Origin: Octopus vulgaris
Taxonomy: Eukaryota
Length of the DNA: 64,000 bases
NCBI GenBank assembly: GCA_951406725.2
Contig: OX597820.1
Coordinates: 57,722,001 to 57,786,000, forward strand
Direction: 5' to 3'
The notes below the pieces were generated by a model that was given only the letters and a program-made list of their open reading frames with translations, was not told where the DNA came from and searched no databases. A program made the translations under genes and the position numbers. Shown piece after piece: positions 1 through 64,000 of this stretch. The first letter of the stretch is position 1, and every line of letters begins with the position of its first letter.

Positions 1-200
1 GTACTGGAAGAATCGTTAGGATATCAGGCAAGATGCTTAGCAGCATTTTGTCCGTACTTACGTTCTGAGTTCAAATTCCGTCGAAGTTGACTTTGCTTTT
101 CATCCTTTCAGTGTTGATAAAATAAGTACTAGATGAACGCTAGGACCCTCTCCACTCAAATTTTAGGCCTTGTTTCTACGGCTGAAAGGATTACTATTAT
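1..200 (+). mobile_element. SINE family A (tRNA-like head, GCCTTTCATCCTTTCGGGGTCGAT core), diverged copy
   Basis: B-box-like GAGTTCAAATTCC followed by a degenerate core matching many other copies in the window. Confidence 0.6.
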
Positions 201-630
201 TGAAAATGGCGACCTAGCAAAATCGTTAAGCAGGTCGGATAAAATGCTTAGCAGCATCTCTTCCGGCTTTTTTTTTGCTCAGAGTTCAAATTCTGCCTAG
301 GTTGTGTTTATGGGTGCAAAGATATAATTGGTTCTTACCCAAATATATCGTTGCACCCATAAACACATTTTTTCAGATCTGCCACTACCTACCTACCTTA
401 CGAATCCTCACAAAAGAAAAAAGAGAGACACAAAGAAAAAAGGAAGACTATGGAAATATTTACAAAACGTTTCATTGAATTTTTTCTTCAATCTGTTTTT
501 CTTCTTAATTCACCTTTGTTTTACTCTTAGTTGAAAAGTTGAAAAGACAGAAACCGGCACTCACCATTACAAATGTATTTCATGATAAAAATATTTTAGC
601 ATTTTCTACCTTGACGTAGATACACATGCA

Positions 631-661
<31 letters not shown>

Positions 662-691
662 CATACATACATACATACATACATACATACA

Positions 692-879
692 TACGAGCTG
701 GTGCTGAAAAGTTCCTGGCTTTGGTTAAAAGAAGATACAGGAGGATCAGTTAATTATGATTTTATTCAACATATTCTCCTCTCAGATTCATACAGTTATT
801 ATCGAGGTCCTGCAGCTTTTCTAAGCCCCGTAAAAGAACTTGGAATGTTGGTCCCCCAACTTTCCAGCACCCCCTTGTA
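692..879. mobile_element. Mariner-type MITE beside a (TACA)n tract
   Basis: Imperfect TIRs TACGAGCTGGTGCTGAAAAGTT / AACTTTCCAGCACCCCTTGTA with TA at both ends. Confidence 0.65.
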
Positions 880-979
880 CTTTCATACACTTATTTATCT
901 CGGATGCGATGGCTTGCAGTTACTCTTCTGACTCTTTGAGTTCTGCCAGTTATGCACGCGATGACATTAAATTAAGTAT

Positions 980-1190
980 CTCTGTCTTTGTCTTATCGTC
1001 CAAACCGCTTGACAATCGGTGTTGGCTTGTTTACGTCCCCGTAACTTAGCAGTTCGGTAAGAGAAACCGATAGAATATAATAATAATAATAATAAATACT
1101 GGAGTCAATTCATTCGACTTGAATCCTTCGAGTCAGTGCCCCAGCATGGCCGCAGTCCAATGACTGAAACAAGTAAAAATAAAAGATAAT
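980..1190 (+). mobile_element. SINE family B, 3' half
   Basis: CGCTTGACAA..TACGTCCCCGTAACTTAGC..GCATGGCCGCAGTC..TGACTGAAAC matches the full copies at 17299 and 53025. Confidence 0.7.
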
Positions 1191-2075
1191 AAAAACATTA
1201 AATCGTGAAGATGGTTCAAGATACAATGAGACCATTAGAGAATGGTACTTGATAAGTTTTTCTTGTCCACACCCACTATAAGAAATCTAAAGGGCGCGCC
1301 CTTCTGGCTGGAATCCATATTTATAGAGAGGTACAGTTTATTACTGTATGTAGTAGTTACAATGGATGATTAACATGTGCACCCTTATTTTATTGTAATG
1401 AATTGAAATTATGAAGATTTATCCTCCGTCGGCTTCGACGATGAGTAATCACTTGTTCGATCCACTGAACTACCTGTTAACTTTACGTGATAATGGCTGA
1501 GTATCCCTGAGACAATTATATATTTAACGCAATTCTTATACGGATTTAGTATGTGGCAACATGAGAAAAAGAGGGACCTTTGAATAAGCGATGTAATCCT
1601 GTTAGGTGACTAATTGGCTAAGTGTCTAGAATGTTGGATAGAATGCTTCGCTGTATATGTTGGAACTCTTTGTTTTGAGTCCAAATCCTGAAGGAGTCAA
1701 CTTTGTTTTTCATATTTTTGAGGTCTAGAAAAATGTACTCATCCATGACAACGGATTACCAAAATTGATAGATGGTCGGGTGAGATGGCTTGCAGTTACT
1801 GTTCTGACTCTTTGAGTTCTGACAGTTATGCTCGCGATGACATTAGGATCAAGCTGCATCGACCAAAGTCGGTAATCTTTCCTTTTAATAAACATCGGTG
1901 ACATAGAGAGAGAGGAGACTTACATGCGCAGGTAACTGCTAGTTTTTTCTTTAAAAATCTTACCAAGGCCTGCATACACATGTGCGAATGCAAGGTCAAC
2001 ATTTGACAAAGGACCTACACGTAATCCAGCCAAAGACTTCCACAAAGTTTGTGTATATCCAGTTCCACTCACTGT

Positions 2076-3098
2076 CATCATCATCATCGTTCGACCGTGG
2101 TCGAGACTTTCATAGTCTTTTCAAATGGCTAATAATGTGTGCGCTCGCCACTACTTCACACATTGGAAAGCATTGTACAACCAAGTACTAAAGAAGATCT
2201 TTCCTCCTCCATGAAACAAAGCTGTTCCCGCTGGACGTCAACCCAGTATTTCTAAGCTACGGACCCAGTGATTTATTGTAAGGTTATCTCCCTAGATAGA
2301 TTGCCTTCACTACGGCTAAGGAGCCCTTTCTACCCCATACTCACTGTACACGAGTCGAGGGGACGCATTGTAAATAATATTCTTTTCTATTCTAGGGACA
2401 AAGCACGAAATTTTGGGGGAAGGGGGCCTGTCGATTAGATCGACCCCACTACGCAACTGGTATTTAATTTATCGACTCCGAAGGATGAAATGTAAAGTCG
2501 ACCTCGGCAGAATTTGAACTCAGAACGTAAAAATAGACGAAATACCGCTAGGCATTTCGCCCAGCGTGCTAACGTTTCTTATTTTTTTATTGCCCAGAAG
2601 GGGCTAAACATAGAGGAGACAAACAAGGATAGACAAAGGAATTAAGTCGATTATATCGAACCCAATGCGTAACTGGTACTTATTTAATCGACCCCGACAC
2701 GATGAAAGGCAAAGTCAACCTCGGCGGAATTTGAACTCAGAACGTAGCAGCTGACGAAATACCTATTTCTTTACTACCCCCAAGGGGCTAAACACAGAGA
2801 GGACAAACAAGGACAGACAAACGGATTAAGTTGATTACATCGACCCCAGTGCGTAACTGGTACTTAATTTATCGACCACGAAAGGATGAAAGGCAAAGTC
2901 GACCTCGGCGGAATTTGAACTCAAAACGTAACGGCAGACGAAATACGGCTACGCATTTCGCCCGGCGTGCTAACGTTTCTGCCAGCTCGCCGCCTTCATT
3001 GTAAATAATATTGTTTACTCAATGTACCGCGCATTGGGATTGCACTTGGTACTTCGTGATTACAAAGCAAACTTCTTAACCACTCTGCTATGCCTGCA
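2076..3098 (-). mobile_element. tRNA-headed SINE with RTE-like body, interrupted by a family A SINE
   Basis: tRNA-like head near 3040-3098; RTE 5'UTR-like CTCCTTAGCC..GGCAA..CTAGG motif near 2285-2325; (GAT)n tail near 2076. Confidence 0.5.
2382..2996 (-). mobile_element. SINE family A, three-core multimer with 16-bp TSD
   Basis: Head GGCGGCGAGCTGGCAGAAACGTTAGC at 2996; three internal cores; TSD CATTGTAAATAATATT at 2366-2381 and 2997-3012. Confidence 0.85.
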
Positions 3099-3589
3099 TC
3101 CTTACGACATAGTCTATTTATGTTCGATACATTCAAATTTCAAGTACTGCAGGGTTTGTAGTCATCTTTATGATTTTGTTTTATAAGGCAATAATGCATT
3201 AGGAAATTATTAAACGATGTCCGAACACATTTTTTTATGTCTTGTCTAGTATTTGCGGCACAAAGGCTTTATCTCATTGCTTGAGTCTACAAAATCGTAA
3301 AGAAGAAAATTTTTACAAGCATTTTTTTTTTTCAATATATTTTTTTATCTTTTACTTGTTTCAGTCATTGAACTGAAGCCATGCTGGGTTCCACTTGAAC
3401 AGTTTTGTCGAAGAAATCGGTGCAGTGGCCAAGTGAAAACTTTCTCTTCTTAATATAGTGTATTTAGAATATGTATGGAAGTAGTATTTTGCTCGCGGGC
3501 AATATTTCGCCAGCATCTAAATTTGAAATTGCTTATTTACAAAGTGTCCAAAATCCGCTTTGAAAAATGAATAAATAATAAAAAATGCG

Positions 3590-3831
3590 CCCTCTTAGAG
3601 CCTATCCGGGCTCATGGGCCCGGATTCCCGGTTTCAATGGCGTATGTGTTCCCCAGCTGGACGGGACGCCAGTTCATCGCAGCGTTACTCATTTTTGCCA
3701 GATGAGTGGATTGGAGCAACGTGAAATGAAGTGTTTTGCTTAAGAACACAACGCGTCGCCCGGTCCAGGAATCGAAACCACAATCTTACGATTATGATGC
3801 TGACACCCTAACCACTAAGCCACGCGCCTCC
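3590..3831 (-). mobile_element. tRNA-derived SINE with V-domain-like segment
   Basis: A-box TGGCTTAGTGG and B-box GGTTTCGATTCC; CTGCGATGAACTGGCGTCCCGTCCAG resembles the V-SINE domain. Confidence 0.7.
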
Positions 3832-4804
3832 ACAAATGAATAACAAATAGATGAATAAACTAAAACGTTTAAAACTTAAGGATCAAAATAGTAATTCAAT
3901 ACGTTTCATACAATTGAATTTATACAATTAAAGGTTCATTACTTTTCTCTGTACAACTGCATCTTCCCATATGTTCTTATGCATTTATAATTCCCCAATG
4001 ATATTTAAAAAAAAGGAGTCCTGCGCTTCTGATCTGGTAAAGCCAGCTTGGCAGTTTACACAACTGGCTTTCTTTCTTCGAGTAGTATCCTCATGGTAGA
4101 TTTTGACTTCGACATCGCACGCCATCTCTGAAACACTACCCGCTTCCCAGCGATTAAACTCTGCCACCTTGTGGTACGAAATTGCGGTAGGGTGGTCTGA
4201 ACTGTTGAAGATTTGGTGACATCGTCACCATGGTGTTAACGTAGTACCGGAGACAGGAAACGAACTATTGACATTCACGCTGTTGGACGACCGGCTACCT
4301 TATTGACTCGGGCCAGCTGTCACTCTCTGCTAGCCACTATATTATATTCGCAGTTAAATTAATGTGATGGGCTGAGGTGAGGTGGTGTGGTGTGGTGGGT
4401 TTTGGACGGGCTGGTGATACGGAGTGAACACGTAGGTTTCAAATGAAGAAGAAAAGAATAATGTTCTCACATGAATATCATTATAAGCAACAGGAAGTGA
4501 ACGTAAAGTAAACAATAGGCTGCGAATGTTTCTGGAAAAGACCGAAGAAAGAAGAAAAGAAGAACCGGATTAATCGATTTGGCATATGACATATAAGTAT
4601 TTCACGGAAATATGGGGGGCTTAGTGGCTGGATATAATGGATATTTCTGCAAAAACTCAGAGGATGACTTAAAACTAGAAATAACATTACTTTAAGTAAA
4701 AACAGTTGGAAAAACTTTCGCTTATTCTCTCAACCTACATCCGGTATATTAAAATTTACGACAAGTGGTATTCATTGAAAAAACACAAAAATACAAAATG
4801 AAAC

Positions 4805-4824
4805 ATATATATATATATATATAT

Positions 4825-4878
<54 letters not shown>

Positions 4879-5091
4879 ATACGTATGTATGTATGTATGT
4901 ATGTATGTATGTATATGTATGTATATATGTATGTATATGTATATATATATATATACATAAAAGGACGAGGGTTGAAATATTCTCGAGTCGAAGATTATAT
5001 GAAATAATTGAATCAAAGTCAAAGGCTTGCTATTACAGATGGGGTGTGTTGTGCTGGCTAAAGGTCCCTAATCTAAAAAGCCGAGAACCAA

Positions 5092-5139
<48 letters not shown>

Positions 5140-5650
5140 GATAAAAAAGAGTGGGTGGGAGGTGGACGGCAGTTTAGTAAAGAAAAAAGGAAAGGAGGGG
5201 AAAAATAAGAAAAAAGAGGAAAATAGTAATTAATCCCTAAGAGACTGTAAGAAGAAACTAAGGTTAGTTAAAGTTTTGTTTTGATTGAATTATTTATTAC
5301 TAAAGGTTGTTTTTTATTTGTTTTATTTTCCCCCATATATCATAACAGGTTGTCTAAGAAAAGACGTGGGGGTGCTTAATGTGAAAACTTATACACACAC
5401 ACACACACACACATACGCACACATGTACACGCGCGAACACACACGTCACACAAACGTATGTATATACACAAACACATATGTGCACATATGGAGGTATATT
5501 TTTATCTTTTTCTATATATGTGTACATAAATATATGGACATTTATGTATACATGAATACATAAACACATATATAAATACACACACACACACACATACATA
5601 TATATGCATATGTATATATAAACACATACGTATATGCATATGTATATATT

Positions 5651-5683
<33 letters not shown>

Positions 5684-5813
5684 GCATATATATATGTATA
5701 TACACACACACACACACACACACATACACACATATATATATATATATATGTATATACATATATATATATATTATATATATATATATATATGCATTTATAT
5801 ATGTATATATATA

Positions 5814-5855
<42 letters not shown>

Positions 5856-5857
5856 AA

Positions 5858-5893
<36 letters not shown>
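4805..5893. repeat. Compound (TA)n/(CA)n/(TATG)n microsatellite region with short unique inserts
   Basis: Directly visible; source of the YIYI/HTHT ORFs. Confidence 0.9.
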
Positions 5894-5894
<1 letters not shown>

Positions 5895-6064
5895 ACATAG
5901 TCAACATAGGCAAGTACAAAAGTATCAAATGCCACACAACTTAAATTCTAGATTTATTAAAATTATCGCTGCTTCTATAGGATGTGCTATAATTACGAAA
6001 TGGTAATTGTGAACAGCTTCAATGAATGGGGGAGATAATTACAAGAATCATATATTCTCCAAAG

Positions 6065-6105
6065 ATGACATGTCATTAAGAAAAATGGCGGCATTCTCTG
6101 TGTGT

Positions 6106-6157
<52 letters not shown>

Positions 6158-6198
6158 ACACACAGAGAATGCCGCCATTTTTCTTAATGACATGTCAT
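6065..6198. repeat. Perfect palindrome with a (TA)n centre
   Basis: ATGACATGTCATTAAGAAAAATGGCGGCATTCTCTGTGTGTGGA-(TA)n followed by its exact reverse complement. Confidence 0.9.
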
Positions 6199-6205
6199 AT
6201 ATATA

Positions 6206-6604
6206 TATATTAAATGTGTGTATAAGAGTTAGACACCGAGGGAAAGCCACTAAGTGGTTTTCCATCACGCTAGAAATGGGAGTTAAATCTCAAACCACGG
6301 GTGCGTTATGTATTCGACTTTTTGTATTTACACGTCAATAGAGATTCTCGCTGATGAGCTATAAACGATTTAATGCAATGATTGATTGATTGATTAATTA
6401 ATTAGTGTATTTTATCCTTAAGGGCGAAATTTTGAAGTACGGGGATGACTAATTCTCTCAAACTGTTCTACCCGCCTACATCCAACGTGCCAAAGTAAGA
6501 ATAACTTTTTCGTGATTTGGGATCTAACTCCCATCTCTAGAGTGATAGAAAACCACTTAGTGGCTTTCCCTCGGTGTATAATCCCTATATACACATATAA
6601 TATA
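6206..6604 (+). mobile_element. Fold-back element in (TA)n (~94-bp diverged arms) enclosing a hammerhead motif; PLE/retrozyme-like
   Basis: 6206-6299 is an imperfect reverse complement of 6511-6604; HHR lies in the spacer. Confidence 0.7.
6344..6446 (+). ncRNA. Type I hammerhead ribozyme motif, canonical core, long loop 2
   Basis: Stem I ATTCTCG/CGGGGAT; CTGATGA 6351-6357; stem II GCT/GGC; GAAA 6426-6429; short stem III; GTA site ending at 6439. Confidence 0.7.
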
Positions 6605-6708
6605 ATAATATTTGCAGTCTACGGACATTTGTACTCACAGTGGCCACTGGTAAAAAATTAGTATTTAATTTGTACCTTATATTTAAAATTTATATATATA
6701 TATATATA

Positions 6709-7998
6709 TTGGGTTGGGTAACTAAGTTCCCGTGGTTTTTTAAAATTTGAATTTTTTAAAAGGTTTAATAAAAAATAACAACTAATTAATCAATAATGTA
6801 TTCACCCTTGTTGTTTACAACGTCTTCCCAACGTTCAACAAGATTTTCAATACCTCCTTGGTAGAAATCGCCCGATTTCGACTCGAAAAATTGATCCAAC
6901 CGAGCTCTCAATTCTGCATCAGTATTGAACGAAACTCCGCGCATAGCATTTGAAAGAGATCGAAAGAGGTAGAAATTCGTTGGTGCCAAATCAGAAGAGT
7001 ACGGCGGGTGTGGCAGCACTTCCCAACCATGCGTTTGAATGACTTCCTTGGTCATACTGGCGATATGAGGGCGGGCGTTGTCATGCAGCAGAACTACATG
7101 CTTAGGATTAGGTCTTTTCTCTTGAATAGCCGTGTTGAGTCGTCCCATCTGTTGAACATAGAGTCCCGCGTTGACCGTTTGGTTCCATTCAAGCAATTCA
7201 TAATGGATAATCCCTTCCCAGTCCCACCATACGCACAACATCGTTTTATGCGGATGAAGATCTTGTTTCACGCGCTGTGTCGCTTGTTTACTGGGGCTAA
7301 GCCATTCCTTACGCTGCTTCATATTGGTGTACAGGCACCAATTTTTGTCGCCAGTAACGATTCGGTAAAGAAATCGTTGCTTCTGTCCACGAGTTGAGCG
7401 GTGACGAGCAAACAAACCAGCGGAAAGTGTGGCTCGTTGATTTTTGTTGTCGCTTAAAGCATGCAGAACCCAAGTCCATACTTCTGAACCTTTCCCATCG
7501 AGTGAAGATGCTTCTCTATAGCAGTGTGGGGGAATTCCATTTTCTCTGCCAGTTCCCTTGTCGTTAGACGAGAATTTTCGTGCAAAAGTTGGTTTAATCG
7601 CTCTTCATCGAGCTCAACTGGACGGCTAGAACGAGGTACGTCTTTGAAATCAAAATTTCCATTTTTGAACTTGGCATACCAATCACGAGCGGTTCTTTCA
7701 GTGATGGCACCCTCTCCATACACAGTACAAATGTCGTGAGCAGCTTTTGCAGCCTTAGAACCTTGATTAAAAGCAAAAAGAGGGAGGTGTCGAAAATGGT
7801 CGTTTACCTTAACGCCATTCCATTTTAATGATCTGAAAATAAAAAAAAAACAAAAAAAAAAACTAAAATTAACTAGAAAAAAAACAAACAACAACAACAA
7901 AATAGATTCCAAAATGATTCAAAAATAGAATTCTCGAAAAAAAATAGAAAAAGGCGCAATAAATTCCAAAATATAAAAAGACGGGAACTTAGTTGCCA

Positions 7999-8004
<6 letters not shown>
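6709..8004 (-). mobile_element. Near full-length mariner (DD34D-type) DNA transposon, ~1.3 kb, in a (TA)n tract
   Basis: TIRs TTGGGTTGGGTAACTAAGTTCCCGT / ACGGGAACTTAGTTGCCAACCCTA; TA flanks; transposase inside. Confidence 0.95.
6786..7823 (-). pseudogene. Mariner transposase, frameshifted
   Basis: N-terminal HTH region (HFRHL..ICTVYGEGAITERT..WYAKFKNG) in ORF 7454-7912; catalytic motifs IVTGD, HDNARPH and YSSDLAPTN (third Asp reads Asn) in ORF 6786-7415; the halves are in different frames. Confidence 0.92.
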
Positions 8005-8029
<25 letters not shown>

Positions 8030-8461
8030 CATAGCGATGAAAGCTGTATATTAGCAGCAAAAGGTAATCTTTATATCCAACTTAACGTGGATGTCTTGTC
8101 CGAACGCCATATACTGCGGTATTTGGCGCATGGTGCATAAAAGTTATGTCGTATTTCGTAGTAGACGTAAATCCTCTGTTGCTGGCGCCGGAAATAGCAG
8201 GTCACGTGATATCGACTTTGGTTCATGACTTGTACTTTATTTCATCGACTTCCACACACGAACGGGTGAAAAGCAAAGTTAGCTTCTGCGTGGTTTGAAC
8301 TCAGAGCGTAAAGTGGCCAAACTTAAATACTGCTAAGCATTTTATCCAACGCCTTAAAGATTTCGCTAATGTATTGCCTTTTTGATTGCAAGGCCAGAAA
8401 TTTTGTGGCAGGAAGCTGTTCATTATATTTACACCAGTGTTTTTTTTTTGTTTTTATTTTT

Positions 8462-8850
8462 ATATACTTGTTTCAGTCATTTGAGTGCGGCCATGCTAGA
8501 GCACCGTTCTGAAGGGTTTTAGTCCAATAAATTGACCCTAGGACTTATTTCTTAAGCTTAGTACTTATTCTGTCGGTTTCTTTTGCCGAACCGCTAAGTT
8601 ACGGGGATGCAAACACCAACACCGGTTGTCAAGTGGTGATGGGGGAACTAAGACTCTCACCTCCACTATATATATATATATACGATAGGCTTCTTTCAGT
8701 TTCTGTCTGCCAGATCCACTCCTCACAAGGCTTTGGTGGGCCCGAAGCTATAGAAGCTATAGCAGAAGACACTAGCCCAAGGTGCCACGCATTGAGACTG
8801 CACCCGAAACATGTGGTTGAGAAGCAAGTCTCTTACTACACAGCCCCACC
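8462..8850 (-). mobile_element. SINE family B with internal (TA)n
   Basis: Reverse-complement match to the 17299-17757 copy. Confidence 0.8.
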
Positions 8851-9047
8851 CCTACATCTATTGAATATTTTATGGACCCACGAGGAGGGTAAAATTTCTG
8901 AGTTCAGATATTATCAACCTAGGGTGGGGAATTCCAACTTCGTTTCGTGATTCGCTACCTCAACAGTGCCTTTATAGGATCCAGTGGCTAAAGACATCAT
9001 TAGGAGGAACCACGTCCGGTTTCGGCCTCTACCGTTTTCGACGTGAT

Positions 9048-9126
9048 GGGGCTGCTATCCTTTCGGAGGTGTCGGGGCTCCCATCCTTTCGGAGGGGGCG
9101 GGGCTCCCATCCTTTCGGAGGTGTCT
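9048..9126. repeat. Three ~26-bp GC-rich tandem units
   Basis: GGGGCTCCCATCCTTTCGGAGG(T/G)G(T/G)C x3, first unit slightly diverged. Confidence 0.8.
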
Positions 9127-9892
9127 TCAGCTCTGGTGTTGAGTGTGTTTTTTCTTTCTCCCTTTTTTTTGGGCTTTTTTGTTATTTGGTTTCTTCGATG
9201 CAGCGACAACGAATGTCAGCGGGCGAATGACCATCCTGCCAAATTTCCCTTTAAATACTCGCCTTTAAATACAGCAGTCAGCACCAGCTGTCATGTGACA
9301 CTATGTAAGCTTCAACTGACCAATGGAGGGAAAAGTTGAAGTAGACGTAAATCGTCTGTTATTGTTGCCGGTACTTTAGCTCAGAACATGAAGAGACACA
9401 AATGTAGCTAAATATCACAGGACAAGTTCGTTCCTTAACCAATTCTGCTACTCTGCTGCTCTAAAGTTTATAATTTATTCTTTATGCTATAAAACCTGAA
9501 ATTTTAGAAAAGTGAGATAGTCAATTATATTATATCGATCCTAATGCTTAATTGGATTTTATTTTATGAACCCTGGAAGAATGTCAGGCAAAGTGAACTT
9601 TGGCGAAATATGAACTCGGAACTTAAAGCCTGAAAAAATACCGCTAACCATTTTGTCTGTCTAAAGTTCTTAATTAATGTTGATTAATCACATAACTGGT
9701 TTCAAATTTTGGCACGTTTCGGGTCGGAGTTAAGTTGATTACATCGATCCCAGAGCTCAGCTGGCATTTGTTTTATCAACCTCGAGAAATGAAAGGCAAG
9801 GTCAACTTCGGTGAAATTTGAACTCAGAACGTAAAAGAGGAAGAAATACCGCTAAGCATTTTGTCCGTCTAAAGTTCCTAATTGGTTTATGT

Positions 9893-10218
9893 GAAGGCGC
9901 GTGGCTTAGTGGTTAGAGCATTCGGCTCATGATTGTAAGGTCATGAGTTCGATTCCCGGCGACGCGTTGTGTCCTTGATCAAAATATTTTATTTTACGTT
10001 GCTCCAGTCCACTCAGCTGGCAAAAATGAGTTGTACCTGTATTTCAAAAGGGCCAGCCTTGTCACACTTTGTGTCACGCTGAATCTCCCTGAGAACTACG
10101 TTAGGAGTACACGTGTCTGTGGCTTGCTCAGCCACTTGCACGTTAATTTCACGAGCAAGCGGTTCCGTTGATGATCGTATCAGCTAGGACCCTCGTCGTC
10201 GCAACCGACGGAGTGCTA
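9893..10218 (+). mobile_element. SINE family C (tRNA head, CORE-like box, CTCCAGTCCACTCAGCTG motif)
   Basis: GGCGCGTGGCTTAGTGGTTAGAGC...GAGTTCGATTCC; head related to copies at 37815, 41690 and 52353. Confidence 0.8.
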
Positions 10219-10489
10219 CCAATTGGTTCATATAGCACAATTAATGTTGATTTATAACAAAGACACAAGATCGTATATTTTACGATAGGGCAAAACTAAT
10301 TTTGGTCGACGCTCGTTCTTGATTGTTATTTTACAGACATTGAAACCCGCAAATCGGAAGTCACAATGTTGTATATTCGAATTCATGACACTAAAAAGAG
10401 ACGTAAATAAATGGAGCAAAGAAATTTGTCCGCTCCGCTGCTGTACGCTACGCTTTCTACTGTTTCTTTTATTTAAAAAATTTTTGCTT

Positions 10490-10850
10490 TTATTTGTTTC
10501 AGTTACTGGACTACGGTCATGTTGGGGCATCGCCTTGGTGAGTTTTAGTCGAACAGTTCGCCCTCAGGACATATATTCTATCGATTCTGTATTGTCGAAA
10601 CATTAAGTTATAGGACATACAATGGCAACCAATACCGGTTGTCATTGGTGGAGGAATAGCATAGACACAAAGGCATGCGCGCACATTCATATACGTCGTG
10701 CTTCCACCCAGTTTCCTGCAATCAAATTCACCCACAAGGATTGGGCCGGGGCTATAGCAGAGGACACTTGCCTAACGTGCCGCTACGTATGAAAGGACCT
10801 GAAGCCACGTGGCTGCAAAGCGAGCTTCTTAACTATGCAGGTATGTCTGC
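10490..10850 (-). mobile_element. SINE family B, diverged
   Basis: Similarity to other family B copies. Confidence 0.65.
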
Positions 10851-11009
10851 ACCTACACAGCCATACTTACACCTATATAGCCTATGTATAATTGATATTG
10901 GTTTCAAATTTTAGCACAAGACCAGCAGTTTCGGGTGTGGAGACTAGTCGATTATAATCGACACTAGTGTACAAAAGGTACTTATTTTACCAACTCCTAA
11001 GGATGAAAG

Positions 11010-11589
11010 CACTCCGTCACGTGACTTTTAGAGGTACCCTGCAACTTTTTTTAGTTCGAGGCCCTATCCCTTCCGTCAAAATTCATTATCTTCGCACCTT
11101 TTATTCACAGCTCTATTTTGCTTTATTCTATTTCAAGTTCAAGATTTCACGTTATCCTAAAGAACAGGTTGAAAAGTACAAATTAAAAGTACAAGTTATT
11201 TAGGTCTATTACAAATTTCAATAAATAAAACTTCCAGATATGAATAAAAGAGCACTTTTATAATCCAGACAACTTTCAAAGACAAACATGGCGCACTTTT
11301 CGCTTCGCGAAATCATCGATCAGTTCAGAATAATGAAGCCGAGAACTGAATTCGTGTTCGATAGATATCATAGAAAATTCTCAAAGTCTGGTGCACGTTC
11401 ATGGTACAATGGTACAAGAACTTTGCAGGTACAGTTGAAATTTTCAGTTAACATAGTTTAATTCATGTTCAACATCTTAACCAAAGTAAATAGATAACTC
11501 ATCTACGTACTTTGATATTAACATGGGGCCTCGCAACCGCGGAGATCCCTCGTGACCGTAGGGGTTGCAGGGGCTTAGTCACGGCCCTG
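11010..11589. mobile_element. Probable hAT-type non-autonomous element inside a family A SINE
   Basis: Splits the SINE motif GGATGAAAG|GCAAAG; near 8-bp duplication GATGAAAG/GATGGAAG; right end AGTCACGGCCCTG. Confidence 0.45.
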
Positions 11590-12140
11590 GATGGAAGGCA
11601 AGGTCGATCCTAGCTGCATTTGAATTCAGAACGTAAAGACGGACGAAATCCGCTACGTATTTTGTTTGCCCAGCGCGCTGACAATTCTGCCAACTTGCCA
11701 CACAAAATTTATAATCAATATTGGTTTAAAATTTTGGCACAAGGTCAGCAGTTTTGGTGGGGAGGGGCTAAGTCGATTAAATCGACTTCACTGCCTAACT
11801 GGTACTTATTTCATCGATCCGGAAAGGAAGAAAAGCAAAGACGATCTCGAAGGAATATGAATTCAGAACGTAGAGACAGAAGAAATGCCGCCAAGCGTTT
11901 TGCCCAGCGTTCTAACAATTCTGCCAGCCCGCCGCCTTAAATCAATAATTAATATTGATTTCAAATTTTGGCATAGGGATCGCAATTTCGGATGAGGGGG
12001 TAAGTCGATTACATCGATACCAGCGTTCAACTGGTACTTATTTTATCGACCCCGAAAGGATAAAAATGCTAAGTTGACCTCGGTGGAATTTGAACTCAGA
12101 ACGTAAAGACGATGTGCTAGGGATTCTGCCAACTCGCCGC
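11590..12140 (-). mobile_element. Tandem cluster of family A SINE copies
   Basis: Three successive TGAA(C/T)TCAGAACGTA..TTCTGCCA units. Confidence 0.75.
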
Positions 12141-13476
12141 GTAAATTAATAATTATTACCGACATCTTGTACTAATGGACCCAAACACCACACATTTTGT
12201 GAGATGGAAATAATCTATTTAACGAACTCTAGTGTTTGACATGAGATAAAGTACTTGGTAGATCAACTCCTGAAGGCTGAAAGGGCAAAGGTGAATTCGA
12301 CCGGATTTGATCTGAGAAGATAACAGGATGTTAACTAAACACTGCAGGGTATTTGGTCCGATATTCTGCCGTATCAGCCGGTCTACCTCTCATAATTAAT
12401 GTTGCCAGTCAAACGTGAATCATTCTCTTCTTTGGTGAATGTCACATCAAGTAAACGTGTCGCTTTATCATTGCGTCTGTGTAATTTCCATTCCTTTCTT
12501 TAGTCTTTGCCACAGTTTCCGCAAACTATGTTACCAACATCACCATCACCGCTGCCGTCACCATCTCCATGACAACAACAACATCAACAAATTAAAAAAA
12601 AAGCACTACTACTATAAGTAAAAAACGACAACAGAAACATTTAAAACAACTAAAAGAAAAGAACTCAAAAGAACAGCAACCAACATCTCGATATCGTCGC
12701 TGTTCTACAAACTAATTGCTATATATAAATAAAATCATCATCATCATCATCATCTTCATCATAAACCACTACCACCACCACCACCACCACCACAACAACA
12801 ACAACAACAACAACAACAAAGACCTCTAAGGCGGCTTAAAATCTCGTTATTTTCAAAGGATCCGAATCGCGTCGTTTTGTCTTCGTACTTTCGACGTTAT
12901 GCTTCAATGCAAGCTATTCATGGGCCATGTCACTATTGGAAGGCATTTCATTCAATCAATGGCGAATATTTTAGATGTTTCTAGAAAAATAATCTGCTTT
13001 CCTTCCTCTCACTTCGCCAACACCTTAAAGAATAAACGAACTACAATGTCGATGTTAGACAGTGGATGTAAAATATAATGAAATAAAATAAATGAAAAGT
13101 GAAACAAAATATTAGAAATATAAAAATTTAAAAAAAAAACAACCAAAAAAAATGATGCCTCATCCGAGAAAAGGAAACCCGCAGCAGAGAACACCTGCTT
13201 CCTTTATCACTTGTTGGCCGGTTTGGCGGCTGAGAAAAAAGACAACCTAGAAAGGAAAAAAAAATTAGCAAGGAGCCAACGCACCAAAACGAGTCACGTC
13301 TATGAATGTCTGCTAGTCTGTTAGTCTGACTGTCAGCCTGGCTCTGTCTCTCTATATCATTCCTTATTTTTCATTATTTTTATGTGCCACTACACACACA
13401 CACACACACACTCTCTCTCTCTCCCTCTCTGAGATCCACACATTCACACAAGTGTGTGCATTCATATATGTATGTA

Positions 13477-13532
<56 letters not shown>

Positions 13533-15180
13533 TAATCCAAACAAGAAAACACAGAAAAAAAACACAGAAAAAAACGCGAGGACATATATATATATATAGT
13601 ATATGTGTGTGTGTTTGCATGTATGTGTATGTTTGTAACTGTGTATACGTATTCACACTGATTCATAGATAATCACATGTATACATACATACGCACCTAT
13701 CTCTCTTTTGCCTTCTTTCTGTGAGTGTATATATATATATATGCATGTGCGCATATATTCTAATTATATAAATACACACGCATGCAACATAGGATGCATG
13801 TGCACGACTGTTTATATACGGGCATACATGTGTAAGTTTGTGTGTATATGTGTGTGTGCGCACGTGTAAGTGCATGCATTAAAATAATAAATTCAGGTAG
13901 GTGCTGATGACTTAGGCAAAAAGAAAAGAAAATTCCAAATATATTCAAAAATTTTCTTTTAGCTAGAGAAGAAAAACAAAAAAAAAACTAGATTTGGTTT
14001 CACAGAAAGAAGAGAGAACAAATTATGATCATTGTAGGTTACGTATGGTAACAGCTATGGACATGCTTAGTTCTTATTAAACCCTTTCAACGAAGCCCAG
14101 CCTTCTCAAGCTAGCTTGTGATCAGTAGACGGAGATTTTAAGAAGCTAATAAAGAACCTCTTTTTGTTGTCATAGTTTTGATTCATCTTTGCTTTTGCTG
14201 TTTTTCGCAACTATCTGTCTTTTCTTTTTCTTTATCATTTTAATGCATGCACTTACACCGCAAGGAATTGTTGTTGACAAAGCACAGCAGAAATTGTATT
14301 CACCTCAATAGACGTCATTGATTGGTTGAAATTGCCGAAATGAAAGAAATTTAACAACAAATAGCTTACAAACTACAGAATTTTCTCAAGAAAGCCAAGA
14401 GAAAAAGATGTTTTACGTAACACATTCTATACGAATGTTTAAAAGTGTTTAGTTACAAAGAAATTATTTTAAAAATCTGCCGGTCAAAGCGAAAAGATCC
14501 AAGTTAATTTCACGAGCTGGCTGCCCCGTTGATAAAATCAACTGGAACGCTCATCGTCGTAACCGACCGAGTACCAGTTTTAAATCAAGGATGTTTGTTC
14601 TATTTTATTTTATTTCATTCACTTTTAGTTAAACGAACACTCTTAACAGATTGTAGATCGAGTTTTTTTTATATGGGATAACATTTCTACGAATTATTTT
14701 GAAAATAATCGGAGCTAAATCTCACTTTAAACAACTCTTAACATTGTTAGTTTGTTTTGTTTCTTTGTTACTTTGTTAGTTTATATATTTGCTTATTTTT
14801 GTTCGTATGCTTTTCCGGTTTTCCTGTTTTATCAATAAACAATAAAGGTGGAGGTAACTGGTTCAATGTTCAACGCCATTGTTCCCGACTATTTGGTGTC
14901 GCCTTAACGTCTCTTTCGGTGCCAGGTGGTCATCATGAGTAATTGAAGTATGTCGGGAAGAAGAAAAATAAAAAAAGAAACAAAGAAAAAAGGAAGCCTA
15001 TTGGGTCACAGTATTTTCTATGGTTAATTGCTGTAAAACAACAATTATATTTAGTACCAGCATCATTAACAGGAACAAGCCAACGAGGGACCCTGTATAT
15101 GGTCGATCGGCTTGCTAGAAATAGGAGACTTATTAGCCTGAAACTTAACCCTACAGTCTTAGAAAGAGAAAAGGATAATG

Positions 15181-15577
15181 GGTATTATTTAAGAAGAGTG
15201 GTTCCAGTGCGCACACTCGCGTACTTGCGCATCCGCAATAGCTAGTCGTGACTAGTCGATCCAACAACGATGTTTTAAGAGTATGATGAGGGTACCAAAA
15301 ACAGGTAGTGTGTTATTTTTATTTAATTTGTTTAGAAAAAATTATTTACGTTGTTTAGAAAAAAAAATTATTTACTTTGTTTAAAAAAAATTATTTACTT
15401 TGTGTAAAAAATCATTTATTTTGTTTAAAAAAAACATATTTGTTAAAAAAAAAACCCATCTGTTAATTTGCATACGCGCACTCGCTCTAGGTAGTCTTTG
15501 TAGGATCGACTAGTTACGACTAGCTAGCGCGGATGCATGAGTGCGCGCACCTGGACCACTCTTCTTAAATAGTACCG
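15181..15577. mobile_element. MITE with ~85-bp imperfect TIRs
   Basis: GGTATTATTTAAGAAGAGTGG..TAGCTAGTCGTGACTAGTCGATCC matches the reverse complement at ~15500-15577; AT-rich interior. Confidence 0.75.
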
Positions 15578-16177
15578 TATAATATAGTCCTAAATACACT
15601 ATGTTTTAATGAAAGACGGGATGGCCATGACTAGAATCCCTTTGAACTCGAAGAAAACAACACCACAACACCAGCAACTGTAGCATCAACAATAACGAAT
15701 AGAAGAACTTGAGCACAATGGCTGAAAACTCAGTAGGGACCTTACTACAAACGAAAACACAGATATACACATACGCATAAAGTCACACTCATATTGTGAC
15801 ACGCATATACTCTCATTCTTTATTATATACATGAGACAGCGAGAGGAAGTCTGTACGCAGTCGTTCGACCCGTTAAAAATAATAGTGAAATGTTTCTCGA
15901 TTCACAATTTGCAGTCTTTTCAAAAAGCTACATTGGATAATGCTGTCTTAGATATGCTGTGTCTAAATAACAGATGGGTCTGTCAATTATGGAGTACCTC
16001 TCACTATAGGTCTGTTCGATCAGGGATGACGTGGAGCTAAACAGCAATGTTAATCCTTTATACTTTCTACTATAGACACAAGGCCTGAAATTTTGGGGAA
16101 GGGGCAGTCGATTAGATCGACTCTAGTACACAACTGGTACTTAGTTTATCGACCCCGAAAGGATAAAAGGCAAAGTG

Positions 16178-16695
<518 letters not shown>

Positions 16696-17092
16696 TGAAT
16701 TCAAATCCCTTGCCTTTCATCCTATCGGGGTCGATAAATTAAGTACCAGTTTCGTACTGGGATCGATCTAATCGACTGGCCCTCTCCTCCCAAATTTCGG
16801 GCCTTGTGCCTAGAGTAGAAAAAAATTAAGAAAAAACAAAGCCTTCCAGCCACGACAATCCTGTCATTTCAGGCGTATGTACGATTGTGTTTCCTTGTGC
16901 AATTGTTCTCACTAATAATGGACAAATTTGAGCTGAAGGAGATCCCTTTATATCTATTGCATCAATTCATTATTAAATACCTCATAATGGTCACTGGTAA
17001 TATGTCCTAAATGGACAGTTCAAATACTAATGCGTAGTTCATAAATATATATGCATGTATGTATAGATGCAAGTATGTACAGATGCATGTAC

Positions 17093-17145
<53 letters not shown>

Positions 17146-17162
17146 TACATACATACATACAT

Positions 17163-17221
<59 letters not shown>

Positions 17222-17298
17222 GTGTGTATATGCATGTATATATAGATGGATGTACCTATATATATATATTTATTGTATTTATATATACATATACATAT

Positions 17299-17464
17299 AT
17301 AGGCGCAGGAGTGGCTGTGTGGTAAGTAGCTTGCTTACCAACCACATGGTTCTGGGTTCATTCCCACTGCGTGGCATCTTGGGCAAGTGTCCTCTACTAT
17401 AGTCTCGGGCCGACCAAAGCCTTGTGAGTGGATTTGGTAGACTGAAACTGAAAGAAGCCCGTCA

Positions 17465-17524
<60 letters not shown>

Positions 17525-17757
17525 TGTATGTATGTATATGTTTCTGTGCGTGCATATGTTTGTGTGTCTGTGTTTGTCTACCCAACATCGCTTGAAACCG
17601 ATGCTGGTGTGTTTACGTCCCCATAACTTAGCGATTCGGCAAGAGCGACCGATAGAATAAGTACTAGGCTTACAAAGAATAAGTCCTGGGGGCGATTTGC
17701 TCGACTAAAGGCGGTGCTCCAGTATGGCCGCAGTCAAATGATTGAAACATAAAAAAA
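17299..17757 (+). mobile_element. SINE family B, full-length
   Basis: tRNA-like head TGGCTGTGTGGTAAG..GGGTTCA; CORE-like TTGGGCAAGTGTC; internal microsatellite; conserved tail to TGA(C/T)TGAAAC. Confidence 0.85.
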
Positions 17758-17772
17758 GAAAGAAAAAAGAAA

Positions 17773-18233
<461 letters not shown>

Positions 18234-18480
18234 GATATATATACATCAAACTAAAATGTAATTTTACAGGTGAAAAGCGATATTACAGTTTTAATATGTG
18301 AAATTTAGTTTTTGATATAACATAGCAAACACTTGAAATTTAATATTTCATATAGTTTAGTAAACATTTGAAATTCAATATTAGATACAGTATTGAAAAT
18401 ATTTGAAAATTATTGCTTAGTAGAGAATAGTAACGCTTTGAAATTTGCGTGTTTGTGTGTGCCCACGCGCGCCTGTGCAA

Positions 18481-18511
<31 letters not shown>

Positions 18512-18854
18512 TGTATGAAGGTAGGTAGGTAGGTAGGTAGGTAAGTACGTATTGACTCTTGAGTGATCAAAACACGAAGCCCTGTGAGAATTAATGCTTT
18601 GAACTAATTCTTTGAACTCAATGTTCTGTAATAGCGAAAATCAAATTTTTTAAGTACAGTAACTAACACCTTCCAAACTAAACCTAAACACAGTTTAAAA
18701 GAAATTAAGAAAATTCGTAGGATTCTAATTTTTTAAACAAAACTAGAGACATATATGAAATAATTGAAACGTTACATTGACAACTCTTCAGCATTAACAT
18801 TATACAAAGTGACAAAAAAGCAAGTGAATAATATATGAATAACGAAGTATATTC

Positions 18855-19512
18855 TTTTTTACTCCAGTCACAAGGCCCGAAATTTTGGGGGAGGGAGTGG
18901 GGGGGGGGGCAGTCGATTAGATCGATCCTAGTACGTAACTGGTACTTAATTTATCGATTTCGAAAGGATGAAAGGCAAAGTCGACCTCGGCGGAATTTGA
19001 ACTCAAAACGTAAAAGACAGAAGAAATGCCGCTAAGCATTTCGCCTGGCGTGATAACGTTTATTATATCTTTATTGTCCACAAGGGGCTAAACAAAGAGG
19101 GGACAAACAAGGATAGACAAAAGAAATTAAGTCGATTATATCGACCCTAGTGCGTAACTGGTACTTATTTAATCGACCCCGAAAGGATGAAAAGCAAAGT
19201 CGACCTCGGCGTAATTTTAACTCAGAACGTAGCGGCAGACGCAATACCGCTAAGTATTTCGCCCGGTGTGCTAACGTTTCTTATTTCTTTATTGCCTACA
19301 AGGGGTGACACACAGAGGGGACAAATAAGGACAGACAAAGAGATTAAGTCGATTACATCGACCCCAATGCGTAACTGGTACTTAATTTATCGACCCCGAA
19401 AGGATGAAAGGCAAAACCGACCTCGGCGGAATTTGAACTGCGAACGTAGCAACGGGCGAAATACCGCTAAGCATTTCGTCCAGCGTGCTTACGATTCTGC
19501 CAGCTCGCCGCC
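18855..19512 (-). mobile_element. SINE family A, three-core multimer
   Basis: Same architecture as 2382-2996. Confidence 0.85.
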
Positions 19513-19541
19513 TTTATAATAATAATAATAATAACGATAAC

Positions 19542-19600
<59 letters not shown>

Positions 19601-19601
<1 letters not shown>

Positions 19602-20158
19602 AAATACCCTGATGAGTATCAGGCAGTGGCTCTCATGGCTTCTGATCTTAACTGATTGGAAGTGTTATCATGTACATTGTTTTGTCTTGGTATAAAAGAT
19701 GGGCTACAGCAAATATTCTGCTCAATACCACAGATTTGCTTGTCAGTTATTTGACCATAACGAGTTGAGCATGTCCCTTAGTGGCTGATGATATGTGCAT
19801 CTCTGATCACAAGCAGAAATAATGGGGGAGTATCATAGCCATGTGTTGAGAGGGATTCTTTGGGGTTTGAATAATTCACCTCTGGAAACATGGGTGTTTC
19901 GTTCAACATCCTTAAACAACCCTTATTCAGGGACCTTTTGAGCGAGATGGGCTACTCGACCAGAAGAAATCTCTAACTGGGCCCCACCTGCAAGGTCCTG
20001 TGCTGTTTATCTTGATATGAGATCACCATGTCGCGCACATATGGTTGTGATGCATGTGCCTAGTGTACCCTTATCAGACGGGTAGTCATGATGGATATAC
20101 TGGGCTTCGTATATTTTACCCCAGTGTCACTTTGATAGCATGCACTGCTCTCTCACTC
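19601..20158. mobile_element. Non-coding interspersed repeat inserted in (TAA)n
   Basis: Highly similar to 53665-54113; (TAA)n on both sides. Confidence 0.75.
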
Positions 20159-20200
20159 AATAATAATAATGATAATAATAATAATAATAATAATAATAAC

Positions 20201-20245
<45 letters not shown>

Positions 20246-20319
20246 CTATAGCTTCTTTTTCTTAAGTATATTATTCGCCCTTCTTTTCTCAGGTTTTCAT
20301 AGTCTTTCCTCTTCTCCTT

Positions 20320-20365
20320 GTCATTTGAAGAAGGACCAATACCCGAAACGCTATAGCTATGAACT
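20320..20365 (+). ncRNA. Degenerate hammerhead-like motif
   Basis: TCAT-TTGAAGA-A-GG..CC-GAAA-C-GCTATAGC-T-ATGA; palindromic GCTATAGC; imperfect core and cleavage site. Confidence 0.35.
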
Positions 20366-21342
20366 TTCTCCATTTCCACGCGCGTCAAGCTATTAGCATT
20401 ACCCCTTTGTTTGTTTGTCCGTTTATTTATTATTTTTTCTTTTCTGTATTTTATTTTCAATAATCCGATTCAGAAAATGATACCAAGCTCTCTCACGCGA
20501 CGTGTATCTCATAGCAATTGCATTTTGGATGAGTGCATTACCGATCATGCCAAAGAGACCCTATTATGTTCTCCTGCCGATCGTGTAGGCCATATGTATA
20601 ATAAGAATTTTCTTAATATAAATTTACAGTACTACATTATTACATATATAAGGATTATAGCTAATTTCGTAGTCACTTAACCACCAGCACAGACTGGGTC
20701 ATTCTATTACTTTACAATATCGTCAAGTATCGTACTAAAATTTGATATTCATGGCGAGATTTAATCTCCAAATTGTACAAAATTTCGTGCTATACATTAA
20801 TGTTTGAGTATATTATTCTTTTCTAGATTAATCCTTCCAAATGAATTGTAATTTCTATTTAAAATCTGATTCGTTATATTAACAGACACAAATACATACA
20901 CACACGTGATACACTGTTGTCGATTGTGAAGATCATGGAAATTATACAATGCAGAATACATTAATAAATCTAAACCAAGAAAAGCAAGCAAAATATGTAA
21001 ACTAAACGGAAATATATTTAAAACAGATCTGAATAAATATGAATGGTTTCTATATAAACGTGACTCACCGTATCCCTACGTCTTTCCCCTGCGTCTGAAT
21101 AAAAGTACAGTCGTACCTATAGAGATTAAATTACTAAAAGAAATTACTCATGTCCGATGTGGTCAGAATCCAACCAACTACAGAAAACAAAAATATTCTC
21201 ACCGTTCTATTAAGCAAAGATTATTCAAAGTAATATTATATGAATATTGTATTAATATTTTATTGACACACTTACGTATTGTACCGCATATGTTTGTATA
21301 TACGTATGTAGGTACGCATGCATGTATGTGTGTATGTATGTG

Positions 21343-21395
<53 letters not shown>

Positions 21396-21767
21396 GTTCA
21401 CAAATACACACACGCACATTTTTTATATAACACATATATTCAACAAAAATGAATTAAAAGAAATATCTCAGAGTTGCTAATGGCAAGAATTTGGAGAACA
21501 AAGATGAATAAAAGTATGTTAAATACGATAGAAGATGAACTCCTTGATGCATTGAAACTGTCTTTGCTCCAAAATGAGAAAGAAAGAAAGAAAGAAAGGA
21601 AAGAAGGAAGGAAGGAAAGAAGGAAGAAAGACACCTGATGGCGACTGCGGGCAACTTCGATTGCGGAGAGAAGATAATATCAAGAAATAACAGTTCTGTA
21701 GAGCTGACATGCTATTGATGAATATATATATATAACGAATATATATATATAACGAAGTCAATGTCTA

Positions 21768-22163
21768 CTAGCAGTATCGCCCGGCGTTGCTCGGGTTTGT
21801 AAGGGAAATAACTATATAAGCATTTTTAGAGATTTAAAGTATAATAGCCATCTCAATATGGCTAACCACAAAGGGGGGTGTTACTGTAGGTTTTTACGTT
21901 CTGAGATTTAATAATAAATTTTTAGAGAGTTACTTCCCTTATATATGCCAAAAATGCATTAAAAATAGGAAAAATTGATGGTAAAGTTTTTTAAAAATCG
22001 TAGACTCATCGTAGACGCGCGCTAATACCCAGAAGGGCTCGATATGAATCACGACTATAAGATACCCGGTTTTGGTTAAACTGCACCGCAAAATGTGGGA
22101 GTAGTTAGGAATCAAAATCGTAGGAGACAGACACTCACACAACTTCACTTTTATATATAAAGA
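21768..22163 (-). mobile_element. Non-autonomous Helitron
   Basis: On minus strand: A|TCTTTATATATAAAA start, subterminal hairpin CCCGAGCAACGCCGGG, CTAG|T end. Confidence 0.85.
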
Positions 22164-22562
22164 TATAACGCGTCCACTTGGCCGTTACAACACGTGCTCA
22201 CAGATGGTATTTGTCTTGAGTCCCAACTATGAGTAAAACATACAAGAAACACACAGCCAAGTTAATGACGTTTGAATATGCGCCAGATTTAGGCTAGCGT
22301 CGAAATGTCAATAGGAAGTATTTTCTGACACCTGAATGACATCTTAGTGGCTAATAAATAAAACCCAAACGTTGGCTTGATTTATTATTTAGCATATTGT
22401 CTCAGAGCAAACTAGATAATATGTTGTGAATGTTAATGCGGATATTTTCGTAGTTGTTTAGGTTTTAGTTTTGTTCAAGAAAGCATATTTCGCTTTGTCT
22501 TTTTACTCGTTTCACTCATTAGACTGCGGCCATACTAGTGCTTCGCATTGAAGAGTTTAGAC

Positions 22563-23151
22563 TAGTGGCTCCCAAAGTTTTTTCCGGGCTTCCGCCTCCT
22601 TAGCACCCAGGCTACATTCTAGCGCCCCCACTCAGCTCCCCCCACACACACACATAGACCAATCTCTGCAGCAAATTCAAAACAACTGGTTTTCAGAAAC
22701 AAAACTGAATCTAATTAAAACATTGTTTTGTTGATTTTACATGCCCCCTTTTGACCGAATCCAGGCAAAAAAAATGTCACGAGTAACAAAGTAACAGGGG
22801 TTTTGTCCGGGCTGGTGGGGGGTCCGAGGGGGTTTTTGTCCGAGGAGTTTTGTCCGAGGGGGTTTTGTCTGAGGGAGTTTTGTCCAAGGGTGTTTTGTCC
22901 GAGGGGTTTTGTCCGAGTGGGGTTTTGTCCGAGTGGGGTTTTGTTCGGATCTCATAAATTAATTGTGACTTTTTTCTGCTGACTTTTTATCCTAGCCAAA
23001 ATTATGACTTTATTACTGTTACATTTTTACCCGTGACTTTATTACCGGTCATCTCTTGACCAACCCATTACCATCCGAGTTTTCTTCAACGCCCCCCGGA
23101 TCTTACTACTGCCCCTCAGAGGAGCAGTACCGCCCACTTTGGGAACCACTT
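22563..23151. mobile_element. hAT-like MITE inside a family B SINE tail
   Basis: TIRs TAGTGGCTCCCAAAG / CTTTGGGAACCACT. Confidence 0.65.
22796..22950. repeat. Tandem GGGGTTTTGTCCGA array (~9 units of ~16-17 bp)
   Basis: Directly visible; typical of subterminal repeats of DNA-transposon MITEs. Confidence 0.8.
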
Positions 23152-23389
23152 TAGTCAAACAAATCAACCTATTTACTTTTTCATTTTTAAAGCTTAGTAC
23201 ATATTCTATCTCCTTTTCCCAGAACCATTAAGTTACGTGGACGTAAACCGGTGGTCAAACAGTGGTGGAGAATAAACAGAAACACAAAGACGAATTAACT
23301 AACTCGCACATTACAAATACAATCTATAAGTGCAAGACTTTTCTCAAGTTTGAAATGTGACTGATCTGCTAGAAACTCTTTTATCGATC

Positions 23390-24880
23390 TTATCGAGGCA
23401 TCAGCCAGTCAGGCTGATTGCCCGGGCCAGCCTAACTACCTCTCTCCAACCCTCCTGATCTTCCATTAGTGTTTTTAGGGCTTCAACTTGGCATCCAACA
23501 TCTTCTGCAAGCTTTTATATATACGTCTTCTGTGGTACCATGTATATACCGGCTGCTGTGGTACCATGGTTTGGTGCTCACAGCAACACATTACTCACTA
23601 GTTCTTCTTTACTTTTCCAGCAGTGGCCAGTAAACCTCAGCATCCACTTTTGGATGATTGATGAGAAAGTTGGTACATTCCCATATAACCGCTGTTTTGT
23701 TAGGTGCTCCCTCCAAGAGATGTTGAGCACTGCACGTAGCATTCTAGTGTAGGCACTGTCTAGCATGCACCCGAGTCTCTTGGTGAGAGTCCAAGTCGGA
23801 GATCCATATGCAAGCACAGATTCAACAACTACTCTGAAGAACTGTTCGGTAGCATTGACTTATCGTCTCTCGTACGATTTATACCTAAGCACAACATCCT
23901 CATCATTGGCGGAGATATGAATGCACAAGTAGGCCATGACAATCCCCATCACAAGTACTCGTTCCATCAAACTTCAAACCGAAATGGAGAACACTTAGAA
24001 CACTTTTTGGTAGAAAACAAACTTCAATGCCTGAACACTTATTTTCGGAAGAGACTACGAAATAAGTAGGCCCATACTTCCCCAAACAGATTCAAAGCTC
24101 AGACTATCTTAACATGAACAAAAAGTGGATTAACAGTTACTACAACTGAAGCATATAACACTTTCTTTAGTGTATCATCTGATTATCGAGTAGTAACATC
24201 TAAGCTTCAAGTAAGCCTCCGAACAAGCAAGATAAAAGAAACCTCAAAACCGCCCTATAACTGGTCTATTCTGATGTGCAACGAGGAAGTCTGAAATGAT
24301 TTCATGAGCAAACTCAGAAATCGCTTCCATAAGTTACAAGATGCAAACGATCACACACCAAACACAACATATCTCAACTTCGTCCGAGCTCATTATGAAG
24401 CTGCTGAAAAATGCATCCTTTTGAGACCAAAAGTGAAAGGACGAGACCCTTAGGAAAGCGATACAGTGCTCGCAAAAAGAATTAACATAAAGGAAATAGC
24501 CAAATAGCACAACAGGAATCCTACGAGAAGAAATTTAAATAGAAAAACGAAGGCGCTGAAAGAACTTAATGTATTATATCAGACGGAACAGCAAAAATAC
24601 ATTCAAAGCCAAATTGACAAAATCGAAAACGCAGCAGACAACAAACAGTCTTCCTTGGCGTGGCTGACAGTAAATGGAGTGAGTGGTCGGAAGAAATCTT
24701 CAAAAGTGAAGTTAAAGGACTCTAGTCTACAGGAGAAACTGAGTTAGTGGAAATGCCATTTTCAAAACCTTCTGGGGAAATCACCGAATACATCAAACCG
24801 GCGAATCCATCGTATTGTTGAAGAGGTCCTAGATATCAAGCAGGGCCCCTTCTCGATAGAAGTCGTACTGAAGAAGACAA
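23390..24880 (-). mobile_element. Decayed RTE-like LINE with inverted 5' segment
   Basis: Minus 23390-23850: post-RT motifs ESVLAYGSPTWTLTK..YTRMLRAVLNISW..LRFTGHCW. Plus ~23850-24880: APE endonuclease motifs IIGGDMNAQVG..NRNGEHL..CLNTYF..VSSDYRVV, with stops. Confidence 0.85.
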
Positions 24881-24953
24881 GAACCTCTCACCACCACCAT
24901 ATAGCTTAAAACGAAATCGAAATGTAAACCTGTGAACTCGTGAAGCATCTTAT

Positions 24954-25060
24954 GTCACCTGAGGAGGCTATTTTGCACTGTGCGTTGCACCTGGTATTAT
25001 TACCGCGTTCTAAGCCCACTGGAGAGCAGTGCAGTATGAAGCCGAAACGATTGTTATGCC
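24954..25060 (+). ncRNA. Type I hammerhead motif with extended stem II and decayed stem I
   Basis: CTGAGGA 24959-24965; stem II GGCT/AGCC extended by TGCACTG/CAGTGCA; GAAA-CGATTG-TT; then AATAAA and (TA)n. Confidence 0.6.
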
Positions 25061-25100
25061 AATAAATACTCCTAGTTACACTCCGTCTTCGGTATTAATT

Positions 25101-25159
<59 letters not shown>

Positions 25160-25347
25160 GTGTGTGTGTGTGTGTGTGAGTGTGTGTGTGTATATATGCG
25201 TACCTTCGTTTTGGGATCACCAATACTTTATTACCTCCCCTTCTTTCAGTCGCTGCTGTAAAACCGTTTTTTTCTAACCAGTCGCCGTGCTGGACCGCTA
25301 AATCTACAAGTTTTTGTTTTTCTTTCTCTCTTTATTTTCTCTTATCC

Positions 25348-25383
25348 CTTTCTGTTGAAGAGTGTATTCTCGAAACTTAAAAG
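25348..25383 (+). ncRNA. Minimal hammerhead-like motif with A6U core change, probably inactive
   Basis: CTTT-CTGTTGA-A-GAG..CTC-GAAA-CT-TA-AAAG. Confidence 0.4.
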
Positions 25384-25478
25384 ACTTTTTCACTTTCTCG
25401 AGCGTCAAACTAATACACCTGCTTGTTGTTGATACACCTATCTTCGTCTTTTGTTTTTCTGTAAATTTCAACTAAATA

Positions 25479-25514
<36 letters not shown>

Positions 25515-26397
25515 TGTATGTATGTATGTATGTATGTATGTATGTATGTATGTATATGAGACGAGCTTCTTTCAGTTTCCGTCTACGATATCCACTCACA
25601 AGGCTTTAGTCGGACAGTGGCTATAGTAGAAGACAAGCTCACAGTACCACGCTGTGTGACTGAACCAAGAACCATGTAGTTGGGAAGCAAACTTCTTAAT
25701 ACACAGCTACGCCTGCTCGTATGTATGATGAAAAACATTCCAGCCGTGACAATACAGTCATCGTTTCAGATCTAGCTTGTCTATGACAATATTATCTAAT
25801 ATGTCACCATCTTAATTTTTTTTTCAAGACAGCAGGTTGTGGGTTCAATGAGTTTTGGTAATTTCTTACAGACTGATATCCACTCAGCTCGAGTTATAAG
25901 AAGAACTACAGAAGAAATAGATACCCCTCCCATCAAAGACCTGAGCTGGAGAAATGTCTAGAGAGGCAGAAGAAAGAGCTTGCAGTATTTCTATTGGAAC
26001 TTTATATTCTGAGTTCAAATCCTGCCGTGGGCAATCTTGCCATTAATTCTTATGAGAGTCAATAAAATAAAATTCTAGTTAATACTGACGTTAATGTTAT
26101 CGACAAATCCCATACCCAGCTGACCTGGTTCCAGAAATCTGAAACCATTATCTAGAGCAGTTGACGCTAAAATCGAAAAAGTGGAGAAGAAGAAAGAAAG
26201 AAAGAATCTTACAGTATTTATTCTGGCTCTTTCCGTTTTGAATTTAAACCTGATTGAGATCTACAATGCAATTCGTCGATCCAAGATCGATAAACTAAAG
26301 TACCAGTTAAGAGACCGGGTCGATATAATCGACTGTTCTCTTTCCCAAAATACCATGACTTCCGACTTAGCAAGAAATCGTTTTTATTTGTAGTAGT

Positions 26398-26445
<48 letters not shown>

Positions 26446-26467
26446 CAGCAGCAGCAGTAGCAGTAGC

Positions 26468-26546
<79 letters not shown>

Positions 26547-28174
26547 ATGGTGGTAGTGGTGGTGGTGGCGTTGGTGATGCTGGTGGTGGGGTTCTTTGTA
26601 TATGATATTTACGGCAACGGATTTTCTTATGACTGCTAGAAAGGAAAAAAAAAAAAATTTCAAAGCAAAGCAGCTGTTTGTTTCACATCGAGCCACAAGC
26701 GAATTTGATAAAAGTCTGTGTTGCATTACAATAACGCTATTTTGTACATGAATACAATAACGATGTGGGTATATGTTCTAAAACTTGTTTTAGAATTGTC
26801 TAGAATATCGGAAGCCTTATTATCTGTTGACTACAGAAACAGCAGAAGCAGTTGTAGTTGTTGTCAGGTCAAACGATCAAAGAGAACTATGATCAAAAGC
26901 CTTTTCAATTGTGCCTAATTCGTATATAACTCTTTTTTTCTTTCTCTCTTTAGGTACAGTTGCATCCAAAGAAGGTCCCACCATCCAAACATATTTGTAT
27001 AGATGCAATACATCTATCAAGGATCATATTATGTAACGTGACCCTTTTTTTTTGAAGACAGTAGGGTGTGATTTGAGGGTCATTTGGTTGCTATTTGTAT
27101 CGTACAACACTAGATATTTTGGTATATAAGGTAACATCTGACATGTATTAAGAATAGCAGTTGTTCACTTGTTTTGGTGCATATCTTATTTAAAAGTCTT
27201 GCAACTTATTCTTTCAGTTTCCGTTACCGATCTGCTAAGTTGCAGGGACATAAGCATATCAACTCTGGTTCTAAAAAAGATGAAAGACAAACACATATAC
27301 AAACTGGTACTCCGTTCGGTTACAACAAGGGTTCCAGTTTATCCGATCAACGGAACAGCCTGCTCGTGATATTAACGTGTAAGTGGCTGAGCACTCCACA
27401 GACATGCGTGCCATTAATATAGTTTCTCTGGGAGATTCAGTGTGACACAGAATGTGACAAAGCTGGTCCTTTGAATTACAAGCACTATTCATTTTTTTTG
27501 ACAACTGAGTGGACTAGAGTAACGTAGAATAAAGTGTCTTGCTCAAGGATACAGCACATCACCAAGAATTGAACTCACGACCTTACGACAAGCTACGCGT
27601 CTTCACACATATACAAACGTACACATACGCACGAACCCACCCAAACACATACACACACACACACGATGGGTTTCAACAAACTTTCTGTTTACCAAATTTA
27701 TTCAGAAGGTCATTGGATGACTGGCCGGCTCAGTGCTGATACTTGCCCTAAGGTGCCGCTTTGTGGCATTAAACCCAAAACCACGTGGTTGCCAAGCGAA
27801 ATTCTTAAGAACATAGCTATGCCTACTTCTTATAATCAGAAACATGTTGTAGAATTAGTAAAGTGTCAGAGAAAATTAGGTTTCATTCTTCGGAAATTCC
27901 AAAGAACAAATATTGTAAATGCCATCCCCGATGTCATTCACGACAAAGTATGAGAAGCTATCATCACGCTCATCACCAAGAATGTCACCATTTTTTCTTT
28001 TATATAGGCGCTGCGGTGAGACTTGAGGGAGATACTGACTGCTACTTCTAAAGGATCGAGTGACCATGTTGAGGCTTTATTTTTGGGGTATATTGCTGCT
28101 AGCTGTGTTATACAAACACACATGCACACACATACATACCATATGTAGACACACATATATGTAGATATGTATGC

Positions 28175-28248
<74 letters not shown>

Positions 28249-28269
28249 GTATATATATATATTTATAGA

Positions 28270-28309
<40 letters not shown>

Positions 28310-28399
28310 AATCCAAACGGGAAAACAAAAAAACAACAACAGTGGAACAATTACAGTATTATTATTAATAGGCGCTCAGGAAATATGGAAGCAGGAAGG

Positions 28400-28436
28400 T
28401 ATGACGTTTCGAGCGGAGCTCTTCGTCGGAAACATA
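28400..28436 (-). ncRNA. Minimal hammerhead-like motif with U4C core change
   Basis: TTT-CCGACGA-A-GAGC-TCC-GCTC-GAAA-CG-TC; weak stem I; related decayed copy near 36365-36395. Confidence 0.4.
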
Positions 28437-28718
28437 AAGAAGGAAGAGAGAGGAAAGAAAGATCCCAAAGTGGGCAACAAGAGATGGAGAAAAAAACGAC
28501 TGGTGTTTACGAAGTACACATGGTGAAAGGCGGAAGTTTACGATAACAAGAGCAAAGTAGGTTTTTAAAGCCAAAAGATTGGAGACAGGGTTGGTAACGC
28601 AACAGATGTGTGTGTATGTGTGAGTGTGTGCGTGTGCGTGTGTGTATGTGTGTGTGAGGCGAGATAAAAAAACAAAAAATATATGTATGTGTTAGTGTGT
28701 GCGTCTGTGTGTAGGCGT

Positions 28719-28769
<51 letters not shown>

Positions 28770-28817
28770 ATATATGCGCGCGCACACACACAACACACAC
28801 ACATGCACACACACACA

Positions 28818-28853
<36 letters not shown>

Positions 28854-28855
<2 letters not shown>

Positions 28856-29330
28856 GAGTGCAGTGAATAAATTGTCGTTTAAATTATCAAAAATGAAACT
28901 AACAGATATCTCATGTTAACAAATTTACCAAAATTACACAAAAATATCTTGAAATATCAAAGAATAAAATTATTCAATAAAATCGCCATTGGCTTCAAAC
29001 ACGGCGTCCAGATGATTTCGGAATCTCCTGTAACTCTTCTGGACGGTCTCCTTGTTTAAGTTGGTGAATGCTGCCATAATCCTTGCCTTCAGTTCATCTT
29101 TGGCGTTACAAGGAGTTTTGTTGGTCTCTCGCTCAACTGCGCCCCACACATAATAATCAAGGGGGTTGCAGTCTGGGGAGTTAGGTGGACAGATATTAGG
29201 GGTGTTGTGGTCGCAGAAATTGTCTGACAGCCATGACTGGGTTCTCCTGCTTGTGTAACATGGTTCAGAGTCCTGTTGCCAGACACAGGGTTCTCCAGTA
29301 GCCACCCTCTAGACCTAGGGCAGCATTACC
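28854..29330 (-). mobile_element. 3' fragment of a DD37D (maT-type) Tc1/mariner transposon
   Basis: WQQD..PPNSPDCNPLDYYVWG with 37 residues between the last two Asp; end TA|CAGAGTGCAG at 28852. Confidence 0.85.
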
Positions 29331-29384
29331 TCATTCTGAAAAATCTTCAAGGGCATTTCATACACTGCAATCCAGCAGGAGGAT

Positions 29385-30652
29385 CTTCGATATCATGGAT
29401 TGAAAAAACACTCACTCGCTCCCATGAGCTTATTTTACAGGGAATTTGATAACTACACCTGCATTCGTGTACACGCCTTCACGTGCAATCACGCGCTAAC
29501 GCATTTTATGTACTGCCCACTCACTGACTGCACATTCTGGTACGCAAAGCGACACCGCTATTCAGACTCACTTGAATAAATATCTGTCCCGTATACACTT
29601 CAATGGTCCTCTCTCCTGATATGCAAAATCTTTCCTCAACCATGCGTTACTTGCGCTTCCTCAATCGTTCGTTTCCTTTTCTCGGAACCTCTCTGGAGAG
29701 GGAATGATGTAGTGGCTTCATGCAGGCATAGCATGGATTCGATCCTCGATTGCCAAATTTCACTTAACGGTTCAACAGCACTTTTCTTACGGTAAAACAA
29801 TAGTTTTTGCCAGATGTCTTTGCTAAGCAGAATAATGTTTTTGCCACTTGACCCCTGCTAATCTTTTGTATGCGGTGGAGAGTTAGACTGACAGAACAAT
29901 AGACCTCCCAAAATGCCCATTGTTTGGATAACGGTGTGTCTCCCTTTCTCGCGATCTTTGCGATAATTACATATACAGAAGATTCCCAAGCAAAAGTTAG
30001 TTAGTGAGAACCGAGTTTGGCTGACTGGCTGAACAAGACGCCGTCTCTAAAAGAAAAGGTACGAAGGTACAACTATGGTAACAAAGGCGGCGAGCTGGCA
30101 GAGACGTTAGCACGCTGGGCGAAATGCGTAGCCGTATTTCGTCTGCCGTTACGTTGTGAGTTCAAATTCCGCCGAGGTCGACTTTGCCTTTCATCCTTTC
30201 GGGGTCGATTAATTAAGTACCAGTTACGTACTGGGGTCGATGTAATCGACTTAATACCTATGTCTGTCCTTGTTTGTCCCCTCTATGTTTAGCCCCTTGT
30301 GGGTAGTAAAGAAATAGGTACAACTATGGTAACTCACCAACGAAGCAATTGTTTCGTCCCACCACTCTCACTTTCACTTACCCACTTTCTTTTCTCTGTA
30401 ACATTACCATATCGCTCTTTATATGCTATTATCAGCTCGTGTACACACATACCGGTCGTAATTAACTCTTTTTACCTCGCATGTTTTTCCATTTACTAGT
30501 TATACATTCCAACCCGTCTTGGATACATAAAATGAGTTAACGTGTGATTGTGCGTGAAGGCGTGTACACGAATGCAGGTGCTCGTATCAAAATTCCCTGT
30601 AAAATAAGCTCAGGGAAGCGAGTGAGTGTATTCTCAATCCATGATATCGAAG
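29385..30652. mobile_element. Non-autonomous DNA transposon with ~125-bp imperfect TIRs
   Basis: 29385-29511 matches the reverse complement of 30523-30652; no internal ORF. Confidence 0.75.
30083..30315 (+). mobile_element. SINE family A monomer with 18-bp TSD
   Basis: TSD AGGTACAACTATGGTAAC at 30065-30082 and 30316-30333. Confidence 0.9.
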
Positions 30653-31203
30653 TATATACAAAGTAACGATAAATGAAAATCTCTTTACAACTTCAATCAC
30701 TGTTCTTCTTCCATCTTGCGTACTGGCAAGCAACACCTTAACAACCGTTACAATTGGTGATGGCTCTGACGTTCCATCCAATTGTTTATCAATTATTGTT
30801 TAACCGTTACATATCCATAATAAAATTCTAATTGAGAAATGCAAATTTTTTATTAAAACAAAACACGCAGGTGAAATAAATCTCGTAACGTGAAGAATCG
30901 ACACAAGCCGGTGAAACATAACACAACGTGCGGTTGTCGTGGTAACAAGCTATTAATGCTTGGCTGTCTGTTGATTGGCTAAAATTACCCAAATTTCCCA
31001 ACTTTAATTCCAAATAACACCAGGTTCTTTAATTTACGAGATAAAGTAATTGGTTCATCGTAATCAAAATTCAGAGTTGCATTGATACACCCAAATTGAA
31101 AGCAATCTGAACAAAATTAAAGAGGGCCCATTTTGCGAATGAGAAAAGGTAACTCCACGTGGTTCCTCAATTTAAGTACCTGATTCAACTCAATCTTACG
31201 TAT

Positions 31204-31324
<121 letters not shown>

Positions 31325-31546
31325 TCTATGTATGTATTTGTGTGCCTGTGTTTGTCATCCAGCCATCGCTTGACAACCGATGTTGGTGTGTTTACGTCCC
31401 TGTAAATTATCGGTTCGGCAAAAGAGACCGATACAATAATTACTAGGCTTACAAAGAATAAGTTCTAGCGTCGATTTGTTCGACTAAAGCCCGTACTCCA
31501 GTATGGCTGTAGCCAAATGACTGAAACAAATAAAAGATTAAAAAAT

Positions 31547-31712
31547 ATAGGCGCAGGCGTGGTTGTGCGGTAAGAAGCTTGCTTTCCAACCACACGCTTT
31601 CAGGTTCAGGTCCACTGCATGGCACCTTGCGCAAGTGTCTTCTACTATAGCCTCGGGTCGATCAAAGCGTTGTGAGTGGATTTGGTAGATGGAAACTGAA
31701 AGAAGCCCGTCG

Positions 31713-31745
<33 letters not shown>

Positions 31746-31985
31746 GTATGTATGTATTTACGTCTTTGTGTCTTTGTGTTTGTGCTTGTTTCCCCACCAT
31801 CGCTTGACAACTGATGCTGGTGTGTTTACGTCTCCGTTACTTAGCAGTTCGGTAAAAGAGTCGAGTAGAATAAGCCCTAGGCTTTCAGAGAATAAGTTTT
31901 GGGTCCGATTTCTTCTATTAAAATCCTTTAAGGCTGTGCCGAAGTATGACCGCAGTCAAATGTCAGAAACAAGTAAGAGAATAGA
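31547..31985 (+). mobile_element. SINE family B (preceded by another B tail at ~31330-31540)
   Basis: Match to family B. Confidence 0.8.
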
Positions 31986-32447
31986 AGAATATATATACAC
32001 GCGTGGGCGCGCACGCTCACATACAAATACGTACTTATACATACGCATGCGCAATCCTATAGATAGGAAGCAGTTTTTCGTCAAATATACTCAATTAAAA
32101 GCGTAATTATGTTCAAGTTTGATCCTTTTGATTAAAGAATATTCACATTATTATTACTTTACATTTTCTCTAAAATAATATCATCCCTAAATCCATTAGT
32201 CTGACGTTGCGAGACTTCCAGAATCTCATTTTCAAAATACAGTGTTGCAATGGAGATGTTTCCCATGCGTTTTGCAGCTTGTGGCACGGGAGCTTGGGAA
32301 TAATTGTATAACTAATAAAATCATCAATGCCGGATTAAAAACTGTGTAACTGTTAATTCTTGTAAATATGTTTTTGATGTGATATACTTTGTACGTGCGA
32401 TGTATCCGTGTGTTTAATTTGAGTTTGTATTTTACTTATTAGTAAAT

Positions 32448-32857
32448 CTGGCTGTGTGGTAAGTAGCTTGCTTACCAACCACATGGTTCTGGGTTCAGTC
32501 CCACTGCGTGGCACCTTGGGCAAGTGTCTTCTACTATAGCCTTGGGACGACCAAAGCCTTGTGAGTGGATTTGGTAGACGGAAACTGAAAGAAGCCCGTC
32601 GTATATATGTTTATATATATATGCATGTGTGTGTATATGTTCGTGTGTCTGTGTTTGTTCCCCCCGCCCCCAACATTGCTTGACACCCGATGCTGGTGTG
32701 TTTACGTCCCCGTAACTTAGCGGTTCGGCAAAAGAGTCCGATAGAATAAGAAGTACTAATCTTACAAAGAATAAGTCCAGGGGTCGATTTGCTCGACTGA
32801 AGGCGATGCTTCGGCATGGCCACAGTCAAATGACTGAAACAAATAAAAGAGTAAAAG
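32448..32857 (+). mobile_element. SINE family B
   Basis: Match to family B. Confidence 0.85.
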
Positions 32858-32957
32858 AGTTATTCTCCGCATTCGTTTTTATTCCGTGTAAAATTATAGT
32901 ATTGTTTTCAATCCAGCTACATTTTATGCTGTGTGCGTTATCGATACACACAACCAA

Positions 32958-32994
<37 letters not shown>

Positions 32995-33240
32995 CAATAG
33001 CACACACATACATACATACACACTCTCTACAGTTAAACTCATTCAAGAGATTAGCACATGCACGCCAACACATACACTGCACACAAGCACTAAACACACG
33101 CGATAATTCACAGGCACACACCACACATTATATATGTATATATATATATATATAAATACGCAGATACACAAATGTTCATTACATACACGCGCACAACATC
33201 CAATTAATTCCTTGAGCTTTATTTAGATTCAAAAGGCTAA

Positions 33241-33288
33241 ATACACACAGACACAAACACTACGCACACACTACAAACACCACATACG

Positions 33289-33374
<86 letters not shown>

Positions 33375-33645
33375 GAAACACAATATATACAGACACAAAC
33401 ACTACACACACACTACAAACACCACATACGTATACACACACACACACACGCATACACACACACACACACACACAGAAACACAAAATATACAGACACAAAC
33501 ACTACACACACACTACAAACACCACATACGTATACACACACACACACACATACACACACACACACACACACACAAACAATATATACAGGCACAAACACTA
33601 CACACACACACTACAAACACCACATACGTATACACACACACACGC
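33241..33645. repeat. Compound minisatellite, four units with variable (CA)n
   Basis: CAGACACAAACACTAC..CTACAAACACCACATACGTATA(CA)n x4. Confidence 0.8.
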
Positions 33646-34307
33646 GTGCTACATACTCACCATATGTACACACACATACACACACACATACACACACACG
33701 TACATACACACGTACAAGCAAAGAAAAAGAAGACAATAAGAAACCTCGTCTCCTACAACATGTTCTAAGCTTGCAACTTTTAGTCCTTTGTTTATAACGG
33801 CTATCTCTGTTTCCGGTAGTGGAGAATAAGAATAGGAAATTACGCGTAACCTTAATGAATGGAATGGAATTCTTGTTGTAGATAAATTCCTCATATAAAG
33901 GGGACCACTTTAATCTGACATGGTGGTTTGACAGGTCAATTTCGGAAATTCCCGGTGCGCACAATTTCTCCTGTATAAACGCCAACAGAATGCAAATAGC
34001 TTTTCCTTCAAATGCCATGCATGCATACATAAAAAGACATTTATAAACACACACACACACACAAAAACACACACACATACACACACACACATAAACACAC
34101 ACACATACACACACACTCACACACATATAAACATGCACGCACATACATACACATGTCCTTATTTGTGCGTATATGTATATTTGTGTGCATATATCTATCT
34201 GTATGCACACACACACACATTTATACACACACGCATTTATACACACACACACATATATATATACACATACACGCACCCCCCATATATATATATATACACA
34301 CACACAC

Positions 34308-34347
<40 letters not shown>

Positions 34348-34905
34348 ATACACAGAAGGGACTGCTCTGGGATGAAAATAAGCAAAACCTGCGGTACAGA
34401 ATACCTACACATCAGCACAAGGAAGAACATTCCTATTAAAACTCCCACCATGATAGACTTGATGTAGTTATTTGAGACGCAAAGAAAAAAAAACGCTCAT
34501 GTACAGCCATAGAGGTTAGGCGCTCGGCAGATGTGAACATCCCTTCCAAAATCAATGACACCAAGAATATCCAGGGATAAATACTTCGAAATCCGTGGCT
34601 CTTCTAACTTCATTATACATTTACAATTATGCCAATAACGATTGCTATATATCCCGGTTATGTTAGTCTGTGTTTAAACGAAAATCTAAGAATGTTAGTT
34701 TAAAATGAAGACAAGACCGGCTAATTCGAACTTTATACATATCATCTGTAAAGGGAACAGCAAAAATGTATAAGACTTTCTTAAATTAGTTATGTAACTA
34801 TTATCATCATTGTTATCCAAATTACAGCAATGGAGCTTTCGTTTCTTTGATGGAAATCAACTTCCTCCTTCTAGCAAAAGCATTAGGCATACATACAAAC
34901 ATACA

Positions 34906-34938
<33 letters not shown>

Positions 34939-35440
34939 GGTGGCTGCCCCCTCGTTATCGAGTATGGCCATTACACGAAGCTTAATCAATGTTGTTATCG
35001 CGCAATACCTGTGCAAGAATACTTTTTTTAAAGTGAGGAAAGGCTGTGACCTGAGTCAATCCCACTCACAGCAGCCATAATCCGAAAAGAAGAACAAGTC
35101 AACATCATCGGTAACCACTGAGCCGCAGGTTTTATGTCGGAGTTATCCCAGTTACCTGACTTACCTTCTCCTAGAAGGATGCCCTAACAAAGGCTAGGAT
35201 CCCTTCACTCCCAATGGTTTAACCGCGCGATCGGGTATTCAGTCCGATTATTTCTATGTCCCCGCGCATGATACAGCCTTAAGACATTTATTGGATGGCC
35301 GTTGACTCTCAAGAGTTCCTCTCAAGAGTTCCACCAAGCAAGCTTGGTGGGGTTGCCGGTTTAGTCGCCGGCGACCCTACCATGCAACAGGTTGTACTGG
35401 GTTACATGTTACCAGTAGCACTCGAAAGTGACCTGACATG
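34939..35440 (-). mobile_element. Bipartite non-autonomous RTE derivative in (CATA)n
   Basis: 3' end AAGCTTCGTGTAATGGCCATACTCGATAACGAGGGGGCAG shared with the LINE at 38995-39035; RTE 5'UTR-like CCTAGCC..GGCA..CTAGGAGAAGG; no ORF. Confidence 0.7.
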
Positions 35441-35470
35441 ACATACATACATACATACATACATACACAC

Positions 35471-35540
<70 letters not shown>

Positions 35541-35713
35541 CGACATACTTACATACACAATATTATTCATTTTAGCACCCCAGACAAAATGCTTTCAGGC
35601 CTTGTGTCTATAGTACATAAGATTATTTATAGTTTTATCTATGAGTTATAAGAGTGTGTGAGTATGTGTGTGTGTATGTGTGTGTATACATATATATACA
35701 AAGACATAATGGA

Positions 35714-35756
<43 letters not shown>

Positions 35757-35806
35757 GTTGTCTACACCACCTGTCTTCGTCTTTTGTTTTTTTTTGTGAA
35801 TTCTCC

Positions 35807-35891
<85 letters not shown>

Positions 35892-35919
35892 GTATGGCCA
35901 TTGCACGAAGCTTAACTGT

Positions 35920-36162
35920 TACATTAAAAGGCCTCTAAAAGAAGCAAGTACTAGATACACAAAAGGATAAATTCATGAAATGAAAATCAAAAACGTTTAC
36001 AAACTCAGCTCATCTTGTACTGCAGTACAAGATGAGCTGAGTTTGTAAACGTAACTATTATCATATTCTGAGTTTGTAAACGTTTTTGATTTTCATTTCA
36101 TGAATTTATCCTCCTTTTGTGCATCTAGTACTTGCTTCTTCTTTTAGAGGCCTTTTAATGTA
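35920..36162. repeat. Fold-back element centred on GTACTGCAGTAC, between (TA)n tracts
   Basis: Near-perfect arms, zero spacer at 36022/36023, short internal duplication in the right arm. Confidence 0.85.
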
Positions 36163-36217
36163 CTTATATATGAATAACATATAGTCTAATGACTACTTTG
36201 TCTTTTATTACCCTTTT

Positions 36218-36281
<64 letters not shown>

Positions 36282-36780
36282 GGAGAAAAAAAATCAAAGC
36301 GAGGACGCGGTACATGGCAAAGTATTAATAAGACGCTCAGAAAGTGAAGGAAAGTGTGGTTGCTTTATGTTTCGAGCAAAGCTCTCCTGATGAAACAAGA
36401 AGATATAGGAAAGTCCAAAAGAAAAGGAAGACGGAGGAAAAATCTCCAACAGTCCATGTGTATTAACATTTTGGAATGACCAGAAGTAGATAGACAAAGT
36501 GAAGGTACTTTCTGGGATAGGAGAGAGTGAAGAATGGTTGGTAACTGTGTGTATTTGCGTGTGTGTTCGGTGGCATGTGTGGGTGTGATAGCGTGTGTGG
36601 GTGTGATAGCGTGTGTGTGTGTGTGTGTGGTAGTAACTGAGTGAGTGTGTGTGTGTGTGTGTGTAGTAGTAACTGAGTGAGTGTGTGTGTTTGTGTGCGT
36701 GTGGTGGTGGTGGTGGCATGTGTATGTGTGAGACTGTATGTGTGTATGGTAGCGTGTGTGTGACATGTATATACACGCAC

Positions 36781-36867
<87 letters not shown>

Positions 36868-36885
36868 AATCTATCTATCTATCTA

Positions 36886-36956
<71 letters not shown>

Positions 36957-37342
36957 CTGTCTGTCGATCTGTCTGTGAGTAAGTATACACATGCTTGTAT
37001 GTATAAAAATCATATTTACAGTTATGCGGAATAAAGTACCGTGACATACAATATATATAAGTAGTAACAGCTGCAGAGATGATACAAAACAACAATTGAT
37101 TTAATTTTAGCTGTCAGGAGCAAATCTATTTTACCGGATTATTTTTATATTATGGAGGGATTTAACAGAAATCTGGATGAGTGGCAGATATGCTACAATT
37201 TCGTACTAAATGACTTTCGATGCTTAGTTATGTAAGGAGGATAGACAGACACAAAAGTAGCTTCGAGGCAGCACTCGTAACTTGTTAAGAGTTGTTAGAG
37301 CGTTAAGACAAAATACTTTTCAGAATTTGTTTCAGCTTTTTA

Positions 37343-37785
37343 AGGCGGCGAGCTGGCAGAAACGTTAGCACGCCGGGCGAAATGCTTAGCAGTATCTCGT
37401 CTGCCGCTACGGTTCTGGGTTCAAATTCCAGGCTAGGTCGACTTTGCCTTTCATCCTTTCGAGGTCGATTAAATAAGTACCAGTTACGCACTGGGGTCGA
37501 TATAATCGACTTAATCCGTTTGTCTGTCCTTGTTTGTCCCCTCTGTGTGTCACCCCTTGTGGGCAGTAAAGAAATAAGAAACGTTAGCCGGGCAAAATGC
37601 TTAGCGGCATTTCGTCCGCCTTTACCGTGTAAGTTCAAATTCCACCGGCATCGACTTTGCCTTTCATTCCCTTCGGGGTCGATAAAACGAGTGCTCTAGT
37701 GCTCGATTGGGGGCGGTGTAATCAACTTACCCTCTCCACCACCACCACCCCGAAATTTCAGGCATTGTTTCTATAGTAGAAAAGA
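37343..37785 (+). mobile_element. SINE family A, two-core form
   Basis: Head plus two cores. Confidence 0.8.
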
Positions 37786-38626
37786 ATTTGTTACAGTTCT
37801 GAGTATTTCGACGAGGGCGCGTGGCTTAGTGGTTAGGGTGTTGCACTCACTATCGCAAGATCGTGGTTTCGATTCCCCGGATCGAGTGGTGCTAAGTGTT
37901 CTTGAGCAAAATACTTCATTTCACATTGCTCCAGTTCACCCAGCTGTAAAGGAATAACCCTGAGATGGATCGTCGTCCCACGATGGGTTAACGTTGTGAT
38001 CTCAGTCACTTAAATGCCATGGCAACCGGGTAATCGGCTCTATGAGTCCTAGGACTCGAAATAGTAATGTCTAGGAAATTTACTTCACTGCTATGCAGTC
38101 TGAGTTCAAATCTCACCGAGGTCAGTTTGATTTTCTTCTTTAGGAGTCTTGAAGACCTGGTTCAGAGCGGTGGATTGGCAGTATTTGTTGGAACGGGAAA
38201 CAAGATGCTTTGCGATATATTGGTGGTTCTCTCAGCCTTTTGCGTTTCTGAGTTCTTGTGTGGCACACTTAATCCATCAACTGGTTCAGTACCACCACCT
38301 GGTATTTCGTTGCCTTGTACGTAATTCACTCTGCTCCAATCATTGAGCCCCAGTCAGGACAGTTTTCCTCCCTTACGTCCTCTAGTTTCGGAAACTCCCG
38401 AAAGAAAAAAAATTAGTCACGACTGTTGCCTTATTCTCGACTAAATAGTAAAGAAAAGAAAAGGCAAGGAAATGCTTTGTAGTGACAACCACTGGCAAGT
38501 GTCTTCTGTTGTGGACTCAGGCTTACTGATACATTGAGAATAGAACTTGATAAAAATTGTAGGAGTGACTGTCCTGTATATATTCGCGTGTATGTATGTA
38601 TGTATGTATGTATGTATGTATGTATG

Positions 38627-39040
38627 TTTTGGCATCCTTGAACCCTTCATTCTGACCAGGTGACCACTCCACCTGACATGCAATGTCTGTGCAAGACCCA
38701 GCCTCAGTAAAGCTGGACTCATGAGTCATATTCGTAGTCATAAAACGAGAAAGATGAGTGACAACCTGGCCACTGGTGGTGGTGTAACACACCATACTAA
38801 TCATATCTGTCGGGCATGTGGGAGAGAGTGTAATTCGGCAGGAGGACTTAAACGACATGCAAAGGTACATGAATCCCAGTTACAACTACAGCCGACTATT
38901 ACCAGTAAAGGTTTTAGTTGCCAATTTTGTACAAGACATTGTAGATCTTTAGCTGGGCTAAAAAGTCACATTCGATCACAGCACCAGTAACAGTTAAGCT
39001 TCGTGCAATGGCCATACTCGATAACGAGGGGGCAGTCATA
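38627..39040 (+). mobile_element. 3' end of an RTE-like LINE with three C2H2 zinc fingers and a short 5' inversion
   Basis: In-frame from 38679: CNVC..LMSHIRSH, CRAC..LKRHAKVH, CQFC..LKSHIRSQH, stop at 38990. Inverted 38627-38678 encodes RWSGHLVRMKGSRMPK. (TATG)n flanks. Confidence 0.8.
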
Positions 39041-39120
39041 ATAATGTATGTATGTATGTATGTATGTATGCATGTATGTATGCATTATGTATGTATGTAT
39101 ACATACACACAAACACACAT

Positions 39121-39525
39121 ATACACAAGAGTTAAGGAACGGAGTAAAGATCCAGGTTACATATGTTTCATAGCAAACGGAACCTTAGAAGTGGTAAATA
39201 TCCAAGCTAGGTGTATACCGTTGGCTACTCATCCGGTCAAAGATATCTTGACTAAATGAAAGTTTACATTGTCGCTATGAGGTACTTGTTAACACATGGA
39301 ATATTCTCCACTCTTATTGTGCTCGCTACACATTCTGATAGCTTCTTGCACGTGTTAAGAAGTACCTCCTGTGACAATGTAAACCTTCATTCAATCAAGA
39401 TACCCTTGGTCTGACAAGTAGCCTGGGGTATACACCTCGCTTGGATATTTACCACTTCTGAGGTTTCGCTCGCTATGAAACATGTAGCCCAGAATTTATC
39501 TACTGTGTTCCTTAACTCTTGTATA
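39121..39525. mobile_element. Old fold-back element (~170-bp diverged arms), a decayed hammerhead in each arm
   Basis: Right arm GGT-CTGACAA-GTAGC..GCTAT-GAAA-CATG-TA-GCC (39408-39489); left arm (-) GAC-CGGATGA-GTAGC..GCTAT-GAAA-CATATG-TA-ACC (39155-39238). Confidence 0.75.
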
Positions 39526-39721
39526 CTTATTCGCATACCCGGCAACCTAGGTCATCTACTGTAAAATATAAATAAGAACTTTCTTCAGTTTATCATACTT
39601 CGATACGAAAAAGTTCACAACCTTCCGTCTCAATAAACCACTATTGTCCCTGAAAGTTGTCTTCAATATTTACTACGGATTGCTTGAAGCTAACTTTTTT
39701 CCTACACCTCGATCCTTAGAT

Positions 39722-39791
<70 letters not shown>

Positions 39792-39950
39792 TCGCCATAC
39801 TAATATGGCATTCTTATAAAAATAAGAATAAAGCTGTCCGCTTATTAGCTCCATGAGGCCATCGCCTTAAGTTAGCTATTTGATACACAAACTGTATCCA
39901 TATAACCTTTGAACAAGGGAGGTCAGTCGCTCCACACTACTTGGCCGGCA

Positions 39951-39992
39951 GCTACAGACGCGTTTCGGGGTATTGCCCCTTTTCAATGCAGC
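39951..39992 (-). ncRNA. Minimal type I hammerhead, U3-A8 variant (mirror copy)
   Basis: Exact reverse complement of 40473-40514. Confidence 0.75.
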
Positions 39993-40472
39993 GTAGCCAG
40001 ACCAGTAGGTGTCGCTTCTGACAATCTCTGTTCAAAGGTTTTATTTACCTAGCTTCGGTGGAATACATCCACTTGTTTTCAATAATAGAAATATTAAAAT
40101 TACTAAGTCTCTCTAAAAGAGAACAACGGCAGCGTTCCCGGAAAATAATAGTTATCGCCATACTAATATGGCATTCTTATAAAAATAAGAATAAAGCTGT
40201 CCGCTTATTAGCTCCATGAGGCCATCGCCTTAAGTTAGCTATTTGATACACAAACTGTAAGCGGACAGCTTTATTCTTATTTTTATAAGAATGCCATATT
40301 AGTATGGCGATAACTATTATTTTCCGGGAACGCTGCCGTTGTTCTCTTTTAGAGAGACTTAGTAATTTTAATATTTCTATTATTGAAAACAAGTGGATGT
40401 ATTCCACCGAAGCTAGGTAAATAAAACCTTTGAACAGAGATTGTCAGAAGCGACACCTACTGGTCTGGCTAC

Positions 40473-40514
40473 GCTGCATTGAAAAGGGGCAATACCCCGA
40501 AACGCGTCTGTAGC
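40473..40514 (+). ncRNA. Minimal type I hammerhead, U3-A8 core variant
   Basis: GCTGCA-TTGAAAA-GGGG-CAATA-CCCC-GAAA-CGCG-TC-TGTAGC; palindromic ACGCGT; GUC site ending at 40508. Confidence 0.78.
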
Positions 40515-40740
40515 TGCCGGCCAAGTAGTGTGGAGCGACTGACCTCCCTTGTTCAAAGGTTATATGGATACAGTTTGTGTATCAAATAGCTAACTTAAGG
40601 CGATGGCCTCATGGAGCTAATAAGCGGACAGCTTTATTCTTATTTTCATAAGAATGCCATATTAGTATGGCGATAACTATTATTTTCCGGGAACGCTGCC
40701 GTTGTTCTCTTTTAGAGAGACTTAGTAATTTGAATATTTC

Positions 40741-40801
<61 letters not shown>

Positions 40802-41057
40802 AGCGCGTACATAACCTATAAGAAAGGAGTTCGACTGGTACAGCGGTCTGTGACCCAGGGATCCAAGTAAGCGCTCGTGTTTTTCAGTCACCCGCCGCAA
40901 AATCAGCCCCAAATCTCACATCTGCTTTAAATTTTGTAATGATCCTCTTCCCGTGGTCCGAAAGCAGTCTTGTTTCGTCAAATTTATTACGGAGGCCCTG
41001 TATATGCATGGGTATGTATACATGTACTCGTGTGTGTGTACCTGTGTGTGTGTGTGT

Positions 41058-41096
<39 letters not shown>

Positions 41097-41650
41097 TGTG
41101 TGAGTGAGAGAGAGAGAGAGAGCGTGGCTTTCTGTGTCTTTCGCCGATTTATATTGGCGACAGACATAAAATCCAGCGAAAATCAGTGTTTTACAAACAT
41201 AGGTCCTTGAGATATTTATTCCGCATCGAATTGCAGGTACTTACTTCCTTGTCAGAAATGCTATGAACAAGTGATTAGCCAGAAGACGCCCAATGGTGAT
41301 ACCAAATATGATTAAAGAGAGGTTAATAACCCAGTGCAGTACGACAGAAAAGGAGGTGTCATCTTACCCTGTACTAAGCGGCGGGATTGACAGGATGCGA
41401 ATTTTAGATTTTTTCAACTGCAAAGCAAAAATGCTAACGATTCGACCAGCTGTGTTCTGGCAAGAAATGCTTTCCTTCCACCCATTGGTTCCTGGTTTTA
41501 GCTTGGTAAGTTGAGTCTAAAAGAGATGATGAAATAGTGTAAGTAGTTTCACTTGATCAACTTGAAGTAACTATATCGCTACATATATGTGCATATCTTA
41601 AATCTGGATACACATTTTGTCTCAGTCTCGGCACATTCAGAATAAAGTAG

Positions 41651-41844
41651 AAGTGACTACATCAATATTGTTATTAGATGTTGATCTGTGTGTCCAGCTT
41701 ACGGTCGTGAGGTTGTGAGTTCGATTCCCGGACCAGGCTGCGTGTTGAAGTAACTACATCAATATTGTTATTAGATGTTGATCTGTGCGTCCAGCTTACG
41801 GTCGTGAGGTTGTGAGTTCGATTCCCGGACCAGGCTGCATGTTG
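41651..41844. repeat. 97-bp tandem duplication spanning flank and SINE head
   Basis: 41651-41747 closely matches 41748-41844. Confidence 0.85.
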
Positions 41845-42100
41845 TATTCTTGAGCAAGACACTTTATTTCACGTTGCCCCAGTTAACTCAGCTGTAGAAA
41901 TGAGTTGCGACATTACTGGTGCCAAGATGTATCGGCCTTTGCCTTTCCTTTGGATAACGTCAGTGGTGTGGAATAGGGAGACATGGTATGCATGGGCGAC
42001 TGGTGGCCTTCCATAATCAACCTTGCCCGGACTTGTGCCTGGGAAGGTAACTTTCTAGGTGCAATCCCATGGTCATTCATGACTGAAGGGGGTCTCCCCA
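41690..42100 (+). mobile_element. SINE family C variant
   Basis: Close match to 52353-52676. Confidence 0.8.
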
Positions 42101-42119
42101 TGTTGATCACTACGAGAAT

Positions 42120-42210
<91 letters not shown>

Positions 42211-42699
42211 GTTGAAGTGACAATTTCATTCATATATGAATGAATAAGCATTGAAGAATTGGCGAATTGACCGAAATATTGTAGTAATTAACTAAATACG
42301 TTTTGGCATTTATTTCCTACCCGCGGCCAAATGGCCGAATCATTCGCAGTGATTGTTCCGTCAGTCTGCACTCAGAGTTCGAATGCACTCAGAGGATAAC
42401 TTTGCTTTTCATCATTATGGGGTTGATAAAGAGAATACCAATCCTGTTCTTGACCGATTCTTCTGTACTTCCCCACTTCATTCAGTCTGGAAGAAACCAG
42501 CTTATTCACAACATGAAGAAGGATAGGCTTCTCCATGTTTAAAATTGCCCAAGACAAGTAGTATGCCACAACTGCCCCATTCCCAACGATTTCACCAGGA
42601 GTTAAGGGTTGATGGCATAGGAAGCGATGTGCCATACTTTTCGGGGATCGAATTAATTAGCAGTCTGCTACTCATTAAAAACATTGTTCAAATCTTTTC

Positions 42700-43050
42700 C
42701 TTTGGACCTGTTTCACTCATTGGACTGCTGTCAAACTTGGGTACCGCTTTGAAGGGTACTCATTCTATCGACCTCTTTTGATGAACTACTAAGTTACAGG
42801 GATGCAAACAAGCCAACACCAGTTCTCAAGGAGAGGTGGTGCGGCACAAACAAAAACACAGAGATCTCCTCCTTACACACACACACACACGACGGGCTTA
42901 ATTCACTTTCTGTCTACCAAATCCACTCACAAGGCTTTGGTTGGCCCGAGGCTATTGTAGAAGACGCTTGACCAAGGTGCCATGCAGCAGGACTGAACCC
43001 GGAACCATGTGGTTGGGAAACAAGCTTCTTTCCACACAGCCATACCTGCG
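42700..43050 (-). mobile_element. SINE family B
   Basis: Match to family B. Confidence 0.75.
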
Positions 43051-43055
43051 CATGC

Positions 43056-43128
<73 letters not shown>

Positions 43129-43173
43129 AAGTCAAATTGTGGCTGAGTTCTTGTCGTATCAGTCTATTGACTA

Positions 43174-43392
43174 GGGCGCCGAGCTGGCAGAACCGGTAGC
43201 ACGCCGGGCGGAATGCTTAGCGGTATTTCGTCTGTCTTTACGTTCCGAGTTCAAGTTCCACCGAAGTCAACTTTGCCTTTCATCCTTTCGGGGTCGATAA
43301 ATTAAGTACCAGTTGCGTACTGGGGTTGATCTAATCGACTAGCCCCCACCCCCACCCCGAAAATTTCGGACCTTGTGCCTAGAGTAGAAATG
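43174..43392 (+). mobile_element. SINE family A monomer
   Basis: Head, core and GCCTAGAGTAGAAA tail; ATCAGT(C/A)TA(T/C)TGACT-like duplication on both flanks. Confidence 0.85.
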
Positions 43393-43580
43393 AATATCAG
43401 TATACTGACTGAAACAAGAAGTTGCGTATATCAGTCATGAGAAACGTTTCTCGAGAAGCGGGCCGCATAAGACACAGTTTACCATAAGGCACTACCAAAA
43501 CAAGCAAACAAAAGAAATTCATTGTAAAATTTTGCTTAGGCCCGTGGTTTGCAGTTTGCCTATAAAAGCTCTATATAAAG

Positions 43581-43908
43581 AAGGGGTTCCCAACATATTT
43601 TATCTATAGACCCTCCTGACTACTATTCTATTCTATAGCCATTCAATGTTTAAAACTAGTTTTATAGAAATTTCTTCCAAAATTCCGAATTTATACTTCA
43701 CACATTAACTTGTGTAAGTAAAATGTTAGAGAAAGAAGCCGAGCTGTTTCTTGCAATACATGCCAATACATACATCTAAAGGAAAATTCTTTCAGGGTCT
43801 CTTAAAATGCTATTGTGGGTCCCTAATTTACTATTTCGTTACATGGACCCCACAAAAATCTTATATGAGCCCTCAGGGGCCATATGGACCTCGGTTGAGG
43901 ATCACTGA
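43581..43908. mobile_element. hAT-like MITE
   Basis: Ends AGGGGTTCCCAAC / GTTGAGGATCACTG; internal GGACCC motifs. Confidence 0.5.
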
Positions 43909-44116
43909 TACAGTGATAGATGATCTGAAGATTCATAAATTGAAAGGTAGCAGAGAGAGAGAGGGAAAGGAAGAAAGAAAGAGGGAGGGAGAGAGAGGGA
44001 AATGAAGAACGAAAGAGAGAGAGAGAGAGAGAGAGAGAAAAAGAAAGAAAGAAAGAAAGAAAGAGAGAAAGAGACAGACAGACAGACAGACAGAGAGAGT
44101 TAGTCAGATAGATATA

Positions 44117-44441
44117 CAGGCGCAGGCATGGTTGTGTGCTTAAGAAGCTCATTTTGCAAACCACCTGGTTTCGGTTTAATCTCACTGCAAGGTATCTTGA
44201 GCAAGTGTCTCCTATTGTAGCCCCGAGTCGACTAACACCGCGTGAGTGATTTTGGTAGACAGAAACTGTGTGGAAGCCCGTCGTATATGCATATAACTGT
44301 GTGTGTGTTTGTGCGCGTCTTTGCGTTTGTATTTGTACACCCGCACCATTGCTCGACAACCGGTGTTGATTTGCTTACGTCCCCGTGACTTAGGGTCTTG
44401 ACAAAACCTGCTAATACAATAAGGACCAGACACAAAATATA

Positions 44442-44484
<43 letters not shown>

Positions 44485-44580
44485 ATATTGGAATCAATTA
44501 TCTGTTCGACTAAACCTTTGAAGGTTGTGCCCCAGCATGGCCGCAAGCGTATGACTGAAATAAGTAAAAATAAAAGATAA
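44117..44580 (+). mobile_element. SINE family B, diverged
   Basis: Match to family B; internal (TAAA)n expansion. Confidence 0.75.
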
Positions 44581-44825
44581 AATATTAAAGATAAAAGACA
44601 CACGAAATAGCCAAGCCTACACAATTCGACAGAGCCGACGTCACTGGTGTGACTATTTCCGCCATTTTGAATACGTTTGCCACCGACTCTGCTCAGGCGG
44701 ATGATAACCCTGCACTTCTCTTTATTTCCGTTTTTTTTTTCTTTATTTCAAATTTATTTTACTAACTTCCGTTGAAGAAGAAAAGGCGAAGCTTGTTGTT
44801 TGTAAAGATCCCACGCTGTGTATGT

Positions 44826-44882
<57 letters not shown>

Positions 44883-45403
44883 ACTTAGCGTCGGATGCCT
44901 GAGGGCTAAGCAGCTTACCTGTCACGGAAATGCCCATTAATTAGTGCGTGCTTTGTGCAAGCACTTCAACTCAGCACCTGAATCCGCCCCTTGATCTGCC
45001 AATATTATTCAGTATTTTAAGGAAACAGGTAGGTAGTGTTAAGAAGTCGCAACCAGTGGCTGATTGTATAAGGTGTAAGGTATCTAGCTGGGAGTTAAAA
45101 ATATTCAATGCTTTATTTGAGGACGCAAACTGCAGAAACCTTTAACAGGTGAAAGACTCACGAAATGTACCTCACACATGCACAAACCGCCCGCGTACAC
45201 ACGTATACATTTGAAATGCCATTTCATCAAAGTCTCTCTCCTCATCCCACCTCGGTTTGTCTGGCTCTTGCCCTTTTTTCTTTCTTTCTTTCCCTCTTTA
45301 TTTCTTTCTTTTTTTCTTTCTTCCTCTCACCTATTTCTGTCTGTCAGTCTGTCTCTGTCTGTCAGTCTGTCTCTGTCAGTCTGTCTGTCTGTCTCTGTCT
45401 GTG

Positions 45404-45487
<84 letters not shown>

Positions 45488-45594
45488 TCACACACGCATA
45501 TATATGTATGAATATATATGTGTGTGTGTATTTGTATGTGTGTGTGTTTGCATGTATACACACATATAAATACATATGCAGGTATATATGTATG

Positions 45595-45656
<62 letters not shown>

Positions 45657-45782
45657 TAAATATATCACCGTGATCACCGTGACCGACCAGGCTATCAGAT
45701 GTTGCTATACATCGCTGGTCACAATGCGCTTCGCATTGTTTTAGCCTTTAAATGATGCCACCCCGCTGGCTAAGCGTGCAGG

Positions 45783-45825
<43 letters not shown>

Positions 45826-45828
<3 letters not shown>

Positions 45829-45939
45829 TTAGAGAAAACCACTATTATGTAATTCAAACAATGATAGACATAAACCAAATCATAAAGAAAAATAAAATAT
45901 CATTGTTTGAATTACATAATAGTGGTTTTTCTCTAATTT
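45826..45939. repeat. Short fold-back (~40-bp arms) in (TA)n
   Basis: AATTAGAGAAAACCACTATTATGTAATTCAAACAATGATA and its near reverse complement. Confidence 0.8.
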
Positions 45940-46339
45940 ATATATATGTTATATATTTATATTGTGAAATTTAATTTAATACTAAATCGAATTTTTCCCT
46001 GTAAGTTTGGAGTTATACTCCCTAATATTATATATATATATAAGTTCAGCAAAATTTTAGATTCAGATGAATATGGTACTTAAGTTAAAGGCACCAGAAT
46101 TTGGTATGGTATTACATTTTAAAATTGACGTAATACTTACATTGCTTAATTAAATGAAGTAGCATGAAACGATTGTACTACTCTACCTTCGGATATCCTT
46201 GTTGCTTATTTTGATATATATATATATATATATATCAGAAAAATGGGATTAAAAAAATCCTGGCTGATATCAAGTAAGCACTCAGTATAAAGGAATACAC
46301 ACACACACACACACACACACAATATTATTCAAATTAATA

Positions 46340-47265
46340 ATATGTACGAACATTTATGTCAACATAACATTATCAAGGTAATCCAAATTGGGGAAGTTCT
46401 AACTGAACATCTGGAAAAAATTTTGTTCCCTTTATCCCTTTACTAGTTTCAGTCATTTGACTGTGGTCATGCTGGAGCACCACCTTGAGATCAGTTGTTA
46501 AAAAATGCTAACAAAAAGAAACGCCAGATCAAATTTAACTTTAGACATTCTTTCATTCAATCAAGAGTGACGTCATTGAATAACTAATTTAGTTTATGAA
46601 AATAAAATATAAAATACCATATTGATTCCATATTTTTTGACAGTTTTTATATTTTTCAGGAAAAATAAAAAAATAAAAAATGTGTATACATCGGCAGTTC
46701 AGCCAATACCAGGTTCAAACACATATTTACAGGAACTCTCTTAATTCAAAAAGTCTTATTGCTTAGTTAGCGACTCGACTGGCTTGAACTCCCTCAAGAA
46801 AAACTTAAATGAAACTCAAATCATTCATACACAAGCATAACATTCTCATAAGATATAGGAATGGAGTTCGCCTGAGCATGTTTGTCAGTCAAACGAGGAA
46901 AAATTATCGATCAGAGAATATGAACACAAACGGCCTGTTTTGACATTTCTTCCGTATCTTCTGCAATGGTTTGTTACGAATATCTCAGAAATGACTAGAA
47001 CATCGCATACATTGACGGTGTAAGCAAAACTAGAGTGACAAAAATATACTTCAGCAGACTCCAGGCGGTGTGGAAGTCAGAGCTATCCGCATCCATTTAT
47101 GCCATATTCCACAATGCTTTCGTAGTGTCAATGCTAGTGCCAACATTTTGTATATTAGACTAGACACCCAGAGAAACCCGTCACCTAGACATCAGAACGA
47201 AGAAAATATTAACAACCACTGGTAACTTCCGCATCGACAGCTACATCAATATGCTCTATGTAAAG
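46340..47265 (+). pseudogene. Highly decayed R4/Dong-clade reverse transcriptase fragment
   Basis: DIGMEF near 46851; VWKSELSA..HNAF..PTF.ILD..LDIRTKKILTTTGNF near 47065-47230. Confidence 0.65.
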
Positions 47266-47328
47266 TGTGTGGGGGGGTATAGAGATGGAGGCATAATATC
47301 GGTTCAGACGGCCTTTGTGTGCTGCATC

Positions 47329-47368
<40 letters not shown>

Positions 47369-47749
47369 ATTCCTTATGTTTCCAAGATCAGGTGAGAGTT
47401 TTGACTTACTTGTTAATCTAAGGAAATAAGATGATTTGCTTGTGTGTACACACACGTACGCACACACACGTACTTACACACACACGCATATACACACATA
47501 CACGCACACATAAACAGATAAATTGATTATTAATTGTTAAAAATTAAAGTGACTCAAAGGCCGAGAGTATCGTGTGTTAGCATTTACCAAGCACACGCCA
47601 AGTTGCGCCAAATGTTTTTACCAGATTTTCACGGATGATTTTTGGCAACTTGTTTCGTCATAACATTAATATGATACAACCTGTCCAATTGTCACTGAAT
47701 CGTTTATACACATGACCCTTAATTGCTTTGTTGTTTATTTTACAGTTTT

Positions 47750-48840
47750 GATAAAGAGTGGTGGAAAAATTGCAATTAGAGCCATTTTACACTACCTGTA
47801 GGAAAAGAATTAAAAATAAGCAACTGAGAGCAAAGACAGCGACAAAAACAATTAATGACGCGGAATGTACAGCAACTGTCAACAAAACGTGTTACACAAA
47901 ATCGGCTCAAACGTGTGAAAGAAGTTGACACCAGCCTTGAATACAAACCAAGGTAAGGAAGTTCTCTTACTGTGGAAAATAAGTCATTGCTTGAAATTGT
48001 TGAATAACATCCAAGAAAAAGTACTTGTACACTTTCGGCACAATTTGGTTCTTCACAAAGCATCATCAATAAGCACCTCAAGAAGTTCGGCCTTGTGAAC
48101 AGACAGACGATGTCGAGAGGTTCCTCATAAACTAACCAATGACGTGTGAACATTTGTCAATAACTGTTAACAAATCCCCGAGATGCCCATCTTTGACCTC
48201 AAAACGTACCTGGGGATGAAAAATAGATCTATTTTCGTAATCCTAACAAGAGAAATTGGTAGCTTCGATCTGGCCAGGCTTCAGAACCTCTTGTCAAACA
48301 AGGGCGGTTTGAACAGAGGGCCATGTTGTGCATTTGCTAGAATTTCGAGGAGTATTGCACTTTGATCTTGTCTCAGATGGTTTTTTCTGAATTCTAACCT
48401 TTATGCTCAACAACTGCAGCGAGTTCATGATGCTTTGAAAACCAGTTACTCAGCATTGGTCAATGGAAGGCGTGCACTCTTACATCACGAGAGTGTTCCA
48501 GCACACAATGCCAACGTGACCAAACGTAAACTTGAGAAATTTGAGGAGCTGGCCGAGCCAAAAGTCCAGACATTGCACCATCAGATTACCACTTTTTCCG
48601 AGTCATAGGTTATTTCCTACACGATTGGCAGTTCAACATTGTGGAAGAGGTTGAAAACGGGCGCAGGAAGCTTTTCGCTTCTAAACCAGCCAAATGGTAT
48701 AAGCTTGGAATCGAGCTCCTGGCATAGCAATAGAATATGATAGGTTATAATTTGATGAAAATAAAAAAAAAATGAATTATTATTGTTTGAACCATTAATT
48801 ACCACTCGAAATACGAAAATATTTTTCATTCAACCTGGTA
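47750..48840 (+). mobile_element. Old decayed mariner transposon
   Basis: YAQQLQRVHDAL..ALLHHESVPAHNA and SPDIAPSDYHFFR remnants; TIR-like end TTTTCATTCAACCTGGTA; left boundary uncertain. Confidence 0.7.
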
Positions 48841-48967
48841 CGTACATATCTATCGACGCTCGAAACTCTCGGCTCTGGAGTCACTCTGTTGCTTCAGCCA
48901 ATTAATAATGAAATATATGTATATACCTTTGAGTTCTATTTTCTTGTTTGAATTACCAAACCGAGTC

Positions 48968-49311
<344 letters not shown>

Positions 49312-49832
49312 TGACTAGGTTTGGTGATAAATGTATGTGTGTGCGTGTGCGCACGTGTGTGTGTATAGTTTGCAATGTTCTCAACTGCACAGTAATGAAA
49401 ACAAAAAACACGACAGACATGAGTAAGAGGACACCAAAGGAAAGGTAATCCTCACAGCCATGTTTTTTTTTTATATATTTCCACCGGAATATTGCATAAC
49501 TTTTGATATTTCATTTCCAGCTAAAGATCTAATGCTTGTCGCTAGCGTTACAAGTCGATGGATAGTCAAATATATCATCGCGTTCTGAGCTTCTCTTCTT
49601 CGTTTCTTATATTTGTGTTTATATTCGTTTGCTCTCTTTAGGTTACTTGTCTTGTTTTCTTTTTTGGTTTTCTATTACTATCACTGTTATGTAAACAAAC
49701 ATTTAAGTCTCTTAGGAATGGCACAATATAACGTACTGTTGGGTTGGGCTTCTAAATACATCTACATAAACCCACTTGACGCATTCAGCATATACATAAT
49801 TCATAGATATTATGTGTGTATGTATGTGACTG

Positions 49833-49888
<56 letters not shown>

Positions 49889-49889
49889 A

Positions 49890-50161
49890 AAGAAGCAACA
49901 AGAATGGATAGGTTTTTAGTACAATCGTTTCATACAAGGACAGGCTTTATTAAAAGTTGCAAAAATTACAGCATATAAACGTGTCCCGTACTCATCACCT
50001 AAAATACATGTGAGTTCTCTAGACATGTCTAGAGAACTCACATGTATTTTAGCTGATGAGTACGGGACACGTTTATATGCTGTAATTTTTGCAACTTTTA
50101 ATAAAGCCTGTCCTTGTATGAAACGATTGTACTAAAAACCTATCCATTCTTGTTGCTTCTT
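49890..50161. mobile_element. 272-bp spacerless palindrome in (TA)n carrying a hammerhead
   Basis: Centre AGACA|TGTCT at 50025/50026; only mismatch seen is 49998/50053; unique tail to ~50283. Confidence 0.9.
50047..50137 (+). ncRNA. Type I hammerhead ribozyme, canonical core
   Basis: TTTTAG-CTGATGA-GTACGGGACA..TGTCCTTGTAT-GAAA-CGATTG-TA-CTAAAA; GUA site ending at 50131. Confidence 0.82.
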
Positions 50162-50301
50162 CTCGCTTATAATCACCCCACATTACTGTATTGTTAAAAC
50201 AGTATTGTTTTTGGTGCATCTAAGTTAGGTACCATATTCAAGTAAATTCATTTAAATTAACTTGAATCTTTATTGCTTTTTGTATATATATATATATATA
50301 A

Positions 50302-50447
50302 AAACACATAAGGAAGCCACTCATGGGATTCAACACGCTAGAAAGAACAGCTAGGTTCTATAATCACAAAATTAGGGATACAATTCGACAAGACCTAGCT
50401 GTTCTTTCTAGCGTCTTGAATTCCATGAGTGGATTCCTTATGTGTTT
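50302..50447. repeat. Fold-back (~55-bp arms) in (TA)n
   Basis: AAACACATAAGGAA..GAAAGAACAGCTAGGT versus ACCTAGCTGTTCTTTC..TTCCTTATGTGTTT. Confidence 0.8.
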
Positions 50448-50555
50448 AAATATACACTGTATTTTATGAGTAATACGTAGTCTTTGGACTAAAATTTTAC
50501 GCGCTAGGCCACTAGAAATGAAAATTTCTATTAATTTCCATTTCCCTTCCATATG

Positions 50556-50637
<82 letters not shown>

Positions 50638-51113
50638 GGTAGTTGAATGAATTATCCTAGTATGGATAATTCGGTTAACCGATACCCGGGTAGCAAATTT
50701 ACGAGAGAAAGCACGGTTGAAGCTACATGCCAAGGGCAGAAATCACGAATAAAGGAATTTTGTTAAATCGTCGTTCGACTCCATTCTTTCATTTATATAT
50801 ATATATATATATATGCACATACATATATATATATATATATGTATGTGTCGCCTTTACCTTCGTAACGCGGAGTAGATGAAACAGAGGCGGCTGAAGAAGG
50901 TGAATGTTCCTTGTATTGTATGTCCTGTACTCTATTTTTTCGTTGTTTAAGAAAATGTCCATTTCCTTTGGTTTTGTGTTTATGTTTTCGTTTCTCATTG
51001 TGTTCAACGGTTTTTTGGTGTCCTGTACCCATATATGCATATATATATACATATAGATGTAAGTATGTACATATATGCGTGTATATATGTATATGTTTTA
51101 TTTATTAATTTGT

Positions 51114-51180
<67 letters not shown>

Positions 51181-51694
51181 CTGCGTGTGTATCGTTTAGT
51201 GTAATAACTGTCACATCCTCATGATGGTTTAACGCCAGTGTCTGAGTCGCTGTACACAGCATACACATAGATTTTTGAAGACTGTTTTTTTTCTCTAAAT
51301 GAGTGCTGTTGTCTCTATGTGTAAAGATTTTGTTGATACATGGCGAGACAGCAACGTTTTGCGGCTGTAACGCTGGGATTGCTAACTTCTACTTCCCCGC
51401 CCCCTTGCAATTTCTTTCTAACATTGTGCCGCTTGTGTCACATATGGAGCCTTGTGGCTTAGACAGAGCAAGAAATATTTTGTTGGCTTCGCTGCCATGC
51501 TAGCAAAAGATTACCTGCTCGTGAAATCGTCCCTACCATTTATTTTTGTCGCCATCTTTGTTATTGCTGTTGTTTCTGCCGCCGTTGTTGTTATTGCAGC
51601 TGCTGCTGTCTTCTTCTTCTTCTTCTTCTTCTTCTTCTTCTTCTTCTTCTTCTTCTTCTTCTTCTTCTTCTTCTTCTTCTTCTTCTTCTTCTTC

Positions 51695-52090
51695 CCAATC
51701 AGGACTCACGCCATTAGCCACAAAGAATAATCTCTAATTCGAGCCTACTCTAAGCTACTGAGAATGCGTGTGGCAACTTGAAGATCCACCTACCACACGC
51801 GATAGACTGGCGGTTGCATGGGCGCGAAAGCTACGTTGTTATCCTCATTCCGTAAACGGTGGCTTTTAACGGGTGGAGAGCTGAACCATCTTGGGGTACA
51901 GAGGATTCACAATCTAGACTAGGGTCTGAAACTTTACCTCACCATAGTGGGTTACACCATGGTTCCTCTGCTTTGTGTCAGAAGTAGGAAGAAAGACTGA
52001 GAGAAAGCGCCGGAGCCACGTGGAGCTTAGGTATTTTTGCTAAATAAACACTCACTATGTCTGGTCTGGGAATCGAAACCATTGCGCCTC
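51695..52090 (-). mobile_element. SINE with family D-type head, next to (CTT)n
   Basis: Head segment matches the head of 60017-60330. Confidence 0.55.
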
Positions 52091-52352
52091 TACTGCTGCT
52101 GTTGTTGTTATTGTTGCTTTCGTTGTCGACATCGTTGTTGTTATTGCGGCTGTTGTTGCTGCTGATGTTGTTGCTGTTGCTGCTGCTGTTGTTATTAGTG
52201 CTGTTGCGGTCATTGCTGTTGTTGTAATTGCTGTTGTTGTTGTTGTTGTTGTTGTTTTTGTTGGCGTTCCTGCAATTGCTGCTTCTTCTGCTGCCATTTT
52301 TGCCTGTGTTGGTATTCCCATTGTTAAAAATATTACTTTATTATTGCTGTTG

Positions 52353-52676
52353 TGAAGGCGCATGGCTCAGTGGTTAGAGCATCGAGCTTACGCTCGTGAG
52401 GTTGTGAGCTCGAATCCAGGACCAGGCTGTGTGTTGTGTTCTTGAGCAAGACACTTTATTTCACGTTGCTTCAGTTCACTCAGCTGTAGAAATGAGTTGC
52501 AACATCACTGGTGCCTTTGCCTTTCCCTTGGATAACATCGGTGGCGTGGAGAGGGGAAGCCAGAATGCATGGGCGACTGCTGGTCTTCCATAAACAACCT
52601 TGCCCGGACTTGTGCCTGGGAGGGTAACTTTCTAGGTGCAATCACATGGTCTGTGTCGTGACCGAAGGGGGTCTCA
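52353..52676 (+). mobile_element. SINE family C, full-length
   Basis: A-box TGGCTCAGTGG, B-box GAGCTCGAATCC; flanked by ATTATTGCTGTT duplication. Confidence 0.85.
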
Positions 52677-53024
52677 GATTATTGCTGTTATTTTTGTTGT
52701 TATCATCGTTGTCGTTGTTATTCGCATTCCTGTGCATGCACTACTTCCTACAGCTATCCTTGGCAGCTGTCCTATTAGAATAAAGGGTGTGTAGGAAAGT
52801 AATATGCCGAATTAATTTGGTAGTGGCATGAGTCGTTTCTCTCACTAACTCGTCGCTCAGTCTGATAGAAGGCGTTATTCACTCTATAATTCCAACAGTT
52901 AAAAAAAAAAAGAGATGAGAGCAAATAGAAATAATTTCATAAAAATTATTTCCTCTACGAAGTAGTTTGGTAGTCATCACCTTCACACAGTAAAGCAAAA
53001 GTTCTTATTCGAAGTTTTAACAAA

Positions 53025-53192
53025 GGCGCAGGATGGATGTGTGGCAAGTACCTTGCTTATCAACCACATGGTTCCGGGTTCATTCCCACTGCGTGGCACC
53101 TTGGGCAAGTGTCTTCAACTATAGCCTCGGGCCGACCAATGCCTTGTAAGCGGATTTCGTTGACGGAAACTGAAAGAAGACCGTCGTATATA

Positions 53193-53239
<47 letters not shown>

Positions 53240-53467
53240 GTATGTATTTATGTGTGTGTATATGTTTATGTGTTTGTGATTGTCCCTCCAAAATCGCTTG
53301 ACAACTGATGGTGGTGTGTTTACATCCCCGTAACTTAGCGGTTCGGCAAAAGAGACCGATAGAATAAGTACTAGGCTTACAAAGAATAAGTCCTGGGTCG
53401 ATTTGCTCGACTAAAGCCGGTGCTACAGAATGGCCGCAGCCAAATGACTGAAAAGACTAAAAGAGTA
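53025..53467 (+). mobile_element. SINE family B, full-length
   Basis: Match to family B. Confidence 0.85.
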
Positions 53468-53548
53468 AAACAGTAAAATATGCTTCAACAAATTGTTTTC
53501 GATAAAACTTAACATTAGGGAGTTTATGTCTACCACGATAATAATAAT

Positions 53549-53588
<40 letters not shown>

Positions 53589-53590
53589 GC

Positions 53591-53622
<32 letters not shown>

Positions 53623-53664
53623 CGACGACGATGATGATGATGATGATGATGATGATGTTGATGA

Positions 53665-54113
53665 CAGCAAATATTCTGCTGAATACCACAGATTTGCTTG
53701 TCACTTGTTTGACCATAACCAGTTGACCATGTCCCTCAGTGGCTGAAGATATGTGCATCTCTGATCACGTGCAGAAGCAGTTGGGGAGTATCATACCCAT
53801 GTGTTGAGAGGGATTCTTTGGGGTTTGAATAATTCACCTCTGGAAACATGGGTGTTTCGTTCAACATCCTTAAACAGCCCTTATTCAGGGACCTTTTGAG
53901 TGGGATGGGTTACTTGACCAGAAGAAAATTCTAACTGGGCCCCACCTGCAAGGTCATGTGCTGTTTGTCGTGATATGAGATCACCATGTCGCGGACATAT
54001 GGTTGTGATGCATGTGCCTAGTGTACCCTTATCAGACTGGTAGCCATGATGGGTATACTGGGCTTTGTATATCTTAGCCTAGTGTCACTTTGATGACATG
54101 CACTGGTCTCTCA
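53665..54113. mobile_element. Truncated second copy of the (TAA)n-associated repeat
   Basis: Similar to ~19706-20158. Confidence 0.75.
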
Positions 54114-54129
54114 CATAATAATAATAATA

Positions 54130-54437
54130 TCAGCCACTGCGGGACGAGATGGGAAAGGTATGGGGCATGAGGAAAGTAATGGTGGTACCGGTGGTAATTG
54201 GAGCATTAAAACCAGTTTCCAAGGGCTTTGAAAAACATATTAAGAGTATTGGAGCTGCTGTAAGGCTCGAGGTGGCCAAGAAGGCGGCATTGTTGTATAC
54301 AGCTCGCATTCGAAGGAGAGTGTTGTCTCTTTGAGTCACAGGAGAAGGCACTACTTGAAACCTTTGTTGATTTGTTATTGCCTGCTTTAAAATAAAGAAG
54401 AACCGGTAATTAAGACCTATCCTTGAGTCTTTCAGGA
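54130..54437 (+). mobile_element. 3' end of an R4/Dong-clade non-LTR retrotransposon in (TAA)n
   Basis: C-terminus KVWGMRKVMVVPVVIGALKPV..KKAALLYTARIRRRVLSL*, typical of restriction-like-endonuclease elements; TAA repeats on both sides. Confidence 0.8.
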
Positions 54438-54454
54438 TAATAATAATGATGATG

Positions 54455-54501
<47 letters not shown>

Positions 54502-54697
54502 TTCTGTTATGGAGCAAGTCGATTACATCGACCCTAGTATTCAACTGCTAACTATTTTGTCGGCCCCGAAAGACTGAACTAACTCCGGTGGAATTCGAAA
54601 CCAGAATGTAAAGAGCCAGAAGAAACGGCGTTAAGCATTTTATTCGACTCGCTAACGATTCTACCAGCTTGTCGCCTTTATAATAATAATAATGATG

Positions 54698-54766
<69 letters not shown>

Positions 54767-54789
54767 GTAACAACAACAACAACAACAAC

Positions 54790-54833
<44 letters not shown>

Positions 54834-55939
54834 TAATGTTTAAAAATTTTCGCAGTGTTTATGAGTTTTTAAATTTTAGTGTTTTCTGAACCCCCGCCTA
54901 TAATAAGAAGTAAACGAATATACATTATAAAACTGATGAAATAATTTTATAAGTTATCCAAACAAAATATAGATTTCATAAGCCTTAAAAGTAAATTAGA
55001 TTTATTTATATACTATACAATTTCAAAACTAGCGGAGGAACTAATTTCAAGTCATAGCAAATAAATTAATATCGAAAAAAATCAAGAAAAAAAAAAGAAA
55101 GAAAAGAAAAGAAAGAAGGACTTATAATCGGCACTAAGCAACACCACGGCTCTCAACGCATCGGGCAGATGTTATAATTACACTCAATGATCAGTCACAC
55201 TGACTTGAGGTTCCAGTTAGCTGTGACCAACGTTGTATATAAATCTACTTGTCCTTACGATAGTTGCCGATATCATAACGTTGGAGATTTGATTGTTGAA
55301 ACTTCACGATTGTTTGTTTTAGCAAGTAGCTAACTAGATATCCAGAAAATAGGTTTTCATACATTTCCTTCTTTTTCTTTTTTAATCGGACAAACATTTT
55401 CTAGAAAGAAAAGCACTAGAAAGGAATTTCAAAAAATCCTTCCTATGCATAATCAGGTAATGAGACTAATCTTGATTTGAAAAAAAAAAAAACAAAAAAA
55501 AAAAAAAACGATTCTTTTTCTGATAGACAAATAATGTGTAAAATTCGAAACCAGAGCTTTTATAATATTTGTAGTTTCCTATATAACATCCGGCTGACTA
55601 TTAGCTTAAGTGTGACGCCACTTCAGACAACATCCTTTCTACTATAGGCACAAGGCCTGAAATTTGTAGGGAGGGGACTAGTTGATTACATCGACCCCCC
55701 CCCCCAGTGTTAAACAGGTTCTTAATTTATCGACTCCGAAAGGATGAAAGGCAAAGTCGACCACGGTGGAATTTGAACTCAGGATGTAATGACGGAGAGA
55801 TGTTTCTAAGCATTTCGTCCAGCGTACTGACGATTCTGCCAGTTCACTTCTTCTTCAAGTAATATCATTTTGGGTTAACGGTACACGAGTAAAACCAGAA
55901 AATACCGAAGGAGTAAGACACAGAATCTAGCAAAACAAA

Positions 55940-56243
55940 TACACCTTCTCCTCGACTTACGACCATCCGCACTTACGACTGCAAAATGTAAATAGATAAA
56001 TAAATAAATAAATAAATAAGAAATCGATTTTCGGACGTTGGGCAGCTACGCGTACTTTAACTATGGCAGCATCTGGCAATGCAGGCCTCTCTCAGACCCA
56101 GGCATCCACTTCTTGTCACGGTTTCTCACTCAGTCGTTTTCAATGAAAATAGTGTTGGAAAATATAAACCCGACATACGACCAGATCGACTTACGACCTA
56201 TCAGTCGAAACGGAACTCGGTCGTTAGTCGAGGAGAAAGTGTA
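55940..56243. mobile_element. Tigger/pogo-like MITE
   Basis: TIRs TACACCTTCTCCTCGACT / AGTCGAGGAGAAAGTGTA; internal ACTTACGAC repeats. Confidence 0.8.
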
Positions 56244-56326
56244 TTAATACTGAGTGTAGAGCAATTGATACATGAACTCATTTAATAATTTTTCTGTATG
56301 GCTTTAATTATAACAAAAATGTAATC

Positions 56327-56561
56327 TATTGGGTTGGTGCATAATTAACAAATTTTATTCAACAAAAACAATAACATGTAACAAAAATATTTTAGATGAA
56401 TTTTCCGGAGCATATTCACCATCTACTTCAATTACTGCATCCCATTTGCTTGGCAGACGTTCAAACCGTCATATAAAGATGTTTTTGTTAAATATTGTTA
56501 TTGTTTTTATTGAAAAAAATTTGTTGAAGAAAAGCTTAAATAATTAGGCACCAACCCAATA
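56327..56561 (-). mobile_element. Mariner deletion derivative (MITE)
   Basis: TIRs TATTGGGTTGGTGC / GCACCAACCCAATA; residual transposase C-terminus RLPSKWDAVIEVDGEY on minus. Confidence 0.85.
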
Positions 56562-57272
56562 TAAACTTGAAATATTCCAGGGAAAATTAGCAATAAAACA
56601 TACAATCGCGCACACATGCATACACCCACCAATATTTCAGTATATGTTCAAACCGATATTAGAAAATGGTATTTGTTGATCTGCAAGGCTACTGTATTCT
56701 TTCATGAAATTCGGAAGCCCAATAACTAAACTGCAGTTGTAAGGAGTATTACAGTAGCCTTGTTTTTTGATTTATTATAAATACTAGTATACTCGAGCTG
56801 TCAATAATGACGACGGGGGTTTTAATAAACTTAGCGATAATTACAACATTTTGATGTATATGTATGAATATTTTATTTTTCCAGTTGGAGGTATTGTTGA
56901 AGAATGTACCCAATGAAAATTGCTTATGAAAAGTATGAGGATGTAAATTAAAATGCCAAAATAACAAGAAAATAAGAAAATTATATTTATCACCTCTCAA
57001 ATACTATACACGTCTGATTACATCTAATATTGGTTTCAAATTTTGGCACAAGGCTAGCAACTTCGGAGGAGCGGTAAGTTGATTATACCAACCGCAGTGC
57101 TCAACTAGTACTTATTTCATCGACCCGGAAAGGATAAACGGTAAAATCGACCTCGACAGAATTTGAACTCAGAACGTAAAGACGGACAAAGTGCTACTAA
57201 GCATTTTGCCTGACGTTCTTACGCCGCCCTCATAATCGCTTTTAATATTGACAACATGTTATAGTCAAATAA

Positions 57273-57570
57273 TGGCGGCGAGCTGGCAGAAACGTTAGCA
57301 CGCCGGGCGAAAGGCTTAGCAGTATTTCGTCCGCCGCTACGCACTAAGATCAAATTCCGCCGAGGTCGACTTTGCCTTTCATCCTTTCAAGGTCGATTAA
57401 ATAAGTACCAGTTGCTCACTGGGGTTGATGTAATCGACGTAATCCGTTTGTCTGTCCTTGTTTGTCCCTTCTGTATTTAGCCCCTTGTGGGTAATAAAGA
57501 AATAGGTATTTCGCCTGTCTTTGCATTCTGAGTTCAAATTCCGCCCCCTGTGGGCAATAAAAAATAAATA
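57273..57570 (+). mobile_element. SINE family A (minus-strand copy just upstream at ~57030-57230)
   Basis: Match to family A. Confidence 0.8.
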
Positions 57571-58400
57571 TGGTGTAGTCAACGAATCACATTTTTATTC
57601 TGCATTATGTTATTTTCTACAACAAATGGTTTACCTAATTTCACAATTGTAATACATGCGTATGTATTCAAAACTTTCGAAATATACACATATTTACATA
57701 TGGGTACATCATCTTACAAACAGAGTGCATACTTTTTCAAAACGTTTTCAAGGGATAGTAAAATATTTGATATATTTTGTACAAAAGCAACATTTGTACA
57801 TAATAAACATTATTATTCATATTCACTTCTAAAGTTTCCGAAGAAAAATATTTCAGGTATAGACACGAGGAGGCACCAACACACATGGGCCTTCTGAATT
57901 TTTAAACCGTAATTCGAAATTATTTGTTTTTATTTTTTTGTTCTGCTTCAAGCAAGAAGTACATGCGTGCCGTGTGGTACCGCTGCGTAAGTTGTATATG
58001 AATCTAATATTGGAATATAGAGGACTATATGAAGTAAAATAATTAATAGTAAAATAAGTGTTTATACAAGTACAAACAATGTATTAAGTGTATATATTGA
58101 TAATACATAATGTATTACATATATTGATTAGATTTACCAACGTGGAAAAGGAGAAAATTAATTTGATCATTAGAATATATAAATATAACAGATGAGCATA
58201 TGAAACAAAGAATGAACTTTCTCATACAAAAAAATCCCGAAAATAGAATGACTCCAGCCTATGCGGAAAAATTTAGAGTTCGTATAGAATAATTTGGTAA
58301 GTAAGTCATATAAAATGAAATAAATTCAGCAGTTTCAAATGGTTAAGTGTTACAAATACACATATATACAAATACTTGTAGTATATCATATAAATTGATT

Positions 58401-58763
58401 ATTAGCTCCTTAGGGAAGGCGGAGATATTGTTTTCAGTCGTGTTTGTTTGTCCCTGGAAAAATATCTCAAGAACCGCTGGATGGATTCGGATGAAACTTT
58501 CAGGGATGTTTGGCCTTGTAACTGGTACGAACTGATTAGATTTTGGGATCGATCCGGTATCGGACAAGGATTCTGGATTATTTTCCCTTTTTTTTTTTTT
58601 ACTTAATTTTTGAGTGTGATCGGGTCCAGTTTTAGTATTCTCGTTTGTGAGAGCAGTCGAGTTTATTTCAGATATTCTCATTTTAGAAATCATGTCCGGC
58701 TAATCGTTGAGAGGACGTTGGTATTGCCTTGGCGGAGGTTTGCGCTCTCTGAGTGCTCTTGTT
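58401..58763 (+). mobile_element. Helentron-associated (HINE/DINE-like) non-autonomous element
   Basis: 3' CCTTGGCGGAGG plus hairpin GCGCTCTCTGAGTGC; 5' GTTT repeats and ATATCTCAAGAACCGCT..GATTCGGATGAAACTT core. Confidence 0.65.
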
Positions 58764-58779
58764 AATATGATCATCATTA

Positions 58780-59300
58780 GGGCGGCGAGCAGGTAAAATA
58801 ATTAGCATGCTTAGCAGCATTTCGTCCGTTCTTCCGTTCTGCATATAATTCCGCCGTGGTCGACTTTGCCTTTCATCCTTTCGGAGTCGATGATATAAGT
58901 ACCAGTTTAACACTGGGGTCGATGTAATCGACTTATCTCCTTCCCCAAAACTGCTGACTTTGTGCCAAAATTTGAAATTAATATTGTGATCATCATCAAT
59001 TCTGCTAAGGTCGATTTTGCCTTTCATCCTTTCGGGGTTGACTCTGTCTTTCATCCTTTCGGGGTCGACGAAATAAGTACCAGTTTAAAACTGGGGTCGA
59101 TGCAACCAACTTATCCTCTTCTCCAAAACTGCTAGCCTTGTGCCAAAGTTTGAAATCAATATTATGATCATCGTTAATTTCGCCGAGGTCGATTTTGCCT
59201 TTGATCCTTTCGGGGTCAATTAAATAAGTACTAGTAATGCACTGGGGTCGATGTAATAGACTTACCCCTCCCCATAAATTTCAGGCCTTGTAGTAGAAAA
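58780..59300 (+). mobile_element. Tandem array of family A SINE cores
   Basis: Repeated cores separated by a recurring AATAT..TGATCATC flank. Confidence 0.75.
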
Positions 59301-59968
59301 GATTATTATAATTTCTTTTTTTTTTTCTGCCGTTACAAAAATAAATGCTGATTTTAACTGAACTATTTGTCTAAGTTCCAATAAAGAAGCATTTCCGACG
59401 ATTCCGAATTGCATGCAAATTCCTCTCCCAGACTTGTCCAAGGTCTTGCCAGATGTTTCAGATCCGAAGACAATACAAGTTAAATAAAGGCTTTTTACTT
59501 GTCCAAGTCGAATTGCAAACTAAGCCCCTACTGGAGCAACCAACACAACACTTTACACGCATCAAATTGACACTGCTCTCAATTCTTACACTTAGGTCAA
59601 CTGGATCGTTGAGAGATTAGTCATGTGGGAATTTTGCAGCGTACATATCTCTAGAGGGACTGCTACATATATTCCAAGCCTAATAAATGAAAGTCAGTAG
59701 AATTAAATGTTTTGCCAAGAAACTTAGACAAGCATCTGCTGTGTGAAAATGAATTGATGAATCACAAGGTATAAACTCATGAGCAATAAGTCCGAGATGT
59801 TATGAACAGAACCGGAGAAATGTGCGTCAGCAGTGAGTTGACAAAATGATTCATTATTGGCATCCCGTCACATGCTCTAAGCTTTATATTCAGAGACAGT
59901 ACAAAGTTGAGCGTACATATATACATACATGTGTGTATGTGTATATATGTATACATACATACATTTAA

Positions 59969-60016
<48 letters not shown>

Positions 60017-60330
60017 GTGGAGGCGCAATGGCCCAGTGGTTAGGGCAGCAGACTCGTGGTTGTAGGTTCTCGGTTTCGATTCCCAGACCGGGCGTTGTGA
60101 GTGTTTATTGAGCGAATACACCTAAAGCTCCACGAGGCTCCAGCAGGGGGTGGTGGCAATCCCTGCTGTACCCTTCCGCCGCAACTTTTTCTCACTCTTT
60201 CTTCTGTTGACCTGCTCGCTTAGCCAGCGGAGTGGTGTCATTTGAAGGCTAGAACAATGCGAAGCGCATTGTGACCAGCGATATGTAGCAACATCTGATT
60301 ACCTGGTCGGTCACGGTGGTCACAGTGATC
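60017..60330 (+). mobile_element. SINE family D, full-length
   Basis: A-box TGGCCCAGTGG, B-box GGTTTCGATTCC; tail also seen on minus at ~45662-45785. Confidence 0.8.
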
Positions 60331-60487
60331 ATATATATATATAACTTGGTTAGTTAAAATATGTTTGTGACATATTTCAGCTTCTCAAGGTAAGGCAAAT
60401 TCACTGCAGTTACCACAGAGAAAAGTATCTTTCTTATGGTAAAAAGGTGTAAAACACCATGTCTGTCCAGTGCTACCCGCTGTCAGA

Positions 60488-60529
60488 TTCTCAGACGAGT
60501 TTCTAGCTCTTTAGCTGTTGTCAGTGGAA
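60488..60529 (-). ncRNA. Decayed minimal hammerhead motif in a (TA)n-flanked insert
   Basis: TTCCA-CTGACAA-C-AGCT-AAAG-AGCT-A-GAAA-CTCG-TC-TGAGA; G8A change and stem mismatches. Confidence 0.45.
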
Positions 60530-60695
60530 AATACCGAAGAGAGGTAACAATGGACAGACACAATGTCGTAGCTTAAACTAAAACACAGTCAACAACATTA
60601 ACTGAGTAGACCGGAAGGGCGGAAAAAATTAAACAGTATCAGCATCTAGCAGTATTTAGAAGTTGAACATAAAGTTCGCATATATATATATATAT

Positions 60696-60767
<72 letters not shown>

Positions 60768-60977
60768 GTGTGTGTGTTTTGTGTGTGTGTGTGGTGCCGT
60801 CTTAAAGCATGGGCACATTTGGCAACTTCCTGTGTTTATCCCAGGCTTCGGGACCCAATTCTAATCTATGTATGCTGTGGTCTGCTGTGAATAAGTAATT
60901 ACTATAGAGTCCAATGCATTGATTTACTCGGGTGCTATCATGTCGTTAAGACAGCCCTTTACACACGCACTCACACA

Positions 60978-61020
<43 letters not shown>

Positions 61021-62112
61021 ACAGACACACACACACACCTGTATATATATATTCAATAAGAAACCTTTAATAGTGACTCGGAACTGAAGTGCTTTTAATT
61101 AGAAGTAAATCACAAACAACACCAGCGTTACGAGGATGGATGGGTTGTAATTTTCAAATCATGCAGCACGCTACGGACTGTTGAAAAGCTCCTAATAATT
61201 GCAGATGTCCATTAGGTGTCGTTTGTGCATTGCATAAATTACTGACGTTTCTATCGAAGACCTGGACAGAAACCATACTTTCTCTATTCTGACAGCTGTC
61301 GAGACACCTTAAATAATGTTTCTCTGAGGTGCTGACGTCAGTGATTATCTTGGTGTTAAAGTTATGTCCGTGACAGTGATTGGGATGTCGACGGTGTTGG
61401 TAATGTACATAATGGTGGCAGCGGTAATGATGTCAGAGATGATGATGCAGTGGTGTTGGTGTTGATGATGCAGGTGTTGATGTTAACATGTTAATAGTGA
61501 TATTGACCGTATTGAAGTTAATGGTTGTGGTGTCCGTTGCGCAAACATTTCTAAATGCAAAACTTCATTTAAAATGATCGATAGTTCTATACACAAACTA
61601 GTGAAGGAAAATAATTTAGGTCTGTAGGTAGTTATGTTTGAGATAAGGAGTCCCTAAGCTCGGTATTGAGTATGAATAGCAATAGAATCCAGCACGAATA
61701 GATCTGTCACCTATCAATTGAATAAATTGTTAACTCAAGGCGATCTTGGGTTAATAAAAACTCAACCGCACTATATCTGATATACAGAATCAGCTCTAAA
61801 ATCTCCAACTCGTCTAAATTTTAATTTTTCACATTACACAGGCTACAATTCTTGAAATTCACGATCCTCCATCCAAACAAACTGGTGGAATTCTGTCTCA
61901 TACGACAGCCTGGGAGATACGATTAAGGTTAGGCTTCACTGAGGTCGAATAATACCAGATCATGCACGGAGTTATTACCATACTCAGCAAACATCATACT
62001 CATCCCACACAATATGTTCCTTACCACATACTTTCATCTAGTTTTTAATTAATTTTGATTTCCTTGTTGTCTCCCTTGCCCTTCCTTGACAAGAATTACT
62101 CATTAAAGGTAA

Positions 62113-62341
62113 TACAGTAATCTCTCGACTATCGCGGTTACTACGTTCCAACCCCGCCCCTCGCAATAGGTGAAAATCCGCGAAGTAGAAACAATACTGT
62201 ACTGTATATTTTTTCAATTATTTTTATAATTTGCATATATTTATTCTATTACAAATGCAAAACAACACCACGGAGGAATCGACGTAAGCTTAAATAATAA
62301 ATCGTTATAGGTGAACCGCGATAGGGCGAGGGGTTACTATT
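62113..62341. mobile_element. Tigger/pogo-like MITE
   Basis: TACAGTAATCTCTCGACTATCGCGGTT / AACCGCGATAGGGCGAGGGGTTACTAT. Confidence 0.75.
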
Positions 62342-63289
62342 TGAATTATTGTATTTACTGGTGTTTAAGTTGTGCCCCTAATGAATTGTTAAGTCTTGGT
62401 ACAGATATTTTTTCTCTGCTTATTTTTTTACCCCGTGTATAGGTCGCATCCCAATTTTTTTCAGTGAAAATCAAATATAAAATAGCATGTCTTGTACACG
62501 AGTAAGTGCGGTACTCAAATAATCTTGAAGACTCAATATATTAATTATATTAGCCTGTTCTTAGCGTAGAAGGTGTCCACGGAGAAACTTCCTTTTCCAG
62601 TTTTATAGCTACAGAACAGATAATACTAGACAGTAATAAACAATTCTCGAGCTGCCATTCTTCTAATTATCGTCATGACCTCGAGAAATATTTGTGTCCG
62701 TAGAACAATCCTGCTTCAAAACATGCTTCAGCGACAGAAATAGTAAATTTTCTATGTACATTTTGATAAAAACTCAAAACTCGAATAAAAATTCAAAATT
62801 AAATTCATTACTTTGTTAATGAATGAGCAATTTGGAAAATGTCCTGTCTTAAGGATTCTTAGACTCTCACTGTCCGTCTTAATAGATGTTTTTGATTGCA
62901 GTGATTTCGTCATTAGATTACATGAAATTAGATACAGCTGTTTATAAGTTATGCTTCCGATCTGAGCATTATTACTTTACTTAAGCCATTGACAGCGCTA
63001 CTTTCAGTCAACATCCTGGTTGCCAATCCATCCTCCAGCACAGCGAACTGTTTTAACCTCACTTTGTTGAAAATACACCAACTGTTGAATGGCAAATGTG
63101 AAAAACACGTTCTTTTGATAAGACCATATACAAATACGCTGTGATTAATTACCAGTGTGTTTCAGCCAATCAGGTTTACTAGTGATCGCTTTAATGAACA
63201 AGCACAGTAATCCAAACTACTGAGTAGTTTATTTCTTACGGTATTCACATCGTAACATCAAAAAAATCAGGCGAGATCTCCAATATATG

Positions 63290-63515
63290 AAGGCGGCGAG
63301 CTGGCAGAAACATGAACACGCTGGACTAAATGGTTAGTGGCATTTCGTCCGTCTCTACGTTCTGAGCAAAAAATTCCGCTGGAGTCGACTTTGTCATTTT
63401 GGAGTCATCTTTTAGGGGTCGATAAAATAAAATACCAGTTAAACACTGGGATCGATGTATTCGACTTACCCGCTCACCCAAACTTGCTGGCTGTGTGCCA
63501 ACATTTGAAACCAAT
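63290..63515 (+). mobile_element. SINE family A, diverged
   Basis: Match to family A. Confidence 0.7.
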
Positions 63516-64000
63516 AGTGCGAATGTACACACAGATTTCCATATCAAATTTCCAGAAAAATCAGAGTTTATTTCATTTTACGATTTCCATCTGGAAATAA
63601 TGGATGATGGTAATATACTCACCAAATATTACAGGATCTCTTCTCATAAAGGTTCGTGTTCGTTTATTCCAAATCCGTCATGTCCTTTATACCAAAAACA
63701 ACGCCAATCATAATGGAAATAATCATGGAGAAAATGGAAACTATGATCACCGATATTTAGTGGTTCCATGATATCGTCAGGTGTGATGGAACACGACAAG
63801 AAAGGCGATGGGGGTAACGAACAAGGCGACGCACTCAAAAACTCTGGTAGGTATAGGCATAGCTGTGTGGGTAAGAAGTTCGCCTTTTAATTACATGGAT
63901 TCAACAATAACTTGGGCAAATGTTTTCTACTATAGCATACATACAGAATCTACTCTGATTAGCAACATCATCAAATGAGTTTGGGCTTACGTAGAGTTCT

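Follow-up and report, generated by a model that had tools for sequence, protein, structure and literature searches.

Two-armed insertions of a young 363-nt hammerhead retrozyme pair two fixed outer ends and suggest copying from a single RNA monomer

How a 363-nt repeat came to be inserted in (TA)n as two head-to-head arms, and from what template these arms were copied, is the question posed by positions 39785 to 40746 of the window, the 64,000-nt stretch of Octopus vulgaris DNA analyzed here. The initial annotation had described a 363-bp period with antisense and sense arms permuted at different points, one hammerhead ribozyme (HHR) per arm, about two substitutions between copies and (TA)n on either side, and all of this is borne out by the structure in Table 1. 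Arm positions are numbered on a monomer, M, defined as 40258-40620; relative to M, the right arm carries two substitutions (40647 and 40732) and the left arm none. Both arm 3' ends face outward into (TA)n, within which any target-site duplication would be hidden. No open reading frame (ORF) of a Penelope-like element (PLE) with reverse transcriptase (RT) and GIY-YIG domains was found in the element or in the window, nor was a terminal-repeat/internal-region layout of the LTR type seen in the element. None of the contigs listed from four sequencing runs spans the junction between the arms, so that support for it is indirect and comes from the many other insertions having the same build with different junctions. 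All parts of M are found in contigs of the four runs (three only presumed to be RNA, one untyped), a presence that shows neither transcription nor a circle.

Table 1. Features of the two-armed insertion, in window positions; M numbers refer to the monomer.
Feature	Position	Strand	Remarks
Left (TA)n target tract	39724..39787	none	
Left arm, 475 nt, M312 to M60	39785..40259	(-)	3' end is site A joined to (TA)n; tail absent
Type I hammerhead of left arm	39951..39992	(-)	Predicted cleavage after C at 39957; identical to right-arm hammerhead
Head-to-head junction of two 5'-truncated arms	40258..40259	none	2-nt overlap (TA)
Right arm, 489 nt, M1 to M126 of second unit	40258..40746	(+)	3' end is site B joined to (TA)n
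Monomer M, 363 nt	40258..40620	(+)	GC 0.41; longest stop-free frame 65 aa
Site A, internal copy (M52-63)	40309..40320	(+)	Predicted single-stranded after two hairpins; putative reverse-transcription start 1
Site B, internal copy (M119-126)	40376..40383	(+)	Nearly invariant stretch across subfamilies; putative reverse-transcription start 2
Long predicted hairpin, hammerhead at tip	40425..40561	(+)	
Type I hammerhead of right arm	40473..40514	(+)	C17 at 40508
63-nt "tail" (M64-126)	40684..40746	(+)	Outer end of right arm only
Right (TA)n target tract	40744..40796	none	

Other repeats lie in the window. A MITE-like pair of 111-nt inverted arms (39163-39273 and 39373-39483; 84% complementary, 99 nt apart) is unrelated to M. 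Two SINE-like 97-nt tandem copies at 41647-41840, 96% alike, contain what we take to be a Pol III B-box-like motif; ARAGORN found no tRNA in them. Tandem arrays of SINE-like units of 178-217 bp, with about 85% matches, occupy 2580-2946, 18911-19498 and 58858-59217.

In the right-arm hammerhead, a 6-bp stem I (40473-78/40509-14) leads into the core U3-U4-G5-A6-N7-A8-A9 at 40479-85, which is of the U3:A8 type. There follow a 4-bp stem II (40486-98), G12-A13-A14 at 40499-501 (GAAA) and a stem III that amounts to a 2-bp palindrome, then C17. Rfam at the gathering threshold gave no match in the window. The 33-nt ribozyme core is present in 786 exact copies in the 2.8-Gb genome and in none in the reversed control and is therefore not a chance occurrence; a relaxed ribozyme pattern found 1430 matches genome-wide and one in the control. 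Among 15 aligned copies, the ribozyme helices are 96% paired (by cells) and double changes affect 6 of the 24 ribozyme pairs, slid controls giving at most one (the shuffle control takes no account of copy relatedness). One double change swaps the stem III palindrome for another palindrome. N7 takes all four bases and the core is mutated in 2 of the 15 copies. As judged from these alignments, the hammerhead helices are conserved by compensation across subfamilies. The whole monomer is also strongly self-paired: its circular minimum free energy is -122.0, as against -82.3 +/- 5.6 for 60 dinucleotide shuffles (z -7.0). A U3-A8 core and a palindromic, dimer-dependent helix III are known for PLE hammerheads, and a hammerhead with a 2-bp stem III is expected to be weak as a monomer, as described by Cervera and de la Pena (2014, PMC4209133).

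The best matches to M are 98-100% identical; older subfamilies, 79-87% identical, have the period and ends of the young one. Arm lengths reach 2736 nt. With 363 nt and a GC content of 0.41, M falls inside the range given for retrozymes (tandem monomer of 150-450 bp, GC below 50%). Searches for an ORF-bearing version returned only relatives of the same kind: the first 100 of the 1430 relaxed ribozyme matches all belong to this retrozyme family, and 40 of 1275 matches to the B end, those examined, are older subfamilies only. None of 144 loci has an ORF of its own attached to a copy; attachment to an ORF-bearing PLE is what the initial annotation had named as evidence against its reading. Its description of the repeat as retrozyme-like and recently active agrees with the near-identity of the best matches, the 786 exact cores, the type I hammerhead and the lack of an ORF. 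The element is a young ORF-less non-LTR retrozyme, that is, a non-autonomous PLE. A plant LTR retrozyme (type III hammerhead in the LTRs, 4-bp target-site duplication) is ruled out by the type I topology and tandem layout, and an autonomous PLE by the lack of an RT/GIY-YIG ORF.

Insertion ends were mapped in a main sample of 104 loci (110 fetched minus 6 duplicates) containing 107 insertions and 186 arms; its sources (30 top BLAST hits, 60 exact ribozyme matches on two contigs and 20 variant matches) bias it to long arms. Outer ends fall at two sites, 63 nt apart, in 177 of the 186 arms: A (M56-68) in 86 and B (M120-130) in 91. TA-rich sequence lies beyond the outer end in 154 of these 177 arms. 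Seventy-nine of the 107 insertions are two-armed and 28 single-armed. Every two-armed insertion with both ends at these sites combines one of each (71 A+B, no A+A, no B+B; p = 8e-22 against an expectation of 50% A+B), the other 8 having one other end. A second sample of 40 loci, chosen on the B end and not selected on the ribozyme, contains 24 two-armed insertions: 19 A+B (one locus being duplicated), one B+B and 4 other. The lone B+B insertion, L315, has two site-A changes in both arms that no other of the 139 matched locus records shows. Altogether, 90 A+B insertions with different junctions are dispersed over many contigs. Exact junctions with (TA)n number 414 for the A end and 1275 for the B end genome-wide, the two patterns being unequal in strictness. 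In the untyped run, X15, possibly the source of the assembly itself, loose ends turn to (AT)n at M62 and M126.

The inner 5' ends behave differently from the outer ones. They are spread along the unit but accumulate at the base of the hairpin, M288-304 (29 against 8.8 expected; 11 against 3.1 in the second sample), and the two inner ends of an insertion are offset by 0-181 nt modulo 363. The initial annotation had proposed that copy ends mapped across the genome would be randomly permuted if the template were circular: this is the pattern of the inner ends, while the outer ends, being fixed, do not conform. Junctions overlap by 1-6 nt in 48/79 cases (a BLAST overlap, taken without a control) and are near-symmetric in 5/79. 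Arms exceed unit length in 100 of 177 cases in the long-arm-biased sample and in 11 of 62 in the sample chosen without regard to the ribozyme. At the cleavage site, 5' ends were in excess in the main sample (7, where 2.2 were expected); this signal was dropped because the second sample failed to replicate it (0 against 0.6-1.3). A negative correlation of A and B arm lengths, likely a sampling effect, was left unused.

Some loci stand apart. L008 (C13) and L027 (C22) share a junction (M204/M353) and arm lengths, with different flanks and one different allele, and may represent a junction hot spot or a re-copied insertion. In L307, one two-armed insertion is duplicated 1.1 kb apart (1082-1431 and 2205-2557). 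Unrelated sequence of 133-150 nt is captured between the two arms in L024 (1159-1308) and L219 (4288-4420). Two repeats are blended letter by letter in L086 (3940-4115), L326, L333 and L335, which look like consensus-polishing artefacts, possibly at heterozygous insertions.

To characterize the template, haplotypes were compared at 11 polymorphic sites in 85 insertions of the young subfamily. Allele discord was 11/944 (1.2%) between the arms of an insertion and 38/1365 within arms, 27 of the latter from one locus, as against 11649/27633 (42%) between insertions. Fourteen private variants, found in 13 of the 85 insertions, are present in all of the copies covered, and 8 of these variants are seen on both arms; 4 others occur in a subset of copies. 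We read the 121 private variants present in only one copy as later mutations or errors, inherited heterogeneity being the alternative. Copying nearly always passes the cleavage site: 207/214 arrivals go through and 7/214 stop there (24/24 cross in the second sample), and 217/219 cores continue straight into the stem I strand, without a scar. Nesting of one arm within the other is compatible with arm length in 48 of the 71 A+B insertions and impossible in 23, this locus (478/489 nt) included. Because the arms share a haplotype, carry private variants in all units, pass the ribozyme site without a scar and are not nested, they appear to be two independently primed cDNAs from one monomer that was continuous across the cleavage site. 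The clonality favors a single-monomer template, and this template was probably a covalent monomer circle, the simplest account of clonality and continuity together. Such a reading matches the retrozyme model with a circle outlined by Cervera and de la Pena (2020, PMC7229834). The circle proposed in the initial annotation is thus plausible on grounds other than random permutation. Its further argument, that copies longer than one unit are the footprint of a circular RNA, does not discriminate, since in the in vitro work of Frangieh (2024) a PLE acts mainly on tandem RNA that has not been cleaved.

The genome contains four young autonomous PLE families with RT and C-terminal GIY-YIG (one checked by Pfam) and ORFs of up to 753-811 aa. 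Their targets are (TA)n tracts, their hammerheads are of the U3:A8 type with a stem III that is palindromic, and their two ends are separated by about 35-45 nt. Among 30 loci of these families with copies in two orientations, all 20 resolved head-to-head pairs are A+B. L048 represents a fifth family of the two-ended type and looks older (94% or less). In three two-ended families that were folded (from L171-L200 and L221-L300), the tail starts a predicted stem-loop with site B in the loop, just upstream of the start codon. A "Poseidon-like" label for these families was dropped because they carry the CX2-5CxxC linker, assigned to Neptune/Nematis in the text of Craig (2021, PMC8557442).

We consider it likely that the locus is an insertion of a young ORF-less hammerhead family, for which a borrowed PLE RT/endonuclease (EN) nicked both (TA)n strands and primed two cDNAs, at A and at B, on one RNA, probably a covalent monomer circle. 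Transcription running through a tandem copy would yield a multimeric RNA, in which two hammerheads could pair via the palindromic stem III so that a monomer would be cut out and ligated to a circle. One nicked TA end would anneal to UA-rich site A and the other to UA-rich site B. Each RT would then circle the template for 0.1 to 7.5 turns before stopping at a position that varies, the base of the long hairpin being a frequent one. Joining of the two cDNA 3' ends via a few bases that they have in common would produce the head-to-head arms and leave the tail on one side only. There is perhaps an even chance that one PLE RT dimer holds one 363-nt circle, its two active sites on two non-interchangeable starts, with rolling-circle copying from both nicked (TA)n strands. 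If this were so, the inverted repeat and one-sided tail of PLEs would be a direct print of dimer geometry, and the family would constitute genomic evidence for rolling-circle reverse transcription of an animal retrozyme. Counter to the insertion scheme as a whole are the 28 of 107 insertions that have no second arm and the 121 single-copy private variants. In addition, HHR cleavage is dispensable and uncleaved RNA dominant as substrate in the in vitro experiments described by Frangieh (2024, PMC11167929), and only 1/9 Xenopus retrozyme dimers was cleaved in vitro in those reported by Li (2026, bioRxiv 10.64898/2026.07.22.740005).

In one alternative, the same two-site PLE priming acted on a linear tandem transcript that came from a homogeneous donor locus and was never cleaved, with no circle and the hammerhead incidental to insertion. 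The preference of a PLE for uncleaved RNA in vitro (Frangieh 2024), the expected weakness of a monomeric hammerhead with a 2-bp stem III (PMC4209133) and the identical footprint that autonomous PLEs leave here from tandem units all suit it, and a donor with a variant in all its units would yield clonal daughters. Such a transcript could serve for any single event, yet repeated single-monomer steps would still be needed in the lineage, one for each all-unit variant (14 private variants, 24 rare occurrences, 11 common sites). Few variants are confined to some of the units (4 + 2), those that recur in single units mostly resemble CpG changes and differ in register, and compensation keeps the ribozyme helices across subfamilies; we regard this alternative as unlikely. 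A fold-back origin, in which the first cDNA primes its own copying to give the inverted arm and the endonuclease afterwards trims this arm at the second UA-rich site (after the self-priming proposal of Arkhipova et al. 2013), would explain the shared haplotype directly and fits the 5/79 near-symmetric junctions and the 48/71 insertions with compatible arm lengths. It fails for the 23/71 that are not nestable in either direction, this one among them, and for inner ends differing by up to 181 nt modulo 363, and it would predict some A+A or B+B pairs; its probability appears to us very low. An assembly chimera, or palindrome formation in a satellite at the DNA level with no RNA step, is scarcely credible: mixed-consensus stretches resembling polishing errors do exist elsewhere in the genome (L086, L326) and none of the listed contigs spans the junction, but the 90 A+B insertions obey one end rule with varied junctions on many contigs, ORF-bearing PLEs share this rule, and the ribozyme covaries.

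The remaining alternative concerns the source of the enzyme, which would be NepA, a very young PLE family with a 4477-nt tandem unit and a minimal hammerhead, instead of the two-ended group. At the protein level, about 100 NepA copies show 99-100% identity (examples are L151/L152, at C6 about 117.39-117.40 Mb, and L121-L170). In L036 and L071, M is joined directly to NepA or a relative inside the endonuclease region, and M41-53 (40298-40310), the hairpin before site A, is a 13-nt exact reverse complement of a motif repeated in the NepA 3' region (L040, 7441-7453). This match scores 26 against a shuffle maximum of 23, but it is post hoc, has one mismatch in the M2 subfamily and may be chance. 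Both chimeras, whose origin is ambiguous, are equally explained by later insertion into the same TA tract with deletion, and their use as proof of a NepA partner was withdrawn: NepA has a single 3' end at (TA)n, and the 50 stretches examined (39 distinct loci, not all long enough to reach the 5' end) contain no inverted arm. We thus find NepA a rather improbable source. A few short pLTR pairs of NepA (L098, L118) are in inverted orientation, and in these the two arms use the same end. The enzyme most likely came from one of the two-ended PLE group. Any particular mobilizing family is a candidate only, because the 63-nt tail is present in no autonomous PLE family examined in the genome (tails about 35-45 nt) and M aligns with seven two-ended PLE 3' regions no better than shuffles do.

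Both the two-armed PLE architecture and the retrozyme class are already known, so that the value of the family is mechanistic and does not lie in a new kind of system. The origin of PLE tandem and inverted structures and of the one-sided tail is described as unresolved in the texts of Craig (2021, PMC8557442) and Arkhipova (2013, PMC3846280), and mobilization of animal retrozymes by PLEs rests, as presented in PMC7229834 and bioRxiv 10.64898/2026.07.22.740005, on co-occurrence and homology. In a literature search that covered mostly open-access main texts, we found no published report of a PLE two-armed footprint on a retrozyme, of a one-arm-per-site rule or of per-insertion clonality. The family supplies young, polymorphic insertions of a 363-nt substrate by the hundred, and three testable rules follow from them: each start site accounts for one arm, each insertion has one template, and the ribozyme site is passed seamlessly. 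Simple fold-back is excluded in a third of the cases. Reconstitution should also benefit from the presence, in the same genome, of a minimal RNA and of several candidate enzymes that are intact.

In LINE-1 twin priming, a second primer anneals internally, at a position that varies and where the first cDNA ends, and the product is an inverted arm with a microhomology join. The present insertions resemble these products in their probable two-primer origin, inverted arm and microhomology join. A LINE-1-style origin was nevertheless rejected: 68/71 B arms run through site A, and 1/71 stops within 15 nt of it.

The closest relatives are the metazoan non-LTR retrozymes (Cervera and de la Pena 2020, PMC7229834; Li et al. 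2026, bioRxiv 10.64898/2026.07.22.740005), likewise described as ORF-less, highly self-paired tandem monomers of 150-450 bp with GC below 50% and a type I hammerhead, for which reverse transcription of a circle into tandem cDNA, with PLEs as mobilizers, has been proposed. Unlike those published, the family here forms short, dispersed, two-armed insertions in (TA)n and has a U3:A8 core. Inverted arms, tails and fixed ends of retrozymes are not described in the main texts of the two papers, where "inverted" occurs only in one reference list. These traits are found in EN+ PLEs, whose partial tandem, inverted 5'-truncated copy and 30-40-bp tail at one end are set out by Arkhipova (2013, PMC3846280) and Craig (2021, PMC8557442). 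A partial tandem with a head-to-head inverted copy, a tail at one end, a microsatellite target and a hammerhead within the repeat are common to both. An inverted build with a tail on one arm is the standard PLE insertion footprint, which the initial annotation had overlooked. Differences are that the octopus element lacks an RT/EN ORF, has a tail of 63 nt instead of 30-40, consists entirely of the repeat and has no homology found to a resident pLTR. For the Anolis Poseidon element PAc in vitro (Frangieh 2024, PMC11167929), both strands are nicked and extended, and two internal RNA starts bracket the tail. The two internal RT starts at the tail, AT-rich target, ribozyme-site read-through and predicted dimer are features in common with the present family. 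As far as that report describes them, the PAc starts are not homologous to the cut DNA and the start site does not differ between strands, whereas in the octopus family A and B both match the TA target and each is used once per insertion. Finally, the Cercyon PLE hammerheads of Schistosoma (Cervera and de la Pena 2014, PMC4209133) have the same U3-A8 core covariation and a short palindromic helix III expected to act as a dimer; unlike those minimal ribozymes, the one described here has stems I (6 bp) and II (4 bp) of canonical size and is borne on a long rod.
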